57,850 nucleotides of DNA from Oscillospiraceae bacterium (GTDB taxonomy: Bacteria > Bacillota > Clostridia > Oscillospirales > Ruminococcaceae): the NCBI GenBank assembly GCA_024699425.1, contig JAILPP010000135.1, positions 1-57,850 on the forward strand. Reading direction: 5' to 3'. Numbering within the stretch: the stretch's first letter is position 1; every line of letters begins with the position of its first letter. Under the pieces are notes generated by a model. It did no database searches. It had not been told where the DNA came from and saw nothing but the letters and a program-made list of their open reading frames with translations. Of the stretch, positions 1 to 57,850 are shown in pieces. Made by a program: the position numbers and the translations under genes.

Positions 1-2
1 CC

Positions 3-164
3 ATGCCGATCACGGAAGAACTGTATCATCTGCTGTTTGAAAACGGCGACGTGCGGGAGTCGATGCGCAAGCTCATGGGCAGACCTCGGAAACATGAGTG
101 CGAACGTTATACCACGCTGGAACAGCTCGATCTGCCCGAACGTGCGCCCGGAGATGAATACTGA
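3..164 (+). CDS. gpsA: NAD(P)H-dependent glycerol-3-phosphate dehydrogenase, C-terminal fragment (5' end outside window)
   Basis: Frame-3 translation MPITEELYHLLFENGDVRESMRKLMGRPRKHECE... resembles the conserved GpsA C-terminus. The TGA at 162-164 overlaps the next ATG. Confidence 0.65.
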   Translation: MPITEELYHLLFENGDVRESMRKLMGRPRKHECERYTTLEQLDLPERAPGDEY

Positions 165-739
165 TGGGCAGGCAGCACTGGAAAGGCTCTGTCCTGATGG
201 CACCTGTGCCGCCGGCGCTCGTCACCTGCGGCAGCAGTGAAAAACCAAATATTCTCACGGTCGCATGGACGGGGATCGTCTGCACACATCCGCCTGTCAC
301 TTATATTTCCGTGCGGCCGTCACGGTATTCCTATCCCATTCTGCTTGAACGGGGGGAATTTGTCATCAACCTGCCCACTTCCGCAATGGCGAAAACAGTC
401 GATCTCTGCGGCATGAAAACCGGCGCAGAGGTCAACAAGGCGAGAGTCTGCGGACTGACACTTATTCCCTCGGAGACGGTCGCTGCACCTTCCATTGAGG
501 AATGCCCCGTTTCCCTTGAATGCCGTGTCACGGAAACAAAGGCACTCGGTTCGCACACGATGTTTTTAGCGGAAGTCACGGCAGTCTCCGTTGATGAACG
601 CTTCATGGACAGCAAGGGCAAACTGAATCTGCAACAGGCGGGGCTGCTTGCCTACGCGCACGGAGAATACTTCGCTTTAGGTCGAAAATGCGGGGATTTT
701 GGCTTTTCCGTGCGGCGCAGGAAAAAACATTCTACATAA
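164..739 (+). CDS. Flavin reductase-like (FMN-binding split-barrel) domain protein
   Basis: 191-aa ORF. The motif PVPPALVTCGSSEKPNILTVAWTGIVCTHPPVTYISVRPSRYSY is typical of the flavin reductase family. ATGA overlap with gpsA. Confidence 0.75.
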   Translation: MGRQHWKGSVLMAPVPPALVTCGSSEKPNILTVAWTGIVCTHPPVTYISVRPSRYSYPILLERGEFVINLPTSAMAKTVDLCGMKTGAEVNKARVCGLTLIPSETVAAPSIEECPVSLECRVTETKALGSHTMFLAEVTAVSVDERFMDSKGKLNLQQAGLLAYAHGEYFALGRKCGDFGFSVRRRKKHST

Positions 740-752
740 CGGAGGACTGCCT

Positions 753-1367
753 ATGCTTGGAAAAACGCATATTGCGGCAGGCGTTACGGCTGCGCTTCTT
801 CTGCTGCATCCGACAACGGTGCTTGGAATCGGGGCGGCTGTCGCAGGCGGGGCGCTCGGTGGGGCGGTCTGCGATATTGACTGCAAAGGTACAAAACGCA
901 GCCGTGATGCCATCAAGGGCGGTGTGATCGCTGCGGTCTGTATTGCAGTGGTCATTGCGGTCGATCTGTATCTCGGAAACGGATTGATTAACGCCATACG
1001 GAACACGGTCGGGACACAGCTTCTCTGCGGGTGCATCGGGTTTATTGCCTGCTGTTTCTGGGGGGCGCTTTCACCGCACAGGACATTCACCCATTCGGCG
1101 GTGGGATTGTTCCTGATGAGTCTGTGCGTGTGGCTTGTCTGCCGTCCTCTGGGGGTGGCAGTCTTTGCAGGAATGATTTCGCATATCCTGCTCGATCTGC
1201 TCAACCGTCGGCGTATTGCTTTGCTGTATCCGCTGCGAAAACCTGCATTTTGTCTGCGCCTGTGCGATTCGGACGGCGTGGTCAATCGTGTCCTTGCGTG
1301 GGGATTTACAGCGGTCAGTGTCATACTGCTGTTGTATTTCGGCTCGAAAGTGCTTACGGGCAGATAG
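753..1367 (+). CDS. Membrane-bound metal-dependent hydrolase, YdjM/DUF457-like
   Basis: Multi-TM protein beginning MLGKTHIAAG with an HRTFTHS...SHILLDLL His-rich pattern. GGAGG lies 7 nt upstream of the ATG at 753. The track ORF begins earlier, at 699. Confidence 0.6.
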   Translation: MLGKTHIAAGVTAALLLLHPTTVLGIGAAVAGGALGGAVCDIDCKGTKRSRDAIKGGVIAAVCIAVVIAVDLYLGNGLINAIRNTVGTQLLCGCIGFIACCFWGALSPHRTFTHSAVGLFLMSLCVWLVCRPLGVAVFAGMISHILLDLLNRRRIALLYPLRKPAFCLRLCDSDGVVNRVLAWGFTAVSVILLLYFGSKVLTGR

Positions 1368-1420
1368 ATTCCCGCACGGAGAGAAATTTTCATGCACGGA
1401 GAAAAAATTCCGTTTTCCCC

Positions 1421-1449
1421 TTGCATTTTCCGACAGGATATGGTATAAT
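1421..1449 (+). promoter_or_regulatory. Sigma-A type promoter for the SCIFF operon
   Basis: TTGCAT (1421-1426), 17-nt spacer, extended -10 TGgTATAAT (TATAAT at 1444-1449). Confidence 0.55.
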
Positions 1450-1494
1450 GAGAAAAGGAGCTTTGCTCGACATTTCAAAGGGAGGTAGATACAC

Positions 1495-1641
1495 ATGAAG
1501 CACATTATGACCATCAACAAGGCTAATCTCAAGGAGAGCGCTGCGAAGGGCGGCTGTGGCAACTGTCAGGCATCCTGCCAGTCTGCCTGCAAGACTTCCT
1601 GCACGGTTGCGAACCAGAAGTGCGAGAAGGACGAAAAGTAA
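1495..1641 (+). CDS. Six-cysteine peptide SCIFF (ranthipeptide/RiPP precursor), 48 aa
   Basis: Not in the ORF track because it is under 60 aa. Translation is MKHIMTINKANLKESAAKGGCGNCQASCQSACKTSCTVANQKCEKDEK. It has the GGCG.CQ.SCQSACKTSCTV core with six Cys that defines the SCIFF family. GGAGG lies 9 nt upstream, and the cognate maturase is immediately downstream. Confidence 0.93.
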   Translation: MKHIMTINKANLKESAAKGGCGNCQASCQSACKTSCTVANQKCEKDEK

Positions 1642-1696
1642 ACCGTATTTTCTCCGGTGACTTTTCGGAAGCGGTGCTGCCGTTTCCTGTCCGCAA

Positions 1697-1726
1697 TGCC
1701 CCCAATGCCTTACGGCAAAGGGGGCA
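1697..1726 (+). promoter_or_regulatory. Intercistronic stem-loop between precursor and maturase (possible partial terminator or stabiliser)
   Basis: TGCCCCCAATGCC-TTAC-GGCAAAGGGGGCA forms 7 + 4 bp with a 2-nt internal mismatch. It is followed by the T-rich stretch tgtgttactgtgttttct. Confidence 0.4.
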
Positions 1727-1789
1727 ATGCTGTGTTACTGTGTTTTCTGCCGCATAACGGCTGAAATTCCCGATATAAAGGAGATTACC

Positions 1790-3169
1790 ATGATTCATAA
1801 ATATTACCTCGGCGGTCTGTACATCGTTTTGGATGTCAACAGCGGCGGCGTTCATATTGTGGACGAGATGACCTATGATCTGCTCGATCACGTTGCACCG
1901 CCCTTTGCGGAGGAATGTCCGCAGGACGTGCTGGAGAAGCTCTCTGACAAATATGATCCGCAGGAGATCGCAGAATGCTATGCGGAGATCGTTTCCCTCT
2001 ATGAGGAGCGTATCCTCTTTTCTCCCGATGATTACGAGAAGTATGCCAGATTTACCACGGCTTCACCGATCAAAGCAATGTGCCTGCATATTGCCCATGA
2101 CTGCAATCTGCGCTGCAAGTACTGCTTTGCCTCTACAGGCGATTTTGGCAAGGGACGCAAGCTGATGCCCGTGGAGACAGGTAAGAAAGCAATTGATTTC
2201 CTGCTTGAAAAGTCCGGCGACCGCAAGAATCTCGAACTGGATTTCTTCGGCGGCGAACCGCTGATGAATTTTGATGCCGTCAAGGAGATCGTCCGCTATG
2301 CCCGCAGCCGTGAGGCGGAATTCGGCAAGCGCTTCCGCTTTACGATCACAACAAACGGCGTTCTGCTCGATGATGACAAGATCGACTTCATCAATCAGGA
2401 AATGTCCAATGTCGTGCTGTCTCTGGACGGACGGAGAGAAGTTCATGACCGTATGCGCCCCGCTGTCAACGGCAAGGGAAGTTATGACGTGATCCTGCCG
2501 AAGTTCAGAAAACTTGTGCAGCAGCGCAGCCGTGACAAGGACTGGTATGTGCGGGGAACGTTCACAAAGTTCAATCTGGATTTCTCCGAGGACGTGTTCA
2601 GCCTGCATGATGCGGGGTTTGACCAGATCTCCGTGGAACCTGTCGTTGCCGATCCCAAGTATCCCTATGCTCTCACGGAAGAGGATATTCCCGCAATTTC
2701 TGCGGAATATGAGAAACTGGCACAGCGCCTGCTCGAAAATGACCGCAAGGGTCAGCATTTCAATTTCTTTCATTTCATGATCGACCTCGATCAGGGTCCC
2801 TGCGCTGTCAAGCGTCTGCGGGGCTGCGGCTGCGGCAATGAATATGTCGCTGTCACACCGGACGGGGATATTTTTCCGTGTCATCAGTTCGTCGGCAATG
2901 ACGATTACAAGATGGGCAACCTTGATGACGGAACGTTTGACACCGAAATGAAGGAACGCTTCGCACAGACCCATATTTACAATAAGCCCGCCTGTCGGGA
3001 GTGCTGGGCGAGATTCTATTGCTCAGGCGGCTGCAATGCCAATAACTACCAGTACATGGGCGACGTACTGAAAGCGCACACCCTCTCCTGCGAGTTTGAA
3101 AAGAAACGTGTGGAATGTGCGATCATGCTTCAGGCAATGCGCTCCCTCGATCAGGGCGATGCAGAGTAA
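1790..3169 (+). CDS. SCIFF radical SAM/SPASM maturase (thioether-forming)
   Basis: 459 aa from MIHKYYLGG. It has the CNLRCKYC radical-SAM cluster motif and a C-terminal Cys-rich SPASM region (CGCGNEY...CRECWARFYCSGGCNANN). It is adjacent to the SCIFF precursor. AGGAG RBS is present. Confidence 0.92.
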   Translation: MIHKYYLGGLYIVLDVNSGGVHIVDEMTYDLLDHVAPPFAEECPQDVLEKLSDKYDPQEIAECYAEIVSLYEERILFSPDDYEKYARFTTASPIKAMCLHIAHDCNLRCKYCFASTGDFGKGRKLMPVETGKKAIDFLLEKSGDRKNLELDFFGGEPLMNFDAVKEIVRYARSREAEFGKRFRFTITTNGVLLDDDKIDFINQEMSNVVLSLDGRREVHDRMRPAVNGKGSYDVILPKFRKLVQQRSRDKDWYVRGTFTKFNLDFSEDVFSLHDAGFDQISVEPVVADPKYPYALTEEDIPAISAEYEKLAQRLLENDRKGQHFNFFHFMIDLDQGPCAVKRLRGCGCGNEYVAVTPDGDIFPCHQFVGNDDYKMGNLDDGTFDTEMKERFAQTHIYNKPACRECWARFYCSGGCNANNYQYMGDVLKAHTLSCEFEKKRVECAIMLQAMRSLDQGDAE

Positions 3170-3176
3170 ATGACAA

Positions 3177-3210
3177 AAAGGGAAAACGCTGAATCAGGCG
3201 TTTTCCCTTT
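3177..3210. terminator. Bidirectional rho-independent terminator between convergent genes
   Basis: AAAGGGAAAACGC-tgaatcag-GCGTTTTCCCTTT is a 13-bp stem. It is flanked by A-run/T-run sequence on both sides. Confidence 0.7.
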
Positions 3211-3213
3211 GTT

Positions 3214-4356
3214 TTATTTTGCGGGGAGTGCGGGAATGATACCGATGACATGTTTCAGAAGTACCAGACTGTCGTCAGAGGTGATATCCTCGTCGGCGTT
3301 GACATCGGCATTCTTCTGCGCATCGGGGCTGAACGTATTCGCTCCGACAAGATACTTGTTCAGTGCGATCACGTCAATAATGTCAATCGTATCGTCTAAG
3401 TTCACATCGCCGCATTTCAGGGTTTTTGACGATGTTGCGGACGTGGTGTCCTGCGTAGGCGGTGCAGTTGTGTCCTGTGCGGCTGCGGGTGTGATCTCCG
3501 CTAAACTCGGATGCACGTCACCCCACCAGTCCCACACATTTCCCTGACGGTACGGTTCTACACGTTCGTCATTTGTCCATGTGAATACATTATCATACAA
3601 GTGCCCTTCCTCATAATACCAGCGGGCAAGGGAAATGATCTCATCGGGGTAGTTCTTGTAGTAGCCGTCATCTTCCCCCGTGAAATTAGACCAGCCTGTG
3701 TTGAAGCCCTTGAGTGCGCCCCGTGTCACCTGATAGCCTTCGAGTCCGTCTGTGGTCATTGCCACGACACAGAAATGCATGATCTTCCGTACACCCATAT
3801 GATCGGATATGATGCCGTCATAAAATGTATTTTCGGCAAGGGAGTACTGGAACATTTCGGGCACGTCCTCTTCTTTCATAAAGGTCGGGTCGGCATCGGC
3901 AAAGGCGGTCACGGCAGTCTGCAATGTGCCGTAGGCATGGGCGGAACTTACGCCGAATCCCTGACTCTGCGCTGTTTCGATGTCTGCACCGTCACCGTTG
4001 CCGCCGAGGGTGCTTTCTCTCGTACCGACACCAAGGAACAGGGCATAGACCTTTTCACGCTCCGTCTGTCCCGTGCGGGTGGAGATCAGATCCCAGTGTT
4101 CGTCAATTTCCTTGTAGAGTGCATACTTGACTTCCTGCACGGTCATTTTGTGATTGATCGCGCGGATCTCTTCGGTGGAGGCGTTCTCCGGCGTGTTGCG
4201 TTCACCGTAATTGAACGGGTTGCCGACACCCTCTGTCTGCACGTCACGGGAAGGGTCGTGGGCGATCTCGTCCGAGGCATGGACGGGGAACGTACTCAGC
4301 AGAAGAAGTCCTGCTGTGAACAGGGAAATCATTCTGCCAAAACGGGAATGCTTCAT
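3214..4356 (-). CDS. Secreted dockerin-containing protein with an uncharacterised N-terminal domain
   Basis: Signal peptide MKHSRFGRMISLFTAGLLLLSTFPVHA. The C-terminus has two dockerin repeats (GDVNLDDTIDIIDVIALNKYL ... ADVNADEDITSDDSLVLLKHV) after a T/P/A linker. Confidence 0.7.
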   Translation of the reverse strand: MKHSRFGRMISLFTAGLLLLSTFPVHASDEIAHDPSRDVQTEGVGNPFNYGERNTPENASTEEIRAINHKMTVQEVKYALYKEIDEHWDLISTRTGQTEREKVYALFLGVGTRESTLGGNGDGADIETAQSQGFGVSSAHAYGTLQTAVTAFADADPTFMKEEDVPEMFQYSLAENTFYDGIISDHMGVRKIMHFCVVAMTTDGLEGYQVTRGALKGFNTGWSNFTGEDDGYYKNYPDEIISLARWYYEEGHLYDNVFTWTNDERVEPYRQGNVWDWWGDVHPSLAEITPAAAQDTTAPPTQDTTSATSSKTLKCGDVNLDDTIDIIDVIALNKYLVGANTFSPDAQKNADVNADEDITSDDSLVLLKHVIGIIPALPAK

Positions 4357-4368
4357 ACAATCATCTCC

Positions 4369-4962
4369 TTACGGGTGTTTCAGGTGTATTTTCGGACGGG
4401 CGATCAGCGATTCAAACTGGCGGAGCTGACGGGATAATGCCGCTACGGGCAGTCCCACCACGTTGAAATAATCGCCCTCGATCTCGCGGACGAGAAGAGA
4501 ACCTTTTCCCTGTATGCCGTATGCACCCGCCTTGTCGAACGGTTCGCCCGTGTCAAGGTAGGCTTCAATTTCGGCATCGCTCAGGGGATAGAACGTGACA
4601 AGCGTTTCGGTTGTGAATACCGTGGTCTGCTTGCCGTGGTACAGCGAACAGCCCGTCAGAACGGAATGCGATTCACCCGACAGCGCCCGCAGCATACGGT
4701 GCGCATCGTCACGGTCTTTCGGCTTTCCCATGATCTCATCGTTCAGAATGACGATCGTGTCACAGCCAAGAACGGTGTCATCGGGAAAGAGTTTTGCGGC
4801 GGCGGCGGCTTTCAGGTCAGCAAGATAGGCGGCAGCCATATCAGTCGGTATTCCGTCCGGGAGAGTTTCGTCTGCATCCACCGGACTGACCGTGAAATCT
4901 TCTGTGATACGTTTCAGAAGTTCCTGCCGTCTTGGGGAACCGGAAGCTAAAATAAGACTCAT
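4369..4962 (-). CDS. maf: Maf-like nucleoside triphosphate pyrophosphatase / septum formation protein
   Basis: MSLILASGSPRRQELL... together with the AGAYGIQG motif. Confidence 0.85.
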   Translation of the reverse strand: MSLILASGSPRRQELLKRITEDFTVSPVDADETLPDGIPTDMAAAYLADLKAAAAAKLFPDDTVLGCDTIVILNDEIMGKPKDRDDAHRMLRALSGESHSVLTGCSLYHGKQTTVFTTETLVTFYPLSDAEIEAYLDTGEPFDKAGAYGIQGKGSLLVREIEGDYFNVVGLPVAALSRQLRQFESLIARPKIHLKHP

Positions 4963-5195
4963 TTCAGCAGCTCCTTCGGGTCATAGTCGGGGGTGAGAAG
5001 CAGATTTTCATTCTCGGCAACTTCCATGCGGTACTGTTCCTGCCATTCCTGCGGCGTGAAATCTTCCACGGATACGGAAATGTGTGTCGGGTTGCAGCCG
5101 ATTGCTTCGACAAGGGCGGCTGCCAGTTTTTCAGCGGCTGCCTGTTTCTGCTCAGGCGTTCTGCCTTTGAGCATTTTTAATGTGATGTGCGGCAT
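4959..5195 (-). CDS. 4-oxalocrotonate tautomerase family protein
   Basis: Starts MPHITLKMLKGRTPEQKQ (catalytic Pro1 signature), 78 aa. ATGA overlap with maf. The track ORF extends upstream to 5249. Confidence 0.7.
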   Translation of the reverse strand: MPHITLKMLKGRTPEQKQAAAEKLAAALVEAIGCNPTHISVSVEDFTPQEWQEQYRMEVAENENLLLTPDYDPKELLK

Positions 5196-5232
5196 AGAGA
5201 TCTTCCTTTCGTATGTTTTTGGGGATATTTTC

Positions 5233-5898
5233 CTAAGATTTAGGTTCATGCGTGCCGAATTTGCGTTCGGTACCTGTTTTCAGGCGCTGTATGTTCTCAT
5301 GGTGGCTGATGATGACAGCAGCACCGATGAAACAGACCAGACCTGCGTGAATCAGAATGTCCGAGAGCTGCCATTTTCCGCCGTCACACCACATCTGCAA
5401 TGCAAATGTCACGATCGGCGCACAGGCGGCGGCTGTGATGGACGAGAGGCTTACATATCTGGAAATTGCCAGAACAACGGCAAAAATACCAATCAGAATC
5501 AGAAACATTCTCCAGTCCAGCGCAAGGAAAATGCTCGACCCGACCAGTACGCCCTTGCCGCCCTTGAAACCGTGGTACAGCGGGAATACATGACCCAGAA
5601 CTGCACCGATGCCCGCAAAACAGCCGATCATGAACAGATCTGCCGTGCTGCCTGTGAGTGCGGCGGCAAGAAGTCGGCTCAGAATGACCGCAATAACACC
5701 TTTGGACAGATCACCGACCAGTGTCAGAAGCGCACAGGTCTTGCCGAAACAGCGAAGTGTGTTCGTCAGTCCCGCATTGCCCGAACCGAATTTCCGCACG
5801 TCCTCGTGTTTGAGAAGCTGCACGAACAGAATTGCGGAATTGATACTGCCGAACAGATAGCCGATCACGGCGGCAATGAGAATCGCAAGAAAGATCAT
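5233..5898 (-). CDS. plsY: Glycerol-3-phosphate acyltransferase PlsY
   Basis: Polytopic membrane protein with FGSGNAGLTNTLR and FKGGKGV motifs. It lies downstream of der, as in many Firmicutes. Confidence 0.9.
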   Translation of the reverse strand: MIFLAILIAAVIGYLFGSINSAILFVQLLKHEDVRKFGSGNAGLTNTLRCFGKTCALLTLVGDLSKGVIAVILSRLLAAALTGSTADLFMIGCFAGIGAVLGHVFPLYHGFKGGKGVLVGSSIFLALDWRMFLILIGIFAVVLAISRYVSLSSITAAACAPIVTFALQMWCDGGKWQLSDILIHAGLVCFIGAAVIISHHENIQRLKTGTERKFGTHEPKS

Positions 5899-5910
5899 GT
5901 CACTGCCCCC

Positions 5911-7242
5911 TTATGCATCCTTTCGGTCACGTTCACGCACGATCATGCGCACGGGCGTTCCCGACAGCCCGAAGGTTTCACGGATCTGATTTTCCAGATA
6001 GCGCTGGTAGGAAAAATGGAACAAGTCCGCACGGTTGACAAAGCAGACAAATGTGGGCGGCTTGGTCGATGCCTGTGTCATGTAGTAGATTTTCAGACGC
6101 TTGCCCTTGTCCGACGGCGGCTGCACTCTTGCAACAGCATAGGCAAGCACATCGTTAAGCATTCCCGTGGTGATGCGCATCGCATTTTGTTCGGCGACGT
6201 TCTTAATCATACCGAACAGCTTGTCAACACGCTGTCCTGTCTTGGCAGAGATGAAAATGAACGGCACATAGCTCATGAACGAGAAATCCTGTTCCAGTTT
6301 TTTCTGATATTCCTGCATGGTCTTGTCGGTTTTGTTCTCGACGGCATCCCATTTGTTCACGGCGACGATGCAGCCCTTGCCCTGTTCGTGGGCGTAGCCT
6401 GCAACTTTGGAATCCTGCTCGGTGAAGCCCTCTACGGCATCAATCATGATAACGCAGACATCGGCTCTGTCCACCGCCATGTAGGCACGCAGAACGGAAT
6501 AATGTTCGATCTTTTCCGTGATTTTCGACTTGCGGCGGATACCTGCCGTGTCGATAAAGACAAAACGTCCTTCTTCACGGTCGATGATCGTATCGGTTGC
6601 GTCACGGGTCGTTCCCGCAATATCGGAGACAATGACACGTTCCTCGCCCGCAATGCGGTTGATGAGAGAGGATTTTCCCGCATTCGGTTTTCCGATGACG
6701 GCAACCTTGATGTCGGTTTCGTCGTAATCGTCAATATCCTCTTCCGGGAAGAGTTTGACAACTTCGTCCAGCATATCGCCTGTGCCGTGACCGTGGACGG
6801 AAGAGATCGGGAACGGGTCGCCCAGTCCCAGATTGTAAAATTCATACACGTCAAGCGGTGTTTCTCCGAGCGTGTCACATTTGTTGACGGCAAGAATGAT
6901 CGGCTTGCCCGACTTCTGGAGCATATCGGCAACCGCATAGTCATTGGCTGTGACTCCCGCACGGACATCACAGACCAGAACGATCACATCTGCGTGGGAG
7001 ATGGCAATTTCTGCCTGCCGGCGCATCAGCGTCAGCATTTTGTCGTCCTCCTTCGGTTCGATGCCTCCTGTGTCTACGACCATGAATTTATGCCCCCGCC
7101 ACTCGCATCTGGAATAAATGCGGTCACGGGTCACGCCGGGCGTATCCTCCACAATGGAAATTCTCGCGCCGACGAGCTTATTGAACAGCGTGGACTTTCC
7201 GACATTCGGTCTGCCCACAACTGCGACTACTGGTAACGGCAT
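5911..7242 (-). CDS. der: Ribosome-associated GTPase Der/EngA
   Basis: Two tandem GTPase domains (GRPNVGKSTLFN and GKPNAGKSSLIN) plus a KH-like C-terminus. Confidence 0.95.
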   Translation of the reverse strand: MPLPVVAVVGRPNVGKSTLFNKLVGARISIVEDTPGVTRDRIYSRCEWRGHKFMVVDTGGIEPKEDDKMLTLMRRQAEIAISHADVIVLVCDVRAGVTANDYAVADMLQKSGKPIILAVNKCDTLGETPLDVYEFYNLGLGDPFPISSVHGHGTGDMLDEVVKLFPEEDIDDYDETDIKVAVIGKPNAGKSSLINRIAGEERVIVSDIAGTTRDATDTIIDREEGRFVFIDTAGIRRKSKITEKIEHYSVLRAYMAVDRADVCVIMIDAVEGFTEQDSKVAGYAHEQGKGCIVAVNKWDAVENKTDKTMQEYQKKLEQDFSFMSYVPFIFISAKTGQRVDKLFGMIKNVAEQNAMRITTGMLNDVLAYAVARVQPPSDKGKRLKIYYMTQASTKPPTFVCFVNRADLFHFSYQRYLENQIRETFGLSGTPVRMIVRERDRKDA

Positions 7243-7281
7243 GGTTTGTCTCCTTTCTGTTTGTAATGCGGCAATCCGGAA

Positions 7282-8460
7282 TCAGATCTTCGGGACGGGC
7301 TGCGGACGGTGGTCGTCCAGTACGGCTTCAGGGTGACGCATCAGGTCTTTCATCTTTTCCGGATAATAGTACAGGCGGAAACCGTCAAGGTTGCGGCGTG
7401 CCTGTCGGACGTATCGGGTATTCAACTGCACCCATGCATCCTGTGTGTTGTCTACGTTCAGGAAATAACGGAATCCGTGATTGTACAAAAGCCTGAATTT
7501 TTCGGTGTCCTCATACGCATCGTGGTAAATATTCGATGTGATGTCCGCACCGTAGGGATAGATCAGAATGTCACTCCCACCGACAACACTGCCGATACGT
7601 TCTTCCCAGCGGTTGGTGTCGTATTCGATCGTGCTGTAACTGCTCTTCGTGAAATTGATATGCCCGTAAGAGTGAGAGGCGATCTCGTAACCGCTGTTCC
7701 GCAGGGCATCGGCAACGGCTGAGGCTTCTTTGCATTCCTTCTCAAAGTCAGGGGAATCGGGGTTGTCTACCGCACGGTAGCCGAATACGCCTTCGTATCC
7801 TGTGACGGCTATGACAGCCTTTGCCCCGTTATAGGAAAAATCAGGGTGCGCTTCGACAAATTCATCCAGAATCGGCACAAGATCATATGCGCCTGTCATG
7901 GTCTTGCCCTTGTCGGTGTATTCGCAGACGACTTTTCCGTTTCTGACCACAAGACGGGTCGCAAATCCGTCTCCCGTCATGTAGTTGTAGTAATTCACAT
8001 CGTCCTGTGAGATGATAACAGGTTTCTTTCCTTCGGGAAGGTAAATATCCCCCGGTACAAAGCCGTCCTCTGTTTCCGTGGCAATGTCGTGCTGGCGCAC
8101 CAGAACATAATCATTTTCGTAAAGCTGATCTAAGATCGTCCTGAACTCCTGCACGGTCGTCATGTAAATATTATACCCGTCATCTTCGCCGTCATTGTCA
8201 AACGCAAGGTCGGGGTCATAGATCAGCGAATGAAAGAAGATATGCGGCGTTTCTGCGGGATCTTCAACTCGTACAAGAACGGGTTCGGTTGTCGGTTCTT
8301 CGGTAATCGGCGGCGGTTCGGTCGCGGGCGGTTCTGTGGGTGGGTCTGTCAGCACGGCAAATGTCTCCTCTTCTGCGGTCGGAAGTTCTGTCTGCATTCC
8401 GCAGCCGCTGCTTCCGAGCAGAAGCACGGTCAACAACAGCGGCAAAAGATGTCGTTTCAT
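7282..8460 (-). CDS. Polysaccharide deacetylase-family lipoprotein
   Basis: Lipobox LLLGSSGC, then a P/T/E-rich linker, then an ...ASHSYGHINF... deacetylase-like His motif. Confidence 0.55.
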   Translation of the reverse strand: MKRHLLPLLLTVLLLGSSGCGMQTELPTAEEETFAVLTDPPTEPPATEPPPITEEPTTEPVLVRVEDPAETPHIFFHSLIYDPDLAFDNDGEDDGYNIYMTTVQEFRTILDQLYENDYVLVRQHDIATETEDGFVPGDIYLPEGKKPVIISQDDVNYYNYMTGDGFATRLVVRNGKVVCEYTDKGKTMTGAYDLVPILDEFVEAHPDFSYNGAKAVIAVTGYEGVFGYRAVDNPDSPDFEKECKEASAVADALRNSGYEIASHSYGHINFTKSSYSTIEYDTNRWEERIGSVVGGSDILIYPYGADITSNIYHDAYEDTEKFRLLYNHGFRYFLNVDNTQDAWVQLNTRYVRQARRNLDGFRLYYYPEKMKDLMRHPEAVLDDHRPQPVPKI

Positions 8461-9284
8461 TCAGGATTCCCCCATTCGTTGCTTTTTCGTCCGTAGTGTT
8501 CATATATCCGCCATGTCAGGTATACCACACCAATGTCATACAGAAGCTGTAAAATGGTCGTTTCCGCTTCACTGATGCAGTGCATAAAGTAAAATGCGGG
8601 AAATATATCTGTCAGCGTGTGCAGAATCACAGCAGCGACAAGCCATTTTTTGCTGTCTGTGTAATGCACGGACGTGAATACCAGCACCGACATACTGCAC
8701 TGAAAAAGAGCTGCGGCAACGTTGCTTGATGTGACAAACAGGCTGTGCGGAAATGTGATGCCGGAAATCGTCCGCATGATCTCCGGTATCCCTTCACTGT
8801 CCTGTCCGTCCATCAGGAAGAAGGCGGGCTTGCCGGGTGCAAAGCCTTCCAATCCGTAAAGACGGAAGGAAAGGGCGCACAGAATAGCAAACAGATTTTC
8901 CGCAGGATGACTGACAAGCACCGCTTCCAGTCCGCCGTGTCCGATGCCGCAGGACACGGCATCACGGTAATTCTGTCGGTTCGGAATCAGATAGCGGAAT
9001 ACCAGATAACGCCCGCATTCCTCGAATACGCCCGCAAAGACCGCCTGCCAGAGGTAGTACCCCCACGGCGATGTCTCTTTCATGGGGTTGAGCAGGATTG
9101 CCCGTGCCGCACCCCGCACCGTGCCGATCACCAGATAGCCGAGTACGCCCGCAAGCATCGGGATCCATGCAGCGTGTGTTTTCCTGCGCCAGATGATCCA
9201 GAGCGCAAACGGCAGAAATGTGCTGCTGATGCCGCTGACGATCATGCCGATGATCTGCAATGTGCTGATCTGTATTTCATCCAT
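8457..9284 (-). CDS. YhfC-family intramembrane metalloprotease (DUF2324/CPBP-like)
   Basis: Multi-TM protein with GVFEECGRYLVFRYL and GIGHGGLEAV motifs. Confidence 0.6.
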   Translation of the reverse strand: MDEIQISTLQIIGMIVSGISSTFLPFALWIIWRRKTHAAWIPMLAGVLGYLVIGTVRGAARAILLNPMKETSPWGYYLWQAVFAGVFEECGRYLVFRYLIPNRQNYRDAVSCGIGHGGLEAVLVSHPAENLFAILCALSFRLYGLEGFAPGKPAFFLMDGQDSEGIPEIMRTISGITFPHSLFVTSSNVAAALFQCSMSVLVFTSVHYTDSKKWLVAAVILHTLTDIFPAFYFMHCISEAETTILQLLYDIGVVYLTWRIYEHYGRKSNEWGNPE

Positions 9285-9293
9285 GCACTGCCC

Positions 9294-10595
9294 TCACAGG
9301 ACGATGCCGAGGACGGCATCAAGCAGTTCCCAGCCGTCATTGGCAACGATGCGGATATGCGTCCGCAGGGCTTCTTCCACCTGCGGAATGGTGTAATCAT
9401 CGAGAAATACATCACTGTCACGGCGTATCATGGCGGTGGATAATAACAATTCCTCTCCGATGTCCGTATCTTTGAGCTGGGCAGTCAGATCTTGTCCGGT
9501 AATCAGTCCGGTCACGGTGATCGTTTCGCCGAAAAAGTCGTTCCGTATCGGAATGACCTGCACGGTCAGCCCCGGAAAAGCGGCTTCCGCTTCCCGCATC
9601 AGCGACTGCAAAAAGGAGAATGGTGATCTGCCCGTTGCGATCGTCACCTTGCGGGGGAGCTGTCCGGGTTCGGCACAGGTCAGGGCTTCGTGAAATTCGT
9701 CCGCAAGGGAACGCAGCATTCCGACGCCGTTTTCGTACTGCGGATATTCTTCGTAGTAGTCCGCCGACGGGATCTCCCGTCCGGCAAGCAGGAAAAATTC
9801 GTCCGAGGGAAATACTGCCCTTGTGCCGTGCTGCTGCATGAACTGCGCCTGATAACGTCCGATGATGTCCAGTGCCTGTGCAGCGGTTTCCGCTGTGAAC
9901 GTTGTCAGGGGATACAGCCCCTGACGGTATTTCGTGACACCAAGCGGCACGATGGCAACGCTTGTCAGGTGCGGGAGCATTTTGCCGAGGTCGGTCAGTG
10001 TGCGTTCGAGTTCGGGACCGTCATTCAGTCCGGGACAGAGAACGATCTGACAGTTGAGCTGAATGCCTGCTTTTGCCATCTGCCAGAGAAAGTCCAGCTT
10101 TTCGCCTGCAAAACGGTTCTGCATCATCTTGCAGCGCAGTTCCGGGTTGGTCGTATGTACCGAAACGTTGATGCCGAGGCGCATTTGGATAATGCGGTCA
10201 ACGTCCTCCTGTGTCATGTTTGTGAGAGTGACATAGTTGCCTTGCAGGAAGCTCAGGCGGGCATCATCGTCCTTGAAATAGAGCGTTTCCCGCATTCCCG
10301 GCGGGAGCTGGTCAATAAAACAGAATACGCATTTGTTGCGGCAGGACTGTTTTTTGTCCATCAGGAAACTTTCAAATTCCAGACCGATGTCGTCATATTC
10401 GTCTTTCTGAATGCGGACATTCCGCACATCGCCGCCGTGATCTATGGCGAGAATCACGTCCGTTTCGGCGGCGTAGAACATATAGTCCAGTACGTCACGC
10501 ACATTGTGTCCATTGATCGAGACGAGCCGTTCACCGGCTGTGATTCCCGCACGATCGGCGGGGGAGTGCGGGATGACGTTTGTGATCGGAACCAG
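9294..10595 (-). CDS. DUF512 (TIGR03279-like) PDZ + radical-SAM-related protein, probable CTG start
   Basis: Conserved body CRNKCVFCFIDQLPPGMR. The PDZ-like N-terminus ITNVIPHSPADRAGITAGERLVSINGH lies upstream of the first GTG (10502) with no ATG/GTG/TTG in frame. GGAGGAGG lies 9 nt upstream of the CTG at 10595. Confidence 0.7.
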   Translation of the reverse strand: MVPITNVIPHSPADRAGITAGERLVSINGHNVRDVLDYMFYAAETDVILAIDHGGDVRNVRIQKDEYDDIGLEFESFLMDKKQSCRNKCVFCFIDQLPPGMRETLYFKDDDARLSFLQGNYVTLTNMTQEDVDRIIQMRLGINVSVHTTNPELRCKMMQNRFAGEKLDFLWQMAKAGIQLNCQIVLCPGLNDGPELERTLTDLGKMLPHLTSVAIVPLGVTKYRQGLYPLTTFTAETAAQALDIIGRYQAQFMQQHGTRAVFPSDEFFLLAGREIPSADYYEEYPQYENGVGMLRSLADEFHEALTCAEPGQLPRKVTIATGRSPFSFLQSLMREAEAAFPGLTVQVIPIRNDFFGETITVTGLITGQDLTAQLKDTDIGEELLLSTAMIRRDSDVFLDDYTIPQVEEALRTHIRIVANDGWELLDAVLGIVL

Positions 10596-10624
10596 TGCGG
10601 CTCACCTCCTCCGATAAATCAGTC

Positions 10625-11200
10625 TTAATCTACGATCAGGTCGCCCTTCCCGATCAGATTCGCAGGATCAAATGTGGACGGGTCTTCGTCGGGGAGATAG
10701 ACAAAAGTATACTGCACGCTGCCCATGTCAGCAGTCGGGTTGCCGTTGGCATCGGGTTCGCCCATGACGTAAACGGTCGTATCATCCACGCCGCCCATGT
10801 GGAACGTTATGGCAATTTTGCTCTGCTCACAGGTGAAGCCGACACCCGAATCCCTGGTCAGAAATCTGCCGTTGTACGGGTCATCGAACACGAAGAACTT
10901 GTCCACATGACTGCCGTTTTCGTACATTTCATAGACACCTGTATCCAGCCAGAGGTATTCCGCATTGAGGTCGTCCTCCGCAGGAATGGCGGGAACGTCG
11001 GGTGCAGGCGGTGCTTCCGGAATGACTTCTTCCTCCTCGGAAACGACGGGCGCTGCCGGAACAGCAGCAGATTCCTGAATGACCGGAATTTCCGGAACAG
11101 CCGTTGTCGGTGCGGTTGTTTCGTCCGTGCTGGTGCTGACTGTGCCGCAGCCTGTCAGAAGGGCGGCGCATACCAGTGCGGGAAGTATTGCTTTTTTCAT
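10625..11200 (-). CDS. Hypothetical lipoprotein
   Basis: MKKAILPALVCAALLTGC lipobox followed by a P/A/E-rich linker. I recognise no family. Confidence 0.5.
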   Translation of the reverse strand: MKKAILPALVCAALLTGCGTVSTSTDETTAPTTAVPEIPVIQESAAVPAAPVVSEEEEVIPEAPPAPDVPAIPAEDDLNAEYLWLDTGVYEMYENGSHVDKFFVFDDPYNGRFLTRDSGVGFTCEQSKIAITFHMGGVDDTTVYVMGEPDANGNPTADMGSVQYTFVYLPDEDPSTFDPANLIGKGDLIVD

Positions 11201-11250
11201 AAATCCTTTTCTCCTTTTTGGGTTGGCTATTCTCAATGTTAAAACAAAAA

Positions 11251-12192
11251 TCAGTACATTCTTATCTTAGCAATCGTAGGAAGAGATCTGCCCTCTATCG
11301 GAGAATAATCATTCTCTTCCGGAACATCCCCAGCTCCTGCCATGTTCATTGCAGGATTGTCAGGGTTTACACCTATATCTGCTTCTTCCGATGGAACTTC
11401 AGAGGCAATCACGTTATTGTTGTTTGCATTTTCTGAAATCCACTCATCTATTGTCAGACTGCCGCCTGTTCCTCTGTACGCCGCATATTTCAGAATCAAA
11501 ACAGCATCTTTGGAATTAACTTGTCCATCCCCATTGACATCACCTGAACCGGCAGGAATAGCAGCCTTTGCAGCTTCAAGTTCTTCTTGGAGTTTGGCTA
11601 TTTGTAATTCCAATTCCTTTACTCGGTCACTTTGATTTTCAGTAGTTTGTTCGCTTGTCTGCGATGTGCCGGGAGAAACAGTGATTTTGTTTCCAAAAAC
11701 ATCAATTGTAGTTTCCTGAAATGTTTTCTTTGGAATGAGAGAAAATTCAAACAGTGTTCCGGATAGTAATTTATTGGAATCATTGTAGAGTGAAAAGGAA
11801 TATCCAATTGATTGAGAACCATAATTTGTTAATATCGTGAGATATTTTGATTGGGTTGTGAATGTATCCTCAATTTCTCCGTATATGCCGTCATCATACC
11901 AAAGAGTTCCCAATGAGAAAGTATCATAATAGCTTGTCCAATTATAGTTGTGCTGCCCCTTGATAGTCACACTTCCGTCGCTATAAACAGTTGCCGTATA
12001 TATCATATTGTCATATGATTTTGCATCTACAGTATAGCTTCCCGTCCAGCTATCACGCATTACTACCGTCTTATCGACAATGGTCGTACTTTGTTCTGCT
12101 GATGCAGGTAACATAATTCCTGCCACAGCCGCTGCTCCGGAAAATACCGCCACTGCAAGCATATTTACAGCCTTTGACGTAAACATATGCAT
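11251..12192 (-). CDS. Secreted hypothetical protein with a coiled-coil segment and a single dockerin-like EF-hand repeat (low-GC gene)
   Basis: Signal peptide ...AGIMLPASAEQ. Also RVKELELQIAKLQEELEAAKAA and GDVNGDGQVNSKDAVLILKY. GGAGG lies 10 nt upstream of the ATG at 12192. GC is about 40% by hand count. Confidence 0.6.
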   Translation of the reverse strand: MHMFTSKAVNMLAVAVFSGAAAVAGIMLPASAEQSTTIVDKTVVMRDSWTGSYTVDAKSYDNMIYTATVYSDGSVTIKGQHNYNWTSYYDTFSLGTLWYDDGIYGEIEDTFTTQSKYLTILTNYGSQSIGYSFSLYNDSNKLLSGTLFEFSLIPKKTFQETTIDVFGNKITVSPGTSQTSEQTTENQSDRVKELELQIAKLQEELEAAKAAIPAGSGDVNGDGQVNSKDAVLILKYAAYRGTGGSLTIDEWISENANNNNVIASEVPSEEADIGVNPDNPAMNMAGAGDVPEENDYSPIEGRSLPTIAKIRMY

Positions 12193-12214
12193 TATATTTC
12201 GTCCTCCTTTATCT

Positions 12215-12256
12215 GAAAACAAACAGCGGAGAAAGGTTTCCCTCTCTCCGCCGCTG
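12215..12256 (-). terminator. Rho-independent terminator after rpmF
   Basis: The minus strand reads CAGCGGCGGAGAGAGG-gaaa-CCTTTCTCCGCTG followed by TTTGTTTTC. Confidence 0.6.
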
Positions 12257-12265
12257 CAATCTTGC

Positions 12266-12451
12266 TTATTCAGCGTCGATCTTCAGAACCTCAACGCCCT
12301 TATAGAAACCGCAGTTCTTGCAAACCTTGTGCGGAGCCTTGAAAGCGCCGCAGCGATCGCATTTGCTCATAGCCGGAACTTCCAGCTTCCATACTGCGCT
12401 GCGTCTCTTGTTCTTTCTTGCCTTGGATGTTTTTCTCTTCGGTACTGCCAT
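12266..12451 (-). CDS. rpmF: 50S ribosomal protein L32
   Basis: [17 protein letters not shown]... with a CDRCG...CKNCG zinc ribbon. Confidence 0.93.
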
Positions 12452-12508
12452 TGTTGGCACCTCCTTCTCCCAATTCAGTACAACCCCGGCTTATCACCGG
12501 AGATGATC

Positions 12509-12961
12509 TCAGATTACGTGACCGCAGTCTGTCTCGTTCCGATCGCAGCCGCACACGGGGCAAAGCCCTTTGCAGTCCTCACGGCACAGCATCTTGCTCG
12601 GCAGCTCCAGCAGAAGATCTGTCAGAGCCGTTTCCTCCGGATCAATGCAGTCGGATCGGGCAATGATGTAGCCCTCCGCCTCATCTTCCGATTCCAGGCG
12701 GCGCACGATGGTGTGAGTCTCCTCATACGAGAAATCCTGCACTGTCTCTTTGAGACAGCGGTCACACGTTACCGCTAAGGAAAATGTGATCTGCATACCC
12801 AATGTCACAAGTCCTGCATGATTCTCCACAGTACCCGCCACATGAACAGGTGATGCGAATGTCACAGATCTGACTTCGTCCAGAACCTCCTGCGCTATGC
12901 AGAAATCCAGATCGAGTTTCGTGCCCGGTACATTCAGGATGCGTTTGATATCCAACCGCAT
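12509..12961 (-). CDS. yceD: YceD/DUF177 family protein
   Basis: C-terminal CREDCKGLCPVCGCDRN motif. It is located directly upstream of rpmF, which is the classic arrangement. Confidence 0.8.
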   Translation of the reverse strand: MRLDIKRILNVPGTKLDLDFCIAQEVLDEVRSVTFASPVHVAGTVENHAGLVTLGMQITFSLAVTCDRCLKETVQDFSYEETHTIVRRLESEDEAEGYIIARSDCIDPEETALTDLLLELPSKMLCREDCKGLCPVCGCDRNETDCGHVI

Positions 12962-12996
12962 ATGCAGACACCTCCCTGTAAAGCATCACAAATTAT

Positions 12997-13025
12997 ATTA
13001 TAACGAATATTCGGCAATTTGTCAA
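12997..13025 (-). promoter_or_regulatory. Promoter of yceD-rpmF
   Basis: Minus strand TTGACA (13025-13020), 17-nt spacer, TATAAT (13002-12997). Confidence 0.55.
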
Positions 13026-13054
13026 GCCCTTTTGTAACATTTTCGGAAAAATAG

Positions 13055-13088
13055 CCGAAAGCTGTGACATAATTGCCCCAGCTTTCGG
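13055..13088 (-). terminator. Terminator after the P-loop mini-protein gene
   Basis: CCGAAAGCTG / CAGCTTTCGG form a 10-bp stem with a 14-nt loop. On the minus strand it is followed by ctattttt. Confidence 0.55.
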
Positions 13089-13109
13089 AAATTCACGCAG
13101 TCTGTAGAA

Positions 13110-13514
13110 TTACAGATACTTGGTTACGCTTGCTGGCAGTTCGCTGTTGTCAGCGGATACCGTGAAGGTCAGGAGCGTGTCCTTGCCTGTCAGGGTGTCC
13201 AGCTTGCCGAGCATTGCGCCCAGCTCGTCAAAATCTGCGCCGCCGATTTTCAGAATGCCGTCAACGAAGATCTCCTTGATGTCATAGTTGCCTGCCAGCA
13301 TTCCTGCGATGAAGCCGTAGAAATTATCATAGCCTGCAATGTCGAACTGCTCAACGCCCACCCAGCGAACCTTGTAGCTGATGGAACGGCGCAGTGTCTC
13401 GCCCTTTTCTACACAAACGAGATCACCGTTTGTCTCTGCTACTGCGGTGTTGATGAGGTCGATCAGAGTCTTGGTTTTACCGGAACCCTTTCTTCCTGTG
13501 ATAAGTTTAATCAT
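13110..13514 (-). CDS. Small P-loop (Walker A only) protein, function unknown
   Basis: 134 aa, MIKLITGRKGSGKTKTLIDL. AGGAG RBS. It lies 47 nt downstream of pgi with only a weak hairpin between them. Confidence 0.5.
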   Translation of the reverse strand: MIKLITGRKGSGKTKTLIDLINTAVAETNGDLVCVEKGETLRRSISYKVRWVGVEQFDIAGYDNFYGFIAGMLAGNYDIKEIFVDGILKIGGADFDELGAMLGKLDTLTGKDTLLTFTVSADNSELPASVTKYL

Positions 13515-13561
13515 GATGATTTTCTCCTTTCAAGCCCCTTGGGGCATTGGTGTTTTGGTAA

Positions 13562-14899
13562 TCAGCAGCCGAGCTTCTTTTCCAGCTCTGCCTTTGCGCC
13601 CTCATAGCCGGGCTTGCCCAGAAGTGCGAACATATTCTTCTTGTAGCTCTCCACACCGGGCTGGTTGAACGGATTTACGCCCAGTGTGTAGCCCGATACG
13701 GCACAAGCCTTCTCAAAGAAGTAGATCAGGTAGCCGAGGCTGTACTCGGTGCAGTCGGCAAGCTCGATCAGGATCTGCGGCACACCGCCCTCGGTGTGAG
13801 CCAGAATCGTGCCCTGCTGCGCTCTGCGGTTGACAACGGACATATTCTGCCCGCAGAGGAAGTTCAGCCCGTCAAGGTTTGCCTCGTCCTTTTCCAGATA
13901 GAAGTCCTGCTTGGGCTTCTGAATGTCAACGACAGTCTCAAACATGAGGCGGGAACCCTGCTGGATGTACTGACCCATGGAATGCAGGTCGGTCGAGAAG
14001 ATCACGGATGTCGGGAGCAGACCCTTGTTGTCCTTGCCCTCGGATTCGCCGAACAACTGCTTGTACCACTCGTTCATCATCGCGAATGCGGGATCATAAG
14101 CGACCAGCATCTCGGCAGACTTGCCCTTGCGGTAGAAGATGTTGCGCAGTGCAGCGTACTTGTAGCAGTCGTTGTTGTCAAAGTCAGCCGTGTAAGCCTT
14201 CTGTGCAGCGGCAGCGCCTTCCATGAGCTTGTCAATGTCACAGCCTGCAACGGCGATCGGCAGCAGTCCGACTGCGGTCAGAACGGAGAAACGTCCGCCG
14301 ACATCGTCCGGAACGACAAATGTCTCATAGCCCTCGGTGTCGGAAAGCTCCTTGAGAGTGCCATTTGCCTTGTCGGTGGTGGCGAAGATGTGATTCTTTG
14401 CCTCCTCCTTGCCGTACTTGTCCTCAACGAGTTTCTTAAATACACGGAAAGCAAGTGCGGGTTCGGTCGTTGTGCCGGACTTGGAAATGACATTCACGGA
14501 AATATCTCTGCCCTCGCAGATGGAAATGACTTCATTTAGGGAAGTCGGGTTGATGTTGTTGCCGACGTAGTAGATATCCGGTGTGTCCTTCTTCATGTTG
14601 TTGTAGAACGGGCTTTTGAGAAATTCGATCGCAGCTCTTGCGCCGAGATACGAGCCGCCGATGCCGATGACGATCAGCACATCGGAATTGCTCTGAATCT
14701 TCTTTGCCGCTGCCTTGATGCGGGCAAACTCCTCCTTGTCATAGCCGGTCGGAAGGTCGAGCCAGCCGAGAAAATCGCTGCCGAGACCTGTGCGGCTCTC
14801 CAGCGTTTTCACTGCTGTTTCGATCTGCGGTCTGATGCCGACCATATCTTCCTCGGTGACAAAGCTGCCGAGGTAACTTGTGTTCAGGGTAACTGCCAT
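13562..14899 (-). CDS. pgi: Glucose-6-phosphate isomerase
   Basis: 445 aa Firmicute-type PGI ([26 protein letters not shown], ...FNQPGVE). Confidence 0.93.
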
Positions 14900-14938
14900 A
14901 ATTTTTGCGCCTCCGGAAAATAATTAGAATACAGTACT

Positions 14939-14967
14939 ATCATACTATAAAATCAGAAATTTTGCAA
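14939..14967 (-). promoter_or_regulatory. Promoter of pgi
   Basis: Minus strand TTGCAA, 17-nt spacer, TATGAT. Confidence 0.5.
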
Positions 14968-15104
14968 GCATATTATGTCACTTCTCCACAAAATTGTGAA
15001 AAGCAGACAATTTTTACCATGAATATTTATAAATTTTGACGTTGTGATTCTATTTCTCCCTGTCGTTGCATAGAATCTATCGGACTGACAAGGGGGGAAT
15101 GCAT

Positions 15105-16214
15105 ATGCGAAAATGGTTTGCGATCCTGTGCAGTGTACTGCTGCTTTCGGCAGTACCGCTGCCTGTTTCAGCGGAACAGCAGCCTGCTGTACTGCTCATC
15201 GAAGCGAATACGGGCTGCATTTTATCGGAAGAATCCGCCGATGTGATAGTACAGCCGGGCAGTTTTTCCAAGCTCATGACCGCCCTGCTGACTGCACAGG
15301 CGATGGAACGGGGCGAACTTACGGCAGACACGCTCCTGACTGCCGGAGAGAGCGTCCGCGGAATGCGGGGGGCAGTCATCTGGCTTGAACCGGGGGATTC
15401 TCTCCGCACAGAGGAACTGCTCACGGCACTTCTCGTCGGCAATGCGGGTGATGCCGCCGCTGTGCTTGCGGACAGCATTTCCGGCAGTGCGGAACAATTT
15501 GTCATGGATATGAACGCCGCCGCATTCGATCTCGGAATGCGGGACACACACTTTACTTCGCCGCAGGGATTTGACGATCCCGGTTCCTTTACCACGGCGC
15601 ATGATCTCGGACTGCTTGCCTGTGCGGTTCTGCGCTGCGGTCTGCTGACCTCTTATCTTACAACGTGGCGGACATTTGTCAAGGACGGGGCAGTGGAACT
15701 CGTCAATGAAAATTCCCTCACCCGTACTTATGACGGCTGTCGGGGCGTGAAGGCATCTCATGCGGACGGGCGGTATTCGCTCATTGCTGCCGCACAGCGT
15801 AACGGTATGCTTCTCTGCGCGGTCGTGCTGGACTGCGGCGATTCCGATCAGCGGTTTTCGCTTGCGAAGGAGCTTCTGAAAAAAGGCTTTTCAGGTTACA
15901 AGCTATCGGCTCCGGGCTATTCGGAAGAATTTCTTCTTCCGCTGCGGGTGCGGGGCGGTACGGAACAGGCGGTGCTGCTGCAATTGTCACAGCTTCCTGT
16001 GCTGGCAGTGCCGCAGAAGGCGGAACTTTCCTCCGTGACGGTGCTGCCCGAATTCCGACAAGCTCCCGTTCTGAAAGGGACGAAGGTCGGGCAGGTGTAT
16101 TTCTATCACGAAGATACGCTCCTTGCAGAGGCAGAACTGGTCGCTGCGGACGATGTGCGGGAAATGCGCTTTGCAGATGCGTGGGCAAAAATGCGGCATT
16201 TTCTCTTTTCGTGA
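15105..16214 (+). CDS. Serine-type D-Ala-D-Ala carboxypeptidase (peptidase S11, PBP5/DacB-like)
   Basis: Signal peptide MRKWFAILCSVLLLSAVPLPVSA and an SFSKLMT (SxxK) active-site motif. Confidence 0.8.
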   Translation: MRKWFAILCSVLLLSAVPLPVSAEQQPAVLLIEANTGCILSEESADVIVQPGSFSKLMTALLTAQAMERGELTADTLLTAGESVRGMRGAVIWLEPGDSLRTEELLTALLVGNAGDAAAVLADSISGSAEQFVMDMNAAAFDLGMRDTHFTSPQGFDDPGSFTTAHDLGLLACAVLRCGLLTSYLTTWRTFVKDGAVELVNENSLTRTYDGCRGVKASHADGRYSLIAAAQRNGMLLCAVVLDCGDSDQRFSLAKELLKKGFSGYKLSAPGYSEEFLLPLRVRGGTEQAVLLQLSQLPVLAVPQKAELSSVTVLPEFRQAPVLKGTKVGQVYFYHEDTLLAEAELVAADDVREMRFADAWAKMRHFLFS

Positions 16215-16233
16215 CACAGAAAGCGCACGAAAA

Positions 16234-16259
16234 AGCCGGACACTCTGCTGTGCCCGGCT
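16234..16259. terminator. Hairpin between convergent genes (terminator mainly for the minus-strand HPr-like gene)
   Basis: AGCCGGACAC-tctgct-GTGCCCGGCT. The A-run on the plus side gives a T-run on the minus strand. Confidence 0.5.
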
Positions 16260-16306
16260 CTCTTGCAAAACATCAAAATTTCTCTCTAATCACGGAACTC
16301 TGTAAA

Positions 16307-16537
16307 TTACTTTACAATGAAGCTGTCAATTGCCTCAAACAGTTTCTCAGCATCCTCGGTGTGCGCACGAAGCTCGATGGGCTTGGACAGATCCAGACTG
16401 AAGATACCCATTATGGACTTCGCATCAACAGCATATCTGCCGGAAACAAGGTCGATGTCATAGTCGAAATGCATGATGATGTTCACAAAGTTCTTGACAT
16501 CGTCGATCTGGTTCAGACGTACAGTAGTTGTTGTCAT
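16307..16537 (-). CDS. HPr-family-like small protein lacking the His15 site
   Basis: 76 aa. VDAKSIMGIFSL matches the HPr Ser46 region (LKSIMGVMSL), but the GIHARPA His15 motif is absent. Confidence 0.65.
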   Translation of the reverse strand: MTTTTVRLNQIDDVKNFVNIIMHFDYDIDLVSGRYAVDAKSIMGIFSLDLSKPIELRAHTEDAEKLFEAIDSFIVK

Positions 16538-16807
16538 ACAATTACCTCCCTACGTTCGTTCGGGCATCTCCGGAGCTGTTCTCCAAGAGATCCCACTTCT
16601 TTTTTCCTTGTGTACGGCTTTTTCAACCGCAACTATAGCATACCACGAAATTCAGCCATTGTCAAGGGGCTTGCAATATTTTCGGCGTTTTGGTATAATA
16701 GAATGTGCGGGTTTTCAAAATTTTATACAAGCTGATGCCGGTCTATGACAGAAATATGCTCTGCAATAGTATTATTTTTACCGTATCGGCAGGAAAGGAC
16801 TCTTCCT

Positions 16808-18103
16808 ATGCAAGCCTATTTTTACACCCTCGGATGCAAGGTCAATACCGTCGAGACGGGCAGTATGGCTGCCCTTCTGCAACAGAACGGCTACACGCTT
16901 TCCGATACGCCCGAACAGGCAGATGTCATTGTTCTCAACTCCTGCACAGTCACAGCTTCGGGAGATTCCCGTATGCTCAAAGCCCTCCGCCGTCTGCGGG
17001 TGGCTGCACCTCATGCCGTCATCGTGCTGACCGGGTGCTATGTGCAGGCGTTTCCCGATGAAGCGGCAAAACTCCCCGAAGCGGATATTCTCCTCGGTAC
17101 TGCAAACAGATCGGCACTTTGCACTATTTTGACCTCGTATTTGCAGAATCCGCACCGCATGATGCTGATGAAACCGTTTACAAAAGACGATGCGTTCGAG
17201 TCGCTTCCGCTGGGGGCTGATGCGCTTCATACACGGGCATTTCTCAAAATTCAGGACGGGTGTGACCGATTCTGTACTTATTGTATTATCCCCTATGCAC
17301 GGGGGCGGAGTCGTTCGCAGGAGATCGGGGAAGTGCGGCGGGAGGCGGAAACGCTCTTTGCGGCGGGGTTTCGGGAGATCGTGCTTTGTGGCATCAATCT
17401 TGCCTGTTATGCCTCCGATGGGGCTGACCTTGCGGATGTGGTGCGGGTCTGCGCTGAGATCGGATTTCCCCGTGTGCGGCTCGGTTCGCTCGAACCTGAC
17501 GGGCTGACTCCCGATGTGCTTGACAGGATTGCCGATGTTCCCGCACTTTGTCCGCAGTTTCACATTTCCGTGCAAAGCGGGTGCGACCGTATCCTCAAAG
17601 CCATGCACCGACACTATTCCTGTGCGGAATTTGAGACACTCGCCGCAGAGATCCGCAAACGCTTTCCCAATGCGGCGCTTACAACCGATATTATGACGGG
17701 TTTTCCGGGCGAGACGGACGAAGACCACGCCGAAACGATGGAATTTGTACAGCGGGTGCGGTTTGCACAGATGCACGTATTCCGCTATTCGCCCAGACCC
17801 AGCACAAAGGCGGCAGATGCGCCCTGTCAGGTTCCCGAACGTGTCAAGAAACTGCGTGCCGATGCGCTGGCGGAACTCGGCGTACAGATGCGGACGGCGT
17901 TTCTGGAAAGCTGTGTCGGACGTACCGTGAACGTGCTGTTTGAACGGGAACGGGGAAGCGGCTTTCATCAGGGTCATGCGGAAAATTATGCCTCTGTGCG
18001 TGTTCCCGATATTGACGGCGAAAGCCGACGGGGGCGTATCCTCCCCGTGAAGATCACGGGCGTGACGGAAGGCGGACTTGTCGGAGAAATAGACGGACTT
18101 TGA
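16808..18103 (+). CDS. mtaB: tRNA t6A37 methylthiotransferase MtaB
   Basis: Starts MQAYFYTLGCKVN, carries the CDRFCTYC radical-SAM motif and a TRAM-like C-terminus. The promoter TTGCAA-17-TATAAT is at 16671-16699. Confidence 0.88.
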   Translation: MQAYFYTLGCKVNTVETGSMAALLQQNGYTLSDTPEQADVIVLNSCTVTASGDSRMLKALRRLRVAAPHAVIVLTGCYVQAFPDEAAKLPEADILLGTANRSALCTILTSYLQNPHRMMLMKPFTKDDAFESLPLGADALHTRAFLKIQDGCDRFCTYCIIPYARGRSRSQEIGEVRREAETLFAAGFREIVLCGINLACYASDGADLADVVRVCAEIGFPRVRLGSLEPDGLTPDVLDRIADVPALCPQFHISVQSGCDRILKAMHRHYSCAEFETLAAEIRKRFPNAALTTDIMTGFPGETDEDHAETMEFVQRVRFAQMHVFRYSPRPSTKAADAPCQVPERVKKLRADALAELGVQMRTAFLESCVGRTVNVLFERERGSGFHQGHAENYASVRVPDIDGESRRGRILPVKITGVTEGGLVGEIDGL

Positions 18104-18133
18104 TTTTGAAACGAAAATTTTCAGAATTCCCCC

Positions 18134-18162
18134 TTGACAAACAGGGGGAATCGTGCTATAAT
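18134..18162 (+). promoter_or_regulatory. Consensus sigma-A promoter of the P-type ATPase gene
   Basis: TTGACA (18134-18139), 17-nt spacer, TATAAT (18157-18162). Confidence 0.6.
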
Positions 18163-18166
18163 ATAT

Positions 18167-18190
18167 TTGAACATTTATTCAAGTGTTCAA
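18167..18190. promoter_or_regulatory. Perfect inverted repeat TTGAACA-N10-TGTTCAA at the transcription start (candidate metal-sensor operator)
   Basis: Read directly from the sequence. It begins 5 nt downstream of the -10 element. Confidence 0.4.
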
Positions 18191-18232
18191 ACATTGAAAA
18201 TGATATTCATATTCAGTTCCGGAGGGGATTTT

Positions 18233-20434
18233 ATGAAGGCTGTCTATTTTGTTGAGAATATCGACTGCCCGAACTGCGCCGCACGCATTGAACAGGCAAT
18301 TCGGAAACTCGATGCCGTTGAAGATGCAAGTCTTTCCTATGCGCAGGGGCTTTTGCACGTCACCGCTGCCGAAACTGCCGGTCTGCTTGCTGCCATTCAG
18401 ACGGCGGCGGATTCTGTTGAGGAGGGCGTGATCTTCCGTGAAAAACGGGCGAACCGTCCGCATTCCCATGTCCGCCATCATGACCACGAGATCGCCTGCC
18501 GTCAGTGCAGCGCCGAACGTGAGGCGGCACGGGAGGAAAGATCGGAACAATCACAGGCAAAATCGCAGAAAGCAGCAGATCCTGCAATGCTGACACTCAT
18601 CATCGGCGGGGTGCTGTTCGCTGTCGGACTTGTGCTGCATCTGCTGCATATGCAGCCTGAGGTCATTTCCAAAGTGCTTCTGCTCGGCGCATATCTGCTC
18701 ATGGGCTGGGAAGTGCTGGCAGATTCTCTTAAAAGCATGACAAAAGGGCAGATCTTCGATGAGAATTTCCTCATGACCGTTGCTACCATCGGGGCGGTCT
18801 GCATCGGGGCATGGGAAGAAGCTGCCGGCGTGATGCTGTTCTTCCGTGTCGGGGAACTGTTTGAACATCTTGCAGTCGAACGCAGCCGCAAATCTGTTAT
18901 GGCTGCCATTGATATGCGCCCTGAAACCGTTCAGCTTGTCGGAAAAGACGGTTCGGCGGAAACCATACCCGCCGAATATGTTCAGCCCGGTGATGTCATC
19001 CTCGTGCGTGCAGGCGACAGAATCCCCGTGGACGGCGTGATCGCCAAGGGCGACAGTACCGTTGACACAGCGGCAATGACAGGGGAATCCGTACCTGTTG
19101 CCGTGCATAAGGGTGATGCGGTCATGTCCGGCTGTATCAATCTCAGCGGCGTGCTGGAGCTGACCGTCACGGCAGCGCTGGCAGATTCCATGGTACAGCG
19201 CATTCTCGACAGCGTGGAAAATGCTGCTGCCGGAAAGCCGAAAATTGACCGCTTTATCACCCGCTTTGCAAGAATCTACACGCCCGTTGTGGTCGGAATT
19301 GCTCTGCTGACGGCGGTCGTACCGCCTCTCTTTACGGGGGAGTGGGGAAAGTGGATCTATACGGCGCTGAATTTTCTGATGATCTCCTGTCCGTGTGCGC
19401 TTGTGCTGAGTGTGCCGCTGGCGTTCTTCTCCGGTATCGGAGCAGGGTCGGCACGGGGCATTCTCTTTAAGGACGGTCTGGCTCTGGAAGCGCTCGACAA
19501 GGTAAAGGCGGTCGTCATGGATAAGACAGGCACACTCACAGAGGGAACATTCCGTATCACCGAGATGCTGACCGATGCAGATCCGGAACGGCTGCTTTCT
19601 TATGCGGCGGCGCTTGAATCCTGTTCGACACATCCCATTGCAAAGCGCATCTGCCGTGATGCGGCACAGAAAGGCATTCTGACCGATGCAGCGGCGGAGA
19701 TCCGTGAAATTGCCGGAAAGGGCATGACCGGAACAGTGGACGGACACAGGATTGCCTGCGGAAATGCAAAGCTCATGGCAGATCAGCAGATCGAAGTGCC
19801 ACAGATCACGTCGTTCGGGACACTCGTGCATATTGCCGTGGACGGGGCATATTACGGAACGCTTGTGCTTTCCGATACCGTCAAGCCGCATTCGGAACAG
19901 GCTGTGCGGGAAATGCGTTCCCGCGGGCTGCACACTGTTATGCTCACAGGTGACAGCGAAGCACACACAAAGACGCTTGCAGAACAGCTCGGCATTGCAC
20001 AGACCCATGCGGGACTGATGCCCGAAGATAAACTGAAGATCATGGAGGACGTGCGCAGGGAACAGGGTGCTGTGCTGTTCATCGGTGACGGCATCAATGA
20101 TGCGCCCGTGCTGTCCGGTGCAGATGTCGGGGCGGCTATGGGCAGCGGCGCCGATGCCGCAATGGAGGCGGCAGATGTGGTGCTGCTCGGTTCTGACCCG
20201 CTGGCAGTGCTTTCGGCAATGGAAATCGCAGAACGGGTCGGAAAAACGGCAAAGGTCTGCATCGGGTTTGCGCTTACGGTCAAAATCGCCATTATGCTGC
20301 TCGGTTTTCTGGGATTTGCAAATATGTGGCTTTCCGTATTTGCAGACACGGGCGTGACGATTCTGTGTGTGCTGATCGTTCTTGTGAATATTCACCTTCG
20401 GTATGCACGGAAAGCAGAGGGAGCTGCGCCCTGA
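18233..20434 (+). CDS. Heavy-metal (Cd/Zn/Co-type) translocating P1B-type ATPase
   Basis: N-terminal HMA domain (DCPNCAARIE), a His-rich stretch, the CPC motif (SCPCALV), DKTGTLT, HP (STHPIAK) and GDGINDAP. Confidence 0.88.
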   Translation: MKAVYFVENIDCPNCAARIEQAIRKLDAVEDASLSYAQGLLHVTAAETAGLLAAIQTAADSVEEGVIFREKRANRPHSHVRHHDHEIACRQCSAEREAAREERSEQSQAKSQKAADPAMLTLIIGGVLFAVGLVLHLLHMQPEVISKVLLLGAYLLMGWEVLADSLKSMTKGQIFDENFLMTVATIGAVCIGAWEEAAGVMLFFRVGELFEHLAVERSRKSVMAAIDMRPETVQLVGKDGSAETIPAEYVQPGDVILVRAGDRIPVDGVIAKGDSTVDTAAMTGESVPVAVHKGDAVMSGCINLSGVLELTVTAALADSMVQRILDSVENAAAGKPKIDRFITRFARIYTPVVVGIALLTAVVPPLFTGEWGKWIYTALNFLMISCPCALVLSVPLAFFSGIGAGSARGILFKDGLALEALDKVKAVVMDKTGTLTEGTFRITEMLTDADPERLLSYAAALESCSTHPIAKRICRDAAQKGILTDAAAEIREIAGKGMTGTVDGHRIACGNAKLMADQQIEVPQITSFGTLVHIAVDGAYYGTLVLSDTVKPHSEQAVREMRSRGLHTVMLTGDSEAHTKTLAEQLGIAQTHAGLMPEDKLKIMEDVRREQGAVLFIGDGINDAPVLSGADVGAAMGSGADAAMEAADVVLLGSDPLAVLSAMEIAERVGKTAKVCIGFALTVKIAIMLLGFLGFANMWLSVFADTGVTILCVLIVLVNIHLRYARKAEGAAP

Positions 20435-20545
20435 CTTCCGCAGGGGGAGCATTCCCCCTGTATGCGCCGTGATCGGGTATTGACTTTATAACGGAAATAT
20501 GCTATACTTAATCATAGTACTTCAATATGAATAGGGGGCACTGTT

Positions 20546-21499
20546 ATGCATAAATTAGCAGAACAGGTCGGCAATGTGATGGAACAGCTCCTGACTGACT
20601 ATCAGGGCGGCAGAACCATTGATGAGGTCAGAACGTTTGACCTGCCGGATAATGAGGTTGTCAACGAGATACTGCGGAATTTGCGGCGGATTATTTTTCC
20701 GGGCTATTTCCGCAATAAAACGTTCAAGGTCTATACTGTACGGAATCATATCTCCATGCTGCTTGAAGATGTCGTTTACAGGCTTTCCAAACAGATCGCC
20801 ATTGTGCTGCGGTATGACGAACAGTATGCCCATGCATCCTATGAGGCGGTCGAAGAACGTGCGGAAGAACTGACTTTCGCTTTTCTGCGGCAGATTCCGA
20901 AGATCAGGGCGTATATCGAAACCGATGTCGAGGCGGCGTATGAGGGCGACCCCGCAGCCTATAATAAAACAGAGATCATTTATTCCTACCCGGGATTGTA
21001 TGCCATTCTTGTCAACCGCATTGCCCATGAGCTGTTTCTGCTCGGCGTTCCCATGATTCCGCGCATTATGACCGAACACGCACACAGCAAGACGGGAATC
21101 GACATTCACCCCGGCGCTTCTATCGGAAAGTATTTCTTCATCGACCACGGCACAGGCATCGTCATCGGTGAAACCACGGAGATCGGGGAACACGTCAAGA
21201 TCTATCAGGGCGTGACGCTCGGCGCACTCTCTACCAGAGGCGGGCAGAGTCTGCGGGGAAGAAAACGCCATCCTACCATTGAGGATAATGTCACGATCTA
21301 TTCGGGTGCTTCCATTCTCGGTGGTGAAACGGTCATCGGAAAAGATGCTGTCATCGGCGGCAATGCGTTTATTACCAAGTCCGTTCCCGCAGGCGCACGG
21401 GTCAGCATTCAGAATCCCGAACTGCGTTTTTCTTACAGCAAATCCCACAAGAAAACAGAGGAGCTTGCACAGGACGAGGCATGGTTCTATGTGATATAA
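20546..21499 (+). CDS. cysE: Serine O-acetyltransferase (long form)
   Basis: Hexapeptide-repeat left-handed helix region (DIHPGASIGKYFFIDHGTGIVIGETTEIG...) with a SATase-type N-terminal domain. Confidence 0.8.
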   Translation: MHKLAEQVGNVMEQLLTDYQGGRTIDEVRTFDLPDNEVVNEILRNLRRIIFPGYFRNKTFKVYTVRNHISMLLEDVVYRLSKQIAIVLRYDEQYAHASYEAVEERAEELTFAFLRQIPKIRAYIETDVEAAYEGDPAAYNKTEIIYSYPGLYAILVNRIAHELFLLGVPMIPRIMTEHAHSKTGIDIHPGASIGKYFFIDHGTGIVIGETTEIGEHVKIYQGVTLGALSTRGGQSLRGRKRHPTIEDNVTIYSGASILGGETVIGKDAVIGGNAFITKSVPAGARVSIQNPELRFSYSKSHKKTEELAQDEAWFYVI

Positions 21500-21504
21500 A
21501 AGCA

Positions 21505-21540
21505 CCCGCACGGGAGTTCTTCCCGTGCGGGCATTTTCTT
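21505..21540. terminator. Bidirectional terminator between cysE and degV
   Basis: CCCGCACGGGA-gttct-TCCCGTGCGGG is an 11-bp stem followed by cattttctt. An A-run lies upstream. Confidence 0.7.
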
Positions 21541-21541
21541 A

Positions 21542-22414
21542 TTATACACGCTGTATTCTTGAAAGCCCTGCTCCGACTGCGCCGATTCCCGTGTGGCAGG
21601 CAATGCTGCACGAAAGCGGATCATAGCCGACTTCAAATTCGGGAAAGGCTGCCTGTACTGTGCTGCGCCACTCTTCCTCTTCTTTTGCGGTGGGGAGTGT
21701 GCTTGCAGTGGCAAGGTGCAGTTCCGATGCCGGAACGTCCTTGAAGCGGGTGTTCAGCTCGTTGCGCAGTGCCTGAATGATGCGGTCTTTACACGCCTTG
21801 ATGCCCCGCACTTTCGCAAAGGAATCGAACTTGCCGCCCTCGGTGATGAGGATGGGTTTGAGGTTCAGCACCGTGGCAATGGCAACGGCGGCGGCGGTCG
21901 CTCTGCCGTTCTTCTTGAAGTATTTCAGCGTGTCCACACCGAGATAGACAACGGAAGCGGCAGCATTGGATTCGATCTTTTCGCAGGTCTCAGCGGCGGA
22001 AAGCCCCTGTTCTGCGAAATAGCGGGCATCCAGTACCGAATCCCGCAGCGTGACGGAAATGCGCCGTACATCGGCTACCTGCACCTTGCCGTCATATTCC
22101 GCTGCGTATCCCCTTGATGCCGCACAGGAACCACTCAGCCCGCTGGACATCGGGATATACAGGACATTTTCATAGCCTTCCTGAAGCAGTCTGTCCCAGA
22201 GGGCAGTCACATCGCCCGGTGAAGGCTGGGAAGTTGAAAGGTCTTTGTCCTCTGCCATAAAGCGGTACAGTTTCTGATGATCCATGTCCTGCCCCTCGTA
22301 GAATGTCTCCGCATCGGCGATGACAGGCATCGGCATGGCATAGATGCCGAGTTCACGGCATTCATCGGGGGTAATACCGCTGTTGGTATCCGTGACAACC
22401 GCTGTTTTGTTCAT
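21542..22414 (-). CDS. DegV family fatty-acid-binding protein
   Basis: MNKTAVVTDTNSGITPDE... and STSQPSPGD. The start is chosen downstream of the predicted promoter. Confidence 0.85.
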   Translation of the reverse strand: MNKTAVVTDTNSGITPDECRELGIYAMPMPVIADAETFYEGQDMDHQKLYRFMAEDKDLSTSQPSPGDVTALWDRLLQEGYENVLYIPMSSGLSGSCAASRGYAAEYDGKVQVADVRRISVTLRDSVLDARYFAEQGLSAAETCEKIESNAAASVVYLGVDTLKYFKKNGRATAAAVAIATVLNLKPILITEGGKFDSFAKVRGIKACKDRIIQALRNELNTRFKDVPASELHLATASTLPTAKEEEEWRSTVQAAFPEFEVGYDPLSCSIACHTGIGAVGAGLSRIQRV

Positions 22415-22455
22415 GTTCTGATCGTCTCCGTTTCTCTGAATCATTCTGCGCTATT

Positions 22456-22484
22456 ATCATACCACAGATTGACGTTTTTGTCAA
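22456..22484 (-). promoter_or_regulatory. Promoter of degV
   Basis: Minus strand TTGACA, 17-nt spacer, TATGAT with an upstream TG. Confidence 0.5.
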
Positions 22485-22558
22485 GGGGCGGGAAAAGCTC
22501 CCGCCGCTGTGCAGTGAGAGCTTTTCCGAATCAGAGATCATTGGACTTCCACGGAAGT

Positions 22559-23209
22559 TTACTTGAGATTCTCAGAGTTTGCAATGCTGTAAATTGCAAT
22601 CAGAACATTGACGACCAGTGCCAATGCACCTGCGGCAATTGCAACGATGCAGAAAATTTTTCCTGTGTTGAGTTTCTTCTGCTTTTCTTCTGAAAGCAGA
22701 TACAGACAGTCTTTCAGTCCGCTGCTCTTGACAAGTCCCACAATGCCGACGATCGGTCCGGGCAGGAAACAGCAGCAGAAACCGATCACAATCGAAAGGA
22801 TCATGCCCACAAGTCCGAGTGTCCAGATCGTATCCACTTTCTGTTCGTATTCGTTTGGTGCGGAATTATAGTCGTAATTCTGCTGATATGCAGGTTGTCC
22901 GTAGGCATTCTGCTGGGGCTGACCGTAGGGGTTCTGCTGGGGCTGACCGTAGGGGTTCTGCTGAGGCTGACCATAGGGGTTCTGCTGGGGCTGACCATAG
23001 GGGTTCTGCTGGGGCTGACCGTAAGGGTTCTGCTGAGACTGATCGGACGGTTTGGACAGATTCACAGTTCCGGAAGGACGGGTTGTCGGATCCGGAAACG
23101 GTGAGGACATGCCGGGGTCGATTCCTGTTCCCGCCGTCAGCGGTGAACCACAGAACGGACATGCCGTTGCTGTATCATCTACTGTCGCGTTGCACACTTT
23201 ACAGATCAT
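22559..23209 (-). CDS. Zinc-ribbon / QQNPYGQP-repeat / C-terminal two-TM (CD225/DUF4190-like) membrane protein
   Basis: CKVC...CPFCG zinc ribbon, six tandem octapeptide repeats, and a hydrophobic C-terminal domain with a CCCF motif. Confidence 0.6.
   Translation of the reverse strand: MICKVCNATVDDTATACPFCGSPLTAGTGIDPGMSSPFPDPTTRPSGTVNLSKPSDQSQQNPYGQPQQNPYGQPQQNPYGQPQQNPYGQPQQNPYGQPQQNAYGQPAYQQNYDYNSAPNEYEQKVDTIWTLGLVGMILSIVIGFCCCFLPGPIVGIVGLVKSSGLKDCLYLLSEEKQKKLNTGKIFCIVAIAAGALALVVNVLIAIYSIANSENLK
22892..23035 (-). repeat. Six tandem 24-bp coding repeats (QQNPYGQP)
   Basis: Plus-strand units GGGCTGACCGTAGGGGTTCTGCTG with a few substitutions, mostly at third-codon positions. Confidence 0.85.
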
Positions 23210-23365
23210 AGTGATTTCCTCCTGTGATGCGCAGCGCAGAAACGCTGCACCTATATTATGGTTACCATTATAACATAAAACAACTCAAAAGTAAAGCAGT
23301 TTCCGAAAAAACTCTGCTTTATTACACGGTGTATCAAATTTTTTGCATGATTTGCTGATTTTGAC

Positions 23366-23394
23366 TTGATTTTTTCAAAAATCTGTGTTATAAT
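23366..23394 (+). promoter_or_regulatory. Promoter of the beta-CASP RNase gene
   Basis: TTGATT, 17-nt spacer, TGtTATAAT. The spacer is occupied by a palindromic A/T motif (see findings). Confidence 0.5.
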
Positions 23395-23425
23395 ATAGAA
23401 AACTGGAGTGCAAGGAGGCTTCTCT

Positions 23426-25018
23426 ATGAAAATACAGTTCATTGGTGCTGCCCATGAAGTGACCGGCAGTTGCACCTATCTGGAAATCGGCGGGAAACGT
23501 CTGCTCGTGGATTTCGGTATGGAACAGGGCAGAGATGTCTATGAGAATGCACGCATTCCTGTTGCTCCGGGTATGATCGACTATGTGCTGCTGACCCATG
23601 CGCATATTGACCATTCCGGTCTGCTCCCGCTGCTGTATGCGGGCGGCTTCACCGGTGAGATTCACACAACGGATGCAACGGCTTCTCTCTGCAATATCAT
23701 GCTTCGTGACAGTGCGCATATTCAGGAATTTGAAGCGGAATGGCGCTCCCGTAAGGCACAGCGCAAAGGCGAAGAACCCTATGTGCCGCTGTATACAATG
23801 GCGGATGCCATCGGTGCGATCGAACTGCTCCGCCGTCATAAATATGATGCGCGTTTTCAGCTCTGCGAGGGTGTGGAGGTTCGGTTTACCGATGCGGGGC
23901 ATCTCCTCGGCTCGGCAAGCATTGAAATCTGGGCAACGGAGGACGGCGAGACCCGCAAGCTCGTTTTCTCCGGCGATATCGGCAATCTCAATCAGCCGCT
24001 GATCCGTGACCCGCAGTACATCAGCGAGGCGGATTATGTTGTGATGGAGTCCACCTACGGCGACAGGAAGCACGAACGTCCGAAAGACTATGTGGCAGCC
24101 TTTGCAAATGTGCTGCAAACCACGTTTGATCGGGGCGGTTCGGTCATTATTCCGTCATTTGCTGTCGGCAGAACACAGGAAATGCTCTATTTTTTGCGCA
24201 AGATCAAGGAACAGGGACTTGTCAGGGGACATGACGGCTTTCCTGTCTATATGGATTCGCCGCTTGCCATTGAAGCAACGGGCGTGTTTATCCACAACCA
24301 GAACAGTTGTTATGATGAGGAGGCATTGGGATATGTCAAAGCGGGCATCAATCCCATTTCCTTTGACGATCTCCAGCTTGTCGTGACACCGGAGGAGTCC
24401 CGTGCCATTAACTTTGACAAGCGCTGCAAGGTCATTATTTCCGCTTCGGGTATGTGCGAGGCGGGCAGAATCAAGCACCACCTCAAGCATAACCTCTGGC
24501 AGCCACAGAATACCATTCTGTTTGTCGGCTATCAGGCGTATGGGACACTGGGACGTTCTCTGATCGAGGGGGCAACGAATGTCAAGCTGTTCGGTGAATC
24601 CGTTCAGGTCGCCGCGCAGATCAAACAGCTCCCCGGTATTTCGGGTCATGCGGATGTGGACGGGCTGACACGCTGGATCTCGGAGATCAGAAATCCGAAG
24701 CGGGTGTTCGTCATTCACGGCGAAAGCGAGACGGCTGACCGCTTTACAGCACATCTGATCAACGATCTCGGATTGCGTGCCTATGCGCCGTACAGCGGAA
24801 CGGAATTTGACCCCATTGCCGATGAGATCACGCTTGAGGCAGTTCCGCGGCTCGTTGCCAAAAAGCCCGGTCAGAAAGCCAATACCGTATTCCAGCGGCT
24901 GCTGGCTGCGCTTGACCGCCTGACAAAACTCATTCGTTCCAGTGAGGGCAGGACAAATAAAGATCTTGCCAAACTCACAGATCAGATCACGGAACTTTGC
25001 AATAAGTTCGAGAAGTGA
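23426..25018 (+). CDS. MBL-fold beta-CASP family RNA-metabolising hydrolase
   Basis: MKIQFIGAAHEVTGSC and the LLTHAHIDHSG (HxHxDH) motif, with beta-CASP and C-terminal RNA-specificity-like regions. Confidence 0.8.
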   Translation: MKIQFIGAAHEVTGSCTYLEIGGKRLLVDFGMEQGRDVYENARIPVAPGMIDYVLLTHAHIDHSGLLPLLYAGGFTGEIHTTDATASLCNIMLRDSAHIQEFEAEWRSRKAQRKGEEPYVPLYTMADAIGAIELLRRHKYDARFQLCEGVEVRFTDAGHLLGSASIEIWATEDGETRKLVFSGDIGNLNQPLIRDPQYISEADYVVMESTYGDRKHERPKDYVAAFANVLQTTFDRGGSVIIPSFAVGRTQEMLYFLRKIKEQGLVRGHDGFPVYMDSPLAIEATGVFIHNQNSCYDEEALGYVKAGINPISFDDLQLVVTPEESRAINFDKRCKVIISASGMCEAGRIKHHLKHNLWQPQNTILFVGYQAYGTLGRSLIEGATNVKLFGESVQVAAQIKQLPGISGHADVDGLTRWISEIRNPKRVFVIHGESETADRFTAHLINDLGLRAYAPYSGTEFDPIADEITLEAVPRLVAKKPGQKANTVFQRLLAALDRLTKLIRSSEGRTNKDLAKLTDQITELCNKFEK

Positions 25019-25094
25019 GCAAACTGCGATAATATCAGTCCATCGGGCTGGATTATATAAAATTTATTTTCAATTTCAAAGGAGGTACGGCATT

Positions 25095-25775
25095 ATGAGG
25101 TACGATATTCAGTGTGCGCCCTATCCGGTTGGTGTTGTTTATCTGGATGCAGGGGAAAAGGTCAATTGTCAGGTCGGTGCGATGACATGGATGAGCCCGA
25201 ACATGAAAATGGATACAGGTACAGGCGGCGGTCTGGGCAAGGTGTTCTCCCGTGCGATCAGCGGCGAGTCCCTGTTCCAGAATACCTATACCGCAGAAGG
25301 CGGAAACGGTATGATCGCATTCGGTTCATCTGTTCCCGGCGATATTATCCCGATTGAACTCCAGCCCGGTCAGAGCATTGTAGCTCAGAAAAACGCATAC
25401 CTGGCCTCTGCCTCTACTGTAAATTTTGAAATTTTCTTCCAGAAGAAGATCGGTTCCGGTTTCTTCGGCGGTGAAGGCTTCATCATGCAGAAATTCACCG
25501 GTTCGGGTATGCTTCTCCTTGAAATTGACGGCAGCGTTGTCAAGTATCAGCTTGGCGCAGGCGAGTCCATTCTGATAGATACGGGCTATCTGGCTGCAAT
25601 GGATGCGACTTGCTCGGTCGAGATCGAAATGATCAAGGGCGTCGGCAATGTTCTCCTCGGCGGCGAAGGTCTGTTCAATACCAAAGTGACCGGTCCCGGT
25701 GAGGTTTGGCTCCAGACAATGCCGTTTGTCGGCTTCGTGGATCAGGTCAAGAAGTATATTCCCTCACGCGGTTGA
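25095..25775 (+). CDS. TIGR00266/AIM24 (DUF124) family protein
   Basis: MRYDIQCAPYPVGVVYLDAGEKVNCQVGAMTWMSPNMKMDT... together with GEGLF..KVTGPGEVWLQT. Confidence 0.8.
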   Translation: MRYDIQCAPYPVGVVYLDAGEKVNCQVGAMTWMSPNMKMDTGTGGGLGKVFSRAISGESLFQNTYTAEGGNGMIAFGSSVPGDIIPIELQPGQSIVAQKNAYLASASTVNFEIFFQKKIGSGFFGGEGFIMQKFTGSGMLLLEIDGSVVKYQLGAGESILIDTGYLAAMDATCSVEIEMIKGVGNVLLGGEGLFNTKVTGPGEVWLQTMPFVGFVDQVKKYIPSRG

Positions 25776-25781
25776 TGATAA

Positions 25782-25818
25782 AAAGAAGTGCTGTTTCCTC
25801 ACGGAAGCAGCACTTTTT
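25782..25818. terminator. Bidirectional terminator
   Basis: AAGTGCTGTTTCC-tcac-GGAAGCAGCACTT is flanked by AAAA and TTTTT. Confidence 0.7.
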
Positions 25819-25821
25819 AAT

Positions 25822-26835
25822 TTATCCGATCTTGCCTTCTGCGGAGACGACAAAGCCGTTGTCGTTGTCGCCTGAGACTTCATATTTGCCGTTCTGCGGA
25901 ACGGGTACATCGGTACTTCCGAACCCTTTCGGTACATAGTACACGGTGTATGTATGACTGCCGTCGTCATAGTACAGCGGATCGTCGGTGGAATGTTCGG
26001 TCAGCAGGTCAAGATAGCGGGACAGGGTAAGCTGACGGTCATGCATGATGCCTGCGTGAATCCGTCCCACATAGCGCAGATGATAGGGGGCATCGTCCAC
26101 GCCTGTTTCGTCCTCGTCTTCCTCTGTGTAGCTGAAAACGAATCCGTAACGGTGGGCGTTTTCTTCCAGCCACTCTCCTCTTGAATAGAACGGCTGAATC
26201 CTGCCTTCCTCATCCTCGGTGGCAAGATCCACGCAGTAACCTGTCGGCATATCCGGCAGTGTGCGGTTGTAAATGCCGCCGGATTCCGTGGTGCTGTACA
26301 CCAGAAGATCATGCTTTCCTGTGGCGGAACTGTAGCCCTGTGTCATTTTGTCGAGTGCATCGAGTGCAACGGGCATCAGCAGCATATCCGCACTGTGGAC
26401 ATCATAGTCGCCTTTTTTGTGGGCGATGGTGGTCATTGCCGTACCATCGCCGCTATAGCTGTGCGCATCGTCAAGGCGCAGCAGACATCCGGTGTGAATG
26501 TCTGAGGCTTCGAGCTGAATGACAACGCATTTCTTGGGAATTTTGACTTTGGAATTGAAATCAGCCTTCTGTGCGTCGATGGCACTGCCGTCGGATTCGT
26601 CCGACAGTGAAATGCTGTCGGTGTCGTCCTGCGGTTCTTCGTACTCCGGAACTTCCGTCGGGTGTCCGGCAAAATTGCCCTCGATTTTGAGCCATTCGGA
26701 TTTGTCAGGCGGCTTGTAGAAGGATCTCCGCATCCTGTCCCCGATCGGAATGCCCACCAGTGCAGCCATGACGATGATCGACCAGACACCCCGCCGTGAC
26801 ATCTTCCGACGTTTTCGTTTTCTTGTATTTTTCAT
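25822..26835 (-). CDS. Peptidase M15 (VanY-like D,D-carboxypeptidase) family membrane-anchored protein
   Basis: N-terminal basic segment plus TM. C-terminal ...GYCVDL...EWLEENAHRYGFVFSY... is typical of VanY/M15B. Confidence 0.7.
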   Translation of the reverse strand: MKNTRKRKRRKMSRRGVWSIIVMAALVGIPIGDRMRRSFYKPPDKSEWLKIEGNFAGHPTEVPEYEEPQDDTDSISLSDESDGSAIDAQKADFNSKVKIPKKCVVIQLEASDIHTGCLLRLDDAHSYSGDGTAMTTIAHKKGDYDVHSADMLLMPVALDALDKMTQGYSSATGKHDLLVYSTTESGGIYNRTLPDMPTGYCVDLATEDEEGRIQPFYSRGEWLEENAHRYGFVFSYTEEDEDETGVDDAPYHLRYVGRIHAGIMHDRQLTLSRYLDLLTEHSTDDPLYYDDGSHTYTVYYVPKGFGSTDVPVPQNGKYEVSGDNDNGFVVSAEGKIG

Positions 26836-26876
26836 TCCGTTTCTCCAGATTTTTCTCTGTTCTGTTGTTGTACGGA

Positions 26877-27968
26877 TTATGAGGTATGGTTGCCCTTCTG
26901 ATCCATGTCATAAGTGCCTGTCACAAGACCGTACAGCTTGAAGGCATCATAGACAGGCTGCCACTTGTTGCTGCCCTTGGAGGTGACTGCAACGTAACGG
27001 TGACCGTCCATTGTTTCGGCGTAGCTTGCAAGGCACTGTCCGGCTTCGTCCGTGTAACCGGTCTTGCCGCCCATGATCTTGATTTCGGGTACTTCTGTGC
27101 CGTACATCTTGTTGAACATCGTGCTGAGAAGCTGAATGCCGTCGGGGTGCTGTTCGGTCGGCTTGGTGGTGTACTCCACAACGGACACCGCCTGACGGCT
27201 CATATCCATCGAAAGGCAATACTCCATGATGAGTGCAATGTCCGTGACACTGCTGTAGTGGTTCTCATTGTAAAGACCGCTTGTATTGACAAAGTGCGTG
27301 TTGACCAGTCCAAGCTCGTCCACCTTGTCATTCATCCAGCGGACAAATTCTTCTTCGGAACCTGCGGTTGCCAGAGCAAGTCCTACCGTTGCATCTGCAC
27401 CGGAGGGAAGTGCTGCGCCGTAGATCAGGTCACGCATACATACTGCTTCACCACTCTGGAAGCCTGCCATGGAGGCGGACTGCTCATACAGAGGCGAGAG
27501 AATCTCATCGGTAAAGGTGAATGTGTCGTCCCATGAAAGGTCGTTTTCCTCGTTCTCGATGAACTCCGTCGCAACGGCGATGGTCATGAGCTTTGTCATG
27601 GATGCGGGATAGATGTGCGTATCAGCTCCGCCCTTGACGGCCAAGATCTCATTGGTATCGCAGTCCATCAGGAAAGCGTGTTCGCTCTGAATGCGTTCTT
27701 CCGTATCCAGTACCTGCATATCGGATGCTTCGTCCGGATAGCTGACGATCGGGGGTGGTTCAGTAGGCGGTTCAGTGGGCGGATCCGTCATGGGGGGCAT
27801 CGTTTCCTCTACCGCATTCGGGTCACGCTTCGGGTACTTTGATTTTGGCGCACCAAAAATCATGACGATCACAAATGTGGTCACTGCTATCACGCCGAAC
27901 ATCAGAACCAGCAGCAGCAGCGCACCTCTTTGTGACAACTGGCGTTTGGCTTTTGTGGGACTTGCCAA
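26877..27968 (-). CDS. Serine-type D-Ala-D-Ala carboxypeptidase (peptidase S11), TTG start
   Basis: PASMTKLMT (SxxK) motif and a membrane anchor. A consensus promoter at 28038-28066 lies inside the longer track ORF. GGAGG lies 9 nt upstream of the in-frame TTG at 27968. Confidence 0.75.
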   Translation of the reverse strand: MASPTKAKRQLSQRGALLLLVLMFGVIAVTTFVIVMIFGAPKSKYPKRDPNAVEETMPPMTDPPTEPPTEPPPIVSYPDEASDMQVLDTEERIQSEHAFLMDCDTNEILAVKGGADTHIYPASMTKLMTIAVATEFIENEENDLSWDDTFTFTDEILSPLYEQSASMAGFQSGEAVCMRDLIYGAALPSGADATVGLALATAGSEEEFVRWMNDKVDELGLVNTHFVNTSGLYNENHYSSVTDIALIMEYCLSMDMSRQAVSVVEYTTKPTEQHPDGIQLLSTMFNKMYGTEVPEIKIMGGKTGYTDEAGQCLASYAETMDGHRYVAVTSKGSNKWQPVYDAFKLYGLVTGTYDMDQKGNHTS

Positions 27969-28037
27969 TTCTACACACCTCCGGGAAACTTTCCTTTTCT
28001 TTCTGTATCTGCGAAATCGTAAAACAATCCATTCTTT

Positions 28038-28066
28038 ATTATAACCCAGAATGACACGATTGTCAA
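28038..28066 (-). promoter_or_regulatory. Promoter of the S11 carboxypeptidase / M15 gene pair
   Basis: Minus strand TTGACA, 17-nt spacer, TATAAT (perfect consensus). Confidence 0.55.
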
Positions 28067-28185
28067 GGATAAGACAGCAATTTTTTACCAGCAAATTTTT
28101 TATATACAGTTTGCCCCACAATGAGAGCATCTGATTCTGACGGATTCGGCATTTTGAACGAAACAAATTTTCTTGTTTTTGTCTA

Positions 28186-28214
28186 TTGACAGAAAGAAAT
28201 ATTTGTGCTATAAT
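28186..28214 (+). promoter_or_regulatory. Promoter of rpmE
   Basis: TTGACA, 17-nt spacer, TGcTATAAT. Confidence 0.6.
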
Positions 28215-28220
28215 ATAAAA

Positions 28221-28362
28221 GTTATATGGTACTACTGTCTAAGGGAACTGATGGGCTACTGTAAACAGCCTGACGTAGACTGCTATGGCGGTTTTTCTCT
28301 TGAAAACACGCCCGAAAAATGTCTGCGAGCAGAGAATATTACAGAAAATGAGGTGATTCTCC
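28221..28362 (+). promoter_or_regulatory. ~140-nt structured 5' leader of rpmE (candidate L31 autoregulatory leader)
   Basis: Nested pairings GTCTA...TAGAC enclosing GGCT...AGCC, plus the hairpin GGCGGTTTTTC-tctt-GAAAACACGCC. The leader is long for a ribosomal-protein gene. Confidence 0.3.
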
Positions 28363-28569
28363 GTGAAGAAGGACATCCATCCCGTGCTGTATAAGACGAC
28401 CATTACCTGCCACTGCGGCAATGTAATGGAGGTACAGTCTACCAAGCAGGATATCAAGGTGGAAATCTGCTCCAAGTGCCATCCGTTCTACACCGGTAAG
28501 CAGAAGCTTGTAGACACCGGCGGACGTGTTGACAGATTCAAGAAGCGTTTCAATCTTGAGAACAAGTAA
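28363..28569 (+). CDS. rpmE: 50S ribosomal protein L31 (GTG start)
   Basis: [27 protein letters not shown]...[13 protein letters not shown]. Confidence 0.93.
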
Positions 28570-28576
28570 GAAGTTG

Positions 28577-28606
28577 AAAAAGCGGGCGGTTTCGTCCGCT
28601 TTTTTC
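28577..28606 (+). terminator. Rho-independent terminator after rpmE
   Basis: AGCGGGC-ggtttc-GTCCGCT followed by TTTTT. Confidence 0.8.
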
Positions 28607-28629
28607 GTCTGCATCACGGAGGACTTACT

Positions 28630-29259
28630 ATGGAATATTTCACCATCGCATCTCCGGTAAAGACGAGCTTTACCGAAAAGCGTTCGGAGTTTATCGGTTA
28701 TCTTACGCCCGTTTCCACAAATGATGAGGCGGTGGCATTCATTCAGTCCGTCAAAGCGGAACACCGCAAGGCAAAGCATCATGTATATGCCTATCTCCTG
28801 CGGGATTCCAATATCACCCGCTATTCCGATGACGGCGAACCGCAGGGAACTGCGGGTGTTCCCGTGCTTGAAGTGCTGCAAAAACGCAGTCTGACCGATC
28901 TGTGCTGTGTGGTTGTGCGGTACTTCGGCGGGATTCTCCTCGGCGGGGGAGGACTTGTGCGGGCATATTCGCATTCGGCTTCGATCACCTGCGAGGCGGC
29001 GCAGATTCGGCATATGTGCGGGAGTGTCCCTCTGACACTGCAAACGGACTACACGCTTTACGGCAAGATCACGAACATTCTTCCGAAATACGGCGTAATC
29101 GAGAAAAATTCCGACTTCGGCACGGACGTTATGCTTGAATTGCAGGTGCGGGAAGAAGTGATCGCCGACCTCAGAGCAGAACTGACCGAACTTTCCGCAG
29201 GACACATCATCATGGAAGAGGGAACACCCGAATTTGCGGACTTTGCTTCCGTTTCCTGA
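28630..29259 (+). CDS. YigZ / IMPACT-family protein
   Basis: KRSEFIGYLTPV...HHVYAY...DDGEPQGTAGVPVL is the UPF0029 signature. Confidence 0.8.
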   Translation: MEYFTIASPVKTSFTEKRSEFIGYLTPVSTNDEAVAFIQSVKAEHRKAKHHVYAYLLRDSNITRYSDDGEPQGTAGVPVLEVLQKRSLTDLCCVVVRYFGGILLGGGGLVRAYSHSASITCEAAQIRHMCGSVPLTLQTDYTLYGKITNILPKYGVIEKNSDFGTDVMLELQVREEVIADLRAELTELSAGHIIMEEGTPEFADFASVS

Positions 29260-29361
29260 GGAATCCGATTTTTCGGCAGAAATTTTTTGCAAAAAAAAAG
29301 AGGGTTTGCGGCAGGAAAATTCGTATATATAAATAGAGAGTATTTCCGGGAGGTTCAGGCA

Positions 29362-30357
29362 ATGACGATTCGTGAACAAATTGAAGCAAATGAGGCGCAT
29401 ATTCTCTGCGAAAAGGCTTGCCGCTGCACGGATGTCGGTGCAACGATCCGCCTGAAACGGGAGGAGCCGTGTCCCTATCGGACAGCCTTTCAGCGTGACC
29501 GTGACCGCATTCTGCACAGTACGGCATTCCGTCGGCTCAAACGCAAAACACAGGTCTTTCTGTCTCCGGTCGGAGATCACTACCGCACACGTCTGACGCA
29601 TACGCTTGAAGTCTCACAGGTGGCAAGGACGATCGCAAGGGCGCTGTTCCTGAACGAAGATCTCACCGAAGCCATTGCACTCGGTCATGATCTGGGACAT
29701 TCGCCGTTCGGTCATGCAGGGGAGGCGATTCTCAACGAAATCTGTCCACACGGATACCGCCATTATGAACAAAGTCTGCGTGTGGTCGATCACATCGAGA
29801 AAAACGGCGAAGGACTGAATCTGACACAGGCTGTCCGCAACGGCATTCTTTGCCATACCAATAAAATAGCGGATACATTGGAAGGCAATATCGTGCGGGT
29901 CGCTGACCGCATTGCCTACATCAACCACGACATTGACGATGCGATGCGAGCAGGTGTACTTCTGCCGGGTGATCTGCCGGAACGCCCCATTGCCGTCCTC
30001 GGTTCGACACATACACAGCGCATCACCACGATGGTCGCCGCAGTCGTGGCACACGGGACGGATTCCATCGGCATGGATGAAGAAGTACAGGCGGCTGCCG
30101 ATGAACTTCGCAGTTTCATGTTTGAGCGTGTCTACTATAACCCCGATGCCAAGCATGAGGAGGCAAAAGCGAAAATTCTCCTTGTTGAGCTTTACCGCTA
30201 TTTCCGGCGGCATTCCGATATGATGCCCGAATTGTATCAGCGCATTGCCAAAAAGTTTGACCTCAATCGTGCCGTATGCGACTACATCTCCGGCATGAGT
30301 GACGGCTACGCTGTGGATCTGTATTCGGAATTATTTATCCCGAAATCGTGGAGGTGA
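29362..30357 (+). CDS. dGTP triphosphohydrolase-like HD-domain protein
   Basis: RTRLTHTLEVSQVAR...GHDLGHSPFGHAGE. It lies upstream of dnaG-rpoD, as in many Clostridia. Confidence 0.85.
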   Translation: MTIREQIEANEAHILCEKACRCTDVGATIRLKREEPCPYRTAFQRDRDRILHSTAFRRLKRKTQVFLSPVGDHYRTRLTHTLEVSQVARTIARALFLNEDLTEAIALGHDLGHSPFGHAGEAILNEICPHGYRHYEQSLRVVDHIEKNGEGLNLTQAVRNGILCHTNKIADTLEGNIVRVADRIAYINHDIDDAMRAGVLLPGDLPERPIAVLGSTHTQRITTMVAAVVAHGTDSIGMDEEVQAAADELRSFMFERVYYNPDAKHEEAKAKILLVELYRYFRRHSDMMPELYQRIAKKFDLNRAVCDYISGMSDGYAVDLYSELFIPKSWR

Positions 30358-30361
30358 GTGC

Positions 30362-32113
30362 ATGGCTCGTCTGCCGGAGGAATTCTTGCAACGGCTTCGT
30401 GATGCCAATGACATTGTGGATATGTTCCGTTCTTACGCAGAAGTCAAAAAGCGTGGGCGAACCTATGTCTGCTGCTGTCCTTTTCATTCCGAGAAAACAC
30501 CGTCCTGCACGATTTATCCCGAAAATCAGTCCTTTTTCTGTTTCGGCTGCGGTGTCGGCGGTGATTCGGTCACATTTGTCCGTAAAATGGAAAATGTGGG
30601 GTATATGGACGCGGTTCAGATTCTTGCACAGCGGGCGGGAATGCAGCTCCCCGCACGTTCCCCCGATGAGGAACGGACTGCCAATCTGCGGCGGCGCTGT
30701 CTGGAGATCAATCGGGAAACTGCCAATTTCTATTATATGCAGCTCGTGAAGGGTGAGGACAAGCGGGGATTGCAATATTTCCTGCAACGACAGCTCCGCC
30801 CCGAAACCATTAAGAAATACGGACTGGGGTTTGCCCCCGATGCGTGGAATCTGCTGCGGGATCACCTCAGATCCAAGGGCTACCATGAAAACGAAATGGT
30901 TGCGGCAGGCGTATGCCGACAGTCTGAAAAAGGCAATGTCTATGACTATTTCCGCAATCGGGTCATGTTTCCGATCGTGGATACGAAAGGCTCGGTCATT
31001 GCGTTCGGCGGGCGTGTCCTTGACGATAGCAAGCCGAAGTACTTAAATACCAACGATACTCCCGTATTTAATAAGGGAAAGAATCTGTTTTCCCTCAATT
31101 TCGCCAAAAACGCCTCTTCTACAACGTTCCTTTTAGCAGAAGGGTACATGGATGTCATTGCCGTCAATCAGGCGGGGTTTGACAATGTGGTGGCAACGCT
31201 CGGTACTGCCATCACTCCCGATCAGGCAAGACTCATCGCACAGTATGCCAAGGAGGTCGTGATCTCCTACGACAGCGACGGGGCGGGACAGGCTGCCACA
31301 CAGCGGGCGATGAATCACTTTGCAGATGTGGGATTGCCGTGCCGTATCCTGAAAATGGAGGGCGCGAAAGATCCTGACGAGTTCATCAAAAAATTCGGCA
31401 GGGATCGTTTCCGTATGCTGATAGATCAGGCAGGTGATGTCAATCTGTTTCAGCTTGAACGCTGCAAACAGGGACTCGATACCGACACCGAGATCGGGAA
31501 AACAGAATATCTCCGCCGTGTCGTTCAGGTACTCAGTGAGATCGAAAACGACTTGCAGCGGGAGGTCTATATTTCCCGCATTTCCCACGAATCCGGCATT
31601 CGGAAAGAGGTGCTGCTCGCACAGGTGACGGAAGCGATCAAAAAACACCGCTACGGCGAAAAACGCCGCACGTTCCGTGCGATTGAATCGCAGTCGCTCC
31701 AGCGGGACGAGCTGAACCCCGATGCAAAGCTCTTTCCCCGTGAAAGCAAGGCGGAAGAACGGATTCTCGCCTATCTGATGCAGTATCCGGAGGACTGCGA
31801 AATGCTGTGGCAGCGTATCCCGCCGGAGCTGTTCAGGACGGAATTTCATCGGAAACTGTATGTGCGGATCTGCACGTTCTGCAAGGAAACAGGCAGTTTC
31901 GATGCTTCCGCCGTTCAGGAAGAACTGACTGTGGAGGAGTTCAGCCGCCTGATCGGTATTTCAGCCAGATACCGTGATACCCGTGTTACCCGTAACGTGG
32001 TGGAGGAATGCGCCGATGTGCTGCATCAGGCACAGCAGCGGATCACGCCCGGAGAAGATATGTCCGACGACGACCTGTTACAGCTTGTCGCAAGCAGAAA
32101 GCAGAAGAAATAA
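30362..32113 (+). CDS. dnaG: DNA primase
   Basis: Zinc-binding CCCPFHSEKTPSC...CFGCG, a TOPRIM domain (EGYMDVI) and a C-terminal helicase-interaction region. Confidence 0.93.
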   Translation: MARLPEEFLQRLRDANDIVDMFRSYAEVKKRGRTYVCCCPFHSEKTPSCTIYPENQSFFCFGCGVGGDSVTFVRKMENVGYMDAVQILAQRAGMQLPARSPDEERTANLRRRCLEINRETANFYYMQLVKGEDKRGLQYFLQRQLRPETIKKYGLGFAPDAWNLLRDHLRSKGYHENEMVAAGVCRQSEKGNVYDYFRNRVMFPIVDTKGSVIAFGGRVLDDSKPKYLNTNDTPVFNKGKNLFSLNFAKNASSTTFLLAEGYMDVIAVNQAGFDNVVATLGTAITPDQARLIAQYAKEVVISYDSDGAGQAATQRAMNHFADVGLPCRILKMEGAKDPDEFIKKFGRDRFRMLIDQAGDVNLFQLERCKQGLDTDTEIGKTEYLRRVVQVLSEIENDLQREVYISRISHESGIRKEVLLAQVTEAIKKHRYGEKRRTFRAIESQSLQRDELNPDAKLFPRESKAEERILAYLMQYPEDCEMLWQRIPPELFRTEFHRKLYVRICTFCKETGSFDASAVQEELTVEEFSRLIGISARYRDTRVTRNVVEECADVLHQAQQRITPGEDMSDDDLLQLVASRKQKK

Positions 32114-32137
32114 GACATTTATTAAGGAGGAAACAGA

Positions 32138-33238
32138 ATGGACAAGAAGTCTACCATTGAAGCGCTGCTCGAAAGAGGCAAGGCAGCCGGAAAGCTCACC
32201 ACACAGCAGATTTCTGTCGCACTCGAAGAAATGGATTTTGATGCCGATCAGATCAACAGTTTCTATGACAGTTGTGAACAGCAGAACATCGAGATCATCG
32301 ACAACAATACCATTGACAATGATTTCGACCTGAATCACTTCGAGATCAACGAGAACCCCAATGACGACTTTGATTCCGCACTCTCCACCGAGGGACTTGC
32401 CGTGGACGATCCCGTGAAGATCTACCTCAAGGAGATCGGACGTGTGCCGCTGCTCTCCGGTGATGAGGAGATCGAGCTTGCCCGTGTTATGGTCGAGGGA
32501 ACACCGCTTCAGGCAAAAAGAGCCAAACAGCGCCTTTCAGAAGCAAACCTGCGTCTGGTCGTTTCCATTGCCAAGAAGTATGTGGGCAGGGGAATGCAGT
32601 TCCTTGACCTGATTCAGGAAGGAAATCTCGGTCTGATCAAAGCGGTCGAGAAGTTCGATTACAACAAGGGATTCAAGTTCTCTACCTATGCAACATGGTG
32701 GATTCGTCAGGCGATCACCCGTGCCATTGCCGATCAGGCGCGTACCATCCGTATTCCGGTACATATGGTGGAAACGATCACCAAGGTCAAGAAGATTTCC
32801 AGCCAGCTCCTGCACGAGAACGGACATGATCCCTCTCCGGAGGAAATTGCAGAACGTCTCGAACTGCCCGTGGAGCGTGTGCGTGAGATCATGCGCATTG
32901 CACAGGATCCCGTTTCGCTCGAAACGCCCATCGGTGAGGAGGAGGATTCCCACCTCGGTGATTTCATTCCCGATGATGATGCCCCCGCCCCCGCAGATGC
33001 CGCTTCCCACACGCTGCTGAAAGAACAGCTCGAAGAAGTCCTTTCCACACTGACTGACAGGGAAGCCAATGTCCTGCGCCTGCGGTTCGGTCTGATCGAC
33101 GGACGTTCCCGCACGCTTGAAGAAGTCGGCGCACAGTTCTGCGTCACCCGTGAGCGCATCCGCCAGATCGAAGCCAAGGCACTCCGCAAACTCCGCCACC
33201 CGTCACGTTCCAAGAAAGTGAAGGATTTTCTGGACTGA
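32138..33238 (+). CDS. rpoD: Primary RNA polymerase sigma factor
   Basis: Regions 1.2-4.2 are present ([27 protein letters not shown], ...[27 protein letters not shown]). Confidence 0.95.
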
Positions 33239-33283
33239 TAATACCATGCAAATGAATTTTTGAAAAAAATTTTCCAAACCCTC

Positions 33284-33312
33284 TTGCTTTTTCCCGCAGG
33301 ATGTGGTATAAT
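33284..33312 (+). promoter_or_regulatory. Promoter of the rimP-nusA-infB operon
   Basis: TTGCTT, 17-nt spacer, TGgTATAAT. Confidence 0.55.
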
Positions 33313-33405
33313 AGTTGTATCATACAAAGAGAAAGGGTCGGACAGAGGTTCGACCCTTAACCTTTGCAAATGTTACGGCGCATCTGCCGCAGAAAGGAAG
33401 TACTC

Positions 33406-33891
33406 ATGAAGCTGAAAAAATTCGGCGGTACCGAACAGCGTATCTATGACCTCATCGCTCCTGTTGTCACACAGCTCGGCTATCTTGTCTGGGATGTGCG
33501 CTATGAGAAAGAGGGCGCAAACTGGTATCTCCGCATCTTCATCGACAGCGAGACCGATTCCATCGGCATCAATGACTGTGAAAAAGTCACCACCCCCGTC
33601 AGCGATCTCCTCGATGAAACAGATCCCATCTCCCAGAGCTACATTCTGGAGGTAAGCTCTGCCGGTCTGGAGGCTGACCTCATCCGGGAAAGCCATTTCG
33701 ATGCCTGCCTCGGCTGCAATGTCCGTGCAAGAGCCTTCCGTCCCTTTGAGGACGGCTCCCGTGAGATCATCGGTGAACTCACCGCATGGGATAAGGACGG
33801 CATTTCTCTTTCCGTGGACGGAGAGACAAAACAGCTCGCTTTCAATGCACTCACTTTCGTGAAGCTGTATTTCGATTTTGACGAAACTTAA
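33406..33891 (+). CDS. rimP: Ribosome maturation factor RimP
   Basis: ...LGYLVWDVRYEKEGANWYLRIFID... and its position upstream of nusA. Confidence 0.88.
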   Translation: MKLKKFGGTEQRIYDLIAPVVTQLGYLVWDVRYEKEGANWYLRIFIDSETDSIGINDCEKVTTPVSDLLDETDPISQSYILEVSSAGLEADLIRESHFDACLGCNVRARAFRPFEDGSREIIGELTAWDKDGISLSVDGETKQLAFNALTFVKLYFDFDET

Positions 33892-33914
33892 ACTTACGGA
33901 GGCGTATTATTTTC

Positions 33915-35114
33915 ATGGATAATAATTTTTTCAAGGCGCTTGAAGATCTCGGCTCAGAGAACAGCGTCGATCAGGATGTCGTGATCGAAAAGGTCAAGTC
34001 TGCGATGCAGAAGGCTGCACAGCGTATGTATCCCGACTGCAAGGAATGTATCCGTGTGGATATTGACCCGAAGAAGAAGATCTTCAATGTCGTGCTGATG
34101 CAGGAGATCGTGGACGAGGAACCGTTCAATGATACGCAGGTCTATATCGACGAGGCAAGAGCCATTGACCCCACCGCTTATGTCGGCGGCACGCTTGAAC
34201 GCAGACTGGATATTTCCAAATTCGGCAGAGCGTCCGCACAGTCCGCAAAGCAGTCCATCAAAGGTGATCTGCGGGACATCAATCGTGACCGCCTGCTTGA
34301 AAAATTCGAGTGCAAGGTCAAGGACATCATCACCGCTGTCGTGACACAGGTTGAACCCGGCAGAGGTTCGGCAACGCTGATGTACGACAAGACGGAACTG
34401 TATCTGCTCAAACAGGAACAGATCCCCGGCGAGGAACTCAAAGAGGGCATGAGCATCAAGGTCTATATCACCGATATTGCCAACCGTTCCAAGAAGCCCA
34501 TCATCAAGCTCTCCCGTGTGCATCGGGATCTCGTCAAGCGCCTCTTTGAACTCGAAGTGCCCGAAATCTATGACGGTACGGTTGTCATCAAGGCGATCTC
34601 CCGTGAGGCAGGTTCCCGTACCAAGATCGCTGTGCAGTCCACTGACCCGAATGTAGATGCCGTCGGTGCGTGCATCGGTGAGAAGCGTTCCCGTATCTCG
34701 GCAGTCGTCCGTGAACTGAACGGCGAGAAGATCGACATTATCAAGTACAGCGATGACCCTGCGGAATTTATCTCCAAGGCACTTGCCCCCGCCAAGGTCA
34801 GTCACGTCTATATCCTTGAAAACAAGGAAGAGCCGACGTTCTCCTATGACGGCGAACTCCGTCAGCCCAAGATCTCCGCAATTGCTGTTGTGCCGCACGA
34901 TCAGCTCTCCCTTGCCATCGGCAACAAGGGTCAGAACGCCAAGCTCGCCGCCAAGCTCACAGGCTGCAAGATCGACATCAAATCCGATCAGGAGCCGCTG
35001 GAAATTCCGATTCCCGCACCTGCGTCCAAGTCCGAACCGATCAGCGATGCCGTGCAGGACGAAGAACCGCTTTTCGCAGAGGAAACACCGGCAGCAGAAA
35101 CTTCTGCGGAGTAA
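33915..35114 (+). CDS. nusA: Transcription termination/antitermination factor NusA
   Basis: S1 and KH domains (...GACIGEKRSRISAVVRELNGEKIDII..., AIGNKGQNAKLAAKLTGCKIDIK). Confidence 0.95.
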   Translation: MDNNFFKALEDLGSENSVDQDVVIEKVKSAMQKAAQRMYPDCKECIRVDIDPKKKIFNVVLMQEIVDEEPFNDTQVYIDEARAIDPTAYVGGTLERRLDISKFGRASAQSAKQSIKGDLRDINRDRLLEKFECKVKDIITAVVTQVEPGRGSATLMYDKTELYLLKQEQIPGEELKEGMSIKVYITDIANRSKKPIIKLSRVHRDLVKRLFELEVPEIYDGTVVIKAISREAGSRTKIAVQSTDPNVDAVGACIGEKRSRISAVVRELNGEKIDIIKYSDDPAEFISKALAPAKVSHVYILENKEEPTFSYDGELRQPKISAIAVVPHDQLSLAIGNKGQNAKLAAKLTGCKIDIKSDQEPLEIPIPAPASKSEPISDAVQDEEPLFAEETPAAETSAE

Positions 35115-35120
35115 GACGGT

Positions 35121-35399
35121 ATGACACAGAAGAAGATCCCGATGCGCCAGTGCATCGGCTGCGGCGAAATGTTCCCCAAGCGTGACCTGATCCGTGTGGT
35201 CAGACCGAAGGAAGGCGAGATCACCCTTGATCTCACCGGCAAGCTGTCGGGCAGAGGGGCGTATCTTTGCAGATCTGCGGAATGCCTGCGCATGGCGGAG
35301 AAGAATCACCGTCTCGAACGCAGTTTTTCGTGCAGGATCCCGCCGGAAGTTTACGAGGTGATGGCAAATGCTCTCACAGAAGCTCAGAGGGATTCTTAG
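35121..35399 (+). CDS. ylxR: YlxR/RnpM (DUF448) family RNA-binding protein
   Basis: PMRQCIGCGEMFPKRDLIRVV...GRGAYLC. Confidence 0.85.
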   Translation: MTQKKIPMRQCIGCGEMFPKRDLIRVVRPKEGEITLDLTGKLSGRGAYLCRSAECLRMAEKNHRLERSFSCRIPPEVYEVMANALTEAQRDS

Positions 35400-35697
35400 T
35401 ATCTGCCGCAAGGCGGGAAAGCTCGAAACGGGCTTTGCACCGATGAAAGAAGCACTCCCGTCCGGCAGGGTGTGCGGCGTTGTCACAACGTCCGACATCT
35501 CCCCGAAAACATATAAGGAAGTACAGTTTTACTGTCAGAAATATCACGTCCCTGTCTGTCCCGTGCCGCTGGATATGGTTTCCATGGGGAACGCCATCGG
35601 CAGAAAGGCGGCGGTCATTGCCGTCCTTGATGCGGGATTTTACGACAGGATCCACCGGCTCTGTGAGGAGGAACACTCCGCAGAGCAACCAGAATAG
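35368..35697 (+). CDS. ylxQ: L7Ae-family protein YlxQ
   Basis: ...[12 protein letters not shown]... with an L7Ae-like pattern, positioned between ylxR and infB. The start is uncertain and overlaps ylxR by 32 nt. Confidence 0.7.
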
Positions 35698-35711
35698 GAG
35701 GTTTATTGCCT

Positions 35712-38273
35712 ATGGCAAAGAAGATCAAGATCTCGGAGGCTGCGAAAGACTTAAGGATCTCCGCAAAGGAGCTGGCAGCTTTCTTAGAGGAAAAGTTCGG
35801 CGGTAAGAAAACCACCAGTTCTTCCATGACAGAGGAGGAGCTGAACCTCGTTCTCGAATATTACACACAGAAAAATGCAGTAGATAATTTCGATGCTTAC
35901 TTTGCAAGCAGAAATATGCCCCGTCCTGCCGAGGAAGAACCCAAGGCAGAGAAGAAGGAAGAAAAGAAACCGCCCAGAAAGAAGCACGAGAAAAAGCCTG
36001 CGCCCAAGGTCGAGGAGAAGTCTGCACCCAAGGTCGAGGAGAAGCCTGTTCCGAAGGCAGAGGAAAAGCCTGCACCCAAGGTCGAGGAAAAGCCTGCGCC
36101 CAAGGCAGAGGTGAAGCCTGCTCCGAAGGCAGAGGAAAAGCACGCTTCCAAATTTGAGGAGAAGCCCGACTTCAAGGCTGCCAAGCAGCGCAAGGAAGAG
36201 AAGAAAAAGGCAAAGCAGTCCTCTCAGCCTCATGTGGAAAAGACCCGTCTCGGCAGCGTGATCGGTGAGGGCAAGACCGAAGTCACCGAACAGCGCAGAA
36301 CCGTCGATACCAGGGGCAGCTATGTCGATCTCGACAAGTACAACGAACGCTATGAGCAGATCGCAGGGTCTGACAAGCGGCGGGATAATGCCTCTACCAA
36401 GAAGCAGAAGATCAACCAGAAGTCCGCACAGCGCAATAAGGGCAAGCAGGGCAGCCGCAAGCAGGAAACCGAGGCACAGCGTCTCTCCCGCATGGAGCTG
36501 GAACGTGCCCGCAAGCAGCAGCTCAAGGTCAAGATTCCCGACAACATCACTGTCGGTGAGCTGGCAACCCGCCTGAAAGTGACCGCTTCCAAGGTCATCG
36601 GCAAGCTCATGGGTCTGGGCGTGATGGCTTCGATCAATGAGGAAATCGATTTCGATACCGCAAGTCTCGTTGCCGAGGAGCTGGGCGCAAAGGTGGAAAA
36701 GGAAGTCGTTGTCACCATCGAGGAACGTCTGATCGAGTCCGAAGAGCATGACGATGAGAACCAGCAGCCCCGTCCGCCTGTCGTTGTCGTTATGGGTCAC
36801 GTTGACCACGGTAAGACTTCCATCCTTGACCGCATCCGTCATGCCAATGTCACCGCTTCCGAAGCAGGCGGCATTACCCAGCATATCGGCGCTTATCAGG
36901 TCAAGCACAACGATCAGGTCATTACGTTCCTCGATACACCCGGTCACGAGGCGTTCACGTCCATGCGTGCAAGAGGTGCGAATATCACCGATATTGCGAT
37001 TCTTGTTGTCGCTGCCGATGACGGCATCATGCCGCAGACGGTAGAGTCGATCAACCATGCCAAGGCTGCGGGCGTTTCCGTGATCGTTGCGATCAACAAG
37101 ATGGATAAGGAAGCTGCCAACCCCGACAGAGTTCTCCAGCAGCTCACCGAATACGGTCTGGTCTGCGAGGAGTGGGGCGGCGATACCATCTGTATCCCCG
37201 TTTCTGCAAAGACGGGCATGGGCATTGATGATCTGCTGGAAAATGTCCTGCTCGTTGCCGAGGTCAAGGAGCTGACCGCCAACCCCGACAGACTTGCCAA
37301 GGGTACTGTCATCGAGGCAAGACTCGACAAGGGCAGAGGTCCCATTGCAACACTTCTTGTACAGAAGGGTACACTTCACACGGGCGACATCATCATTGCA
37401 GGCACATCGGTCGGCAAGGTGCGTGTGATGACCAACTACAAGGGCAAGCCCGTCAAGGAGGCAGGTCCTTCCGTTCCGGTTGAGATCACAGGTCTGGACG
37501 AAGTGCCGAGTGCTGGCGATACGTTCAATGCCGTGGAAGATGAGCGCCTTGCAAGAACGCTTGTGGAGCAGAGAAAGCACGAGCAGAAGGAAGCACTGTT
37601 CCAGAGCAGCACCACCAAGCTCACACTCGACAACCTGTTCAGCCAGATCGAAGAAGGTCAGACCAAGGAACTGCCCATCATCGTCAAGGCGGACGTACAG
37701 GGCAGCGCCGAGGCGGTCAAGGCATCGCTGGAGAAGCTCTCCAATGATGAAGTGCGTGTGCGTGTCATTCACTCCGCCGTCGGTGCGGTCAAGGAAAGCG
37801 ATGTCATGCTTGCCAATGCATCCAATGCGATTATTGTCGGCTTCAATGTGCGCCCCGATAACGGTGCGGCGGAAAGTGCTGCCCGTGACGGCGTGGACAT
37901 CCGTCTGTATCGTATCATCTATGATGCCATCGAGGAGATCACAACGGCGATGAAGGGTATGCTTGCTCCGAAATTCCGTGAAGTGATGCTCGGCAAGGCA
38001 GAGGTGCGTGAGATCTACAAGATTTCCAGTGTCGGTACGGTTGCAGGTTCTTATGTACTGGAGGGCAAGCTCACCAACAAGAGTCAGATCCGTGTTGTGC
38101 GTGACGGTATCATCGTGGCAGACGATCACATTGCAGGCTTGCAGCGTTTCAAGGATGCGGTCAAGGAAGTCGCATCCGGCTATGAGTGTGGTATTTCGCT
38201 GGAGAAGTTTGCCGACATCAAGACAGGTGATATTTTCGAGGCATATATCATGGAGGAATATCAGCCGGAATAA
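35712..38273 (+). CDS. infB: Translation initiation factor IF-2
   Basis: [10 protein letters not shown]-domain and conserved C-terminal domains. ATG at 35712 has a GGAGG upstream. The track ORF starts at a TTG two codons earlier. Confidence 0.95.
35994..36167 (+). repeat. Imperfect tandem coding repeats (APKVEEKP-like x7) in the IF-2 N-terminal region
   Basis: [50 protein letters not shown] read from the translation. Confidence 0.7.
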
Positions 38274-38480
38274 GAGCCTGTTTTGCATCTTCTGACCTTC
38301 ATCATATTTGCAGAAATGGCGATATATAGCCAAAGTGAAGCTCGGTGAATCTCTTTTCCCATCCTTATACACAGAGAAAAAAATAAAAAATTTTCTTCTC
38401 TGTAAAAGGTATGGAAACAGGCTTCACTGACCTTCACTCTTTCAGAAAAACGGCGATATATAGCGGAAAGGATGATTTGC

Positions 38481-38786
38481 ATGGAATATACACGCATGAG
38501 TACCAAGGATATGCTCCAGTACTGTGATGAGGCTCTGGCATGGGATCAGTTCGGTCCTGTGGACATCTTCTTCTTTGAATCCGTCAAGCGCATTCTGCTG
38601 GGGCAATGTTCTGCTGTCGAAGCACCGCAGCCGGAGGAACAGGACGAACTGAAAGACATCGAAACGCCCGTCCCCGCTGAGGAGCTGATCTCCTATGACG
38701 ATCAGGCTGCCCTGCTTACGGAAGCGATCGCTTCCGAAACCTTCTTCGACAGCAGCGAAACTTATACGATCACAGAGGAGGCATAA
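38481..38786 (+). CDS. Hypothetical acidic protein occupying the ylxP position
   Basis: 101 aa from MEYTRMSTKDML. GAAAGGA RBS lies 8 nt upstream. Its stop is 1 nt before the rbfA ATG. I see no resemblance to DUF503/YlxP. Confidence 0.4.
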   Translation: MEYTRMSTKDMLQYCDEALAWDQFGPVDIFFFESVKRILLGQCSAVEAPQPEEQDELKDIETPVPAEELISYDDQAALLTEAIASETFFDSSETYTITEEA

Positions 38787-38787
38787 T

Positions 38788-39165
38788 ATGCCCAGCTTTA
38801 AGAATCACCGTATGTCTGAGGACATTCATCGGGAACTTACCGACATTCTCCGCAGTGTCAAAGACCCCCGTGTCAGCAATATGCTGTCTGTGGTACGGGT
38901 CGATCTGAGTCAGGACGGCTCACACTGCAAGGTGTTCGTTTCCAGCCTGCGCGGGTGGGACGATACCGTGGAATCGGTCAGGGGACTGAAAAGCGCTGCG
39001 GGCTTTATCCGCAGAGAACTGTTTGCACGTCTGAAAATGCGCAAGAGTCCGGAACTGCACTTCATCGCCGACGATTCCATCGAACGGGGCGCAGAAGTTG
39101 CCCGCAAACTCGAACGCATGGCAATCGCAGAACAGGAGGAATCCGATGACACCGATCAGTATTGA
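38788..39165 (+). CDS. rbfA: Ribosome-binding factor A
   Basis: ...RMSEDIHRELTDILRSVKDPRV...VRVDLSQDGSHCKVFVS. Confidence 0.9.
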   Translation: MPSFKNHRMSEDIHRELTDILRSVKDPRVSNMLSVVRVDLSQDGSHCKVFVSSLRGWDDTVESVRGLKSAAGFIRRELFARLKMRKSPELHFIADDSIERGAEVARKLERMAIAEQEESDDTDQY

Positions 39166-40099
39166 GGAGACAGCGGCGTTTCTCACACAGTGCAAAGATG
39201 CATATATCCTGATCCACCGTTCGCCCGACGGCGACTGCATCGGCAGCGGCTACTCCCTGCAAGCCGTCCTGAAACAGTTCGGCATACGCTCCAGAGTGCT
39301 GTGTGATGACCCCATTCCGCACCGCTTCGGCTACCTGCTCCCCGATGAAGAAGAAGAGGACTTTGAGCCGCAGTGCATTCTTTCGGTCGATGTGGCGGAC
39401 GAGGCACTGTTCGGCAGTTTGCAGGAGCGATTCGCAGGAAAAGTCGATCTCTGCGTGGATCATCATGTCTCCAACAACGGCTATGCCGCAAGGCTTCTGG
39501 TCGAACCGGAGGCATCGGCTGCGTGCGAAGTCCTCTACAAGGTCTATCGGGCAATGGGCGTGAAGATGAACAAACAGATCGCCATGTGCCTGTATACCGG
39601 CATTGCGACCGATACCGGCTGCTTCAAGTACAGCAACGCTTCCGCCGACACGCACCTGATCGTCTCGGAAATCATGCGGGAATTTCCCCATATCCGCTAT
39701 GATCTCATCAATCGGGAAATGTTCACGGTCAAGACACGGGGACAGCTTGCGGCGGAAACTTTCATGCTCCGGAATATGGAATACCACGCAGACGGACGCA
39801 TCACTATCGTCTGGGCAACCAAGGCGATCTGCGAACAGCATGGCGTGGACGTGAAGGATATGGAAGGTCTGACTTCCCTCGGCTTGCAGCCTGAGGGCGT
39901 GGAAGTCGGCATTACCGTGCGGGAACGGGAGAACGGTGAATTCAAAGTCTCCATGCGTTCGGCAAGAGATGTCAACGTGTCTGCGATCTGTCAGTCCCTC
40001 GGCGGCGGCGGTCACGTCAAAGCGGCAGGCTGCACCGTTTCGGGGACAATAGACGAAATGCGGCGCACACTCCTTGCCGCAGTGGAGGCGGTACTATGA
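39146..40099 (+). CDS. nrnA: DHH/DHHA1 phosphoesterase (NrnA-like oligoribonuclease/pAp phosphatase)
   Basis: HRSPDGDCIGSG, DHH (VDHH) and GGGGH motifs. Confidence 0.8.
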   Translation: MTPISIEETAAFLTQCKDAYILIHRSPDGDCIGSGYSLQAVLKQFGIRSRVLCDDPIPHRFGYLLPDEEEEDFEPQCILSVDVADEALFGSLQERFAGKVDLCVDHHVSNNGYAARLLVEPEASAACEVLYKVYRAMGVKMNKQIAMCLYTGIATDTGCFKYSNASADTHLIVSEIMREFPHIRYDLINREMFTVKTRGQLAAETFMLRNMEYHADGRITIVWATKAICEQHGVDVKDMEGLTSLGLQPEGVEVGITVRERENGEFKVSMRSARDVNVSAICQSLGGGGHVKAAGCTVSGTIDEMRRTLLAAVEAVL

Positions 40100-41007
40100 A
40101 CGGTATCCTGCTTGTCAACAAGCCCGAACGCTGGACTTCGTTCGATGTGATCGGCAAGCTGCGGGGCGTTCTGCACATGAAACGTCTCGGTCATGCCGGT
40201 ACACTTGATCCGATGGCAACCGGCGTTCTGCCCGTCTTTGTCGGCTACGCAACAAGAGCCTGCGGTATGCTCCCCGATGATACCAAGTCGTATACGGCAG
40301 GTTTCCAGCTCGGTCAGGTCAGCACAACGCAGGACTGCACAGGCGAAATTCTCGAAACCAAGGACTTTTCCGACATCACCGCCGTGCAGATCACACAGGT
40401 TCTCTCCCATATGACGGGACTTGTTCCGCAGCTTCCGCCCATGTACTCGGCTTTGAAAGTGAACGGTCAGAAACTCTATGATCTGGCAAGAAAAGGAAAG
40501 ACGGTTGAACGTCAGCCCAGAACCGTGCGCATTGAAAGCCTGACGCTCACGGCATTTGACCCCGTTGCGGGTACGGGCATCATCGAGATCACCTGCGGGG
40601 GCGGGACTTATGTCCGCACCATTCTGCACGATATGGGGCAGGCACTCGGCTGCGGGGCGCTCATGACTTCGCTTTGCCGCACGGTTTCCAACGGTTTCCC
40701 GCTTCAGCGCTGCCTGACCCTTGAACGGGTTCAGGAACTGGCGGAACGGGAGCAGATCGGGTCGATTCTCATTCCGCTGGAAGAGGTGTTCTCCTCTCTG
40801 CCGCCGCTGCATCTTGACTTGCAGCAGACAAGACTGTACCGCAACGGCGTGAAACTTGCACTCGATTCACTGACACTTCCGGATGCGGAGCGTTATGCTG
40901 TGTTCGGTGCAGCGGAGGGATTTCTCGGCACGGCGCTTGCCGACCGTGAGGCGGGTGTTCTTCGCATTGAACGCAATCTCTGTCCGCCTGCGGAGGTCAC
41001 GGAATGA
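40096..41007 (+). CDS. truB: tRNA pseudouridine(55) synthase
   Basis: MNGILLVNKPERWTSFDV...GHAGTLDPMATGVLPV. Confidence 0.92.
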   Translation: MNGILLVNKPERWTSFDVIGKLRGVLHMKRLGHAGTLDPMATGVLPVFVGYATRACGMLPDDTKSYTAGFQLGQVSTTQDCTGEILETKDFSDITAVQITQVLSHMTGLVPQLPPMYSALKVNGQKLYDLARKGKTVERQPRTVRIESLTLTAFDPVAGTGIIEITCGGGTYVRTILHDMGQALGCGALMTSLCRTVSNGFPLQRCLTLERVQELAEREQIGSILIPLEEVFSSLPPLHLDLQQTRLYRNGVKLALDSLTLPDAERYAVFGAAEGFLGTALADREAGVLRIERNLCPPAEVTE

Positions 41008-41900
41008 GCCGCACGGCGGTCGCTCTGGGACTGTTCGACGGTGTTCACCTCGGACACAGGGCGGTGCTTGGTGCGGCGGCTGCCCGACAGCAGGAAGGTC
41101 TGCTTCCCGCTGCTTTCACCTTTCAGCCCGAATTTGCAGGGCAGAAGGGTGCTGTCGGTTTCCTCTACACGGCGGCACAGCGGGAAGAGATCCTGCGGGA
41201 AGAATGCGGCATTCCGGAAGTGCTGTCGCTGTCGTTTGCGCAGGTCGGTTCTCTTTCCGGAGAAGAGTTTGTTCGGGGCATTCTGTGTGAGCGCATGAAT
41301 GCCGTCTTTGTTGTCTGCGGGGAGGATTTCCGTTTCGGCAGAGGTGCGGCGTGGAATGCCGATGCTCTGCGGGAGTTTGGCAGAAGATACGGATTTGCCG
41401 TGCAGGTCGTTCCGGCGGTCTGCAAGGACGGCGGGGTGATCTCATCAAGCCGCATCCGCAGTCTGCTGTCGGACGGCAGAATCTGTGAGGCAAATGCCCT
41501 TCTCGGCGCTCCCTATCAAATCTGCGGGAAAGTGCTGCACGGGGCGCACCTCGGTCACACCATCGGGTTTCCGACGATCAACCAGAACTTTGCACAGGGA
41601 CAGCTTGTTCCGCACTTCGGGGTCTATGCCTCGGAGACGATCACGGCACAGGGATGCTTTCTCTCTGTGACCGACATCGGGGTCAAGCCCACGGTCGGGT
41701 ACAGCGGTCTGCCCCTCGCAGAGACACATATCCTCGACTTTTCCGGCGACCTCTACGGTCAGGTAATCACCGTGCGGCTGCTGCATTTCCTGCGGGAAGA
41801 ACAGCGTTTTGACAGCCTCGATGCTCTGCGCTCCCGCCTTTCTGCCGACGCAGACCGATGCAGACAGCTTTCAGGGAATTATCATGGACTTAACACATAA
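41004..41900 (+). CDS. ribF: Bifunctional riboflavin kinase / FMN adenylyltransferase
   Basis: ALGLFDGVHLGH...GKVLHGAHLGHTIGFPTIN.... Confidence 0.9.
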   Translation: MSRTAVALGLFDGVHLGHRAVLGAAAARQQEGLLPAAFTFQPEFAGQKGAVGFLYTAAQREEILREECGIPEVLSLSFAQVGSLSGEEFVRGILCERMNAVFVVCGEDFRFGRGAAWNADALREFGRRYGFAVQVVPAVCKDGGVISSSRIRSLLSDGRICEANALLGAPYQICGKVLHGAHLGHTIGFPTINQNFAQGQLVPHFGVYASETITAQGCFLSVTDIGVKPTVGYSGLPLAETHILDFSGDLYGQVITVRLLHFLREEQRFDSLDALRSRLSADADRCRQLSGNYHGLNT

Positions 41901-41952
41901 GACAACTATAATAAGATAGTATGCGGAATGCAGAAAGGGGAGGATTTCCTAT

Positions 41953-42918
41953 ATGATAGAAGTCAGACATCTGACGAAACATTACGGCGATAAGAAAGCC
42001 GTCAATGATATCAGTTTCACCGTGCATGACGGTGAAATTTTAGGCTTTCTCGGACCCAATGGTGCGGGTAAGTCTACCACGATGAATATGCTCACCGGTT
42101 ACATCTCTTCCACGTCCGGACAAGCGATCATCAACGGCGTGGACATTCTGGAAGATCCGATCGCTGCCAAGCGCAATATCGGCTATCTGCCCGAAATTCC
42201 GCCGCTGTATCTTGATATGACGGTGAAGGCATATCTCAATTTTGTATACGATCTCAAAAAATGCAGACTGCCCAGACGTTCCCACCTCAAGGACGTGCTG
42301 ACGCTCTGCAAGGTCAAGGACGTGGAGGAACGGCTCATCCGCAATCTCTCCAAGGGCTATAAACAGCGTGTCGGTCTGGCACAGGCGCTCATCGGCAACC
42401 CGCCCGTACTGATTCTCGATGAACCGACCGTCGGTCTTGACCCCAAGCAGATGGTCGAGATCCGCACGCTGATCAAGCGGCTCGGCAAGAATCATACGGT
42501 CATTCTCAGTTCTCATATCCTTTCGGAGATTCAGGCGGTCTGTGACCGTGTGATCATCATCAACAAGGGCGTTGTGGCTGCCGATGATACGGCGACCAAC
42601 CTTTCCGATCAGGTCACGACCGATCACCGTGTCGTTGCCCGCATCGAGGGCGAGAAGGCTGCCGTCCTGCAAGCCATCCGCACGATTCCCGGCATTAAAT
42701 ATGTCCGTGCCGATATGGAACGTGAACCCGGTATCTGGGAATTTGAGATGGAAGCACAGCCCGGTCAGGACATCCGCCGTGACATCAACCGCATCGCACG
42801 GGAAAATGACTGGAATATTCTCCTGCTCAAAACCATGGAAATGACCCTTGAGGATATCTTCCTCAAGATCACCATGGGCGAACAGGTCGAGATGAACAAA
42901 AAGGGAGGTGCGCAGTAA
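41953..42918 (+). CDS. ABC transporter ATP-binding protein (GldA-like)
   Basis: Walker A GPNGAGKST, signature LSKGYKQR, Walker B ILDEPT. Confidence 0.88.
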   Translation: MIEVRHLTKHYGDKKAVNDISFTVHDGEILGFLGPNGAGKSTTMNMLTGYISSTSGQAIINGVDILEDPIAAKRNIGYLPEIPPLYLDMTVKAYLNFVYDLKKCRLPRRSHLKDVLTLCKVKDVEERLIRNLSKGYKQRVGLAQALIGNPPVLILDEPTVGLDPKQMVEIRTLIKRLGKNHTVILSSHILSEIQAVCDRVIIINKGVVAADDTATNLSDQVTTDHRVVARIEGEKAAVLQAIRTIPGIKYVRADMEREPGIWEFEMEAQPGQDIRRDINRIARENDWNILLLKTMEMTLEDIFLKITMGEQVEMNKKGGAQ

Positions 42919-43622
42919 TGGGAGCAATCTATCGCAGAGAAATCGGCGCATTCTTTACTTCAAGTATTGCGTATACGTTTCTGACGGTGTTTTTCAATGT
43001 GGCAGGGTTCTTCTTCACGATGAATAACCTTTCCGCAGGCGCAACCGATCTCATGGGCATATTTTCCATGATGTTTGTCGCTTCGGTCATCATGATCCCC
43101 ATTCTGACCATGCGGCTGTTCAGCGAAGAAAAGAAACAGCGCACCGAACAGGGTCTGCTCACCGCACCTGTCTCCCTCACAGGCATCGTGCTGGGGAAAT
43201 ACTTTGCCGCACTGACGGTCTACATCATTGCGGCTTCCGTGGTGTTCTTCTACGGCATCATCATGAGCCTGTTCGGTACGGTGGCATGGATGACGCTCTT
43301 TTCCAATTTCATTGCCATGGTTCTGGTGGGGGCGGCGTTTATCGCCGTGGGACTGTTCGTCTCGTCGCTGACGGAAAATCAGGTCGGGGCAGCGGTCGGC
43401 GGTATCGTCTGCCTGCTGGTGCTGCTGCTGAGTGATCTGGCAGCCCCCCGCATTCAGGTCGAATGGATTCAGAAACTCCTCGTCGATCTGAGTTTCTATG
43501 CAAGATATTATGAATTTACCTGCGGCATTTTCAACCTCTCCAGTGTGCTGTTCTTTATCAGCACGGCGGTGCTGTTCAACTTCTTCACCGTGAGAGTGTT
43601 TGAGAAACGCCGCTGGAGTTAA
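42918..43622 (+). CDS. ABC-2 type permease (GldF-like)
   Basis: Six predicted TM segments, with ATGA-type coupling to the ATPase gene. Confidence 0.75.
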   Translation: MGAIYRREIGAFFTSSIAYTFLTVFFNVAGFFFTMNNLSAGATDLMGIFSMMFVASVIMIPILTMRLFSEEKKQRTEQGLLTAPVSLTGIVLGKYFAALTVYIIAASVVFFYGIIMSLFGTVAWMTLFSNFIAMVLVGAAFIAVGLFVSSLTENQVGAAVGGIVCLLVLLLSDLAAPRIQVEWIQKLLVDLSFYARYYEFTCGIFNLSSVLFFISTAVLFNFFTVRVFEKRRWS

Positions 43623-43634
43623 GGAGGCGGGAAT

Positions 43635-45269
43635 ATGGCTGAGAACGAAACAGAAAAGCAGGAAACGGTCACAGAACCGTCCCTTTCCGATCAGAAACCC
43701 GCAGAACAGCCCGCCAAGCCGAAGAAAAAGGTCAACCTTGCTGCACGCAAGAAACTCAAATACGGCGGTATTGCCACAGCGATCACCTGTATCGTAACGG
43801 CAGCGGTCATCGGCGTGAATGTGCTGGTCAGCCGTGTGGTTGAAAAATATCCGCTGAAAATTGACCTGACGGAAACCGGTATGTATGAGATCTCCGATGA
43901 GAGCCGCAATTTCTTGCAGGGAATGACAAAAGATGTCAATTTTACGGTTCTCATGAGCGAAACGAATTTCAATACCAGCGGTATCAATATGAAGATGGTC
44001 TCTGAACTGCTGGATCGTTATGCACAGTATTCCGATAAGGTTCACCTGAGCTATGTTGACCCCACAACACACCCCGATGTGGTCAACAACTATCAGCAGA
44101 ACTATTCCGGTACGTTGCAGGAGGGGGACATCATTGTCTCCGATGCGGCGGACGATTCCAAGATGCGTGTGGTCAGCGTGGGCAGCCTGTTCAGCTATGA
44201 CCAGCAGAAACTCATGGCAGCACGCTACTACGGACAGGGCACTGTGGAAGATGCCGTCACGGGCTTTTCCGGGGAACAGAACCTCACGGCAGCACTGCTT
44301 TACGTCACCGATGCCAACCCCGTCAAGGTCGGGTTCATCGACAAGGCGAACGGTCAGCCGTTGTATAATTCCCAGTTCCACGGCTACGCTGTCAATATCA
44401 TGGCAACGACACTCGCCAAGAACGGCTACGATGTGCAGTCGATCGATCTCTACAAGGATCAGCTTGACCCGTCTGTATATGATATGCTCATTCTGCCCGC
44501 CCCCGTCAATGACCTGACGGCAACCGCAGTGGACAGCATTTCCGCATTTCTCTTCAATGACGGCAGCTATGACCGCAACCTCATCTATGTGGCAGACTTC
44601 ACACAGGGCAAAACGCCCAAAATTGACGAACTGCTCGGCACATGGGGTGTGGAAGTAACCAGAAATCTTGCATTGGAGGGAAAAACCGATGCCGCACAGC
44701 AGGTGACACTTGCCGTGGGTCCTGCGGCAGTCCCGCTGGCAACGGTCGCAGATACGGCATACGCCGAGGGCATGGCAAATGACAGCCTGCCGATCGTCGC
44801 ACCGCTTTGCCGTCCGATCACACTGCTCTGGGAGTCCAGATCAGGCGGTATCACGTCTGCACTTCTGAAAAGTTCCGAAACCGTTTACCTCAACGAGATG
44901 GGTGCGCAGGAGGAGAATCCCGACAAGTCCCCTGTCGGTGCGCAGAACGTCATGGCAATGACCACCCGCAGCGAGATCATCGACAATGTGAAGCATTCGA
45001 GCAATATCATGGTACTCGGTTCCATGATGCTGCTTGACCCCAACGTGATGCAGGATGCCGCCTATAACAATGCGTCCTTCTTCATCAGCGCATCCAATAC
45101 CATGAACGGCAAGGGCGCAGGCATTGTCATTGCCGAAAAACAGCTCACTTCACAGAAACTTACCATGTCTGCTGGCAGTATGCGGGGCGCAATCTTTGCT
45201 GTCTTTGTACTGCCGATGCTCGTGGCAGTCACAGGTGTGGTCGTGATTATGAGGAGACGCAACAAATGA
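43635..45269 (+). CDS. GldG-like ABC-transport auxiliary protein
   Basis: N- and C-terminal TM anchors flank a large extracytoplasmic domain. This is the typical gene order after a GldA/GldF-like pair. Confidence 0.65.
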   Translation: MAENETEKQETVTEPSLSDQKPAEQPAKPKKKVNLAARKKLKYGGIATAITCIVTAAVIGVNVLVSRVVEKYPLKIDLTETGMYEISDESRNFLQGMTKDVNFTVLMSETNFNTSGINMKMVSELLDRYAQYSDKVHLSYVDPTTHPDVVNNYQQNYSGTLQEGDIIVSDAADDSKMRVVSVGSLFSYDQQKLMAARYYGQGTVEDAVTGFSGEQNLTAALLYVTDANPVKVGFIDKANGQPLYNSQFHGYAVNIMATTLAKNGYDVQSIDLYKDQLDPSVYDMLILPAPVNDLTATAVDSISAFLFNDGSYDRNLIYVADFTQGKTPKIDELLGTWGVEVTRNLALEGKTDAAQQVTLAVGPAAVPLATVADTAYAEGMANDSLPIVAPLCRPITLLWESRSGGITSALLKSSETVYLNEMGAQEENPDKSPVGAQNVMAMTTRSEIIDNVKHSSNIMVLGSMMLLDPNVMQDAAYNNASFFISASNTMNGKGAGIVIAEKQLTSQKLTMSAGSMRGAIFAVFVLPMLVAVTGVVVIMRRRNK

Positions 45270-46840
45270 GTGATGAACAAAAACAGTCCGGATATGTCGC
45301 AGATAATGAAAATGCGGAGGCGGATACCATCTTCGGTTCCGCCCCCGAACAGAAACAGACTTCGCAGAAGAAAGGTCCTTCCAGAAGCATCCGCAATCTG
45401 CTGATCGCCGTCTGTCTGGCAGTGGTTGTCGGTGCGGGGCTGACGGCTGTTCTGCTTGTTAACCGTGCTTCAGCGCCCGACAGCGGACAGACGGACACCA
45501 CCGACCCCGCTGCGGAAAATATCAAGCTCAACGATGCCGATGAACTCAATGTCAAGGAAGTGGACATCAAAGGCGATTCGCCGTTCCATGTCACACGCAC
45601 CGTCAAGGGCAGGGAAGATGCCCCCTCGGAATATGTGATCGAGGGCTTTGAGGGGCTTGCGCTCGATGATGCACTGCTCTCGACCCTTGCCTATAACGGC
45701 TCGATCTTTGAGGCGGAACGTCTCATCGAGGAACAGCCCGATGACCTCAGCCGCTACGGACTTGCACAGCCCCGTGCAGATGTCACCATGTCCTATGACG
45801 ACGGTTCACAGTTCCGTTTTCAGATCGGCATGGATTCGCCCACGGAAAGCGGCAAAGTCTACTGCGCCGTGGACGGCAATGTCTATCTGATCCGGAATTC
45901 CCTTGTTGCCAACTATTGCAGAACGCCGGAGGATTACCTCTCGAAAACGATCCTGCCCGCACTCGCTGAAGGGGAAGTGGTGATCGTTAAGAATCTGCGT
46001 GTCTCCCGTGAGGATCTCGACGAGGATATTGTACTCGAATATGACGAGGCGGCTGCCGAAAGCAGCGATGTCGGCGGTACGGCGGCAACGCATATCATGA
46101 CAGAGCCGATCTTCACTTACCTGAATGTGGAGAAATCCAAGGACATTACCAACGGTATGTTCGGACTGACGGCGCAGGAAGTTGCGGTCATTCATCCGGA
46201 AGATGCCGATTTTGCCCGTACAGGTCTGGATGCGCCGTTCTGCACCGTGGAAATGGAAACAGGCGACGGAAACAAACGTGTGCTGACGTTCGGGCATTCC
46301 TATCAGACCGACGACGGAACGACACTCTATTATATGCATCTCGAAGGCCTGGATGAGATCTTCGGCGTTTCCGCGGATAATGCAAAATGGCTCACGTTCC
46401 GACCGGGGGATATTTCTTCTTCCAACATCTTTGTGACAAATGTGTGGAACATCGGTACGCTGGACATTACGGACAAGACCCATGATTTTCGTTTTGTCGG
46501 CGAGGGCAATAAGGACAATTACACCGTTACCCTCAACGGCAAGGAATGCGACAAGGAACGCTATCGGACTTTGTACCGCTTTTTGCTGTATATCTACGGC
46601 GAGGAGCTGTATCTCGGTGAATTGCCCGACGGCGAGCCGGATGCAGAAGTGCATCTGACTACGCAGAACGGCAAGGAGGATTATACCATCAGCTTCTATC
46701 GGGTGAGTGATCTCAGAACGATCGTTGCCCGTGACGGACAGCCGGGGTATGTCATCCGTTCTTCCGCACTCGATACGCTTTCCTATAATCTTGGTATTTT
46801 TGACGATACGGAGAAGGACTTCAAGACAAGCTGGCAGTAA
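45266..46840 (+). CDS. DUF4340-like membrane-anchored protein
   Basis: Single N-terminal TM and a large external domain. It overlaps the GldG-like gene by 4 nt. The family assignment rests on context and overall pattern. Confidence 0.55.
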   Translation: MSDEQKQSGYVADNENAEADTIFGSAPEQKQTSQKKGPSRSIRNLLIAVCLAVVVGAGLTAVLLVNRASAPDSGQTDTTDPAAENIKLNDADELNVKEVDIKGDSPFHVTRTVKGREDAPSEYVIEGFEGLALDDALLSTLAYNGSIFEAERLIEEQPDDLSRYGLAQPRADVTMSYDDGSQFRFQIGMDSPTESGKVYCAVDGNVYLIRNSLVANYCRTPEDYLSKTILPALAEGEVVIVKNLRVSREDLDEDIVLEYDEAAAESSDVGGTAATHIMTEPIFTYLNVEKSKDITNGMFGLTAQEVAVIHPEDADFARTGLDAPFCTVEMETGDGNKRVLTFGHSYQTDDGTTLYYMHLEGLDEIFGVSADNAKWLTFRPGDISSSNIFVTNVWNIGTLDITDKTHDFRFVGEGNKDNYTVTLNGKECDKERYRTLYRFLLYIYGEELYLGELPDGEPDAEVHLTTQNGKEDYTISFYRVSDLRTIVARDGQPGYVIRSSALDTLSYNLGIFDDTEKDFKTSWQ

Positions 46841-46882
46841 TCTCCGTATCCCGCAATCTATCAACGGAAAGGAGTTTTGAAA

Positions 46883-47158
46883 ATGGATTTTATGATGTAC
46901 AAAGGATACCCGCTTGTGAGAAAGGGTAATGATATTTATTTCGGCTACATGAGTGAGCCATATGTCATCTGGCTTCAGGCAGAGGACGCAAAAGAGGAAA
47001 AGGGCGTAAAGCTCTCCCATAAGGTGCGCTTTTACCAGATGAAAACAGATGAGAACCTCAATCCCATTGATGCAATTGTGAAGAACGGAGAACGTCCGAC
47101 ACTCTATGATGCTCTCGAAGTCGCTTCCACATGGCTCAGACGTGCCAATCAATCATAA
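46883..47158 (+). CDS. Small hypothetical protein
   Basis: 91 aa, MDFMMYKGYPLVRKGNDIYFGY.... AAAGGAG lies 8 nt upstream. Confidence 0.4.
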   Translation: MDFMMYKGYPLVRKGNDIYFGYMSEPYVIWLQAEDAKEEKGVKLSHKVRFYQMKTDENLNPIDAIVKNGERPTLYDALEVASTWLRRANQS

Positions 47159-47189
47159 TTCCGTTTCGGAAACAAAGGAGTAAAACAAC

Positions 47190-47870
47190 ATGAAGAACAG
47201 ATGGATTGCCGGTGTGCTGGCGTTTGCCGCATTTACCGGTATGCTGACAGGTTGCTCGAAATCGACAGCGGACAGTTCCGCCGCTGAAACACGCGCTGCC
47301 GGCGATGTCAGCGCAGAACAGCAGGGCAATGCACAGGATAACGCCGCAGAATCAGGCGGAACATTCATCATCACACTGCATCCCGAAGATGCGCCGATCA
47401 GTTGCGAGAATTTTGAAAAGCTCGTCAAGGAAGGCTATTATGACGGACTGACGTTCCACCGTGTCGTGGAGGATTTCATGGCACAGGGCGGCGATCCCAC
47501 CACCGGCGGCAAGGAACAGGCGGATTCCATCAAGGGCGAATTTATCAGCAACGGTGTGCAGAATGACCGCAAACATTTGAGAGGCACGGTTTCTATGGCG
47601 CGTACCAGTGATCCGAACAGTGCTTCCAGCCAGTTCTTTATCTGCTATACTGAATGTGATTACCTCGACGGTGCTTATGCCGCTTTCGGAGAAGTCACAG
47701 AGGGTATGGAAGTTGTGGACGACTTCCTGAAAGTGGAGCGTGTCATCGGCGCTGACGGCGCACAGTCCGCCCCCACAAGCCCCATCATCATGGAAAAAGT
47801 CGAGATGATCGACGACGATGCAGACGGCAACCACCGTGTACAGGTCACAATGAACAATTTCCTCGGCTGA
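47190..47870 (+). CDS. Cyclophilin-type peptidyl-prolyl isomerase lipoprotein
   Basis: Lipobox MLTGC. Also NFEKLVKEGYYDGLTFHRVVEDFMAQGGDP and SMARTSDPNSASSQFFI. Confidence 0.88.
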   Translation: MKNRWIAGVLAFAAFTGMLTGCSKSTADSSAAETRAAGDVSAEQQGNAQDNAAESGGTFIITLHPEDAPISCENFEKLVKEGYYDGLTFHRVVEDFMAQGGDPTTGGKEQADSIKGEFISNGVQNDRKHLRGTVSMARTSDPNSASSQFFICYTECDYLDGAYAAFGEVTEGMEVVDDFLKVERVIGADGAQSAPTSPIIMEKVEMIDDDADGNHRVQVTMNNFLG

Positions 47871-47878
47871 TAAAAATA

Positions 47879-47907
47879 ACCCCCGACCTGATCGGCCGGG
47901 GGTTTTG
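47879..47907. terminator. Bidirectional terminator between the PPIase gene and rpoC
   Basis: CCCCCGACC-tgatc-GGCCGGGGG is flanked by AAAAA and TTTT. Confidence 0.8.
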
Positions 47908-47913
47908 ATATGC

Positions 47914-51837
<3,924 letters not shown>

Positions 51838-51871
51838 ACCGTGTACCTCCTTATATAGTTAGAGATCGGAT

Positions 51872-51898
51872 GCAGAAGCGGCGGCGTGCCGCCTCTGC
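51872..51898 (-). promoter_or_regulatory. GC-rich hairpin in the rpoB-rpoC spacer
   Basis: Minus-strand RNA GCAGAGGCGGC-acgcc-GCCGCTTCTGC is an 11-bp stem including one G-U pair. No T-run follows. Confidence 0.4.
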
Positions 51899-51916
51899 AC
51901 TGTATTCATTGGAAAA

Positions 51917-54900
51917 TCAGGCGAACAGGTCTTCGCCGCCGACACCAAGATCAATGTTGCCGAAGCCGTCATCCAGATCGTCATCAAATGCATCCGCACC
52001 GGGATCGCCGTAACCGTCGTTCTCCTCATCGTCAAGCGGTGCATCAATGTCCTCGACATCGCCTGTGGTGAAGCCGTGGCTCTGGAATTCGTCCTCACTG
52101 CTCTGGAAATCGCTGCCGAAATCGGTCGGTGCCATCGGGATTTCGTCGTCCTCTTCAAAGTGCTGCTTGAGATCGACTTCTTCGTTGTTGTCGTCCAGCA
52201 CACGAACGTCCAGACCGAGGGACTGCATCTCCTTGATGAGAACCTTGAATGCTTCCGGAATACCGGGCTTCGGAACGTTCTGCCCCTTGACGATATGCTC
52301 ATAGGTGTTGACACGTCCGATCGTATCGTCCGATTTGACGGTCAGGATTTCCTGAAGAGTGTATGCTGCGCCGTATGCTTCGAGCGCCCATACTTCCATC
52401 TCACCGAAACGCTGTCCGCCGAACTGCGCTTTACCACCGAGAGGCTGCTGCGTAACGAGGGAGTAAGGACCTACGGAACGGGCGTGGATCTTATCATCTA
52501 CCAGATGGTGGAGCTTGAGGTAATACATATAGCCGACAGTGACACGGTTATCGAACTTGTCACCGGTTCTGCCGTCATAAAGTGTGAACTTGCCGTCCTC
52601 ATTCATCTCGATCGCCTTGGGGTTGATGACCTTGTCCATCTTGCCGATCTCGAACGGTTCGTCCTTATAGGGGGCATTGCGTTCATTTGCCTCACGGAAG
52701 CAGGCACGGATATCGTCCTCATGCGCACCGTCAAAGACGGGGGTCATGATGTGCCAGCCGAGTGCCTTTGCGCTCATGCCGAGGTGTACTTCCAGTACCT
52801 GTCCGATGTTCATACGGGACGGTACGCCCAGAGGATTCAGCACAATGTCCAGCGGTGTGCCGTCGGGCAGGAAAGGCATATCCTCCTCCGGCAGAATGCG
52901 GGAAACGACACCCTTGTTACCGTGTCTGCCCGCCATCTTGTCGCCGACGCTGATCTTACGCTTCTGTGCGATGTACACACGGACAAGCTGGTTGACGCCT
53001 GCACCGAGTTCGGACACTTCCGCACCTGTCTCGTCGGAGATCTTCTCGCCGCGCTTGAAGGGCTTGACATCAATGACGATACCGCCTTCGCCGTGCGGTA
53101 CTTTCAGGGAGTTGTCACGGACTTCTCTTGCCTTTTCACCGACGATCGCACGGAGCAGTCTTTCCTCGGCGGTCAGTTCGGTTTCGCCCTTCGGCGTTAC
53201 CTTGCCGACAAGAATATCACCGGCAGTAACTTCCGCACCGATGCGGATAATGCCGTGTTCATCGAGGTTTTTCAGTGCATCGTCACCGACGTTGGGAATG
53301 TCGCGGGTGATCTCTTCCGGTCCGAGTTTTGTGCCACGGCATTACAGCTCGTACTCCTCGATGTGAATGGAAGTGAACACGTCCTCACGGACAAGGCGCT
53401 CGTTCAGCAGAACGGCATCCTCGTAGTTGTAACCTTCCCACGTCATGAAGCCGATGAGGGCATTCTTGCCGAGGGAGATCTCGCCGTCCGCCGTTGCAGG
53501 ACCGTCGGCAAGTACCTGACCTTTCAGGATCTTGTCACCGACATCGACGATCGGGCGCTGGTTGACGCAGGTATCCTGGTTGGAACGCTGGAACTTGATG
53601 AGTTCATAGGTGTGATCGACCTTGTTGTCGTCCTGAATCACGATCTTGTCTGCGGAAACGAACGTGCAGACACCGTCACACTCGGACAGTACGCAGACAC
53701 CGGAGTCAACGGCTGCCATGTACTCCATGCCCGTGCCGACAAACGGACGCTCGGTTTTGAGCAGCGGCACTGCCTGACGCTGCATATTCGCACCCATGAG
53801 GGCACGGTTTGCGTCATCGTTTTCGAGGAAGGGAATCATTGCCGTTGCCACGGAAACGACCATCTTCGGGGAAACGTCCATGTAGTCAACCTTGGAATTC
53901 TCGCACTCTAAGATCTTGTCACGGTAGCGGGCGGTTACTCTCGGACGTGCAAATCTGCCGTCCTCGGTCAGGGGTTCGTTCGCCTGTGCGACGATGAAGT
54001 TATCCTCCACGTCAGCGGGCATATAAACGACTTCGTCGGTGACAACGCCCGTGGACTTGTCAACTTTACGGTAGGGGGCTTCCACAAAGCCGTACTCGTT
54101 GATCTTTGCGAATGTCGCAAGATAGGAAATCAGACCGATGTTAGGACCTTCGGGAGTCTCGATGGGGCACATTCTGCCGTAGTGGGAATAGTGTACGTCA
54201 CGCACCTCGAATCCGGCACGGTCACGGGACAGACCGCCGGGACCCAGTGCGGAAAGACGGCGCTTGTGCGTCAGTTCGGCAAGCGGGTTGTTCTGGTCCA
54301 TGAACTGCGACAGCGGGGAAGAACAGAAGAATTCCTTGATCGCAGAAGTCACAGGACGGATGTTGACCAGTGCCTGCGGGGTGATAACGTCCATGTCCTG
54401 TGTCTGGAGGTTCATGCGCTCACGGATGCTGCGCTCCATTCTGGCAAGACCGGAACGCATGGTATTCTGGAGCAGTTCACCGACACGGCGGATACGTCTG
54501 TTGCCGAGGTGGTCAATGTCGTCCGTTGTGCCGACACCCTCACAGAGATTGAGGAAGTAGGAAACGGAGGCGAAAATATCATCCAGTGTGATGTGATTCG
54601 GAATCAGCTCTTCCGCACGTTTCTTGCAGACGGTTTCAAGGTCAGCAGGTTCTGTCGTGGCGAGGATGTCACGCAGTACACGGATGGAGACAAGCTCCTT
54701 GATGCCGATATCCTTGGGGTCGAAATTGACGTAACCCGCAAGATCGACCATACCGTTGCCGAGTACCTTGATCTCCTTCTCAACGAAGCGGATCTGACTC
54801 TGACCGTTCTCATCAGTGTAGTACTGCTTGGATTCTACATTGAGGAACGCCTCGAAGATACCTGCCTGCTGAATGGCGCACGCCTTCTCATAGGTGAGGG

Positions 54901-55834
54901 TCTCGCCTGCTTCACCGAGGACTTCACCTGTTTCGGGATCAACGACGGCACGGGAAAGCGTTCTGCCCGACAGACGGGAGGCGATGCCCAGTTTCTTGTT
55001 GTATTTGTATCTGCCGAATTTGCAGAGGTCATAGCGGCGGGGGTCAAAGAAGAGCATATCCAGATGGCTCTGCGCACTTTCGATTGTGGGCGGTTCGCCG
55101 GGACGGAGCTTTTTGTATGTCTCCACCAGACCGTCATTGACAGACTTGGCGGTGTCCTTCTGGAGAATCGTTTCGTAGAGGCGCTCGTCATGCCCGAACA
55201 TCTCCTCGATCTCCTGATCGGTACCGAGTCCGATCGCACGCAGGAACGTGGTCAGCGGAATCTTGCGGTTCTTGTCGATGCGGACATATACGATGTCATT
55301 GGAATCCATTTCGTATTCCAGCCACGCGCCGCGGTTCGGGATGATCGTGGACTTGAACAGTTCCTTACCGGTTTTGTCTTTCTCCATGTCATAATACACG
55401 CCGGGGGAACGCACGAGCTGTGATACGATGGCACGCTCTGCGCCGTTGATGACGAAGGTACCGCTGTCGGTCATCAGCGGAAAATCACCCATGAAGATCT
55501 CGGATTCCTTGATCTCACCGGTCTCCTTGTTCCAGAGTTTGGCGGTGACACGCAGGGGAGATGCATAGGTGACCTGATGCTCCTTCGCTTTTGCGATGGT
55601 CTTGTACTTGAGGTTGTCATCGTCAAAGCGGTAGCCGGTGAACGTCAGCACAAGATTGCCGTTGTAGTCCGTTGCGGAGAAATCACGGAATACTTCCCAT
55701 AAACCTTCCTCACGGAACCATTTATAGGAGTTCTTCTGAATCTCGATGAGGTTCGGCATTTCCTGTACTTCCTGGATCTTACCGAAGCTCATTCTGAAAT
55801 TCTTTCCGAGCTGCTTGGCAGTTACATTTACCAT
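51917..55834 (-). CDS. rpoB: DNA-directed RNA polymerase subunit beta, one reading frame interrupted by a single in-frame TAA (53342-53344)
   Basis: The two track ORFs (53342-55948 and 51917-53017) are in the same frame. The 108 codons between them encode conserved RpoB sequence ([16 protein letters not shown]...[21 protein letters not shown]...). Start [10 protein letters not shown] has a GGAGG upstream. Confidence 0.92.
53342..53344 (-). other. In-frame TAA codon inside rpoB
   Basis: The minus strand reads GAG CTG TAA TGC CGT GGC ACA AAA CTC GGA CCG ([10 protein letters not shown]). Confidence 0.9.
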
Positions 55835-55901
55835 AGGCGGATACCTCCATATAGAATTTAGAGCAGGGCGGACAGATTTTTGAAAAAATCTGTTGCGGGT
55901 C

Positions 55902-55930
55902 TTGACAAAAGCAAAATAATATGGTATACT
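55902..55930 (+). promoter_or_regulatory. Upstream plus-strand promoter (candidate rpsL P1) inside the rpoB leader
   Basis: TTGACA (55902-55907), 17-nt spacer, TGgTATACT (TATACT at 55925-55930). Confidence 0.45.
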
Positions 55931-55974
55931 ATTTAGCTTCAGGCACACACCCGCCCATTATGATGCATTTTAAT

Positions 55975-56003
55975 ATTATACTATATTAAATAGATATTGT
56001 CAA
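55975..56003 (-). promoter_or_regulatory. Promoter of rpoBC
   Basis: Minus strand TTGACA (56003-55998), 17-nt spacer, TATAAT (55980-55975). This is a perfect consensus. Confidence 0.55.
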
Positions 56004-56086
56004 GGACTTTGGAAAATTTCAGCTTTCTGTACAAGTTTCAACAGTCGGGAACATCAATATTTTCCGAAAAACTTTTTCGGAAACGG

Positions 56087-56115
56087 TTGACAAATCGCAG
56101 AATCTGTGGTATATT
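56087..56115 (+). promoter_or_regulatory. Proximal promoter of rpsL (P2)
   Basis: TTGACA, 17-nt spacer, TGgTATATT. Confidence 0.55.
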
Positions 56116-56166
56116 GTAATAGTATGCTTCGGCATTACAAAAAAATAAAAAGAAGGAGGAAAACAT

Positions 56167-56589
56167 ATGCCAACTTTTAACCAGCTCGTTCGCAAGGGCA
56201 GAAAGGTACAGGTTACCAAGTCTACTGCTCCGGCACTTCAGAAGGGCTACAATGCAAAGAAGAAGGTTCAGATCGACCAGAACGCACCCCAGAAGAGAGG
56301 CGTTTGCACTGTCGTTAAGACCACGACCCCGAAGAAGCCGAACTCTGCTATGCGTAAGATCGCCAGAGTCAAGCTGACCAACGGTTACGAGGTAACTTCC
56401 TACATCCCCGGTATCGGTCACAATCTGCAGGAACACTCTGTTGTTCTGATCCGCGGCGGACGTGTCAAGGACCTCCCCGGTGTGCGTTATCACATCATCC
56501 GTGGTGCGCTCGATGCACAGGGCGTTGCAAACCGTGGGCAGGCTCGTTCCAAGTACGGTGCAAAGAAGCCGAAGGCAGGCAAGAAGTAA
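56167..56589 (+). CDS. rpsL: 30S ribosomal protein S12
   Basis: [13 protein letters not shown]...[48 protein letters not shown]. Confidence 0.96.
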
Positions 56590-56780
56590 TTCTGAAGAGC
56601 CTTAATAAGCAAATCCGGTTTTAGTGAATCATTAGATGACCACAGGCAAGCTGTGGAGTCTGTTTCTATATAGATTAGGACAGCCTCTGCTTGACCTGAC
56701 GCACAGCAACTGTGCGAGTACCGATGAATTCACGAATGCAGCCAGCGCGCTGCACAGCTAATGTGAAGGAGGGAAGCGAA
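56590..56780 (+). promoter_or_regulatory. Long (191 nt) structured rpsL-rpsG spacer (candidate S7 regulatory target)
   Basis: Hairpins are CCACAG-gcaag-CTGTGG (56640-56656), CGCACAG-caa-CTGTGCG (56700-56716) and GCAGC-cagcgc-GCTGC (56738-56753). Confidence 0.3.
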
Positions 56781-57251
56781 ATGCCAAGAAGAGGTAATGT
56801 CGCAAAGCGTGACGTATTACAGGATCCTGTATACAGTTCCAAGCTCGTAACTCGTCTTATCAACAATGTAATGCTCGACGGCAAGAAGGGTGTTGCACAG
56901 AAGATCGTTTACGGCGCATTTGAGATCGTTGCAGAAAAGACCGGCAGAGACGCTCTGGAGGTTTTTGAGGAAGCAATGGAGAACATCATGCCGCAGCTCG
57001 AGGTTAAGGCTCGCCGTCTCGGCGGTGCCACCTATCAGGTACCGATGGAGGTACGCCCGGAGCGCAAGCAGACCCTCGGTCTGAGATGGATCACCAAGTA
57101 TTCCAGAGAGCGCAACGAAAAGACGATGAAGGAAAGACTGGCAGGTGAGATCCTCGATGCTCTGAACGGTACCGGCGGTGCCTGCAAGAAGCGTGAGGAT
57201 ACCCACAAGATGGCTGAGGCTAACAAGGCGTTTGCTCACTATCGCTGGTAA
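56781..57251 (+). CDS. rpsG: 30S ribosomal protein S7
   Basis: [32 protein letters not shown]......YQVP.EVRPERK. AGGAGG RBS. Confidence 0.95.
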
Positions 57252-57274
57252 TTCCGTTTTAAGGAGGAATTGCT

Positions 57275-57850
57275 ATGGCAAGAGACTGTAGTCTGGAAAT
57301 GACCAGAAATATCGGCATCATGGCGCACATTGATGCCGGTAAGACCACCACAACAGAGCGTATCCTGTTCTATACCGGTGTTAACCATAAGATCGGTGAG
57401 ACCCACGAGGGTGCCGCTACCATGGACTGGATGGAGCAGGAGCAGGAGAGAGGTATCACCATTACCTCCGCTGCTACCACTGCATTCTGGGCCGGTCACA
57501 GAATCAATATCATCGACACCCCCGGACACGTTGACTTCACGGTTGAGGTTGAGCGTTCCCTGCGTGTACTCGACGGTTCCGTTACCGTTCTGTGCGCAAA
57601 GGGCGGTGTTGAGCCGCAGTCTGAAACCGTCTGGAGACAGGCTGACAAGTATCAGGTTCCGAGAATGGCTTACGTCAACAAGATGGACATCATGGGTGCG
57701 GACTTCTACCACGTCGTTGAAATGATGAAAGACCGTCTGAAGTGTAATGCCGTTCCGATTCAGCTCCCGATCGGCGCTGAGGAGACCTTCAAGGGCATCA
57801 TCGACCTCGTGGAGATGAAGGCTTATGTATATTACGACGATCTCGGAAAG
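57275..57850 (+). CDS. fusA: Elongation factor G, N-terminal part (runs off the window)
   Basis: Open frame, not in the track because it has no stop. Translation is [35 protein letters not shown]...[18 protein letters not shown] lies 7 nt upstream. Confidence 0.95.

Follow-up and report, generated by a model that had tools for sequence, protein, structure and literature searches.

A very probable canonical scfA-scfB (SCIFF/ranthipeptide) operon with a position-conserved spacer hairpin in an uncultured Ruminococcus-like Oscillospiraceae bacterium

The 57,850-nucleotide stretch of DNA analyzed here (the window) raises the question of whether a 147-nt open reading frame encodes the peptide substrate of the radical SAM enzyme coded downstream of it, and whether the hairpin between the two genes skews the ratio of precursor to enzyme. 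The original prediction, made from the sequence, identified the pair as a six-cysteine (SCIFF) precursor and its maturase. Our analysis indicates with high confidence that an uncultured Ruminococcus-like Oscillospiraceae bacterium carries here a canonical scfA-scfB (SCIFF/ranthipeptide) operon, operating by the mechanism proposed below. Its features are:

1421-1449, + strand: scfA promoter (-35 TTGCAT at 1421-1426, 17-nt spacer, extended -10 TGgTATAAT at 1441-1449)
1480-1485, + strand: scfA ribosome-binding site GGGAGG, 9 nt before the ATG, read from the sequence
1495-1641, + strand: scfA, 48-aa SCIFF precursor with ATG start, matching TIGR03973 and PF13165
1667-1687, + strand: first stem-loop of the spacer, 9 bp and without a T-tract, in the minimum free energy fold of 1642-1792
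1693-1730, + strand: 14-bp intercistronic hairpin interrupted by two 2x2 internal loops, a candidate leaky terminator or stabiliser of the 3' end
1731-1749, + strand: interrupted T-rich tract TGTGTTACTGTGTTTTCTG, with TTTT about 12 nt from the stem
1778-1783, + strand: scfB ribosome-binding site AAGGAG, 6 nt before ATG 1790, read from the sequence
1790-3169, + strand: scfB, 459-aa radical SAM/SPASM thioether-forming SCIFF maturase, matching TIGR03974, PF04055, PF13186 and structure 5WGG
3177-3210, both strands: bidirectional intrinsic terminator with a 14-bp stem, at the end of the scfAB operon and of a convergent Cel124-dockerin gene

Translation of 1495-1641 confirms the predicted 48-aa ORF and yields MKHIMTINKANLKESAAKGGCGNCQASCQSACKTSCTVANQKCEKDEK, with its six cysteines at positions 21, 24, 28, 32, 36 and 43, a leader of approximately residues 1-18 and a core beginning at G19. 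The profile search that the original prediction had proposed as a check recovered this peptide with TIGR03973 at 81.6 bits (curated cut-off 50) over the full length of the profile (positions 1-43 of 43), and PF13165 likewise recovered it at 84.6 bits (cut-off 27). It displays the cysteine spacing GGC-x2-C-x3-C-x3-C-x3-C-x6-C (six Cys in about 45 residues). The idea that its KCEKDEK tail is unusual has to be abandoned: the same C5-x6-C6 spacing occurs in 125 of 132 SCIFF family representatives, the five-residue tail after the sixth cysteine (38/132) is among the commonest tail lengths, and a KCE[KR][DE]xK tail is present in about 27 of the related loci.

An ORF this short, under the usual cut-offs of ORF-callers, could in principle be an untranslated chance frame. 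Such an explanation has a vanishingly small probability, and the comparative data have already refuted it: besides passing two curated models and having a strong ribosome-binding site and a conserved promoter, the frame has accumulated mostly synonymous substitutions. Codon differences from the window among the related loci are 1066 synonymous versus 234 non-synonymous (~4.6 to 1), reaching 625 versus 55 (~11 to 1) in the core, and third codon positions hold 1156 of the 1535 nucleotide differences; to judge from these counts, the ORF is under strong purifying selection. Moreover, the identical peptide is found in NCBI nr on several contigs, annotated by both NCBI and IMG, and its 90% cluster mates carry the name "six-cysteine ranthipeptide SCIFF", so that the description of the ORF as unlisted is true of the ORF track only.

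As predicted, a 459-aa radical SAM enzyme is encoded on the same strand, its start lying 148 nt past the scfA stop. The second of the proposed profile searches recovered it with TIGR03974 at 717.6 bits (cut-off 425), and it further matches the Pfam models PF04055 and PF13186 (29.6 bits versus 21.5). Its radical SAM CX3CX2C motif is CNLRCKYC at residues 105-112, identical in CteB. A regular-expression search for the SPASM pattern of two auxiliary [4Fe-4S] clusters (CX9-15GX4C ... CX2CX5CX3C ... C) found the motifs intact at residues 346-364 and 402-415, along with Cys338, Cys434 and Cys443, the SPASM cysteines thus spanning residues 338-443. An alternative start at ATG 1727 (480 aa), inside the hairpin, was rejected in favor of ATG 1790, which yields the MIHK start common to CteB and all relatives and has the AAGGAG site before it. 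Together the genes resemble the SCIFF family reportedly defined by Haft and Basu in 2011 (TIGR03973/TIGR03974; ScfA/ScfB) in that both models are passed by a two-gene cassette less than 500 bp apart on the same strand.

One might instead suppose that the enzyme is an orphan maturase related to ScfB, of the type captured by the exception model NF040492 ("not_ScfB"), acting on another substrate, with the small ORF being incidental. Its raw score against this model is indeed high (597.5 bits), as the NF040492 and ScfB families are close paralogues, but it falls far under the cut-off of 855 while the TIGR03974 cut-off is passed, and there is a genuine ScfA 148 nt upstream, in a pairing kept in 79 of 80 relatives. 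The model cut-offs thus effectively refute this proposal already, and we regard it as very improbable.

The closest solved structure is CteB (5WGG; E 8e-174, the aligned residues 1-450 taking in the N-terminal domain), from the structurally characterised CteA/CteB system of Clostridium (Acetivibrio) thermocellum (PDB 5WGG/5WHY). The window enzyme aligns with it end to end, keeping the CX3CX2C motif and all SPASM cysteines, and residues 1-90 align with the region that is an RRE in the crystal structure, suggesting that the N-terminus of scfB is RRE-like. The precursor is of the same length class as CteA, and Cys21, Cys32, Thr34 and Thr37 occur at identical numbering; Cys21 was seen near an auxiliary cluster in the CteB structure (PMC8326336). 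Unlike CteB, the window enzyme carries four inserted residues in its N-terminal domain and an extra cysteine (CGCG in place of CGSG, residues 346-348), and the precursor tail and genomic context also differ from the CteA/CteB system. Thioether enzymes of the freyrasin/PapB and QhpD types, which are further ranthipeptide-type maturases, share the superfamily and SPASM architecture; however, the partial scores of 279-280 bits obtained with the PapB and QhpD models lie below the respective cut-offs (340 and 453), and the window enzyme is therefore an orthologue of neither. Freyrasin, unlike the window precursor, bears six Cys-Asp beta-carbon links on a repetitive core (PMC8326336).

Of 80 related Ruminococcus/Oscillospiraceae loci, 79 have scfA upstream of scfB, and the sole exception is truncated. 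With both genes on one strand and a 148-nt spacer, the window agrees with the rule of Haft that places ScfA no more than 500 bp from ScfB (PMC5300114). The neighbors are those originally described, namely a YdjM gene (PF04307) upstream, where there is also a flavin reductase, and a convergent gene for a Cel124 and dockerin protein downstream. This differs from the classical neighborhood tgt-yajC-DUF3792-scfA-scfB-spoIIM, which is seen in two loci (L083 and L084) and partly in R. callidus. Since none of the window's neighboring genes recurs near scfAB in the 80 loci, the scfA-scfB pair itself is the conserved unit. Downstream, the stem at 3177-3210 is followed by GTTTTATTTT on the + strand and was scored as a terminator on the - strand too; a sub-threshold match to the Rfam family sraL over it is probably due to chance.

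The pair is accordingly genuine and well formed, yet it is already known and its annotation is routine. SCIFF/ScfB is among the most conserved RiPP cassettes of Clostridia and is found in nearly all of them; curated HMMs, a crystal structure and part of its chemistry are already available for it. The locus is of little import beyond correct annotation. The useful by-products are comparative, namely the sharp footprint of an extended -10 promoter, an internal terminator conserved in position and two genes that travel without their neighbors. They offer a starting point for testing what sets the precursor-to-enzyme ratio, or for expression of this pair of a rumen Ruminococcus-like organism.

In the mechanism that we propose, a bicistronic scfA-scfB transcript would start from a conserved extended -10 promoter of the sigma-A type, and the strong ribosome-binding site would drive translation of the 48-aa precursor. 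The RRE-like N-terminal domain of ScfB would bind the leader of this precursor (approximately residues 1-18). With its radical-SAM [4Fe-4S] cluster and two SPASM auxiliary clusters, ScfB would then abstract a side-chain hydrogen and join the sulfur of a core cysteine to a non-alpha carbon. By analogy to CteA/CteB, the predicted link joins Cys32 to Thr34 or Thr37 at the gamma carbon, and the window precursor has all three residues. The thioether chemistry and ranthipeptide class of the pair are hence predicted from CteB and Tte1186; published work on the chemistry and structure of CteA/CteB and Tte1186 is in disagreement on the acceptor (Thr37 in vitro versus Thr34 in E. coli) and on the modification of the other five cysteines (PMC8326336). 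The spacer hairpin at 1693-1730 would stop or stabilise a fraction of the transcripts past scfA, such that the stoichiometric substrate would be in excess over the catalytic enzyme; scfB would be expressed by read-through only, and the strong bidirectional terminator at 3177-3210 would close the operon.

The promoter had been described as a consensus one. Its extended -10 is indeed perfect, but the -35 matches at only three of six positions, owing to which a promoter scan did not list it. In an alignment of 13 loci, CTTGC and TG.TATAAT are unchanged throughout with the flanks merely 47% identical, and ATATGGTATAATGA recurs in a more distant locus (L083); the element CTTGCA-17-TGnTATAAT is thus a clear phylogenetic footprint. 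The ribosome-binding site anticipated as GGAGG is present as GGGAGG, and a AAGGGAGG / ACGGAGG / AAAGGAGG block occupies these columns in 11 of the 13 aligned loci; in the exceptions, L010 has GGGGTG and L021 is gapped.

The intercistronic hairpin, originally placed at 1697-1726, is real and extends beyond this core to 1693-1730, with a folding energy of -24.9 kcal/mol; the complete 148-nt spacer folds with z = -4.1. A search at gathering thresholds found no Rfam family in the spacer or elsewhere in the window. Among 56 distinct spacers of the relatives, 48 have a terminator-like hairpin at the same place, versus 2.4% of shuffles, and the homologous terminators of the relatives take the form TGCCCC...GGGGC-TTTTTCT. 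They end 21-85 nt before scfB, with one outlier at 117 nt (L046), and a scan of the + strand at 1642-1790 found no promoter-like sites, leading us to reject a separate scfB promoter. As the hairpins lie so near scfB that there is little or no room for a promoter of its own, the structure and geometry suggest leaky attenuation as the most likely function of the spacer hairpin. The proposal that it skews the precursor-to-enzyme ratio is thus strengthened by the relatives, but the window hairpin, although positionally homologous, is an atypical copy, with a long interrupted stem and a weak, displaced U-tract. The T-rich sequence said to follow it is only loosely so: the tail TGTGTTAC has four T in eight, whereas our U-tract definition required at least five in eight immediately 3' of the stem, as found in 48 of the 56 related spacers, and the hairpin was called neither by a terminator scan nor by a stricter script. 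Its termination efficiency may consequently be low, and termination here is less certain than in the relatives.

Precursor-proximal stem-loops are also found in nisA-nisB and sboA-albA. A search of the literature recovered no description of a scfA-scfB attenuator, nor a SCIFF operon with an experimentally shown internal terminator. Stoichiometry within operons of cellulolytic clostridia is set by internal terminators whose GC stems are long and whose tails hold few U (PMC9045158). The window stem-loop resembles these in directly following a highly needed first cistron, in its longer GC stem and lower-U tail, and in the putative dependence of the downstream gene on read-through; its U-tract is more degenerate than that of its own SCIFF relatives.

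According to the same study, the stability of the upstream transcript also depends on the folding energy of an internal terminator (PMC9045158), a point in favor of regarding the hairpin as a protective or processing structure at a 3' end rather than a terminator: the spacer would be cleaved and the scfA fragment shielded from 3' exonucleases, with the equal outcome of precursor excess, reached post-transcriptionally. The interruption of the U-tract, the unusual length and stability of the stem and the presence of the second hairpin upstream (1667-1687) are consistent with this, but the textbook stem and T-run terminators at the homologous position in the relatives argue that termination is the ancestral function. 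We therefore consider processing in place of termination possible but rather unlikely; the two, moreover, are not mutually exclusive. A more speculative extension of the leaky-attenuator reading, to which we assign a low probability, is that a leaky scfA-scfB terminator is a family-wide regulatory feature of SCIFF operons, and that the rebuilt version in the window acts as an attenuator that depends on a factor or is read through conditionally; expression of the maturase would in that case be coupled to a physiological signal instead of being held at a constant ratio.

What the peptide does was originally called unresolved, which is not wholly so, as a link to quorum sensing and sporulation in solventogenic clostridia has been reported (Chen et al. 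2020, as relayed in PMC8102284 and PMC8326336). PMC8102284 describes C. beijerinckii knock-outs with changed sporulation and agr expression; the quorum-sensing role derives from a single study of distant Clostridium species. As many radical-SAM thioether peptides (sactipeptides) are antimicrobial (PMC8326336), the mature SCIFF peptide could alternatively be a secreted bacteriocin-like antimicrobial rather than a signaling or intracellular molecule. We find this improbable: in agreement with the original prediction, no immunity, ABC-exporter or leader-protease gene adjoins the pair in the window or in the relatives examined; the system is near-universal in Clostridia at no more than one copy per species, which reviewers count against an antibiotic role; and the knock-out phenotypes just cited also speak against it. 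Given that the pair is near-universal, single-copy and without immunity or export genes, a cell-density or developmental signal appears the most likely role.

A direct repeat, GCACGGAGA, is found just upstream of the -35 (1374-1382 and 1394-1402). We considered it as a LytTR/response-regulator site with a possible quorum-sensing link, and dropped the idea because the repeat is unconserved in the 12 aligned relatives and was not reported by a repeat search. The 5'UTR further contains a GAGC-TTT-GCTC mini-hairpin at 1458-1468, and AGAGC-n3-GCTCT-like palindromes are present in most relatives. It was rejected as an RNA element, having only 4 bp in the window and lying in a 5'UTR that folds no better than shuffles (z = +0.25); the palindrome could be a DNA operator.

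The scfA-scfB pair is a known SCIFF (six-cysteine ranthipeptide) system, correctly called in the original prediction: the six-cysteine ORF, its ribosome-binding site and promoter, and the 459-aa radical SAM enzyme are all borne out by the sequence. The elements of the locus and its surroundings are as follows:

1421-1449, + strand: scfA promoter, with -35 TTGCAT (1421-1426), a 17-nt spacer and extended -10 TGgTATAAT (1441-1449)
1480-1485, + strand: scfA ribosome-binding site GGGAGG, 9 nt 5' of the ATG
1495-1641, + strand: scfA, a 147-nt ORF with an ATG start
1693-1730: main hairpin of the scfA-scfB spacer, a 14-bp interrupted stem of -24.9 kcal/mol
1778-1783, + strand: scfB ribosome-binding site AAGGAG
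1790-3169, + strand: scfB, 459 aa, with its ATG 148 nt 3' of scfA
3177-3210, both strands: strong bidirectional terminator
3214-4356, - strand: convergent gene for a secreted protein with a Cel124-family catalytic domain (PF21908, E 2.6e-72) and a C-terminal type I dockerin
8457-10502, - strand: YhfC-family intramembrane metalloprotease (PF10086) and a DUF512/Radical_SAM_2 protein, 5-7 kb downstream of scfAB

The small ORF encodes MKHIMTINKANLKESAAKGGCGNCQASCQSACKTSCTVANQKCEKDEK (48 aa), with six cysteines at positions 21, 24, 28, 32, 36 and 43. The HMM searches proposed with the prediction bear out both proteins: the peptide matches TIGR03973 with 81.6 bits (cut-off 50) and also PF13165 with 84.6 bits (cut-off 27), and the enzyme reaches 717.6 bits (cut-off 425) with TIGR03974, the model for the thioether cross-link-forming SCIFF peptide maturase. 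The ORF had been termed unlisted, and it does lie below the ORF-track cut-off, but PGAP and IMG annotate the peptide family routinely; the identical 48-aa sequence is held in NCBI nr, IMG, ENA and Logan, and its 90% cluster mates carry the name 'six-cysteine ranthipeptide SCIFF'. The KCEKDEK tail, previously regarded as unusual, proves ordinary for the clade: among 132 SCIFF representatives, two residues follow the last cysteine in 43, four in 29 and five in 38, and ScfA ends in KCE[KR][DE]x[KNQ] in about 27 related loci. The C5-x6-C6 spacing occurs in 125 of the same 132. Codon differences between the window and 74 distinct scfA nucleotide sequences comprise 1066 synonymous and 234 non-synonymous changes (625 and 55 in the core region), and third positions take 1156 of the 1535 nucleotide differences. 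This excess clearly points to purifying selection on the small ORF as a coding sequence.

The closest solved structure to the enzyme is CteB of Clostridium (Acetivibrio) thermocellum (PDB: 5WGG, 5WHY; E 8e-174), the alignment spanning residues 1-450 and taking in the N-terminal part, which in the CteB crystal structure is the leader-binding RRE. Motif searches found intact both the CX3CX2C motif (residues 105-112) and the two SPASM motifs (346-364 and 402-415, plus Cys338, Cys434 and Cys443). Residues 346-348 lie in a CGCG in the window enzyme as against CGSG in CteB; Cys348 is thus an additional cysteine beside a SPASM cluster ligand, and CGCG likewise occurs in ScfB of L047, a related locus. 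A longer frame from the ATG at 1727 was rejected, as it would start inside the hairpin and disagrees with the MIHK start common to CteB and all relatives. Nor does the enzyme reach the cut-off of NF040492, the model for ScfB-related orphan maturases (597.5 versus 855), or those of the maturase models for PapB, QhpD, CcpM and nif11. Since this ScfB is the sole member of its 90% cluster, with a top identity of 82% to any other, the source species appears to be without close sequenced relatives.

By analogy with characterised orthologues (PMC8326336), the RRE of ScfB would bind the ScfA leader, and the enzyme would cleave SAM reductively, abstract a side-chain hydrogen and join the sulfur of Cys32 to the gamma carbon of Thr37 or Thr34 in a thioether. 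All three residues are present in the window peptide with identical numbering. The acceptor was Thr37 in vitro (Tte1186a, CteA) versus Thr34 on co-expression in E. coli, and the literature is divided on modification of the remaining five cysteines (PMC8326336). An antibiotic role is argued against because the system is near-universal in Clostridia at no more than one copy per species (PMC8326336), and because no gene for export, leader proteolysis or immunity adjoins scfAB in the window, as had been noted from the sequence, or in the loci examined. This, together with the lowered sporulation-gene and raised agr expression upon disruption in C. beijerinckii (Chen et al. 2020, as related in PMC8102284), leads us to favor, with moderate confidence, a signalling or developmental role, the weakest step of the mechanism.

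Scanning a genome collection with ScfB recovered 80 loci (73-82% identity), every one of them in a rumen- or gut-derived genome or MAG of Ruminococcus or Oscillospiraceae. In 79 of these, scfA precedes scfB on the same strand; the remaining locus offers just 124 nt 5' of scfB. No gene flanking the pair in the window (flavin reductase, YdjM, Maf, tautomerase, PlsY, Der) turns up within 4 kb of scfAB in any of the 80. The classical tgt-yajC-DUF3792-scfA-scfB-spoIIM order is seen in two more distant loci (L083 and L084), and R. callidus retains yajC-DUF3792. As the pairing is kept while neighbors differ, the conserved unit, judged from gene order, is the two-gene cassette. The terminator at 3177-3210 is common to scfB and the Cel124-dockerin gene and closes the operon against it; the latter protein identifies the host as a Ruminococcus-like cellulosome producer. 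The YhfC-family and DUF512/Radical_SAM_2 genes have no link to scfAB and do not recur near it in relatives, and the whole window (1-57850) holds no tRNA or tmRNA genes or Rfam families at gathering threshold.

About 12 R. flavefaciens-type loci (L047, L037, L039, L040, L043, L044, L048, L059, L067, L069, L072 and L078) have a scfA-scfB gap of ~1.67 kb rather than 50-270 nt. The L047 insert (2409-3999) holds three ORFs on the cassette's strand, an odd arrangement in that it sets a TIR gene inside a SCIFF cassette:

110-aa Cys-rich protein, weak TPR match
192-aa TIR-domain protein (PF13676, E 9e-14)
204-aa membrane protein, no Pfam match above cut-off

What is mildly new here is comparative only, namely a sharply conserved extended -10 promoter of scfA and a putative family-wide scfA-scfB attenuator, neither of which we found described in the searchable literature; both follow a design principle that is already familiar. 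The extended -10 is perfect, and the promoter scan missed the site because the -35 has only 3/6 matches. Across the 150 nt upstream of scfA in 13 aligned loci, mean identity is just 47%, with CTTGC (-35) and T.TG.TATAAT (-10) invariant; the more distant L083 also carries ATATGGTATAATGA. The alignment thus presents a clear phylogenetic footprint of the promoter. A palindrome, GAGC-TTT-GCTC (1458-1468), covers roughly +3 to +13 of the predicted transcript. Most relatives have a counterpart of the form AGAGC-n3-GCTCT, AAGAG-n4-CTCTT or AGAGT-n3-ACTCT, and the changes look compensatory. The scfA 5'UTR folds no better than shuffles (z = +0.25) and the window palindrome has only 4 bp; instead of acting in the RNA, it could serve as an operator for a repressor. 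Just 5' of the -35 is an exact 9-nt direct repeat, GCACGGAGA (1374-1382 and 1394-1402; 20-nt period), with an A-rich run after each copy; the 12 aligned relatives do not share the repeat, and the repeat search did not report the pair.

The scfA-scfB spacer has a much more stable fold than its shuffled versions (-57.9 kcal/mol, z = -4.1). The originally predicted hairpin (1697-1726) is real, being the core of the 1693-1730 structure; the sequence 3' of it, described as T-rich, is TGTGTTACTGTGTTTTCTG, which is no canonical U-tract, and neither the terminator scan nor our spacer script found a sufficient one. That script, calling perfect stems of at least 6 bp followed by at least 5 T in 8, marked terminator-like sites in 48 of 56 distinct spacers versus 2.4% of shuffled ones; spacers without a call are mostly R. 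callidus-type A-tract/T-tract stems, whose T-run the script absorbed into the stem. Stems vary by clade (TGCCCCAC.., ACTGCCCTGC.., GAGGCAGT.., AAAGGGACAG..), while their position is constant. The window hairpin is an outlier, with a longer, interrupted helix and a TTTTCTG run ~12 nt from the stem; its TGCCCC arm is in register with the relatives (MAFFT). In relatives the hairpin ends 21-85 nt before scfB (117 nt in one outlier, L046), in many loci leaving no room for a promoter and 5'UTR of scfB's own, and the promoter scan found no + strand promoter-like site in 1642-1790 of the window. Hence, from structure and geometry, scfB is most likely expressed by read-through, which would make the spacer hairpins leaky terminators (attenuators). 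The long GC stem and U-poor tail of the window hairpin fit the internal terminators of cellulolytic clostridia shown to set within-operon stoichiometry, which also affect upstream transcript stability (PMC9045158). In L081, an [Eubacterium] siraeum-type locus, the 299-nt spacer carries the terminator hairpin CTCCCGAAAAATACGGGAG-CTTTTGG twice (3169-3201 and 3363-3381, ~194 nt apart), which looks like a duplicated attenuator module.

Follow-up and report, generated by a model that had tools for sequence, protein, structure and literature searches.

The rpoB gene in the 57,850-nt stretch of Oscillospiraceae DNA that we analyzed (hereafter the window) is interrupted by a single in-frame TAA codon at a position where its relatives encode glutamate. 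Our data suggest that this TAA is a one-base substitution in the deposited consensus that is not decoded, and that it is most probably a sequencing, library or assembly error.

A single TAA codon interrupts an otherwise intact rpoB

The gene for the RNA polymerase beta subunit lies on the minus strand at 51917..55834 and comprises 1,305 codons, running from ATG 55834 to TGA 51917. Codon 831 (53342..53344, minus strand) is TAA followed by T (TAAT), and the minus-strand junction reads GAG TAC GAG CTG TAA TGC CGT GGC ACA AAA CTC GGA. The list of open reading frames (ORFs) contains two minus-strand entries in the same frame, 53342..55948 and 51917..53017, and translation of 55948..51917 in one frame encounters exactly one internal stop. 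These results confirm the original prediction, which had described a lone in-frame TAA at 53342-53344 between two rpoB ORFs that share one reading frame. The start at ATG 55834 (MVNVTAKQ) agrees with the 830-aa product on record. This N-terminal product shares 94% identity with complete rpoB products of ~1,300 aa from Oscillospiraceae/Ruminococcus metagenome-assembled genomes (MAGs). The contig is likewise metagenome-derived, from a Ruminococcus-like organism of rumen or gut, and its relatives are uncultured MAGs from these habitats. It has precomputed matches to the Pfam RNA_pol_Rpb2 domain families, and its PDB matches are beta subunits. The 830-aa and 366-aa rpoB products are each found on a single NCBI contig only.

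As a result of the stop, 108 beta-subunit codons at the start of the flap domain (53018..53341, minus strand) are orphaned outside any called ORF. At the amino acid level, 105 of these 108 codons are identical to the nearest relative, as expected from the conserved sequence that had been recognized after the stop. This identity is maintained even though 40 of 79 synonymous sites differ, indicating that the 108 codons are constrained coding sequence and not spacer. The ratio dN/dS was 0.057-0.093 downstream of the stop, 0.044-0.071 upstream and 0.033-0.080 in relative-versus-relative controls, values in which a very recent inactivation would be invisible with the nearest relative at a dS of about 0.8. 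Together, the low downstream dN/dS and the 105/108 identity indicate that there is no decay past the stop. The full translation of rpoB contains no second stop or frameshift.

The intact rpoC gene directly downstream (47914..51837, minus strand; a 1,307-aa ORF) served as an internal control for sequence quality. At columns that do not vary among 30 relatives it carries 0 unique changes, and its dN/dS is 0.055-0.086. All other genes with checkable Pfam domains, rbfA included, gave full-length or near-full-length matches. Because the other genes examined are intact, rpoC among them, the window comes neither from a decaying or recoded genome nor from an indel-ridden assembly. The contig looks clean outside the stop region, and general low assembly quality was not borne out.

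Two structural explanations for the interruption were considered and rejected. For a chimeric or recombinant segment, sliding-window identity to five relatives showed no discontinuity. A compensating frameshift pair, GAG[C]TGTAATGCC[-]GT read as ECNA..., was discarded because the closest relatives have ELEC at this point, in a frame identical to that of the window. RF2-type +1 shifting has no bearing here, since both rpoB halves share one frame.

Codon 831 encodes glutamate in all full-length relatives

We examined how codon 831 is occupied in other bacteria. The best 120 matches listed include 116 full-length proteins (1,259-1,335 aa), all of which have Glu at this position; none of the 116 is split or has a stop there. 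In the five relatives with DNA, the codon is GAG or GAA. The site reads EEYELECRDTKLG in every cluster member that spans it. The TAA sits within this conserved block and not in a linker. In structural homologs, the stop aligns with E798 of B. subtilis (6WVJ chain C) and E839 of C. difficile (7L7B chain C). With Glu (GAG/GAA) in all relatives, one G-to-T change accounts for the stop. The alignment of the TAA with a Glu of the Bacillus-type sequence, which had been proposed earlier, was therefore correct, and the single G-to-T origin (GAA to TAA) suggested with it fits the codons of the relatives. Comparison with rpoB of the closest relatives had also been put forward as a check, and it returned Glu in every case and no split. 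The lesion is a singleton in a conserved essential gene and is common to no relative.

Several searches were made for closer sequences. No sequence from the same species was present in any collection searched, and the best nucleotide identity was 86%. A search of JGI metagenome contigs with the exact DNA surrounding the stop, in which variable bases were set to N, gave 0 matches. The lineage-specific acidic tail of the protein found no relative in metagenome contigs; against GTDB representatives, among which this genome is absent, it reached at most 77% identity (a sheep-rumen MAG). Within the nearest 90% clusters, protein identity peaks at 95.4%, and the member that reaches this value is a partial protein that ends 18 codons before codon 831. 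Because same-species sequence is absent from these collections and the best relative is only 86% identical in nucleotides, we infer the wrong base rather than observe it directly.

Unusual substitutions and an inverted repeat accompany the stop

Three codons downstream of the stop, and 10 nt from it, codon 834 (53333..53335, minus strand) is GGC (Gly) instead of the GAC (Asp) of relatives, a non-conservative change. The residue is the Asp of the RDTKLG motif and is equivalent to E. coli D842. It is Asp in 115 of 116 close relatives (from the best 120 matches listed), in 31 of 32 diverse relatives, and in all three aligned PDB chains (C. difficile, B. subtilis and 8I23). Codon 898 (53141..53143, minus strand), in the LLRAIFGEKA flap-tip helix and equivalent to E. 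coli F906, is GTC (Val) instead of the TTC/TTT (Phe) of relatives; Phe occupies this position in all 32 diverse relatives. The new G of codon 898 lengthens a 9-nt direct repeat, CGTCGGTGA, shared with 53291..53283. Finally, codon 706 (53717..53719, minus strand) is ATG (Met), whereas all 116 relatives from the best 120 matches listed have Lys, encoded by AAG in the five with DNA.

K706M, E831*, D834G and F898V are thus window-specific changes at conserved positions within 193 codons, and rpoC has none. A local burst of errors would produce such a cluster, but this explanation was rejected after leave-one-out controls, in which other MAG-derived rpoB genes had equal or more singletons. This rpoB has 8 unusual substitutions, compared to up to 20 in other MAG-derived rpoB genes. 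By a second count it has 2, compared to 0-4 in most relatives and 8, 20 and 67 in three outliers. In light of these controls, we do not rely on the clustering of changes, with the exception of the neighboring Asp834Gly. The stop and Asp834Gly are two damaging changes inside one read length, which fits a local sequence-quality problem.

The stop-creating T is also the first base of TAATGCCGTG (53335..53344, minus strand), one arm of a perfect 10-nt inverted repeat. The second arm, CACGGCATTA (53248..53257, minus strand), lies 87 nt downstream in codons for His-Gly-Ile-Ile. With the ancestral G, the inverted repeat is 9 nt long. Only 2.25% of random substitutions in rpoB/rpoC reached a k of at least 10. 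This signal is modest (p about 0.02, chosen post hoc) and does not tell a real mutation from an artefact. Inverted repeats are a documented cause of library-preparation artefacts (PMC10908179, PMC6941819), and a genuine replication template-switch mutation would leave the same signature (PMC7202029). Neither Asp834Gly nor the extension of the inverted repeat by the stop-creating base had been noticed in the original prediction.

Alternative explanations for the stop

If TAA had been reassigned to an amino acid, it should not end other genes. However, the window uses TAA as its main terminator, at the ends of 25 of the 48 other called genes. In rpsG, the TAA falls at the same residue as the end of both relatives checked. 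In rpsL, the end matches one of two relatives, the other being one residue longer, and L31 stops only a few residues from where its Pfam domain ends. No other conserved gene of the 57.8-kb window contains an in-frame TAA, leaving rpoB alone interrupted while rpoC and the other genes run through. Nothing beyond the single codon favors an alternative genetic code and, with TAA an ordinary terminator here, reassignment can be considered out, in agreement with the earlier view of TAA as a normal terminator. A stop that is real and fixed could instead be overcome by a UUA-anticodon suppressor tRNA, chromosomal or phage-borne, or by high read-through boosted by rpoBC feedback, either of which would yield full-length beta. 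There is precedent for a viable disrupted rpoB, since an E. coli rpoB +1 frameshift is tolerated through 5% intrinsic suppression and feedback up-regulation (PMC7022156). The sequence downstream of the TAA is fully conserved and in frame, as rescue would require, and our search for a suppressor tRNA covered the window only. Nevertheless, an efficient ochre suppressor would be costly where TAA is the main terminator, and the TAA terminators of the window show no enrichment of backup stops. The internal TAA also stands in the commonest genuine terminator context of the window, TAAT, which accounts for 10 of the 25 TAA terminators. The window contains no tRNA genes. Near the stop, we found no match to an Rfam element and no internal promoter or terminator, and RNA structure downstream was not significant (fold z = -0.5). 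Programmed recoding is likewise not indicated at a UAA that is followed by U, with no structure, no Rfam element and a sense codon in relatives. Moreover, replacement of the near-invariant Asp834 by Gly would cripple a read-through product further, and the stop is seen in no relative. The original prediction had left error, a mutant or mixed population and rescue open. Its facts on the stop, the frame and the conservation stand, but the rescue option gained no positive evidence. We therefore regard rescue as very unlikely, and a base-call or assembly error or a non-functional allele as much more likely. A genuine, fixed stop would make this organism the first natural bacterium with an essential rpoB dependent on stop-codon suppression, a striking case of natural recoding in which a free-living gut or rumen bacterium needs ochre suppression for its only beta subunit.

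The two long same-strand ORFs could also be taken for a natural split of rpoB into an N-terminal protein of 830 aa and a C-terminal fragment, similar to archaeal B''/B' or to E. coli beta that was split in experiments. Elsewhere, beta subunits in two parts are able to assemble, as with archaeal rpoB1/rpoB2, and Severinov et al. reportedly carried out split-site work on the beta subunit. However, the first in-frame ATG, GTG or TTG comes 108 codons after the stop (GTG 53017) and has no ribosome-binding site, in accordance with the earlier statement that neither a start nor a ribosome-binding site follows the stop. Initiation at GTG 53017 would remove conserved sequence of the flap domain on which selection still acts, the break lies inside the EEYELECRDTKLG block, and the arrangement is absent from the 116 full-length relatives among the best 120 matches listed. 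Re-initiation at the TAATG overlap, which has an SD-like GAGGAG upstream, was also considered and rejected: the ATG is out of frame and opens an ORF of only 19 codons. The missing start effectively refutes a natural split, which we judge to be extremely improbable. Unlikely, though less so, is a change that is real but non-functional, in which GAA became TAA in a minority of chromosomes and reached the consensus through low coverage. Such chromosomes might belong to dead or dying cells, persist as relic DNA, or coexist with an intact rpoB copy in a polyploid cell. No rescue would be needed under this explanation, since the cells that matter keep the Glu allele. With rpoB otherwise intact and constrained, such a change, if real, must be very recent. 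G-to-T is a classic change of oxidative damage, and the substitution fits such an origin. The T also adds a tenth nucleotide to the 9-nt inverted repeat, as expected of a quasi-palindrome template switch (PMC7202029). On the other hand, per-read sequencing error should be much more frequent than a new lethal allele in a population, and on these prior grounds an artefact would be the likelier of the two to enter the consensus. In addition, this explanation leaves the neighboring Asp834Gly unaccounted for, and polyploidy is not known for this bacterial group.

A probable error in the consensus and its consequences

An error in the consensus, the explanation we favor, would have converted GAA to TAA by a G-to-T change on the coding strand. 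It may have arisen in a low-coverage stretch or as a template-switch (foldback) library artefact, and the living organism would then encode Glu at this codon and make an ordinary beta subunit of full length. The coincidence with the inverted repeat gives a small hint at the origin of the error or mutation. 'Pseudogenes' with internal stops in public assemblies stem largely from artefacts of assembly or coverage (PMC11017572). In the present case, gene callers split rpoB into proteins of 830 aa and 366 aa, and both are now in protein databases as products of a probable error in a public MAG. Because rpoB is a common phylogenetic and single-copy marker, errors of this kind affect completeness estimates and marker trees.

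Comparison with known systems

RNA polymerase subunits are naturally split in archaea (B''/B') and in cyanobacteria (gamma/beta'). In these splits, the second gene has its own start and ribosome-binding site, the break falls between conserved blocks, and the arrangement is conserved in the lineage. The rpoB examined here resembles them in that two consecutive ORFs jointly span one large subunit. Unlike them, it has no second start or ribosome-binding site, no break between blocks and no conservation in the lineage.

E. coli rpoB nonsense mutants are laboratory constructs kept in suppressor strains. They share with the present gene a stop within rpoB, with which viability would require a suppressor tRNA, but none was detected here in the window. 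The mutant of Huseby et al. 2020 (PMC7022156) is similar in having a frame-destroying lesion in the middle of essential rpoB. That lesion shifts the frame by +1 within the rifampicin-resistance region, at a defined slippery heptanucleotide, and was obtained under laboratory rifampicin selection. The present lesion, in contrast, lies where the flap domain begins and is an ochre codon whose context is typical of terminators and includes no known recoding signal.

As in quasi-palindrome template switches (PMC7202029) and library artefacts at inverted repeats (PMC10908179, PMC6941819, PMC7531576), the new base perfects an imperfect inverted repeat. The present case differs in that only one base is templated and Asp834Gly is left unexplained. 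With respect to the spurious pseudogenes of Cooley & Wright 2024 (PMC11017572), it differs in that we infer the artefact and in that the rest of the contig has no other such lesion. Like those pseudogenes, it is a singleton internal stop in an intact, constrained essential gene of a public assembly.

A single TAA interrupts rpoB

Read directly on the minus strand, the window carries a TAA at 53344..53342, in the context ATC GAG GAG TAC GAG CTG TAA TGC CGT GGC ACA AAA CTC GGA CCG GAA GAG. The original prediction of a single in-frame TAA in rpoB was exact, as this is the sole internal stop in a one-frame translation of 55948..51917. The mechanical ORF list holds an N-terminal part (53342..55948) and a C-terminal part (51917..53017) of rpoB, both on the minus strand and in the same frame. 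The gene itself starts with the ATG at 55834 (MVNVTAKQ), in agreement with the 830-aa product in the protein collection, and the stop is therefore codon 831 of 1,305. The mechanical ORF begins at a GTG (55948), 38 codons 5' of the real ATG, and 55835..55948 (minus) is not in the gene.

The 830-aa N-terminal product is up to 94% identical to full-length (~1,300 aa) beta subunits from MAGs of uncultured 'Ruminococcus sp.' and Oscillospiraceae, and the nearest cluster members reach 95.4% identity. The 830-aa and 366-aa products, the two called pieces of the gene, are each found on exactly one NCBI contig, of 57,850 nt, and the window thus corresponds to a complete contig from a public assembly. 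A product truncated at codon 831 would be without the flap and the entire C-terminal third and could not function.

In the window and its relatives alike, rpsL, rpsG and fusA are divergent from rpoB and rpoC in an identical order, indicating that this is the canonical rpoB locus and not a paralogue. The order is unusual in that rpoB has no rplJ or rplL upstream (55834..57850; relatives' loci L002, L004, L006 and L088), an arrangement kept in all close relatives examined. The C-terminus of rpoB (51917..52170, minus) is a strongly acidic, Asp/Glu-rich tail of ~85 residues, common to the clade and fast-diverging, with a private 4-residue insert (GNID) in the window; a similar acidic extension occurs in C. 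difficile beta.

Rumen and gut metagenomes are the source of the relatives. Dockerin and Cel124 genes are typical of cellulosomal ruminococci, and one window gene joins a Cel124 catalytic domain to a type I dockerin (3214..4356, minus), while another encodes a second dockerin-bearing protein (11251..12222, minus). These genes indicate a cellulosome-producing fibre degrader, a lifestyle that fits relatives from the rumen or gut. A SCIFF-like 48-aa cysteine-rich peptide (MKHIMTINKANLKESAAKGGCGNCQASCQSACKTSCTVANQKCEKDEK; 1495..1641, plus) is followed directly by a radical SAM/SPASM maturase (1727..3169, plus).

Relatives encode Glu at codon 831 and the downstream sequence remains constrained

All 116 full-length relatives among the matches listed have EEYELECRDTKLG or EEYEIECRDTKLG at the site, with Glu invariant at the stop position; 31 of 32 more diverse relatives also have Glu there. 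Where DNA was available, the codon is GAG in three relatives and GAA in two. Since the window's rpoB and rpoC use GAA and GAG nearly equally (103 vs 113), one G-to-T change from GAA suffices, as had been proposed. Alignment to solved structures equates the stop position with C. difficile Glu839, B. subtilis Glu798 and E. coli residue 839, a few residues inside the stretch covered by isolated flap-domain constructs (PDB 2LY7, 3TBI, 3WOE). In the closest relative (95.4% aa identity), the contig (L087, JAFVGR010000637.1, GCA_017474865.1) runs out 18 codons short of the position and is thus uninformative on codon 831. Conserved stretches of rpoB are places where assemblies typically break, and the proximity of this contig end to the stop is probably a coincidence.

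Sequence 3' of the stop is still conserved coding sequence, in line with the earlier claim. In the stretch from the TAA to the first in-frame ATG, GTG or TTG after it, 105 of 108 amino acids are identical to the nearest relative, and 40 of 79 synonymous sites in the same codons differ. For rpoB, dN/dS is 0.057-0.093 downstream of the stop, 0.044-0.071 upstream and 0.033-0.080 in relative-versus-relative controls; for rpoC it is 0.055-0.086. This constraint indicates that the stop is evolutionarily very recent, or read through, or not real, three cases that the test does not separate with the nearest relative at dS ~0.8. We rejected genome decay or a noisy assembly, because Pfam domain matches are full length or nearly so in all other window genes where they could be checked, including rbfA (38695..39165), and rpoC is without unique changes at the columns that do not vary across 30 relatives.

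TAA is a normal terminator and rpoB is not naturally split

A simple codon-bias gene call gave 49 genes ending in a stop: 26 TAA (the internal one included), 20 TGA and 3 TAG. The rpsG gene ends in TAA at the exact residue where two relatives end, likewise with TAA; the rpsL end matches one of two relatives, the second being longer by one residue. L31, rpsL and rpsG all end within a few residues of their Pfam domain ends, and no other conserved gene in the 57.8-kb window has an in-frame TAA. With 25 other genes ending in TAA and rpsG, rpsL and L31 ending at or near expected residues, TAA reassignment, which the original prediction called unlikely, was rejected.

The same prediction excluded a natural split, and rightly. 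For 108 codons 3' of the stop there is no in-frame ATG, GTG or TTG, no ribosome-binding site precedes the GTG at 53017 (gagacaggtgcggaaGTG), no promoter-like site lies near the stop, and no relative examined has a split rpoB. At 53342..53380, TAATG with a Shine-Dalgarno-like GAGGAG 11 nt upstream resembles a translational-coupling junction. This candidate was dismissed: the ATG is in another frame and begins an ORF of only 19 codons, and GAGGAG is simply two Glu codons. A split gene or code reassignment is a negligible explanation.

An unusual rescue mechanism, one of the three options left open earlier, has no sign in the window. The stop is followed by T, the commonest context among genuine TAA terminators (10/25; C follows none of the 25). 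For the 126 nt beginning at the stop, folding does not exceed that of shuffled sequences (z = -0.5). The 57.8 kb contain no tRNA genes and no Rfam families at the gathering threshold, and this includes the regions 5' of rpoB and of the ribosomal-protein genes. Backup stops are no closer after TAA than after TGA terminators (median 21 vs 15 codons). Nothing in the 57.8 kb suggests decoding, bypass or compensation of the stop.

Unique changes and repeats near the stop

Three codons after the stop, in the almost universally conserved RDTKLG motif, Asp834 is changed to Gly (GAC to GGC; 53333..53335, minus). Asp occupies this position in 115 of 116 close relatives among the matches listed, in 31 of 32 diverse ones and in three aligned PDB chains (C. 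difficile 7L7B, 8I23 and B. subtilis 6WVJ); the Gly is unique to this contig among the 116. By ungapped alignment, codon 834 is E. coli residue 842. The stop and Asp834Gly, both damaging and 10 nt apart, are more readily explained by poor local read quality than by two mutations fixed separately. Two further changes are unique to the window: Phe898 to Val, equivalent to E. coli residue 906, in the flap-tip helix (LLRAIFGEKA), a sigma region 4 contact, and Lys706 to Met (53717..53719, minus), at a position that is Lys in 116/116 relatives among the matches listed. In leave-one-out controls, other MAG-derived rpoB sequences carry comparable numbers of singletons, so we do not take Phe898Val and Lys706Met as proof of an error burst.

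The stop-making T turns an inverted repeat of 9 nt with the ancestral G into a perfect 10 nt, of which it is the outermost base (TAATGCCGTG, 53344..53335; CACGGCATTA, 53257..53248). The G of Phe898Val extends a direct repeat to 9 nt (CGTCGGTGA, 53144..53136 and 53291..53283). Of 6,000 substitutions placed at random in rpoB/rpoC, 2.25% gave a repeat of at least 10 nt and 7.2% one of at least 9 nt; two repeat-extending changes among four sites have a rough probability of 0.02, for a feature chosen after the fact. Perfecting an imperfect inverted repeat is the hallmark of template switching, as in quasi-palindrome mutagenesis in vivo (PMC7202029), and template switching also occurs in vitro, in library preparation (PMC10908179, PMC6941819, PMC7531576). 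The repeat extension hints at a mechanism, with the same signature expected from real mutation or artefact.

The stop is probably an artefact

Internal stops in public assemblies are mainly technical (PMC11017572). As no same-species sequence was found in the GTDB representatives, metagenome contigs or protein clusters searched, we infer the error: the stop in the deposited rpoB is most probably a sequencing, library or assembly artefact. It is unlikely that the assembly captured a genuine but non-functional minority allele. A genuine stop that is fixed and suppressed is more improbable still. TAA is the dominant terminator in the window, the internal TAA sits in a typical terminator context, the additional damaging change Asp834Gly adjoins it, and it is a singleton, with no stop at codon 831 in any of the relatives compared; together these argue against a decoded stop. 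The probability of a fixed, suppressed stop is nevertheless above zero, given that an rpoB frameshift rescued through feedback and 5% intrinsic suppression has proved viable (PMC7022156).
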